Both the position numbers and the translations under genes were made by a program. From the NCBI GenBank assembly GCA_037133055.1, contig JBAXOY010000031.1, positions 1 to 27,655 on the forward strand: DNA of 27,655 nucleotides, given 5' to 3'. This document shows, piece after piece, positions 1-27,655 of this stretch. Position 1 is the stretch's first letter; every line of letters begins with the position of its first letter. This DNA is from Chlamydiota bacterium (lineage in GTDB: Bacteria; Auribacterota; Tritonobacteria; UBA1439). The notes under the pieces were generated by a model, which worked only from the letters and a program-made list of their open reading frames with translations, had not been told where the DNA came from and made no database searches.

Positions 1-1176
1 CAGTGGTACGCGAGGAACCACACGCTTCCGTGCGTCGTCCCGGCCATGTTCATCGCGGGGGCGATCGCGACGTTCCTGTCGCAGGCCTCCGTCATGAAGC
101 ACCTCGGCCCGCGCTCGAACAAGGCCGTCGCCTACGGCGTCGCCTCCGTTTCGGGCTGTGTCCTCGCGGTCTGCTCGTGCAGCGTTCTTCCGATGTTCGC
201 CGGCATCTACACGATGGGCGCGGGGCTCGGCCCCGCGTGCGCCTTCCTCTACTCGGGCCCGGCGATCAACGTGATGGCGATATTCCTCACGGCGCGCGTG
301 CTGGGCTTCGACATCGGCCTCTGGCGCGCGGTCGGGTCGATCGCCTTCGCCGTCGTCATCGGCCTCCTCATGGCGGGCATATTCCGGAGGGGAGAGACGC
401 GCAGGATGGAGGGGTTCGCCCTCGACGAATCGCCCCCCGCGCGTCCGCTCTGGAAGACATCCCTCTTCTTCCTCTGCCTTGTGCTCTTCCTGGTATTCTC
501 CGACTGGTCCACCCCCGGCAATTTCACCCTCGTCATGAACGACGGCCGTGAGCTGAATGGGAACATGCGGTACGAAACGCGCGACATGGTGAACTTTCAG
601 GTGATCGAAAACGGCGAGGCGGGCGAACAGGTGGAGATCAAGCGGGGGGATATCCGCTCGATCTCTCAGGAGGAGAGTCTCACGGTGAAGATCCACCGCG
701 TCCGCTGGTGCCTTGCGGGCGCGATGGGGCTCGCCGTCGCCGTGATGTGCGCGCTCTGGTTCACGCGCGGGGAGTTCGGCGCGTGGATGTCCCAGACATG
801 GAGCTTCGCCAGGATGATAGTCCCGCTCCTTTTCGGAGGTGTTTTCGTCACGGGCTTTGTCTCCGCGCTCATCCCGGAGAAGGCGGTCGCCAGTCTCGTC
901 GGCGACAACGGGTTTGTATCCAACTTCGTCGCCTCGTTCGTCGGGGCGTGCTGGTATTTCGCGACACTCACGGAGATCCCGATCGTCCAGGCGCTCCAGA
1001 AACTGGGGATGGCGAAGGGGCCCTCGCTGGCCCTCCTTCTCGCGGGGCCGGCGCTCTCCATCCCGAGCATGCTCGTCATACGGAGCATCCTTGGGGTGAA
1101 GAAGACGGCGGTGTTCGTTTTTCTGGTGGTCATGATGTCGACGGTTGTCGGGATGATATTCGGCCGCCTCGGTTGA
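1..1176 (+). CDS. ArsP/DUF318-family permease (5'-truncated by window edge)
   Basis: Frame is open from position 1 (QWYARNHTLPCVVPAM...). Family motifs VCSCSVLPMF, AFLYSGPAIN, YFATLTEIPI and LLLAGPALSIPS. Multiple TM segments. Upstream of trx, ccdA and acr3. Confidence 0.85.
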   Translation, partial: QWYARNHTLPCVVPAMFIAGAIATFLSQASVMKHLGPRSNKAVAYGVASVSGCVLAVCSCSVLPMFAGIYTMGAGLGPACAFLYSGPAINVMAIFLTARVLGFDIGLWRAVGSIAFAVVIGLLMAGIFRRGETRRMEGFALDESPPARPLWKTSLFFLCLVLFLVFSDWSTPGNFTLVMNDGRELNGNMRYETRDMVNFQVIENGEAGEQVEIKRGDIRSISQEESLTVKIHRVRWCLAGAMGLAVAVMCALWFTRGEFGAWMSQTWSFARMIVPLLFGGVFVTGFVSALIPEKAVASLVGDNGFVSNFVASFVGACWYFATLTEIPIVQALQKLGMAKGPSLALLLAGPALSIPSMLVIRSILGVKKTAVFVFLVVMMSTVVGMIFGRLG

Positions 1177-1199
1177 CGCCGAGTCATGGAGGGTAAAAG

Positions 1200-1568
1200 A
1201 TGAGAGTCAATCGAACGCGTTGCGCCATCGCCGCGGTCGCCGTGTCTGTCCTTGTTTCGTGCGCGTGGGGGGAAGAGCCGGCACACAGGATCCCACGCCT
1301 GGTGGACCTCGGGCGGACGTTCTGCATCCCCTGCAAGAAGATGGCGCCGATCCTCGCCGGGCTCAAAGTGGAGTACGCGGGCCGGCTCGATGTCGAGTTC
1401 ATCGATGTCGGGGATAACCCGGACGCCGCCCGCAACTACGGCATCCGCCTGATCCCGACGCAGGTGTTCATCGACGCCTCGGGCAAGGAGCTCTCCCGGC
1501 ACGAGGGGTTCATGGCGAAGGAGGACATCCTCGCGCAGTGGAAAAAGCTCGGGGTTGAGCTGAAGTGA
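1200..1568 (+). CDS. Exported thioredoxin-family protein (CIPC active site)
   Basis: LVDLGRTFCIPCKKM CxxC motif and cis-Pro motif IPTQVF. N-terminal signal peptide (possible lipobox LVSC). GGAGG SD upstream. Confidence 0.9.
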   Translation: MRVNRTRCAIAAVAVSVLVSCAWGEEPAHRIPRLVDLGRTFCIPCKKMAPILAGLKVEYAGRLDVEFIDVGDNPDAARNYGIRLIPTQVFIDASGKELSRHEGFMAKEDILAQWKKLGVELK

Positions 1569-1587
1569 CCACTTCGGGGATGAAGAG

Positions 1588-2289
1588 ATGCTCGAAAGGA
1601 TATTCACCTCTCTGACGCACGCGGTCGGGGGGGCGCCGCCCGTCGCTCTGGCTGCCTCCTTCGCGTGGGGCGTGCTCTCGATTGTGCTCAGCCCCTGCCA
1701 TCTCGCGAGCATTCCGCTCATCGTTGGGTTCATCGACGATCTCGGAAGGATTTCGACGCGCCGGGCGTTTCAGGTCTCCGCCCTTTTCGCGGTGGGGATA
1801 CTGATCACGATAGGGCTCGTGGGGGCGGCCACCGCCGCGGCGGGGCGCATGATGGGCGACCTCGGCCGATGGGGCAACTACCTCGTGGCGGTGATTTTCT
1901 TCGCGGTCGGCCTGCACCTGCTGGGATGTATCCCTGCCCCCTGGACGGCGCCGACCGGGGTTGGTTCGAAGAGGAAGGGGCTCCTCGCCGCCTTCATCCT
2001 CGGCCTTGCCTTCGGGATCGCTTTGGGGCCGTGCACGTTCGCCTACATGGCCCCGATGCTGGGGGTGGCGTTCAGCCTCGCCGCGACGAGGCTCTGGTAC
2101 GGGATCGCGCTGCTCCTCGCCTACGGGGCGGGGCACTGCGCGGTGATCGTGCTCGCCGGGACGTACTCGGAGGCCGTCCAGCGGTACCTCGACTGGAACG
2201 AGCGATCCCGGGGCGCGGTCATTCTCAAGAAGGTCTGCGGGGCGCTTGTCATGCTGGGGGGGGGCTATCTCATCTGGATCGCGCGGTAG
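1588..2289 (+). CDS. ccdA: CcdA/DsbD transmembrane-domain disulfide reductant transporter
   Basis: LSPCHLASIP and GPCTF Cys-Pro motifs, about 6 TM helices, adjacent to the thioredoxin. Confidence 0.88.
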   Translation: MLERIFTSLTHAVGGAPPVALAASFAWGVLSIVLSPCHLASIPLIVGFIDDLGRISTRRAFQVSALFAVGILITIGLVGAATAAAGRMMGDLGRWGNYLVAVIFFAVGLHLLGCIPAPWTAPTGVGSKRKGLLAAFILGLAFGIALGPCTFAYMAPMLGVAFSLAATRLWYGIALLLAYGAGHCAVIVLAGTYSEAVQRYLDWNERSRGAVILKKVCGALVMLGGGYLIWIAR

Positions 2290-2306
2290 CGTGCAGGGGG
2301 GAGGAT

Positions 2307-3008
2307 ATGGGAGAGATCTACAAGGTCGAGCCGTCGCCGGAATATCCGCCGGAAGAAGGGTGCTACCTCCGCGGCAACGACTATTCCCCCGTCGCCGTCT
2401 GCGTCATCCTCAACCGCAGGAGGGAGGAGACGCCCCCCGACTATGAAATGCTGGTGCGGACGGCGGTGGAAACGGGGGCGGCGCTGGCGGGGACGCTTCA
2501 GACGGAGAACATCGGCCTCGAGAAGGTCGTCCTCAACATCACGGCGAATCCCAACATCCGCTACCTCGTCCAGCTCGGCCCCGAGTCGCCCGGGCACCTG
2601 ACGGGTGCCGCGGTCGCCGCGCTCGTGAAAAACGGCGTGGACGCTCGGAAAAGGATCATCGGGTCCGAATCGCCCACCCCCTATCTTTTCAACATCCCAA
2701 TGGAGCACATCGAGCGGTTTCGCGAGCAGGTGACGCTCGTGGATTTCCTGAACGAGGGATCCGTGGACCTCGTGCGGGGGGCGGTGCAGGCCTGCTACCA
2801 GGAGGAGCCGACGGAGTTCCGCGGGTACCGCCTCTACGATCCGGGCGCGATCAGGAAGCCCCCGCTCTCCGGGAAGATCACCTGGCGCGTCACGCACCCG
2901 GAAAAGGAGCCGAAGACCGAGGAGGAGCGCGCGCAGCACCAGAAGGGTAAGGCGATGGTCGAGTGGATGAGAAAGAAGATGGAGGAAAAAAAACGGCGCG
3001 GTAAATGA
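2307..3008 (+). CDS. MtrA-like (tetrahydromethanopterin S-methyltransferase subunit A family) corrinoid protein, soluble, no membrane anchor
   Basis: ATG at 2307 after GGAGG (the 1665 ORF start overlaps ccdA). Matches MtrA motifs: G.Y..G...[54 protein letters not shown]. Confidence 0.88.
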
Positions 3009-3033
3009 GGTCGGAAACCGGGAGGGACAGGCG

Positions 3034-4224
3034 ATGAGCGCGTCGGCGAAACAGGCCGCACGGGGGCTTGGTTTTTTCGAGAGGTATCTCACGGTATGGG
3101 TGATCCTGTGCATCGTCGCGGGGATATTCCTGGGACGGATCGCGCCGGGGGTTGCGACGTTCCTGGACGGCCTCGCCATCTACGTGGGCGGCGCGCCGGC
3201 GGTGTCGATACCCATCGCCATCTGCCTCTTCTTCATGATGTACCCGATCATGGTAAAGATCGACTTCGCGGAGGTGATCAGCGCGGGGAAGACGCCGAAG
3301 CCGGTGGCCCTCACGCTGTTCGCGAACTGGGCCATCAAGCCGTTCACCATGTACGCGATCGGGGTCTTTTTCCTGGGCACCCTTTTCATCAGGTTCATCG
3401 GGGTTGACGCGGTGGATTACGTGAAGATGCCGCTCGGCCTCAACCTCGATCTCGGGGCGATGTACGGCGCGGGAAGGGTGGTCATGCACGGCGGGATGAA
3501 AATGCTCGAGGTGCCGCTCTGGCGGAGCTATCTCGCCGGCTGCATCCTCCTCGGCATCGCCCCCTGCACGGCGATGGTGCTTGTCTGGGGCTACCTCGCC
3601 AAGGGGAACGACGGGCACACGCTTGTCATGGTGGCGATCAACTCCCTCTCCATGCTCGTCCTGTACGGCCCCCTCGGGGGTTTCCTCCTCGGCGTCGGGC
3701 GCATCCCGGTCCCGTGGCAGGCGCTCGTCCTCTCGATCGCGATCTACGTGGCGCTCCCGCTCGTAGCCGGCTACTACTCGCGGAAATGGGTAATCCGCGC
3801 GAAGGGGGAGGCATGGTTCAGTGAGAAGTTCCTCCACATCCTCACCCCCATCACCGTCATCGCGCTTCTTCTCACCCTGGTCCTCCTCTTCTCGTTCAAG
3901 GGGGAGATCATCACCTCGAAGCCGCTCACCATCCTCTGGCTCGCCATCCCGCTCTTCCTCCAGACGATGCTGATCTTCTGGATCACCTACGGGCTCGCGA
4001 AGATCCTGAACCTCACCTACGAGGACGCGGCGCCGAGCGCCATGATCGGGGCCTCGAACCATTTCGAGGTCGCCATCGCCACCGCGACGCTCCTCTTCGG
4101 ACTCTCCTCGGGGGCGGCGCTCGCGACGGTGGTTGGGGTCCTCATCGAGGTGCCCACCATGCTATGGCTTGTGTGGATCTGCAAGAAGACGAAGGGGTGG
4201 TTCAGAAAAGAGCGGCGGGCATGA
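3034..4224 (+). CDS. acr3: Acr3-family arsenite efflux transporter
   Basis: [43 protein letters not shown] and VGVLIEVP are Acr3 signature motifs. GGAGG SD. Confidence 0.95.
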
Positions 4225-4291
4225 GCGAGTCCGATCTGTTCAACACCCCGGTCCTCCTTTTGCAGGAAAGCCTGTCGGACAGGTCCGTGGC

Positions 4292-4307
4292 GGGGGCTTC
4301 AGCCCCC
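4292..4307. terminator. Short GC hairpin between convergent genes (possible terminator)
   Basis: GGGGGC-TTCA-GCCCCC directly beside the stop codon of the - strand gene. No clear U-tract. Confidence 0.35.
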
Positions 4308-4308
4308 C

Positions 4309-5421
4309 TCACCGGACGAGCGCCATGAAGATCTCGAACAGGATGAGGATGACGATGGAGAGCTCGAGGATCGTGGAGCGTAGGTTGTAGACGCGCATGG
4401 TAAGGGTGTCGGACATCTCGCGGAGCGCCGAGAGTTTCCGGTCCAGTCCACGCTTCCACTCTGCGAGGTAGAGCCTCGCGCCGATCGCCCGGTGCACTCG
4501 CGCCGCGTAGAGGGTGTCGATCGCCTTCAGCGAGTTGTCGATCTGGTCGGTGAGCCAGATGACGTCCGTCATGAGCGTCATCGTGCGCTTCGACAGCCTG
4601 CCCACGCCCGCGCCGCCGAGTATCGGGTCCCGCGCCCCTTCGGCGTACACGTCGCGGGCGAGAGTGTCCAGCTCCCCGTCCAGCCAGCGGTCGTAGTAGC
4701 GCATGTCGAGGAGCTGCGTGTTGGCGAACTCGATGATGTGGATATGGTCCGTATACTCCTCCTTGTCGTAGAGGAACGCGCGGTCCCAGTCCACCACGAG
4801 CACGTCGTCGGGGTAGTAGGAAAAACCGTTCGAAAGGGCGTTCGCCGTCTCCTGGTCGCTCAGGCTGCGCTCCTCGGCCCTGAGGATCATGGCGATCTCT
4901 TTCCCGTGCCTATCGAGGAGCTGCTGGCCCGTGAACGGCTCCTCGATGCCCGTGACATGGAAGACCGCGTAATCCTCCATCAGGTCGCTCTCGATCGGGC
5001 GGTAGAGCGCGGGGGCGACGATCTCCTTTATCTTCCTGAGGTAGTGCGCCGAGAGCGGGAGGAACGGCTCGCCCTCGAACAGCTCCGCGGAGAGCGCGAC
5101 GAGTTCCCCGAAATCGCCGCTAAACGGGAGCTTGAAGCGCAGGCTCACCACGCCGAAATCGAAGACGCGCGCCTGGACAGGGACGGAAACGGTTTTCCCC
5201 TGGAGTCTGACCTTCTCCTCGCCGAGCCTGATGATGAGCGGGAGGCTCTCGAAGCGAAGGTAGTGGCTCTTCGATCGGCGCATCGAGATGACCCCCTCGG
5301 TCTCCTGGCTGCTGAGGAGCTTCTCGAGTGTGTCCACCTTCACCGCGTAGGCGAGCTCATAGCAGTAGAAGAGGTGTATGTTCCCCCTGATCGCGGGACC
5401 GCGGGTCTGTGTATTCATCAC
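4309..5421 (-). CDS. RMD1/DUF155-like protein with C-terminal TM helix
   Basis: 370-aa ORF with VFDFGVVSLRF, IEFANTQLLDMRYYD and a C-terminal LELSIVILILFEIFMAL typical of RMD1/DUF155-like proteins. Start is GTG 5421 or ATG 5418. Confidence 0.7.
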   Translation of the reverse strand: MMNTQTRGPAIRGNIHLFYCYELAYAVKVDTLEKLLSSQETEGVISMRRSKSHYLRFESLPLIIRLGEEKVRLQGKTVSVPVQARVFDFGVVSLRFKLPFSGDFGELVALSAELFEGEPFLPLSAHYLRKIKEIVAPALYRPIESDLMEDYAVFHVTGIEEPFTGQQLLDRHGKEIAMILRAEERSLSDQETANALSNGFSYYPDDVLVVDWDRAFLYDKEEYTDHIHIIEFANTQLLDMRYYDRWLDGELDTLARDVYAEGARDPILGGAGVGRLSKRTMTLMTDVIWLTDQIDNSLKAIDTLYAARVHRAIGARLYLAEWKRGLDRKLSALREMSDTLTMRVYNLRSTILELSIVILILFEIFMALVR

Positions 5422-5427
5422 TGCGGC

Positions 5428-5433
5428 ATTATA
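5428..5433 (-). promoter_or_regulatory. Sigma70 -10 box for the - strand gene (probably leaderless transcript)
   Basis: Perfect TATAAT on the - strand, 6 nt before GTG 5421. No SD and no good -35. Confidence 0.55.
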
Positions 5434-5571
5434 CTACATTCCCGGCCGCCCGTGGGCGTCATCAGCCGCCCTCCCGGCGCCTTCGACGATGCTCTCCAGC
5501 GAGGGGAGGGGCAGTGTAACTCCCTCCCATCAAAGAGATTGGAGTAGTAGTAATTATTCTCGATGGGGATA

Positions 5572-5600
5572 TTGTATCCTGTCAGGTCCTGTGCTATATT
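5572..5600 (+). promoter_or_regulatory. Sigma70 promoter for C1 peptidase 1
   Basis: TTGTAT(5572-77)-17 nt-TATATT(5595-600) with extended TGn. Confidence 0.6.
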
Positions 5601-5608
5601 TCATGCAG

Positions 5609-7063
5609 ATGAAAATGCCCCCGATGCCGCGCATCGTGAGGTCCCCATCCCTGGCGGCCCTGCTTCTCTTTGGGTGTGTGTGCGCCTCGCTTGCCGCTCC
5701 CCCTGGGACCCCGCTCGCCTTCGAGAGGAATGATTCGATCGAGGTGCTTCGCGCCAAGATCGCGCACAACGGCTGCTCGTTCAAGGTCGGCCACAATTGG
5801 GTGTATGATTTGCCCCCCGAGCATAGGGAAGCGATGCGCGGCCGCCGCGCGTCGTCTTTCGCGACGGCCATTTCCGACGAGATAGGCCCTCTCGAGAAAC
5901 ATCTCTCGAAGGCGCTCCCGGCGGCCTTCGACTGGAGGAACTTCAACGGCCATTTCTACATCGGCCCGGTCCGGAACCAGGGGTCGTGCGGCTCCTGTTA
6001 CGCCTTCGGGGCGGCGGCTGCTGCGGAGGGAACGTACAACTTCGCCCTCGGCCTCTACGACGGGGCCTGCGCGGATTTCTCCGAGGCGTTCATCGCCGGA
6101 TGCGTGGGGAGTCTGCCCGCGTATAACCCGCATTTCTACGGGTGCGATGGCGCCGACTACGACTACCAGGAACTCCAGGCGCTGACGGTCGAGGGGATCT
6201 GCTACGAATCCGCCTACCCGTATTCGTCGGCCGCCGCGCAGACCTGTCCCTCCACGACATGGTCAGCCCCGAGGGCTGTCTTTGCTTCCTGGTACAGGGT
6301 CCCGTGCGGCGATATCGAGGCGATTAAGACCGCGATCATGACGTACGGCGTGGTGGATGTGGCGGTCCAGACGACCAGCGCGTGGGATGCATACGCCGGC
6401 GGGATTTACAGTGACTCGAATACCGCGTGCACCGCGTCGCCCTGCTACAATGAAACAGCGGATCACGCGGTTTCGCTCGTGGGATGGGACGACACCCCGC
6501 CCGAGGGGGGCGGGGGATGCTGGACACTGAGAAATTCCTGGGGGCCGGACTGGGGCGAGGGCGGCTACATGAGGATACGCTACACCTCGGCGGCCGTCTC
6601 CTGCGCGGTCTGCTACCTCGTGTATGGCGGCGGGGCGGTGAGCACGCCGACTCCCACCACGACACCCGTCTCTCCTCCCGCTCCCACGCCCGTGCCGCCG
6701 CTTGCCCTGATCATGAACGCCAGTTCCGTCTCCGGGGGAAGCCCTCTCATCGTGGATGCGATGGTCCAGATGCTCTGGCAGACGGTCGACGTCTGGGGAG
6801 TCGTCTTCGGCCCCGGGGGGACCGTCTACTCGTTCGTCCCCGGCAATCCTGCCGCCCTCCGCCCCGGCGCCGCGCCCCTCGATACCGATGTCCCGGGATT
6901 CTGGGCCCCCGTCCGGTCCCGCCTTCTCGAAATGACGATTCCGCCCGGCGCGCAGGGCGACTATCGGATTGTCGCGGGTCTTGTGCCGGCGGGGATCGCG
7001 CCGACGGGGCCCGAGAGCGCGGTCCCCGGCTACGTGGACCAGAAGACGATCATCGTCCGCTGA
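5609..7063 (+). CDS. Secreted papain-like (C1) cysteine peptidase 1 with Pro/Thr linker and C-terminal domain
   Basis: QGSCGSCYAF (Gln/Cys), DHAVSLVGW (His), LRNSWG (Asn). Signal peptide ending ASLA. TPTPTTTP linker. Start uncertain among 5603, 5609, 5615 and 5624. Confidence 0.92.
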   Translation: MKMPPMPRIVRSPSLAALLLFGCVCASLAAPPGTPLAFERNDSIEVLRAKIAHNGCSFKVGHNWVYDLPPEHREAMRGRRASSFATAISDEIGPLEKHLSKALPAAFDWRNFNGHFYIGPVRNQGSCGSCYAFGAAAAAEGTYNFALGLYDGACADFSEAFIAGCVGSLPAYNPHFYGCDGADYDYQELQALTVEGICYESAYPYSSAAAQTCPSTTWSAPRAVFASWYRVPCGDIEAIKTAIMTYGVVDVAVQTTSAWDAYAGGIYSDSNTACTASPCYNETADHAVSLVGWDDTPPEGGGGCWTLRNSWGPDWGEGGYMRIRYTSAAVSCAVCYLVYGGGAVSTPTPTTTPVSPPAPTPVPPLALIMNASSVSGGSPLIVDAMVQMLWQTVDVWGVVFGPGGTVYSFVPGNPAALRPGAAPLDTDVPGFWAPVRSRLLEMTIPPGAQGDYRIVAGLVPAGIAPTGPESAVPGYVDQKTIIVR

Positions 7064-7097
7064 CGCGCCGCGGCGGACGAAAAAAAGGGAGAATCTC

Positions 7098-8456
7098 GTG
7101 AGTATCACGCGCAAGATTTTTCTGTTTCCCGCCGTGTTCCTTTTTCTGTTCGCTTTTCCCGCGATTTCGCGCGCGGGCGGGAGCGGCCGTTCCGCCGCGG
7201 CGGCGGACGCCGCGCTCGATGCGATGAGGGCGGATATCGCCCGCAATGGCTACTCGTACACGGTCGGGCACACGTGGGTGGGCGATCTGTCTCCCGAGCA
7301 GAGGGAGGCGATGCGCGGCCGCCGTCGCGGGCGGTTTGCGGCGCGGGCGTCAGACGACATCGGCCCACTCGTGAACCATCTCGGGAAGGCGCTCCCGGCG
7401 GCTTTCGACTGGAGGAGCTTCAACGGCCGCTCCTACATCGGCCCCATCCAGAATCAGGGGAATTGCGGCTCGTGCTACGCCTTCGGGGCTGCGGCCGCGG
7501 CGGAGGGGGCGTACAACTTTGCCCTCGGACTCTACGACGGGGCCTGCGCGGACTTTTCCGAGGCGTTCATCGCGTGGTGCCTCGGCAGTTTGCCGCAGTA
7601 CACCGGGTATTTCTACGGATGCGACGGCTCGGACGACTCCTACATGGAGCTCCAGGCGCTGGCGGAGGTGGGCATCTGCTACGAGTCGGTGTTCCCCTAC
7701 TCGGACGCCGACCCGCAGAGCTGCCCGCCGGCGGCGCAGACCGCCTCGAGGGTGAAGTTCGGGAGCTGGCACCCGATCCCCAGTCTTGACGTCGGGGCGA
7801 TAAAGACGGCGATTATGACGTACGGGGTGGTGGACACGGGGCTCCAGACCACACCCGGATTCGACAACTACATAGGCGGAGTATACGAGGATGCGAACAC
7901 CTCCTGCGGCGATGTAGACCACGCAGTCTCGCTGGTGGGATGGGACGACACCCCCCCCGAGGGGGGAGGGGGATGCTGGATACTGAGAAACTCTTACGGC
8001 ACGGAGAACTGGGGCGAGGGCGGCTACATGAGGATACGGTACATGTCCGCCCGCGTCGCGTGTGGCGCGGCATATTTCGTATATACCGGCGGCGGGCCCC
8101 CGCAGGGCCCCCCGGTCGCTCTGAGACCTGCCCGGACCAGCTTTTCCCGGACCGACCTGATCGACGTCTCTGCGGATGTCCAGGCGATCTCCACCCTGTT
8201 CTTCCCGTTCGTGAGGTTCGTTCTCCCCGACGGGCAGGTCCTCTACTACACCGCGGGACGCGGGCTTGCCCCGGAGCCGTCGTCATATCTCGATGGGGGC
8301 CCGTTTGTGCTCGCGTCACCCGTCAGCGGGTATCCCGTTCTCTCTCTCCCGTTCAGCGAGGTCGCGCCGGGGACGTACTACATCGAAGGCGGGGCGGTGG
8401 ACACCGGCCTCAACTACCTGGGCTCGGTGAGCCGGGAGGCCCTGACGGTGCAGTGA
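7098..8456 (+). CDS. Secreted papain-like (C1) cysteine peptidase 2
   Basis: GTG 7098 after AGGGAG. Signal peptide. QGNCGSCYAF, DHAVSLVGW, LRNSYG. Close paralogue of peptidase 1 over the catalytic domain. Confidence 0.92.
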   Translation: MSITRKIFLFPAVFLFLFAFPAISRAGGSGRSAAAADAALDAMRADIARNGYSYTVGHTWVGDLSPEQREAMRGRRRGRFAARASDDIGPLVNHLGKALPAAFDWRSFNGRSYIGPIQNQGNCGSCYAFGAAAAAEGAYNFALGLYDGACADFSEAFIAWCLGSLPQYTGYFYGCDGSDDSYMELQALAEVGICYESVFPYSDADPQSCPPAAQTASRVKFGSWHPIPSLDVGAIKTAIMTYGVVDTGLQTTPGFDNYIGGVYEDANTSCGDVDHAVSLVGWDDTPPEGGGGCWILRNSYGTENWGEGGYMRIRYMSARVACGAAYFVYTGGGPPQGPPVALRPARTSFSRTDLIDVSADVQAISTLFFPFVRFVLPDGQVLYYTAGRGLAPEPSSYLDGGPFVLASPVSGYPVLSLPFSEVAPGTYYIEGGAVDTGLNYLGSVSREALTVQ

Positions 8457-8522
8457 AACGGGCCTTCGATTGGGGTCCGCCGGTTCGTATCGGTTTCTGA
8501 TTTCCCGCGGGTGGTTCTGCCG

Positions 8523-8551
8523 TTGAACCGCGCGCGCTTTTGGGGTAACAT
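8523..8551 (+). promoter_or_regulatory. Sigma70 promoter for C1 peptidase 3
   Basis: TTGAAC-17 nt-TAACAT, followed by an AGGAGG SD and ATG 8593. Confidence 0.5.
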
Positions 8552-8592
8552 AGAGTGTGGCTTTGGGTTCCCACCACTACAGGAGGGGCGCG

Positions 8593-9963
8593 ATGAAGAA
8601 AGCGATTCTGTTCCTTGTGCTGCTGTCGGCATTGTTTCCCATGAGCACGGCGCTGATGGCGCAAAACGAATGCACAATCATGCAGCCGGACCTTGCGACG
8701 TTTAAGCAATGGATGGCGCAGGACATGAGTTTGCCGAAGGCCTATATCGACCCCGCCATAAAGCCGAAGAGGGGATCGGCCAGTCTGCTCGGCTATCTGC
8801 CGTATATCCCCGCGGAGCGCAATCAGGGCAACTGCGGCGACTGCTGGACGTGGGCGGCGACGGGATGCATGGAGATATGGCACAACTATTCGTACGGCAT
8901 CGCGGACCGCCTTTCCATCCAGTTCATAAACTCCTGCAAGACCGACACGTTCCCCTGCTGCGGCGGCAACCCCTACGGGTTCGCCACCTGGTATGCCGCG
9001 CAGGGAATCGCGGTCCCATGGTCGAACAGCGGGGCAAGTTTTGCTGATGGCGGAACAGCACCGGACTGTAGCTCGGCCCCGGCGGTGGCTTGCTCCAGTA
9101 TTTCCACCTCCCCAAATTACCCGCTCAATTCCATCTCCGCATCCCTGATCACCACGACGGGAGTGGGACAGGCGACTGCGATCGCAAACATAAAGAATGT
9201 GCTCGCCCAGGGCAAGGCGGTCTACTGGGGGTTCTGGCTGCCCAGGACGGTCGATTGGGACAATTACCGGAATTTCTGGAATAACAATAACGAGACCGTG
9301 CTGTGGAGCCCGGAATTCTGTTACGGCGCGACCGCGGACTCCGGGTTCGGAGGGCATGCGGAGCTCATCGTCGGCTACAACGACGACAATCTCTCGAACC
9401 AGTACTGGATCGTGGTGAACAGTTGGGGAACCGCCAGCGGGAACCGTCCCAACGGCATCAACCATCTGAAAATGAACATCAATTACGATGGCCAGTACTA
9501 TAACAGCGGATGGTGGCCCGTCGTCCGCTTTTATACCGTGGACGTCAGTTTCGGTGGCGGTCCCATTCCCACGCCCACCCCGCAGCCCCCGACGCCCACA
9601 CCGAAGCCCCCGTGCCCCGTCCGCGTGGACCCGGACCAGACGAGCTTCTCGGCCGCTTCGGACCAGATAGATCTCTACGCGTCCACGGACACGCTCACCA
9701 CGTGGTGCTATCCGTTCGTCCGGATCGTGACGCCGTACTACGGGACCTACTACCTCACCTCGCGCTTGGTGATGTACCCGTACCCGATGCCGTACACCCC
9801 CTACTCGATCACCACCACCGGGCCGCTCAGCGGCCTGTTCCTGTGCGGCGTCTGGTGGAGGAATCTCTACCCGGGCACGTACTACGTCGAGAGCGGGGCC
9901 GTAAATGCCTATAGCCTCAGTCTGATCGGTCCCATATACACCGTGCCGTTCACGCTGAACTAA
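8593..9963 (+). CDS. Secreted papain-like (C1) cysteine peptidase 3 (divergent)
   Basis: MKKAILFLV signal peptide. NQGNCGDCWTWA, GGHAELIVGY, VVNSWG. PTPTPQPPTPTP linker. AGGAGG SD. Confidence 0.9.
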   Translation: MKKAILFLVLLSALFPMSTALMAQNECTIMQPDLATFKQWMAQDMSLPKAYIDPAIKPKRGSASLLGYLPYIPAERNQGNCGDCWTWAATGCMEIWHNYSYGIADRLSIQFINSCKTDTFPCCGGNPYGFATWYAAQGIAVPWSNSGASFADGGTAPDCSSAPAVACSSISTSPNYPLNSISASLITTTGVGQATAIANIKNVLAQGKAVYWGFWLPRTVDWDNYRNFWNNNNETVLWSPEFCYGATADSGFGGHAELIVGYNDDNLSNQYWIVVNSWGTASGNRPNGINHLKMNINYDGQYYNSGWWPVVRFYTVDVSFGGGPIPTPTPQPPTPTPKPPCPVRVDPDQTSFSAASDQIDLYASTDTLTTWCYPFVRIVTPYYGTYYLTSRLVMYPYPMPYTPYSITTTGPLSGLFLCGVWWRNLYPGTYYVESGAVNAYSLSLIGPIYTVPFTLN

Positions 9964-10012
9964 AACAGTTTCTCGTTGGTACAGGGTCACTCGTGGAGGG
10001 CTCCCGCATTAT

Positions 10013-10053
10013 CCCCCTCCCCCTTATGAAGGGGGAGGGCAGGGTGGGGGTGA
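10013..10053. repeat. REP-like intergenic palindromic element
   Basis: Perfect 11-bp stem CCCTCCCCCTT-ATG-AAGGGGGAGGG (10015-10039) followed by CAGGGTGGGGGTGA. Confidence 0.55.
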
Positions 10054-10275
10054 TAGTACGGGTACTGGTTACCGGGTTCTGGTTTCTCGGGAGAACGTTG
10101 ACACGATCGACGGGAAACGGGCAGCACGGCACCCGCTGGGCTGCCCTATTTTTCTGCCTGGACCCGTTCCGTCCCGCGCGCGACGGGACAGCGGATTCGC
10201 GCACTCCTTGCGGTTCATCGCGTGAGGATGTATATATAATGGATTGGGCATGGTTTCAAGAGGGAGGGCGGCGCA

Positions 10276-12453
10276 ATGAAAAAGCTTTTCTGTCTCGGCG
10301 CGGCGCTGGCGCTGCTCCCCGCGATGGCGGGGGCGCAGTACTATCCGGGGAAGATCACCGACTACACCATCGGCAGGCCCGCGGAGGAGAAGGCCGGTTT
10401 CATGGCGACGGGAATGCAGTCCGACGCCGCCGCGCGCATGAGCGCCGAATCGGCCGCCCCCGTCGAGGTGAAGTATAACGCGAAGACCGGCGTGCCGTAC
10501 CTCCTCTCGGGCAGCTTCTCTCTCAGCGGCCGGAAGGCGGGCGCCGCGGAAGAGGCGGCCGTCAAGGCGTTCCTCGACAGGAACCGGGACATCTTCGGCA
10601 TCCGTGATGCGTCGGGCGAACTGAACCTCGCCAACGCAGAGACCGATCAGCACGGACTGCGCACGCTCCGATTCGCACAGCGCCACCGGGGGGTGCCCGT
10701 GTACGGGGGCGACCTCCTCGCCCATCTCGACGCGGACGGGAACCTCACCTCCGTGAACGGGAACTACCTGCCCGGCATCTCCCTCGACACGGCGCCGGCA
10801 GTCACCCCCGCCGAGGCGGTCACCATCGCCAAGGCCGCGCTCGGGATCGCGGAAGCGGACCTGCGCAACACGATCGGCCCCGAGCTGATGATATATCCCA
10901 TGGACGGGGTCTATCGCCTCGCCTGGTGCCTCACGCTCGCGGCCTCGAAACCGGCCGGAGAGTGGAAATGCTTCGTGGACGCGAAGTCGGGGACGCTCAT
11001 CGAGAAGTGGAACGACGCGAAGTACGCGGACGCGGTGCTCACGGGGGTGGGGGTGCTCGGGGATACGATCAGCGTGCATGGGTACTATCAACCCTGGCGA
11101 TACGCTTTCTGGCTGGACTGGACTCCATTGTACGTCCCGCCGTATTGGGATCAGTCCGGTATTTATAACTGGCCCGGCTATGGACTTGCGGATACCACCA
11201 AGCCGATGTTCAACCCGTCGACGGGGAAGGGATATATCGGGACCATGAACGCGGGGATGCAGGACGTAACCTCGCTCTACCAACCCATGTACATATGCGC
11301 TCGGTGGACTACCAATTTCGCGGGCTTGTTTTCCGGATCGAACACGGTATGGGATTTTTCGGGCCATTACAACGCCGGCAAGGTATACGACTACTGGCTG
11401 AGCCATTTCGGGAGGAACAGCATCGACAACAACGGCATGACCATCAACGTCCTCACAAACTGCATGTTCGGCTCCGATGCGACAAACGCGATGTGGTCGA
11501 AAAATCCCTCGAGTCCCTACTTTCCGCAAGGGGCCGTCTTCTTCGGCAGGGGCGATTACTCGGTTGCGCTCGGCCAGTCGGGCTCCCTCTCCTGCGTGAC
11601 GCACGAGCTCACGCACGGCGTCACGAACTACACCTGCAACCTCGAGTACAAGAACCAGTCAGGGGCGATCAACGAGGCGTTCTCGGATTCGTTCTCGTAC
11701 GCGCTCAGGGCCTCGGCGGGCGACCCGAACGCGCATCTCTACAACGGCGAGGGGTGCTGGATCGCCTCGCCGGGGTACTGCCGGAATCTCCAGGACCCGC
11801 ACCTCGGCTATACCCAGAGCCCCTATTCATTCGGCGCGCTGCCCGCGAACATGGACGAGTACGTCACCACGACGGAGGACAACGGCGGCGTGCACATCAA
11901 CATGTCCATAATCTCGCACACCTTCTACCTGATCTGCCAGGCGATCGGCGTCCAGAAGGGGGAGCAGATCTGGTACAAGACCCAGACGCAGTACTGCGCC
12001 ACGACGACCACGTTTACCCAGCTCCGCGACCTTGCCCTCCAATCGTGCAGCGACCTCTACGGGAGGGGGGCCGAGTACGCCGCCGTGGCGAACGCGTTCG
12101 CCACTGTGGGCATTGGCAACATGATGGTCAGGCGGGGGGACGCGCTCAACGTCAACGTTTCGGTTTCGGCGATAGCCGAGACGTCATTCGGCTTCAATGC
12201 CTACTCGGTTGTGACAACCCCGTGGGGGCAGATATTCACGGTGTACCAGAGCGCGGTGAGCCCGTTCAAAGGCGCCCTGGCCCGCGTGCCGGGGCTCCCG
12301 AACGGCTACCCCGCGGCCGTCTACAACGGCGCGGTCCCGACCTCGATCTCCGCGGGGGATTATGTCTTCGAGGTCGCGGTCATACCCGCCGAGATGCCCC
12401 AGGCGCGAGAGAACGCCAGGTTCCACAAGACGATCACTGTCACCATGCTGTGA
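10276..12453 (+). CDS. Secreted M4 (thermolysin-family) zinc metallopeptidase with FTP/PepSY propeptide and C-terminal domain
   Basis: Signal peptide. Propeptide motifs RFAQRHRGVPVYG and FVDAKSG. HELTH, GAINEAFSD, DNGGVHIN. GGAGG SD. Confidence 0.93.
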   Translation: MKKLFCLGAALALLPAMAGAQYYPGKITDYTIGRPAEEKAGFMATGMQSDAAARMSAESAAPVEVKYNAKTGVPYLLSGSFSLSGRKAGAAEEAAVKAFLDRNRDIFGIRDASGELNLANAETDQHGLRTLRFAQRHRGVPVYGGDLLAHLDADGNLTSVNGNYLPGISLDTAPAVTPAEAVTIAKAALGIAEADLRNTIGPELMIYPMDGVYRLAWCLTLAASKPAGEWKCFVDAKSGTLIEKWNDAKYADAVLTGVGVLGDTISVHGYYQPWRYAFWLDWTPLYVPPYWDQSGIYNWPGYGLADTTKPMFNPSTGKGYIGTMNAGMQDVTSLYQPMYICARWTTNFAGLFSGSNTVWDFSGHYNAGKVYDYWLSHFGRNSIDNNGMTINVLTNCMFGSDATNAMWSKNPSSPYFPQGAVFFGRGDYSVALGQSGSLSCVTHELTHGVTNYTCNLEYKNQSGAINEAFSDSFSYALRASAGDPNAHLYNGEGCWIASPGYCRNLQDPHLGYTQSPYSFGALPANMDEYVTTTEDNGGVHINMSIISHTFYLICQAIGVQKGEQIWYKTQTQYCATTTTFTQLRDLALQSCSDLYGRGAEYAAVANAFATVGIGNMMVRRGDALNVNVSVSAIAETSFGFNAYSVVTTPWGQIFTVYQSAVSPFKGALARVPGLPNGYPAAVYNGAVPTSISAGDYVFEVAVIPAEMPQARENARFHKTITVTML

Positions 12454-12478
12454 TCAGTACGTGCACCCGGAATCAGTT

Positions 12479-12518
12479 CCACCTCGTAGGTGGCCATGAA
12501 TGGTTACCTACGAGGTGG
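12479..12518 (+). terminator. Long stem-loop after the M4 peptidase (terminator or 3' stabiliser)
   Basis: CCACCTCGTAGGTGGCCAT / ATGGTTACCTACGAGGTGG. The two mismatches form G-U pairs only on the + strand RNA. Confidence 0.55.
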
Positions 12519-12542
12519 TCCGTTCTGAAGAGAAGTGCATGG

Positions 12543-12571
12543 TTGCGTCACGCCTCGGCCTGTGGTACAAC
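12543..12571 (+). promoter_or_regulatory. Possible sigma70 promoter for the Lrp/AsnC-domain gene
   Basis: TTGCGT-17 nt-TACAAC with TGn extension. GGGAGG SD downstream. Confidence 0.4.
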
Positions 12572-12598
12572 TGAGGCCGGACAACCGGGAGGTCTGCC

Positions 12599-12832
12599 AT
12601 GGCGGTGAGCGCGTACATCTTCGTGGAGGTGACGCAGGGCAAGGCGCTGGAGATCCGCGACCAGATCTCGGCCATCAATGGCGTGATGGAGGCGCACTCG
12701 GTGACGGGCCCCTACGACATCATCGCGCGCGTCGAGGGGGACGACGTCGGCGTGCTGGGGGAGTTCATCGTCTCGCGGATACAGAACGTGCCTGGGGTAC
12801 AGAGGACGCTCACGAACATTATTGTGGAATGA
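12599..12832 (+). CDS. Stand-alone Lrp/AsnC ligand-binding (RAM) domain protein
   Basis: 77 aa. AYIFVEV, AHSVTGPYDIIARV, IQNVPGVQRTLT. No HTH. GGAGG SD. Confidence 0.9.
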   Translation: MAVSAYIFVEVTQGKALEIRDQISAINGVMEAHSVTGPYDIIARVEGDDVGVLGEFIVSRIQNVPGVQRTLTNIIVE

Positions 12833-12871
12833 TAGGACGCGGATGAACGCGGATCGCCGCGGATGGGCCTG

Positions 12872-13264
12872 ATGAACAGAAAATGCCGCACCCTCGCAAC
12901 GGTGTGCGTCATCTCCTCCCTCCTCACCCTCTGCGGGTGCGACCGGGTGCAGGAGCTGCTCGGCAAGATCGGAGACCTGGTGCAGCCCGGGGCCTCGTCG
13001 GGCCGTAGGAGCGCGCTCGTCAGCGACCATGAGCGGATAGTGAGGAAGTTCGGCCAGCCGAGGGAGAAGATCGGGGTGGGCACAGCCGCGCACACCGAGA
13101 ACGGCGTACGCTACGACCGCAAGTGGAACTACTATTACGCGGGGAGGCCTGGGTCCAAGCCCACGATGCGGACGGTCTATTTCATGAACGAGCGGTATGC
13201 CGGCTCCGTCCTCCACCAGCCGGACGGAAAGATCAGGAAAGAGCAGATCAGGTTCAGCTACTGA
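12872..13264 (+). CDS. Hypothetical lipoprotein
   Basis: Basic N-terminus, hydrophobic stretch and LCGC lipobox-like motif. KFGQP...KWNYYY...RTVYF resembles small SmpA/BamE-like folds (weak). Start 12872 or 12863. Confidence 0.6.
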   Translation: MNRKCRTLATVCVISSLLTLCGCDRVQELLGKIGDLVQPGASSGRRSALVSDHERIVRKFGQPREKIGVGTAAHTENGVRYDRKWNYYYAGRPGSKPTMRTVYFMNERYAGSVLHQPDGKIRKEQIRFSY

Positions 13265-13376
13265 ATCCCAACGGCGCCTCCACACCCCCCGCCCTGTCTC
13301 CTCACTCCGTCGCAGGGCAGACTAACGTGTATCCTACAAAGAAAGCCGCTTTCCAGACGCCGCCCGACGACGTTGC

Positions 13377-13949
13377 CTACTCCACCCCCCCCGACGCGCT
13401 CAGGTCCTTCTCACCCTTGATGATCTGGGAGTCGCTCTGCGCGCCGGGCTGCGGCATATCCGGCTGTGAGTCCGGGGGAGGGGGGGGCTGGCCCGGGGGC
13501 ATCGCCTGCGGCCCGGCATCGCCGGGCTGAGCCTGCTCGCCCACCGGAATGGTCGTCGTCTCGGTCCTCACCTCGGTCCGGACCTGCGGGGCCGGCAGCA
13601 TCGCCCCCGCCACGGGGGCCTTCACCTTGTGGTCCTTCTTCTTTCCGTCCGCCCCGATGAAGGTCAGCTTGATCGAGTCCTTCATCATCGAGGGGACCTG
13701 GACCATGAAGCCCCCGTCGGGGCCGACCATGCCGGCGTTGCTCAGCTTCGTTTTCTTGCTCTGGGCCATGACGCGGACGGGGGGCATCCCGCCCATCACG
13801 GCCCCCGGCATCCCCTGGACGGTGACGACACCCTGGGCATCCATCGGGCTCACGGCGATGGCGTCCTTGTTGATCTTGATATCGACTCCGCCGGCGAACG
13901 CGACGCCGGCGGCGAGCGCGAAAATGACGGTACGCGCGAGCATTTTCAT
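13377..13949 (-). CDS. Hypothetical secreted protein (beta-rich domain plus Pro/Gln-rich tail)
   Basis: Signal peptide MKMLARTVIFALAAGVAFA, AGGAGG SD and its own promoter. Confidence 0.75.
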   Translation of the reverse strand: MKMLARTVIFALAAGVAFAGGVDIKINKDAIAVSPMDAQGVVTVQGMPGAVMGGMPPVRVMAQSKKTKLSNAGMVGPDGGFMVQVPSMMKDSIKLTFIGADGKKKDHKVKAPVAGAMLPAPQVRTEVRTETTTIPVGEQAQPGDAGPQAMPPGQPPPPPDSQPDMPQPGAQSDSQIIKGEKDLSASGGVE

Positions 13950-13975
13950 GAGGTGCTGCCTCCTGTAGTTCGGCC

Positions 13976-14005
13976 ATTATACCCGAGCGTACCCGTGGGA
14001 CGCAA
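13976..14005 (-). promoter_or_regulatory. Sigma70 promoter for the - strand secreted protein
   Basis: On the - strand TTGCGT-18 nt-TATAAT. Confidence 0.6.
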
Positions 14006-14048
14006 TGCAGGATAATCCTGACCCATTATGGTCAGACCGGCTTTTGAA

Positions 14049-14078
14049 TTGACTCTCCGCGCGGGGGTGTGCTAGCGT
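14049..14078 (+). promoter_or_regulatory. Sigma70 promoter for rpiB-deoC
   Basis: TTGACT-18 nt-TAGCGT with TGn extension. Confidence 0.5.
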
Positions 14079-14130
14079 ATGCCACGCGTTCCCGACCGGG
14101 TGAATACGCGTCCCGGATCGGAGGAGACCG

Positions 14131-14694
14131 ATGGCGGACAGCGAACGGATTGCACGGATCGTCAGGGAGGTCGTGGGCCGTTATCCCGCCTCCGCGTCCG
14201 GCGCTTCCGCGGACACGAAGGCGCCGGACGCGAAGGCGCCCGAGCGCGCGAGGAAAGTCGCCCTCGCCTCCGACCACGGGGGGCTCGAGCTCAAGAACCT
14301 TTTGCGCGGCTATCTCGAAGACCTCGGCTACGCGGTGAGGGATTTCGGCACCTATACGAAGGAGGCGGTCGACTATCCCGACTACGCCGCGAAAGTGGCG
14401 CGCGCGGTCGCGGCGGGCGAGTATGACCGCGGGATCGTCGTGGACGGGGCCGGGATCGGCTCGTGCATGGCGGCGAACAAGGTGCGGGGCGCACGCGCGG
14501 CCATGTGCTACGACGTGAAGACCGCGGTCAACAGCCGCGAGCACAACTGCGCCAACGTGCTCACGCTCGGCGGCCCGCTGATCGCGACGCCCGCGGCGAA
14601 AGAGATCGTGAAGGTGTGGCTGGAGACGCCGTTCGGCGGCGGGCGCCACCAGAAGCGGGTGGACAAGATCATGGCGATCGAGGATGACAAATAA
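14131..14694 (+). CDS. rpiB: Ribose-5-phosphate isomerase B with N-terminal encapsulation-peptide-like extension
   Basis: [55 protein letters not shown]. Confidence 0.93.
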
Positions 14695-14728
14695 CCGTAA
14701 GCTGCGCCATTACACCATCGGGGGAATT

Positions 14729-15610
14729 ATGGATACAGGCGAACTTGCACGGCTGGTGACGAAAGAGGTGCTCGCGAGACTGAAGGGCGCGCCGGGGGGG
14801 GGCGAGGGCCCGACCTGCGGCCTCGCCGATATCTGCTCGGCCTGCGGCCGCTGCGCCTCGGCGCGCGAGGCGACGGTCCGCCAGTTCATGTCGAGCGGCG
14901 CTTCGCGCATATCCGCCTCGGGCGGCATCGGCAAGGTGGCGGGCGACCTCGCGGGCATGATCGACCACACCCTGCTCAAGGCGGACGCCACCGAAAAGCA
15001 GGTGGAGACCCTCTGCCGCGAGGCGGCGGAGTACCGGTTCTGCTCGGTCTGCGTGAATCCCTGGTTCGTTCCGCTGTGCGCGAAGCTTTTGCGCCGCACG
15101 GGGGTCAAGGTCTGCACGGTGATCGGGTTCCCGCTCGGGGCGTCGGCCCCCGAGACCAAGGCGTACGAGACGCGGAACGCGATCGGCGAGGGCGCGCAGG
15201 AGTGTGACATGGTGCTGAACGTCGGCGCGCTCAAGTCCGGCGACTACCGCCTGGTCGAGAAGGACATACGCGGCGTCGTGCGCGCGGCGCAGGGGGGCAC
15301 GATCGTCAAGGTGATCCTCGAGACGTGCCTGCTCACCGACGCGGAAAAGGTGAAGGCATGCGAGATCTCGAAGAGCGCCGGAGCTGATTTCGTCAAGACC
15401 TCCACGGGGTTCAGCACGGGCGGGGCAACGGCGGAGGATATCGCGCTTATGCGGAAAACCGTGGGCACGGAGATGGGGGTCAAGGCCTCGGGCGGCGTCC
15501 GCTCGAAGGAGGATGCCGAGAAACTGGTCAAGGCGGGAGCGACCCGCCTCGGCGCGAGCGCCAGCATCAAGATCGTTTCGGGCAAGGGCGGGAGCGGGGC
15601 CGCCTACTAA
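14729..15610 (+). CDS. deoC: Deoxyribose-phosphate aldolase with N-terminal EP-like helix and Cys cluster
   Basis: [45 protein letters not shown] 14729 after GGGGA. Confidence 0.95.
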
Positions 15611-15620
15611 CGGGGGAGCC

Positions 15621-16259
15621 ATGGAGCGCATGAGAAAGAGCGGAGGAGTCGGCAGGGTGCGGAGCGGCGCGCGGGTGGTCGCCCTCGCCGTCGCGGCGGG
15701 GCTCGCGGCGTCGTGCGCGGCGTCCGGCGGCGCCGTCAAGGGCGCGGGAGACGGAAAAAAGGAGGGCGCGGTGCAGAAGAAGGGCCAGCCGGTCGCGGTC
15801 ATCGAGACGTCGATGGGAACGATCACGTGCACACTGTTTCCCGACAAGGCCCCCAAGGCGTGCGAGAATTTCATCCTCCTCGCCGGTAAGGGGTACTACA
15901 ACGGCATTGTCTTCCATCGCGTCATCGAAAACTTCATGATCCAGGGCGGCGACCCGACGGGCACGGGGCGGGGGGGCACGAGCGCCTGGGGGACGGCCTT
16001 CGAGGATGAGTTCCACCCCTCCCTCGTGCATGACCACGCGGGGATACTCTCGATGGCCAACGCAGGCCCCGGCACCAACGGGAGCCAGTTCTTCATCACG
16101 CTCGCCCCGACGCCATGGCTCGACAACCGTCACACCATCTTCGGCGAGGTCGTCGGGGGGATGGATGTGGTGCGGAAAATCGGGGCCGTGAAGAAGGGGC
16201 CGGGGGATAAGCCCGTGGTGGATGTCGTGATGAAGCGGGTCAGCATCGAGTACCGATAG
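15621..16259 (+). CDS. Cyclophilin-type peptidyl-prolyl isomerase, probable lipoprotein
   Basis: [48 protein letters not shown] lipobox. Confidence 0.93.
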
Positions 16260-16261
16260 CA

Positions 16262-16286
16262 GGAGCCCGTTATTCGGACGGGCTCC
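16262..16286. terminator. GC-rich stem-loop after the cyclophilin gene
   Basis: GGAGCCCGT-7 nt-ACGGGCTCC perfect 9-bp stem. No U-tract. Confidence 0.4.
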
Positions 16287-16314
16287 CTGCCGGCCGTTCG
16301 TGACCTCGAGAGGT

Positions 16315-16428
16315 ATGCGCCCGATGAGCGCCAGGGTCGTGGTGGTGTGCGCGGGAGTCGTGATTTTCCTCCTCCTGCTCATCGTGGTGTTCATGGCGGT
16401 GATTTCCGTTCTCCGGGTGAGCGCCTGA
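16315..16428 (+). CDS. Small single-TM membrane protein (37 aa), below the ORF track cutoff
   Basis: GAGG SD then ATG. MRPMSARVVVVCAGVVIFLLLLIVVFMAVISVLRVSA*. GC-rich third positions. Fills the gap between two genes. Confidence 0.6.
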   Translation: MRPMSARVVVVCAGVVIFLLLLIVVFMAVISVLRVSA

Positions 16429-16446
16429 CCCCGGGATCCTATCCCA

Positions 16447-18009
16447 ATGCGCAGATTCCTGATCTCCGCCTGTGCCGCGATTGTTTTTCTCCCGTGCGGC
16501 GCCCGCGCCTCCGCGGGCGTCCCGAAGGGCGCGGTGCGGGTGACGTTTCTCGACGTGACCCGCAAGACCGGAGATCCGGGCGCGGGGGACACGACCGACG
16601 CCTACATGCGCCGCCTCGAGCGGCAGTGGGGACGGGGCGGGATCGGCGACGCGGCGGTCGTGGAGACCGCGGAGAAGTGCGTCCTTATCGACGGCGGCCT
16701 GTGGACGAAGGGGCGGACCGTCGTCCTTCCCTATCTGAAGCGCCGGGGCGTGACGAGGCTCGACGCCGTCATCCTCACCCACCAGCATGGCGACCACTAC
16801 GGCGGTCTCACCGAGGTCCTCGATGCGATGCCGGTCGGCGAGGTCCTCACCAACGGGATTACCCACACCGCGAAGGCATACCGTAAATTCATGGAGTCGG
16901 CGAAATCCTCGGGGGCCCGCTACCGCGTCGTCCGGGGCGGCGAGACCCTCGACTGGGGCGGGGGCGTCACGGCGATGGTCGTGCAGGCCGCCGGGGGAAG
17001 GGGGGTCGCGCCTGACGACTACAACAACAACTCGCTCGTCCTGCGCATGACCTGCGGGAAAACTGCGATCCTGTTCGCGGGCGACATGGAGCACGACGAG
17101 GAGGCGGAGCTCCTCGCCTCGCGCCGGAATGTACGGAGCCAGGTGCTCAAATCGGGGCACCACGGCAGCAGTTCTTCGTCCTCGTTTCCGTTCCTGCAGG
17201 CGGTCCGCCCGGAGATCGCGGTCATCAGCGTCGGGGAGGAGAATCGGTTTCGCCTGCCCCACCAGTCGGTGATCGACCGCCTCGAATCGATGGGGTGCGC
17301 GGTGTACCGGTCGGACCTCGACGGGACCGTCACCGTCACGAGCGACGGGACGCGCGTCGCCGTCGAGACGGAGCGGAAGAGGCCGCGCGAGACCGCGCCC
17401 CGGAAGCCGCTGAAGGAGGAGTTCTACCGCCTCGAGAGCGAGGCGCAGGGCCTGATGCGGAGAAAAGAGTACGCGGCTGCGGCTGCGTGCTACCGGAAGG
17501 CGCTCGTCGTCGAGCCCGGCGTCGCCTCCGCCTACAGCATGCTCGGCTACTGCTGCAAGAAGATGCAGAGGGAGGATGAGGCGGTCTCGGCGTTCACCGC
17601 CGCCCTCGAGCGCGAGCCGTGCGACCCGTACGCGAACCTGCACCTCGGCCTCATCTTCCTGGAGAGCGACAGGAAGCGCGCGCTCGGGTATTTCGAGAAG
17701 CACCTCGACTGCCATCCCGACTCGCGCGGGTCGCGACTCGCGGAGGAGAAGGCGGGGTACCTCCACGGAAGCTTCGGGTGGGAGCTCAAGAAGGCCGGCA
17801 GGGATGATGAGGCGATCGCGGAGTTCGAGAAGTCCATCGCCCTCTCCCCCGGGAACGCATTCTCTCACCTCCAGCTCGGCCTCCTCTATCCTCCGCGGGA
17901 CCTGGGAAGGGCGCGCAGGGAACTCGAGAAATATCTCGAGCTCGAGCCGAAGGGGAAGTACGCTCCGGCAGCCCGCGATGCGCTTGTCGAGATCGAGGAG
18001 GATCGATGA
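16447..18009 (+). CDS. Secreted ComEC/Rec2-like metallo-beta-lactamase-fold hydrolase fused to TPR repeats
   Basis: Signal peptide. LIDGG, THQHGDHYGG, NNNSLVL, LFAGD, GHHGS, ISVG..NRFRLPH, YRSDLDG. C-terminal TPR-like helices. Confidence 0.88.
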   Translation: MRRFLISACAAIVFLPCGARASAGVPKGAVRVTFLDVTRKTGDPGAGDTTDAYMRRLERQWGRGGIGDAAVVETAEKCVLIDGGLWTKGRTVVLPYLKRRGVTRLDAVILTHQHGDHYGGLTEVLDAMPVGEVLTNGITHTAKAYRKFMESAKSSGARYRVVRGGETLDWGGGVTAMVVQAAGGRGVAPDDYNNNSLVLRMTCGKTAILFAGDMEHDEEAELLASRRNVRSQVLKSGHHGSSSSSSFPFLQAVRPEIAVISVGEENRFRLPHQSVIDRLESMGCAVYRSDLDGTVTVTSDGTRVAVETERKRPRETAPRKPLKEEFYRLESEAQGLMRRKEYAAAAACYRKALVVEPGVASAYSMLGYCCKKMQREDEAVSAFTAALEREPCDPYANLHLGLIFLESDRKRALGYFEKHLDCHPDSRGSRLAEEKAGYLHGSFGWELKKAGRDDEAIAEFEKSIALSPGNAFSHLQLGLLYPPRDLGRARRELEKYLELEPKGKYAPAARDALVEIEEDR

Positions 18010-19754
18010 CCCCCGCCGCCCTCGCCCTCCTCGCCCTTCTCTTCTCCGCGCCCTCCTCGGAAGGGAAGGGAGGGGGAGCCACCCGGCTCAGGATCACCTA
18101 CCCGGAATCGCCCCTGGTGACGCAGTTCACGCGCGTGCGCATCGCGGGATCGTGCGACCCGTCGTGCACGGTCACGATCGGGGGGAAGCCGTCCCGGGTG
18201 TATCCGACGGGTGCCTTCGTGGGCCTCGTGCTCCTCGCGGCCGGGGACGCGACGGTCGAGGTGGTCGCGCGACTCGGCGGCACGGAGGACCGCGCGCCCC
18301 TCGCCGTCACCTGCCGCGATCCCCTGGTGACATCTCCGGAATCGCCGCTTACCGCGGACCGGAAGATGCTGCAGCCCGCCGTCGACATGATCCTCCAGCC
18401 CGGGGACGAGCTCCGCGTGCAGTGCAAGGGAAGCCCGGGGATGAAGGCTTCCTGGTCCCTTGGAAAGATCGTGAAGAACGCCCCCATGGAGGAGGTCCCG
18501 CCGCTGAAGGGCGATGACGGGGAGGAGATTGGGGGGATCTATCGGGCCTTCTACAGGATCAGGGAGGGAGACCGGATCTCCGGCGCGCGGGCGCGGTTCA
18601 GTCTCAGCGACGCCCGGGGTCGCGCGGTGAGGGCCCGGTCGCCCGGGCGGATCACGTTGGCGCCCCATGCGCGGATTGTCCGGGGCGGTGTCGGCGAGGA
18701 CGGCGCGCCCGCGAGCGCCGACCCGGGAGGCGCTCAGGCCTGGCGCATGGAGCCGGGGACGCGCCTCAACCTTTGCGGGGAGGCCGGCGACCATTACCGC
18801 GCGCTGCTTTCATCGGGAGAGCGCTGGTGGGTCCCGAAGAAATCCGTGAGGCCGGTGAAGGGGGAGGGGGCATGGCCCCCGTCGTCGGCGGGGCCGCCGT
18901 CGGTCGAGCGGACGGAGCGTGGAGCCGCGGTGCGCATCCCCGTGAGCGGCGCCCCTCCGGTCAGGATCTCGGGGGGAAAAGACCCCCGGGAGCTCGTGGT
19001 CGAGGTTTTCGGCGTCTCCCCGGTCCGCGAACGGATGCGCGCCGGGGGCGCGGGCCCCGTCGAAATGGTCGAGATTCCGGAGACGAAAGCTGATATACTT
19101 TCCGCGGTTGTTCGGATGCGGGGCCGCGCGCAGTGGGGTCACGCGGTGCAGAGGACGCAGACGGGATTGGCGCTCGAGGTCAAGGCGCCGCCGGGCAGGG
19201 AGCCCGGGAAGATCAGGGTGGTCATAGACCCCGGGCACGGGGGGGCGCAGACGGGCGCGATGAGCCCGACGGGGTTAAGGGAAAAGGATGTGAACCTCGA
19301 AGTCGCCCGAGAGGCGGCGGCCTTCCTGAAGGAGCGGGGAGTCGGCGCGGTGCTGACCCGGGACGATGACCGGGCCCTCACCCTCGACGAGCGGATCGCG
19401 CGGGCGCGCCTGGAGGGAGCCGATATCTTCGTGAGCGTCCACCACGACTCCTGCCCCGGCTGCTGCGACCCGCTCTCCCGGCGCGGCGCGGGCGCGTACT
19501 ACGGCGTGCCGCAGTCCGAGGCGCTCGCGGGGGCGGTCCTCGCGCGCCTCGATACGGCGGGGGCGCCCTCGCGCGGGATCCGCCGCGGAAATTTCGCGGT
19601 CGTGCTGCCCACCGACTACCTCGCCGTGCTGGTGGAGTGCAGCTACCTCTCCCACCCGGAGGATGAGGCGCGCATCCTCTCCGCGGGCTACGCCCGCGAG
19701 ACGGGGCGCCTGATCGCGGCGGGGGTGCTGGATTTCGTGCGCGAGGCGGGGTGA
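18006..19754 (+). CDS. N-acetylmuramoyl-L-alanine amidase (Amidase_3) with long N-terminal region
   Basis: VVIDPGHGG, EKDVNL, LTRDDD, FVSVHHD, LVECSYLS. Signal peptide. ATGA overlap with the upstream gene. Confidence 0.9.
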   Translation: MTPAALALLALLFSAPSSEGKGGGATRLRITYPESPLVTQFTRVRIAGSCDPSCTVTIGGKPSRVYPTGAFVGLVLLAAGDATVEVVARLGGTEDRAPLAVTCRDPLVTSPESPLTADRKMLQPAVDMILQPGDELRVQCKGSPGMKASWSLGKIVKNAPMEEVPPLKGDDGEEIGGIYRAFYRIREGDRISGARARFSLSDARGRAVRARSPGRITLAPHARIVRGGVGEDGAPASADPGGAQAWRMEPGTRLNLCGEAGDHYRALLSSGERWWVPKKSVRPVKGEGAWPPSSAGPPSVERTERGAAVRIPVSGAPPVRISGGKDPRELVVEVFGVSPVRERMRAGGAGPVEMVEIPETKADILSAVVRMRGRAQWGHAVQRTQTGLALEVKAPPGREPGKIRVVIDPGHGGAQTGAMSPTGLREKDVNLEVAREAAAFLKERGVGAVLTRDDDRALTLDERIARARLEGADIFVSVHHDSCPGCCDPLSRRGAGAYYGVPQSEALAGAVLARLDTAGAPSRGIRRGNFAVVLPTDYLAVLVECSYLSHPEDEARILSAGYARETGRLIAAGVLDFVREAG

Positions 19755-19763
19755 AAAACAGCA

Positions 19764-19781
19764 TAGGTCCTATAGGACCTA
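19764..19781. repeat. Perfect 18-bp palindrome
   Basis: TAGGTCCTATAGGACCTA equals its own reverse complement. Confidence 0.7.
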
Positions 19782-19822
19782 AAGGTCGGTCCGTCGGTAC
19801 AACGGGGTGACGGGGTGAACGG

Positions 19823-21367
19823 ATGAGACGGCATGGAGAGAGGTTCATGTTCGGTTTCGAGGGCAAGGCCGCAACGGCCGTCCTCGAAGACTTGATCGCC
19901 GGGCGGCGCGTCAGCGGTATCGTCCTCTTCTCCAGGAACATCCGCGACGCGCGGCAGGTCTCGGCGCTTTGCGCGGAGATGCAGGCGATGCGGAAGCGGG
20001 TGAGCGAGCTCCCCCTCCTCGTTGCGCTGGACCATGAGGGTGGCACCGTCCACCGCCTGACGGACGGTGCGACCCGGTTCCCCGCGCCCATGGCTCTCGC
20101 CGCCACCGGCCGCGTCGAGCTCGCCGGGCGCGTCGGCTACAGCATGGGCTGCGAGCTCCTGGGGCTCGGGGTGAATATGGTGTTCGCCCCGGTGCTCGAC
20201 GTGAACACCAACAAGAACAATCCGGTCATCGGCGTCAGGGCCTTCAGCGACGATCCGGAGACCGTGGCCGCGTTCGGCACGGCCATGATCACGGGGTTGG
20301 AGCGCGCGGGCATCGCGTCCGTGGCGAAACATTTCCCCGGGCTCGGGTTCGCCGAGCAGGACCCGCACGTCGAGCTTCCGGTCATCTCCAAGGACGCCGA
20401 GGAGCTTGATCGCCAGGATATTCTTCCGTTTGCCCGCGCCGTGAAGGCGGGGGTCTCCGGGGTGATGGTCGGCCACGCGCGATACCCGGCCCTGTCGGCG
20501 AGGCCGGCGAGCCTTTCCTCAGCGGTGATCAGGGACCTGCTGCGGCAGCGGCTCGGCTTCGAGGGGATTGTGCTCACCGACGATCTCGAGATGGAGGCGA
20601 TGCAGATGCACCGCGGCGCGGGCGACGCGGCGGTCAAGGCCTGCGGGGCCGGGGCCGATCTCCTCCTCATCTGCCATTCGAGCACGCAGCAGATCAACGC
20701 CATGGCCGATCTCGCGAACGCGATCAGCGCCTCCAAGCTCCGCTCCGAGCAGATCAAGGGGAACCTCAGTCGGCTTCGCGACTTCAAGGAGAAACTCCGC
20801 GCGCGGCTCATGGGTCCCCCCCCGAAGCCTGCCGAGGATGGTGACGCCCTGGCGCGGGAGGTCGCGGAATCGGCGCTGACCCTCGTGGGCGACAGCGGGT
20901 CGATACTTCCCCTGCGGCTTGAGCCCTCGCAGAAGCTTCTCCTCCTGTCCCCGGAAACGGGGCCCCTTACCCCGATCGAGGACAATGTCTCATCGCTCGA
21001 CCGGCTGGCGGAAATCCTCCGCGCCCGTCACCCGCGCGCCGAGACGCTCTCGTTCCCGATCGTCCCCTCGCGGCATGATTTTGAGGAGGTCAGGAGGGCG
21101 CTCGGGGACGCGGCGGCCGTGGTCATGTGCACCTGCAATGCCCATCTCTACCCTGAGCAGGCGAAGCTCCTCGACGAGGTGGCCGCATCCGGCAGGCCCG
21201 CGGTGTTCGTCGCGATCCGGAACCCCTATGACGCCGAGCTGTATCCGTCGCACGCCGCGCGGCTTGTGGCCTACGGGGCGGACCGGCACACGCTGGCCGC
21301 CGTCGGGAAGGCGCTGTTCGGCGACCTCGCCCCGCGCGGGAAATGCCCGGTGGCGCTGAAGGCATAG
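19823..21367 (+). CDS. nagZ: GH3 beta-N-acetylhexosaminidase (two-domain NagZ type)
   Basis: DHEGG, FAPVLDVN, NPVIGVRAF, KHFPGLG..DPH, TDDLEM, RNPYD. Confidence 0.9.
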   Translation: MRRHGERFMFGFEGKAATAVLEDLIAGRRVSGIVLFSRNIRDARQVSALCAEMQAMRKRVSELPLLVALDHEGGTVHRLTDGATRFPAPMALAATGRVELAGRVGYSMGCELLGLGVNMVFAPVLDVNTNKNNPVIGVRAFSDDPETVAAFGTAMITGLERAGIASVAKHFPGLGFAEQDPHVELPVISKDAEELDRQDILPFARAVKAGVSGVMVGHARYPALSARPASLSSAVIRDLLRQRLGFEGIVLTDDLEMEAMQMHRGAGDAAVKACGAGADLLLICHSSTQQINAMADLANAISASKLRSEQIKGNLSRLRDFKEKLRARLMGPPPKPAEDGDALAREVAESALTLVGDSGSILPLRLEPSQKLLLLSPETGPLTPIEDNVSSLDRLAEILRARHPRAETLSFPIVPSRHDFEEVRRALGDAAAVVMCTCNAHLYPEQAKLLDEVAASGRPAVFVAIRNPYDAELYPSHAARLVAYGADRHTLAAVGKALFGDLAPRGKCPVALKA

Positions 21368-21443
21368 TCCATAGCAAAGATACGACTATGCGGCTATGGA
21401 CTATCGACTGTCGTTCATGGACTATGGACCATGGACCATGGAC
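21364..21443. repeat. Heptamer (YYATGGA) repeat array with 12-bp inverted repeat
   Basis: ATAGTCCATAGC(21364-75)/GCTATGGACTAT(21393-404). Units TCATGGA-CTATGGA-CCATGGA-CCATGGA at 21415-21442. Confidence 0.75.
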
Positions 21444-22330
21444 TGTGTGAGATCCGCATCGGCCCCGCCGGGTGGGCCTATGGGGACTGGGATGGTGTGG
21501 TCTATCCCGAGAAGCAGCGGGGATTCGACCCCCTCGGGTACCTTGCCCGCTATTTCGACTGCATCGAGGTCAACACCACCTTCTACCGCATTCCCTCGGC
21601 CCGCGCGTGCGCGGGCTGGGCGGCGAGGACGCGGGAGCATGAGCGGTTCCGTTTCACCGTCAAGCTCCACCGCAGCTTTACCCATGAGCCCGGCGGACCG
21701 GCCGGGGGGGGCGCGGAAAAGTTCCGCGCCGGGATCTCCCCGCTCGTCGAGTCCGGAAGACTTGGCTGCCTTCTCGCCCAGTTCCCGTGGTCGTTCAGGA
21801 ACTCCCCCGAGGGCATGTCGCGACTGGAGCGGCTTATCGACTCGTACGCCGGCCTGCCGCTCGCCGTGGAGGTCCGACACGCGAGCTGGAACACTGCCCC
21901 GTTCTACGAGTTTTTGTCGGCCAGGGGGGTGGGGTTCTGCAACATCGACCAGCCGCTCTTCCACGCGTCGATGCGGCCCTCCGCGCGAAGCACCTCCCCG
22001 GTCGGCTACTTCCGCCTGCACGGCCTTAACTACGACGACTGGTTCCGCGAGGGCGCGGGCAGGGACGCCCGCTATGATTACCTCTACACGGGGAAAGAGA
22101 TCGAGCGCTGGGCCGCGCGCATCCAGGCGGTCGGCGCCCATGTCTCCCGTGTCTATGTCATAATGAACAATCATTACAAGGGGAAGGCGGCGTGCAATGC
22201 GCTCGAGCTCAAGGCCCGGCTCTCGGGCGCTCCGGTCGAAGCCCCTCCTCCCCTGATCGAGGCGTTCCCCCGGCTGAGGGGCGTGTGCCTTCCCCCGGGC
22301 GCCGATCCCGACATGCTGCCGGGGTTTTAA
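21431..22330 (+). CDS. DUF72 (YecE-like) family protein
   Basis: IRIGPAGWAYGDW, IEVNTTFY, FTVKL, QFPWSF, VEVRHASW, YFRLHG, YDYLY, NNHYKGKA. Confidence 0.92.
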   Translation: MDHGLCEIRIGPAGWAYGDWDGVVYPEKQRGFDPLGYLARYFDCIEVNTTFYRIPSARACAGWAARTREHERFRFTVKLHRSFTHEPGGPAGGGAEKFRAGISPLVESGRLGCLLAQFPWSFRNSPEGMSRLERLIDSYAGLPLAVEVRHASWNTAPFYEFLSARGVGFCNIDQPLFHASMRPSARSTSPVGYFRLHGLNYDDWFREGAGRDARYDYLYTGKEIERWAARIQAVGAHVSRVYVIMNNHYKGKAACNALELKARLSGAPVEAPPPLIEAFPRLRGVCLPPGADPDMLPGF

Positions 22331-22422
22331 AGGTTACTGTTTTACCACGGGGGACACGGAGTGTACATCCGTGTCAGCGTGTGGGCGTAAGGGCCCTGAA
22401 AATTCGGCCCGGAAAATTGATA

Positions 22423-22451
22423 TTGACCTCCCGGGAGCCGCGTGATAGATT
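22423..22451 (+). promoter_or_regulatory. Sigma70 promoter upstream of the hypothetical-HU-hisS-aspS-phoH run
   Basis: TTGACC-17 nt-TAGATT with TGn extension and an AT-rich upstream region. Confidence 0.65.
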
Positions 22452-22555
22452 TTGAACGATGGAACCACTACTGCGGCAAGCAGTTTTAGCCACGCCCGCC
22501 GGGGTGGGTCACCCTTTGACACACGACATGGCCATGGGAGCAGTGCCGCGCGCAG

Positions 22556-23041
22556 ATGAAAGACCCGGTCCTTGAACAGGAGATCGAGGCGGTCGAGGCG
22601 CTCATAAAGGCCTGGAACGGTCTCTTTGTGCTCACCAACGAAGCCCGGACCCCCGGTTCGGGGGAAAACGGCCGCGGGGCGGCGTTTCTCGATGCGAGGA
22701 ATGCCCTCGTCCAGGACTACCCGGAGATGATGAGCAGGCTCGAGATCCCCGTCCACTCGGACGACGAAGTCATGCAGATCCTCGGCAGGCTGAGCTCGCT
22801 CGGCGTCGTGCTGCAGATGCCGGAGCCGCAGTGGAAGAAACTCTGCGAGATGCAGGGCCACGCCGAGGTGGTGCTCCGGGGGATGCTTGGCGCCCTGCGG
22901 GGCCGGAAGCGGGGCATCGAGGCGGTGAGCAGGCAGCGCATACTCGTGCGCCGGGTGCTGGGGTCGTGGCCCCTCAAGCTGCTCTACCTGGTCACGGCCA
23001 TTGTGATCGTGTTCGTGGTGTTGAAGCTGTCGCATCTCTAA
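22556..23041 (+). CDS. Hypothetical helical protein with C-terminal TM anchor
   Basis: 161-aa ORF with typical codon usage, ending in LLYLVTAIVIVFVVLK. Confidence 0.7.
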   Translation: MKDPVLEQEIEAVEALIKAWNGLFVLTNEARTPGSGENGRGAAFLDARNALVQDYPEMMSRLEIPVHSDDEVMQILGRLSSLGVVLQMPEPQWKKLCEMQGHAEVVLRGMLGALRGRKRGIEAVSRQRILVRRVLGSWPLKLLYLVTAIVIVFVVLKLSHL

Positions 23042-23116
23042 CGTTCGTCGAAGGCGCGGCGGTGCCCGGGGGTGTGCGGGGAATTGCGCCGCGCCGCAAG
23101 AAAAGGAGGAGCCGCG

Positions 23117-23401
23117 ATGACGAAGAGGGAGTTGGCGATCCGGATCTCCAGCGAGACCACGTTGACCCAGCTCGCGGTCAAGGAAGTGATCCAGAAGCTG
23201 CTCGATTACATCATCGAGAGCCTGGAGAAGAACGAGACCGTCGAGCTCAGGAACTTCGGCGTCTTCAAGGTCCGCACCCGGAAGGCACGGCTCGGGCGCA
23301 ACCCCAACAAGCCCGAGCAGGAAGTCCGCATCCCCGCGAAGCGGGTCCCGGATTTCAAGCCGGGGAGGATCATGAAGGCCAGGGTGGAGAAACCCGCATA
23401 G
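23117..23401 (+). CDS. HU/IHF-family DNA-binding protein
   Basis: MTKRELA, VELRNFGVF, RKARLGRNP, VPDFKPG. AGGAGG SD. Confidence 0.95.
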   Translation: MTKRELAIRISSETTLTQLAVKEVIQKLLDYIIESLEKNETVELRNFGVFKVRTRKARLGRNPNKPEQEVRIPAKRVPDFKPGRIMKARVEKPA

Positions 23402-23521
23402 CGCATCAGCCGCGACGCTCCCCGGAACCGGGGCGCGCGCGGCGTGCACGCGCGCGGAAAGGCCCTGACCCGGCGGGGGTCGGGGCCCGCCGTTATGGGG
23501 CCGCGCGCCGGAGCGGAGGGG

Positions 23522-24826
23522 ATGAAGGTACAAAAGCCGAGAGGCACATTCGACGTGCTCCCGGACGAGGCGGGGCGGTGGCGTTTTGTCGAGGACACCG
23601 CGCGCCGCATCGCCGCGCTCTATGGATTCGGCGAGATCCGGACCCCTGTCTTCGAGAGCACAGACCTGTTCGTGAGAAGCGTCGGCGAGACGACGGATAT
23701 CGTCAGCAAGGAGATGTACACCTTCAAGGACGGCGCGGGCCGCAGTCTCACCCTGCGGCCCGAGGGGACCGCCTCCGTGATCCGGGCGTACCTGGAAAAT
23801 TCACTCGGCCAAACGGAAAAAACAGCCCGGCTGTATTACCTGGGCCCCGTGTTCCGCTACGAAAAGCCGCAGGCGGGGAGATACCGGCAGCATCACCAGT
23901 TCGGGGTGGAGGCGATCGGCGTCGCCGCGCCCGCCGGGGACGCGGAGATTATCCAGATGCTCATGCATTTCTACGCGGAGCTCGGGATCCGAGGGGCCGC
24001 TCCGATGGTGAACAGCGTCGGGTGCCGGGAGTGCCGTCCCGGGTACAACGCGGCGCTCGGCGGGTATCTCCGCGAGCGGCGCGGGTCCCTCTGCGAAGAT
24101 TGCCGGAGGCGCGCGGAGACAAACCCGCTCAGGGTGTTCGACTGCGCGCAGCCCGGGTGCGCCGCGGTCATCGCCGCGGCGCCCAGGGTCAAAGATCACG
24201 CGTGCGCCGCGTGCATTGATCACTTCACCGCGGTGCTCGGCCTCCTCGATGAGGCCGGCATACGGTACGTCGTGAAGCCGGAGCTCGTGCGGGGCATAGA
24301 CTATTACACGCGCACGACCTTCGAGATCGTCGCCGGAGAGCTTGGCGCGCAGAACGCCGTGGGGGGCGGGGGGCGCTACGACAATCTCGTGGAGCTGCTC
24401 GGCGGCCCTCCGACGCCGGCGGTGGGGTTCGGCACGGGAATCGAGCGGATACTCATGGTGATGCGGGAGCGGGGGGCGGCGATACCGAACGAGGGCGGTG
24501 TCGAGGTCGCCGTGGTGGCATGGGAGCCCGGGGCGATGCCGGACGGCAGGAGGGTGCTCAGGGAGCTCAGGGCCGCGGGTGTCGCGGCGGAGATGGATTC
24601 TGCGGGGGGAAGCCTGAAGAGCCAGATGCGGCGCCTCGATCGACGGGGGATCCCGCTCGCCCTGCTCCTCGGCGGCGACGAGCGCGCGCGCGGCGCCGGG
24701 AGATTGAAGGATATGCGCACGGGCGAGGAGCGGGAGCTCGCCCTCGACCGGGTTGCCGGGGAACTGGCGGCGCGCGAAGGGCGGGCGCGGGGAACGGCGC
24801 GCGAGTGCGGGAACGGCAGGCCATGA
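23522..24826 (+). CDS. hisS: Histidine--tRNA ligase
   Basis: PRGTFD, KEMYTF, LRPEGTA, FRYEKPQAGRYRQHHQ, LVRGIDYY, GGGRYD, GFGTGIER. GGAGG SD. Confidence 0.97.
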   Translation: MKVQKPRGTFDVLPDEAGRWRFVEDTARRIAALYGFGEIRTPVFESTDLFVRSVGETTDIVSKEMYTFKDGAGRSLTLRPEGTASVIRAYLENSLGQTEKTARLYYLGPVFRYEKPQAGRYRQHHQFGVEAIGVAAPAGDAEIIQMLMHFYAELGIRGAAPMVNSVGCRECRPGYNAALGGYLRERRGSLCEDCRRRAETNPLRVFDCAQPGCAAVIAAAPRVKDHACAACIDHFTAVLGLLDEAGIRYVVKPELVRGIDYYTRTTFEIVAGELGAQNAVGGGGRYDNLVELLGGPPTPAVGFGTGIERILMVMRERGAAIPNEGGVEVAVVAWEPGAMPDGRRVLRELRAAGVAAEMDSAGGSLKSQMRRLDRRGIPLALLLGGDERARGAGRLKDMRTGEERELALDRVAGELAAREGRARGTARECGNGRP

Positions 24827-26589
24827 CACGGCAGATGCGGACGCACCGGTGCGGTGCGCTCACCGCGGGGAACGTGGAGGAGCGGGTGTCTCTCTGCGGC
24901 TGGGTCCACCGGAGGAGGGACCACGGCGGCCTGATCTTCGTGGACCTTCGGGACCGGAGCGGCCTCGCCCAGGTCGTCTTCAACCCTGAGACTGCGGCCG
25001 AGGTGCATGCCTGCGCGGAAACCCTGCGGGGCGAGTATGTCATCGCCGTGTCCGGCGCGGTGCGCCGGCGCCCGCCGGGGACCGAAAACCCGAAGCTCCC
25101 GACCGGCGAGGTGGAGGTGCTCGCGGAGCGACTTGACGTGCTCTCGCGGGCCGAGACGCCGCCCTTCTCCATCGAGGACGAGGGCGAGGTGAGCGAGGAG
25201 CTGCGGTTCAAATACCGCTACCTCGACCTCAGGAGGCCGGGTCTCCAGCGCGCGCTCGAGACGCGGCACCGCGTGGCGCTCGAGACCAGGAACTACCTCG
25301 ACGCGCAGGGCTTTCTCGAGATCGAGACGCCGATACTCACGAAGAGCACCCCCGAAGGGGCGCGGGACTACCTCGTCCCGAGCCGGACGCAGCCGGGCTC
25401 GTTCTTCGCCCTGCCGCAGTCGCCGCAGCTTCTGAAGCAGCTCCTCATGGTGGGAGGCATGGAGCGCTATTTTCAGATATGCAAGTGCTTCCGGGACGAG
25501 GACCTGAGGGCCGATCGCCAGCCCGAGTTCACGCAGATAGACATGGAGATGAGCTTCGCGGGCGAGGAGGATATCTTCGCCGTCGTGGAGGGGATGCTCG
25601 CGCGCGTCTTCGGGAAGGTCCTCGGGATCGAGCTGCCGATCCCGTTCCCGCGGCTCACGCACGCGGAGTCGCTCGATCGATTCGGCACCGACAAGCCGGA
25701 CCTCCGGTTCGGGCTCGAGCTCGCGGACGTCACGGAACTCATGCGGGGTTCGACGTTCCGCGGATTCGAGTCCGTGCTGGCGGAGGGCGGGTGCGTGAAG
25801 GGGATCGCGGTCCCCGGCTGCGCGTCCTATTCCCGGTCGCGCCTCGACGAGCTGACCCGCTTCGCGACGGCGCAGGGCGCCGGCGGCCTCGCCTGGTTCA
25901 AGGTCGGCGAGGACGCGGTGGAGTCCCCGATCGCGAAGTTCTTCGGGGCCGAGAAACTCGCGCGGCTCAGGGCCGCCCTTGGCGCCGCCGCGGGCGATCT
26001 CGTCCTCCTCGTGGCCGCCCCGTCCGCCGTATCGCGCGCGGCGCTCTCCGCGATCAGGAACCGCCTCGGCCGCGAGCTCAACCTCGCCGCCGTCGGGGAT
26101 TTCAGGTTCGCGTGGATCGTGGACTTCCCCCTCTTTACCTGGAACGACGAGGAGAAGAGATTCGCCAGCGAGCACCACCCGTTCACCGCGCCGAAACCCG
26201 AGGACATGGCGCTCCTCCAGACCGACCCGCTCCGCGTCCGCTCCTCCTCCTATGACGTCGTGATGAACGGGTGCGAGATCGGGAGCGGAAGCGTGCGCAT
26301 CCACGACGAGGCGCTCCAGCACCGGATCTTCGGGCTTTTGAAACTGGGCGAGGAGGTCATCAGGGACCGCTTCGGCTTTTTCCTCGACGCGCTGCGCTAT
26401 GGCGCCCCGCCCCACGCGGGGATCGCCCTCGGGCTCGACCGCCTGGTGATGCTCATGACGGGGCGGGAGACCATCAGGGACGTCATCAGTTTCCCCAAGA
26501 CGCAGAAGGCCTCATGCCCGATGACCGGCTCGCCGTCTCCGGTGAGCCCCGCGCAGTTGAAGGAGCTCCAGATCCGCGTCGGGGGCTGA
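24823..26589 (+). CDS. aspS: Aspartate--tRNA ligase, probably non-discriminating Asp/Asn type
   Basis: RRRDHGGLIFVDLRD, YRYLDLRR, STPEGARDY, LPQSPQL, FRDEDLRADRQPEFTQID, GAPPHAG. ATGA overlap with hisS. Confidence 0.97.
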   Translation: MTRQMRTHRCGALTAGNVEERVSLCGWVHRRRDHGGLIFVDLRDRSGLAQVVFNPETAAEVHACAETLRGEYVIAVSGAVRRRPPGTENPKLPTGEVEVLAERLDVLSRAETPPFSIEDEGEVSEELRFKYRYLDLRRPGLQRALETRHRVALETRNYLDAQGFLEIETPILTKSTPEGARDYLVPSRTQPGSFFALPQSPQLLKQLLMVGGMERYFQICKCFRDEDLRADRQPEFTQIDMEMSFAGEEDIFAVVEGMLARVFGKVLGIELPIPFPRLTHAESLDRFGTDKPDLRFGLELADVTELMRGSTFRGFESVLAEGGCVKGIAVPGCASYSRSRLDELTRFATAQGAGGLAWFKVGEDAVESPIAKFFGAEKLARLRAALGAAAGDLVLLVAAPSAVSRAALSAIRNRLGRELNLAAVGDFRFAWIVDFPLFTWNDEEKRFASEHHPFTAPKPEDMALLQTDPLRVRSSSYDVVMNGCEIGSGSVRIHDEALQHRIFGLLKLGEEVIRDRFGFFLDALRYGAPPHAGIALGLDRLVMLMTGRETIRDVISFPKTQKASCPMTGSPSPVSPAQLKELQIRVGG

Positions 26590-26614
26590 GGCGCGCCCCG
26601 GGGTGCGACACCCG

Positions 26615-27595
26615 ATGTCAGAGATACGCCTTGATTTCGACACACCGCAGCAGGCCGCTGCGGCCTTCGGCGGCCGCGAAGAGAACCTGCGGGTCATCGA
26701 GAAGGCCTTCGGCGTGACCATCGTCACCCGCGGCGATTTCCTCAAGATCGCGGGGGACGACCGGGGGGTCGAGAAGGCCAGGGCCCTCTTCGGGGAGCTC
26801 GCCGCGGCTGCGCGCGAGGGCAGGGTGATCCGGCGCCACGAGCTGGACTACGCGATCCGCGCCGTCACACGCCACCGGGAGAAGGAGATGCAGGCGTTTC
26901 TCTCCGACAGGATACGGGTTTCGTCGAAGAAGATGTTCGTGACCCCGAAGACTGAGGGGCAGAAGGCCTACGTCGACGCGATCCGGCAGTATGACATCGT
27001 GTTCAGCATAGGGCCCGCGGGCACGGGGAAGACCTATCTCGCCATGGCGATGGCGGTGGAGGCGCTCATCGAGGAACGGGCGGGGCGGATCATCCTGACG
27101 CGCCCCGCGGTCGAGGCGGGGGAGTCGCTCGGTTTTCTCCCGGGCGACCTCTACGAGAAGATCACGCCCTACCTGCGGCCGCTCTACGACGCGCTCTACG
27201 ACATGATGGATCCGGCGCAGGTTTCGCGGCACATGGAGCGCGGGGTCATCGAGGTCGCTCCGCTCGCGTACATGCGGGGGCGGACACTGAACGATTCGTT
27301 CATCATCCTGGACGAGGCGCAGAACAGCACGGCGGAGCAGATGAAGATGTTCCTCACGAGGCTCGGCTCCGACTCGAGGGCCGTGATCACGGGGGACATC
27401 ACCCAGGTTGACCTCCCCGGCAATCGGGAATCCGGACTCGTGCAGGTGCAGTCCGTGCTCGGCGCGGTCAGGGGGATCCGGTTCTCGTACCTCACCGAGC
27501 GGGATGTGGTGCGGCACGAGCTGGTGCAGGAGATCATCAAGGCGTACGAGCGCGCGGGAAAAGGGACGGGGCGAGGCGGGCGGGCGAAGGCGTGA
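26615..27595 (+). CDS. phoH: PhoH-family ATPase (YbeZ/PhoL type, N-terminal KH-like domain)
   Basis: GPAGTGKT, TRPAVEAGESLGFLPG, LAYMRGRTL, DEAQN, GDITQVDL, DVVRH. Confidence 0.95.
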   Translation: MSEIRLDFDTPQQAAAAFGGREENLRVIEKAFGVTIVTRGDFLKIAGDDRGVEKARALFGELAAAAREGRVIRRHELDYAIRAVTRHREKEMQAFLSDRIRVSSKKMFVTPKTEGQKAYVDAIRQYDIVFSIGPAGTGKTYLAMAMAVEALIEERAGRIILTRPAVEAGESLGFLPGDLYEKITPYLRPLYDALYDMMDPAQVSRHMERGVIEVAPLAYMRGRTLNDSFIILDEAQNSTAEQMKMFLTRLGSDSRAVITGDITQVDLPGNRESGLVQVQSVLGAVRGIRFSYLTERDVVRHELVQEIIKAYERAGKGTGRGGRAKA

Positions 27596-27655
27596 ATCTC
27601 TGGACGCGGTACCGGTTGAAAAGGCAGGGGTTGGCGGGCGGGAAGCTCCGCAAAA
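27592..27655 (+). CDS. N-terminal fragment of the next gene (possibly the membrane HD/HDIG protein that often follows phoH)
   Basis: GTGA overlap with the phoH stop. Open frame MNLWTRYRLKRQGLAGGKLRK to the window end. Identity inferred only from typical gene order. Confidence 0.5.
   Translation, partial: MNLWTRYRLKRQGLAGGKLRK

Follow-up and report, generated by a model that had tools for sequence, protein, structure and literature searches.

Organization of the locus

The window analyzed here is the whole 27,655-nucleotide stretch of contig JBAXOY010000031.1, and the gene of interest occupies positions 2307..3008 on its forward (+) strand. This gene encodes a soluble MtrA-fold protein of 233 amino acids that is predicted to bind cobamide, as judged from its PF04208 match, its fold and its cofactor-contact residues. 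Upstream lie genes for an ArsP-like permease (PF03773; 1..1176, +; Pfam ArsP_1, 237.8 bits), which is truncated by the contig start, for a thioredoxin-fold protein with a CIPC motif and a hydrophobic N-terminus (1200..1568, +), and for a CcdA/DsbD-type membrane thiol-redox protein (1588..2289, +), the latter two being recognized by profile matches. No ArsG model match is listed for the CcdA-type protein in the NCBIfam/Pfam profile search. Downstream is the gene for an Acr3 arsenite efflux transporter (3034..4224, +; TIGR00832, 371.7 bits, cut-off 282.8), which closes the unit and is followed by a convergent gene. The five genes are co-oriented and separated by gaps of 23, 19, 17 and 25 nt, in agreement with a preliminary description of this DNA that placed an MtrA-family domain between ccdA (17 nt away) and acr3 (25 nt away). 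That description also regarded the permease as ArsP-like and its family as exporters of methylarsenite; the family name holds, but no NCBIfam equivalog is matched, and the assignment of a substrate is not supported.

No promoter-like site was found in positions 1-4500 of the window. Another contig of the same genome, C158, ends with an arsR gene (LCVCEI in its product), a gene for an ArsE/MTH895-type thioredoxin and the first codons of a permease. From the colinearity of both pieces with a related locus, L001, we infer that the end of C158 joins the start of the window, with 39 nt unseen. A TTGACG-16-TAATAT site lies upstream of arsR on C158 and is linked to the window through this inferred join. 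An imperfect inverted repeat also precedes this arsR, as it does the arsR genes of L001, L003 and L006. In a genome of the same genus (L189), the unit is whole and reads arsR-arsE-arsP-trx-ccdA-mtrA-like-arsM-acr3. The operon is predicted, from sequence, to be controlled by ArsR. Elsewhere in the host genome, contig C2 carries arsM in intact form and acr3 as a broken 5' copy. The MtrA-like gene differs from its L001 counterpart by 37 synonymous and 8 non-synonymous codons, which indicates purifying change.

Protein fold and predicted cobamide binding

The MtrA family model PF04208 is the only Pfam match of the protein (137.7 bits; residues 6-171, model positions 1-156 of 173). The NCBIfam subfamily model NF002126 is matched above its cut-off (177 versus 161), and the score for the MtrA equivalog TIGR01111 is well below its threshold (127.4 versus 249.15). 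An AlphaFold model of the 233-residue chain has a mean pLDDT of 79, and its top Foldseek matches are the MtrA structures 5L8X and 5LAA (E 6e-17, TM by target 0.91-0.94). Only MtrA structures were retrieved at E < 0.001, comprising seven chains, with TM by target of 0.89-0.94 in six and 0.66 in one. Similarly, the ESM Atlas returned only clusters named MtrA.

The cobalamin contacts of 5LAA that are given in the accessible text of Wagner et al. 2016 (PMC4915002) map by alignment to Y20, Q65, T66, E67, N68, G70, V74, N77, H97 and L127. The stretch from Q65 to N77 (2499..2537, +) contains the equivalents of Lys52, Thr53, Glu54, Asn55, Gly57, Val61 and Asn64 (PDB 5LAA; PMC4915002). The motif ESPGHLTG, with a His codon at 2595-2597, had been pointed out previously; this codon (2595..2597, +) is CAC and encodes His97, which aligns with His84, the cobalt ligand of MtrA. 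Conservation was assessed in 121 sequences, namely the query and the 120 best of 3907 homologues found. Among these, E67, T66, G70 and N77 are kept in all 121, H97 and Y20 in 120, and N68 in 117. Of 138 dereplicated clade sequences taken from the loci described below, 137 likewise have the His. In MtrA, the pair formed by His84 and Glu54 is described as serving the cycling between methyl-Co(III) and Co(I) (PMC4915002), and the corresponding H97/E67 pair is intact here. Because the MtrA fold and the cobalamin-contact residues are both retained, it is likely that the MtrA-like protein binds a cobamide.

The C-terminus was previously seen as a charged tail in place of a transmembrane anchor. A membrane anchor is indeed lacking: no hydrophobic tail follows residue 172 in any of the 121 sequences, the 19-residue Kyte-Doolittle maximum being -0.52 for the query and at most 0.59 for the homologues, as compared with 2.69 for a canonical MtrA-type protein. 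However, the region is more than charged. A clade-specific extension (LYDPGA...KITWRVTHP; 2820..2999, +, together with a predicted helix at residues 205-231) replaces the anchor, and T192, W193 and P198 within it are kept in 120-121 of the 121 close homologues. The AlphaFold model predicts this C-terminal helix to be long.

The protein has three cysteines, C19, C32 and C163. The conserved ones were considered as an arsenic site and rejected: C19 is lost in distant members and aligns with a main-chain contact to the nucleotide tail, and C163 is common to methanogen MtrA. C32 varies among homologues. Thus the sequence by itself offers no evident site for arsenic, and this lack of a conserved cysteine set to hold arsenic implies that partners would be needed.

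Relationship to the Mtr complex and other families

Neither MtrH nor MtrE was found in the host genome (92% complete), and both models were detected in two methanogen controls. The genome has a single MtrA-like gene, and the earlier view of it as an orphan, made from the window only, therefore extends to the genome, in which no full Mtr-like complex is encoded. MtrH was detected in only one of 50 host genomes, which were picked for taxonomic spread from the 79 loci described below. Membership in an Mtr complex was rejected on the grounds of the low TIGR01111 score, the lack of an anchor, the absence of MtrH and MtrE, and the single MtrH among the 50 hosts.

The score against NF010654, which we take to be the model for MtxA, is 105.7, far below the cut-off of 279. 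The mtxXAH unit carries an MtrH-type partner, MtxH (PMC3087415, accessible text), and identity with MtxA was rejected because PF02007 (MtrH-type) is absent from the host genome and present in only one of the 50 hosts. The protein is also not an ArsM, since PF04208 is its sole domain and it has no SAM-binding domain. Pfam and NCBIfam NF040863 gave no HgcA or CdhD match for it, and Pfam detected no glyoxalase domain.

In a FastTree phylogeny of 270 dereplicated domains, the window protein belongs to a clade of 189 rows with a support of 97. This clade is sister to fusions of MtrA with thymidylate synthase, and both canonical MtrA and the MtrA-DUF4346 fusions fall elsewhere in the tree. Phages yielded no match to the MtrA-like protein, and plasmids yielded four matches, all of the DUF4346 type. 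None of the loci was traced to a cultured carrier.

Association with arsenic-resistance genes

A genome scan found 152 relatives, of which the best 80 were taken as 79 loci, two of them in one genome; the loci span 17 NCBI phylum labels, with a further 5 unlabelled. A script called the neighboring genes and grouped them into clusters, profiles were built from the clusters, and names from Pfam and NCBIfam were given to cluster representatives rather than to every member. The gene acr3, arsM, arsC, arsA or arsD occurs within 5 kb in 57 of the 79 loci, in 56 of them on the same strand, and this strong enrichment bears out the expectation that homologues would lie next to ars genes. The proportion is 32 of 41 among loci with at least 3 kb of flanking sequence on both sides. 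Any gene of the wider module is found in 73 of the 79 loci and none in 6. The most frequent genes are arsR (53), acr3 (50), arsE (41), arsP (40), ccdA/arsG (38), arsM (22) and arsC (21), followed by DGC (18), arsF (17) and thioredoxin-MerB (6). Most of the neighboring ArsR proteins have a CVC motif. In about ten loci, a small protein of 55-70 amino acids that belongs to no known family is encoded just upstream; it is absent from the genome containing the window. A nearby hgcA occurs in 3 of the 79 loci.

Gene order is shuffled among loci, and the neighboring Acr3 proteins form two groups, whose identity to that of the window is about 75-92% in one and about 30% in the other, with a few proteins in between. 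Across both groups the MtrA-like protein stays 54-92% identical. The two Acr3 groups and the shuffled order imply that the gene entered, or was retained in, ars operons that are unrelated to one another, a pattern of repeated recruitment as read from the sequences.

In 17 of the 22 loci with arsM, some of which are close kin, this gene is the direct neighbor or is one small AhpD-like gene away. The neighboring ArsM proteins are intact, with C59, C147 and C197 invariant. The proposed distinction from ArsM calls for a qualification, given that an intact arsM is so often the direct or next-but-one neighbor. An ArsP-like exporter gene occurs without arsM in 17 of the 41 well-flanked loci.

A metagenome scan was centered on a more distant member, and the best 80 of at least 524 matches were used, on contigs that are short and sometimes duplicate genome loci. 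A strict arsenic gene is present in 32 of these 80 loci, a module gene in 49, and the well-flanked loci give 8 of 15. In a deep metagenome branch that is probably archaeal, the counts are 12 of 28 for strict arsenic genes and 20 of 28 for module genes. A basal subgroup adjoins genes for Cys-rich helical proteins and has ars genes in 0 of 7 loci. Evenly sampled Chloroflexota (301 genomes) added four further clade loci with a scored gene, of which two lie in full ars operons and two do not. As a control in the Chloroflexota sample, DUF4346-type MtrA genes have no acr3, arsM, arsC, arsP or arsE nearby in the 9 loci scored, the tenth gene not being called.

Several members are fused to other domains. 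In two proteins on separate tree branches (L011 and L026), a low-molecular-weight arsenate reductase domain with a CTGNSCRS loop is fused in frame; L011 runs into a gap of Ns. Three (L115, L116 and P0130) have an N-terminal 2x[4Fe-4S] domain, and three more (L216, L217 and P0133) have a C-terminal PF04060 Fe-S module, which also occurs on the large subunit of the corrinoid iron-sulfur protein (CFeSP) of the host. Most members have no Fe-S module. Most proteins longer than 408 amino acids belong to the basal type and have Cys-rich tails. The count of ArsC fusions is restricted to L011 and L026, since in P0160 the linker resembles an out-of-frame translation and the start of MtrA is missing. An apparent ArsM fusion, P0274, was likewise set aside: its methyltransferase part reaches 46 bits against an ArsM cut-off of 263, and the junction looks frameshifted.

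Hosts and the Wood-Ljungdahl pathway

The CFeSP of the Wood-Ljungdahl pathway is encoded in 45 of 50 host genomes, and the AcsE model is matched above its cut-off in 29 of 52 hosts. In the phylum of the window, CFeSP occurs in 22 of 79 genomes, and all 7 carriers of the MtrA-like gene, which belong to one family, are positive. Among Planctomycetota, CFeSP has a background of 68 of 401 genomes. It is found in 17 of 18 Planctomycetota hosts versus 29 of 89 ArsE-positive members of the phylum that lack the MtrA-like gene. When the phylum was sampled evenly, the gene was present in 5 of 34 genomes with both ArsE and CFeSP and in 1 of 61 with ArsE but not CFeSP, which is a weak contrast (p 0.02, or 0.05 when the chosen center is left out) among kin that are not independent. 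Because only 6 of 95 ArsE-positive Planctomycetota have the gene, the operon evidently works without it. In Chloroflexota, CFeSP is encoded by 4 of 4 clade hosts versus 1 of 10 hosts of the DUF4346 type.

The genome containing the window encodes ACS, both CFeSP subunits and RACo on contig C29, and has 31 matches to B12-binding domains. CobS was not found in this 92%-complete genome, nor was an ArsC of either of two families. Its only AcsE-like domain lies within an 808-residue MetH-like protein and scores below the cut-off. The association with CFeSP may reflect only the supply of cobamide or strict anaerobiosis, and it fails to separate the readings of methylation, demethylation, reduction, protection and action on another element that are discussed below.

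Possible functions

Our tentative lead, to which we give clearly less than an even chance, is that the soluble MtrA-fold cobamide carrier passes Wood-Ljungdahl methyl groups to thiol-bound arsenite. Under such a scheme, As(III) would lift ArsR repression, and an AcsE-type pterin-dependent methyltransferase, or perhaps methyl-CFeSP, would methylate the bound cob(I)amide. This methylation would occur in trans, because the protein has no pterin-binding domain. As(III) on a thiol partner would then accept the methyl group; the partner could be the cysteines of ArsM, a thioredoxin-fold or other Cys-rich protein of the operon, or a small thiol. Thioredoxin and CcdA proteins would reduce the product, the ArsP-like permease would export methylarsenite, and unreacted arsenite would leave via Acr3. 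A fused or host Fe-S activator would restore oxidized cobalt to Co(I). Loading and reactivation would be the work of host enzymes, and arsenic would be presented by the thiol partner.

Transfer to arsenite is favored because of a methylcobalamin-dependent precedent, the pairing with arsM, and the ArsP-like exporters that occur without arsM. The adjacency or near-adjacency of arsM also fits a role on the methylating side. The retained cobalamin contacts, the recurrence in ars operons, the fusions to arsenate reductase or Fe-S modules and the near-confinement of the gene to CFeSP hosts count in its favor as well. According to the accessible part of a review (PMC13262295), methylcobalamin-dependent methylation of arsenic is a side reaction of MtaA. 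Other observations argue against transfer to arsenite. The operons include no dedicated methyltransferase partner, and in the 22 loci with an intact SAM-dependent ArsM a second methylase looks redundant. In the absence of oxygen, methylarsenite is more toxic than arsenite. Further points against are the missing arsenic-binding cysteines, the sub-cut-off AcsE-like domain of the host genome and its undetected CobS, the weak CFeSP contrast in the even sample, and the loci without any module gene (6 of 79 from genomes and 31 of 80 from metagenomes), together with the ars-free basal subgroup. The preliminary description had suggested a cobamide-dependent arsenic methyl-transfer or demethylation component. 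Of that suggestion, the parts that stand are that the protein is an orphan, soluble, recurrent in ars operons and, as far as sequence indicates, probably cobamide-binding; a cysteine set of its own for binding arsenic is not among its features.

The same carrier might run in reverse, passing methyl groups from trivalent methylarsenicals into the Wood-Ljungdahl pathway, such that arsenic would be demethylated independently of O2 and arsenite would exit via Acr3. Although we consider it unlikely, this reading would account for acr3 ranking first among named downstream genes (13 of 77) as well as being a frequent neighbor (50 of 79), and for the genes of organoarsenical defense in the operons (ArsP-like, ArsE, ArsF and thioredoxin-MerB), and the CFeSP of most hosts would provide a methyl sink. 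It would also fill a larger gap than methylation would. Moreover, an anaerobic route via corrinoid proteins has been proposed (PMC6776024), DMAs(III) is described as the better substrate (PMC10579292), and a preprint reports no arsI transcripts in methanogenic microcosms (bioRxiv 2026.08.27.747368), each as far as the accessible text goes. However, a co-transcribed arsM would create a futile cycle, a conserved substrate-activating methyltransferase is not encoded nearby (apart from one MtmB-like pair, L094/L095), and a methyl-As(III) bond would presumably offer Co(I) a poor leaving group. The arsenate reductase and Fe-S fusions could instead fit a cobamide redox protein, in which ferredoxin-fed Co(I) would reduce arsenate or methylated As(V), or recycle the thiol system of the operon. 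The close pairing with arsM fits, since the ArsM cycle needs reduction steps, as does the lack of either ArsC family in the host genome, and cob(I)alamin is cited as an agent of metalloid hydride formation (in PMC13262295, accessible part). We judge this rather improbable, given that the characterized MtrA is a methyl carrier whose His-Glu switch is kept here (PMC4915002), that reductants of the thioredoxin, ArsE and CcdA types are already present in the operons, and that most members have no Fe-S module.

A protective reservoir or decoy, induced by arsenic to store, shield or swap cobamide with no net arsenic conversion, would explain the tie to CFeSP hosts, the missing arsenic-binding cysteines, the lack of a fixed catalytic partner and the failure to find CobS in the host genome. 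Such a role, which presumes that arsenite or methylarsenite attacks Wood-Ljungdahl corrinoids, seems quite improbable; it leaves the ArsC fusion and the arsM pairing unexplained, and the Fe-S fusions suggest redox cycling of cobalt. Least probable is that the protein acts on a different thiophilic metal or metalloid (Hg, Sb, Se or Cd), or that ArsR/SmtB-type stress islands carry the gene along as a passenger. In the basal subgroup, which has no ars gene, the MtrA-like genes are beside or fused to those of Cys-rich helical proteins and an HMA protein; DUF4346-type MtrA genes come after ArsR/SmtB genes and those of P-type ATPases; hgcA and thioredoxin-MerB are occasional neighbors; and the ArsP-like permease family is not specific to arsenic. 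Against this, the gene is kept beside two Acr3 subfamilies, arsM, arsC, arsA and arsD, in shuffled orders and under 17 phylum labels, it is found fused to ArsC, and it shows purifying change relative to L001.

Comparison with known systems

The protein resembles MtrA of the MtrA-H complex (PF04208; 5LAA, 5L8X, 8Q3V) in its fold, its cobalamin-contact residues and its His-Glu pair. In contrast to MtrA, to whose solved chains it is 32-36% identical by structural alignment, it belongs to a clade of its own, has an ars-operon context, lacks a membrane anchor, MtrH and MtrE, and has a helix inserted after the first strand as well as the conserved C-terminal extension. Methanogens also have cytoplasmic MtrA homologues, but these are 170-180 amino acids long and 60-97% identical to MtrA (PMC4915002, accessible text), whereas the window protein has 233 amino acids, this lower identity to the solved chains and a separate clade. 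Bacterial MtrA homologues receive two sentences in the accessible text of the same paper, without the assignment of a function. Fusions of MtrA with thymidylate synthase, or with PterinBD and DUF4346, are likewise soluble MtrA domains without Mtr. In contrast to the window protein, they carry another domain on the same chain, and no acr3, arsM, arsC, arsP or arsE was found next to them.

ArsM is a SAM-dependent arsenite methyltransferase, and ArsI is an O2-dependent C-As lyase. The window protein would share with them the net making or breaking of a C-As bond, but its cofactor would be a cobamide. HgcA and HgcB provide a parallel in that a corrinoid protein is devoted to a toxic element in anaerobes, and the ferredoxin partner HgcB is paralleled by the Fer4 and Fe-S fusions of the MtrA-like clade. 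HgcA has a Cys ligand and a membrane domain. Whereas HgcA has the CdhD/CFeSP fold, the window protein has the MtrA fold, is soluble and is His-ligated by homology. It resembles HgcA in logic without belonging to the HgcA family. Accessible texts report that hgcA is often near ars genes (PMC7438021) and has been linked to control by ArsR (bioRxiv 2022.10.17.512643).

In Methanosarcina, the MtaA/methylcobalamin reaction (Thomas 2011 and Wuerfel 2012, via the accessible part of PMC13262295) has a methyl-cobalt donor to arsenic, as the window protein would. However, the MtaA reaction is incidental and unregulated, whereas the MtrA-like gene is in a predicted ArsR regulon. The backbone of the operon is the same as in the arsR5-arsP-arsE-DGC operon of Pseudodesulfovibrio mercurii ND132, which is reported to be induced by arsenic (bioRxiv 2022.10.17.512643, accessible text), and as in arsEFG-type modules (NCBIfam TIGR00412, NF040494, NF040495). 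The term mtrA has 0 occurrences in the main text of the ND132 preprint. To the extent that the accessible descriptions of MtxA allow (PMC3087415, PMC9982363), the MtrA-like protein is neither ArsM, MtxA nor an Mtr subunit.

Implications

The MtrA-like gene is a real, conserved and widespread accessory of anaerobic ars operons, and apparently an undescribed one. No description of such a gene in ars operons was found in the literature searched, which is mostly outside subscription papers and supplements, and an oxygen-free transfer of Wood-Ljungdahl methyl groups to arsenite was likewise not found there. The string 'mtr' does not occur in the main text of a 2026 metatranscriptome preprint on anaerobic demethylation (bioRxiv 2026.08.27.747368), and the accessible text of this recent work still describes the mechanisms in anoxic settings as unsettled. 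Methylation and demethylation of arsenic in anoxic soils, sediments and aquifers govern the amount of methylated arsenic that ends up in rice and water. To our knowledge, the enzymes known for these reactions are the SAM-dependent ArsM and the oxygen-dependent ArsI.

It is nearly an even prospect that Wood-Ljungdahl anaerobes possess an arsenic-induced cobamide system that makes or breaks C-As bonds with no SAM and no oxygen and is wired to the methyl branch of the pathway; its carriers would span many bacterial phyla and probably archaea. If so, this system, with the MtrA fold as its basis, would be to arsenic what HgcAB is to mercury or, if it runs in reverse, the missing anaerobic C-As lyase. 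Databases label MtrA homologues of non-methanogens as 'tetrahydromethanopterin S-methyltransferase subunit A', which can mislead toward methanogenesis; the system would give these homologues their first function and provide a marker gene for surveys of the arsenic cycle. With a small soluble protein that has a defined His ligand, an operon and a host pathway, the question of anaerobic arsenic chemistry becomes testable at the bench. Methyl transfer to arsenite in particular, if true, would give energy-poor anaerobes a SAM-sparing route to methylated arsenic.

Recurrent neighbours and related loci

Locus L001 encodes an MtrA-like protein 97% identical to the query, within operon DNA that is about 90% identical. 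L001 is labelled Planctomycetota, whereas the other close relatives of the query are labelled Ca. Auribacterota. This likeness across phylum labels reflects either a recent transfer or a matter of labelling or binning.

Several genes recur near the MtrA-like gene. One encodes a small protein of 55-70 aa that belongs to no known family and, in many copies, carries an HCxP motif at its C-terminal end (locus L059:5786-5965, with relatives in L030, L039, L050, L053, L062, L063, L072, L190 and L216). This gene lies 4-97 nt 5' of the MtrA-like gene in 8 genome loci, some of which have two copies. Another encodes a thioredoxin domain fused to the organomercurial lyase domain MerB, and is found in the ars operons of 6 of the 79 genome loci drawn from the best 80 of 152 relatives (L024:2902-4197 and L056:11564-12832; also L013, L018, L027 and L045). 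The fusion is a candidate C-As or C-Hg lyase. In three genomes (L014, L023 and L070), hgcA is located within or next to the ars cluster that holds the MtrA-like gene.

The genome from which the window derives contains a second ArsR-led unit (contig C2, 8100-13300; L081), comprising an unknown gene, a ccdA-like gene, a P-type ATPase gene and an intact arsM. The window's acr3 recurs at the end of this unit as a broken 5' copy, which suggests that arsM once belonged to the window's operon and was relocated. A single AcsE-like domain was found in this genome, as part of an 808-aa MetH-like protein that lacks an activation domain (contig C5; L230:1783-4209), yet an ACS/CFeSP/RACo cluster is present.

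Within the window, the gene convergent with acr3 (4309-5421, minus strand) encodes a 369-aa product without a match in Pfam or NCBIfam. Positions 5378-12453 contain three papain-family (C1) peptidase genes in tandem and, after them, a gene for an M4 thermolysin-family peptidase.

Fusion proteins and other orphan MtrA groups

In a large basal subgroup (loci L117-L121, L143 and L158; proteins P0123, P0127, P0128 and P0273-P0389), the MtrA-like domain is fused to, or adjoins, tandem Cys-rich helical proteins without a Pfam family; a TusA-like N-terminus is present in some cases, an HMA gene in others. None of the 7 loci has ars genes near the MtrA-like gene. The sister group of the clade that includes the query consists of MtrA-thymidylate synthase fusions (P0156, P0157, P0159, P0161, P0168, P0172, P0177, P0179 and P0188; loci L182 and L183), and a literature search for such proteins gave no paper.

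A second orphan MtrA clade comprises MtrA fused to PterinBD-DUF4346, with a Cys-rich tail in some members. An ArsR/SmtB-family gene is directly 5' of the fusion gene in all four Planctomycetota loci (L174, L179, L180 and L181), whose hosts all lack CFeSP. In a Chloroflexota locus (L219) and on a Planococcus plasmid (NZ_MN657143.1; L197), arsR and a P-type ATPase gene precede it. The MtrA-PterinBD-DUF4346 proteins possibly represent a cobamide system that acts on heavy metals, is self-contained and is fed by folate.
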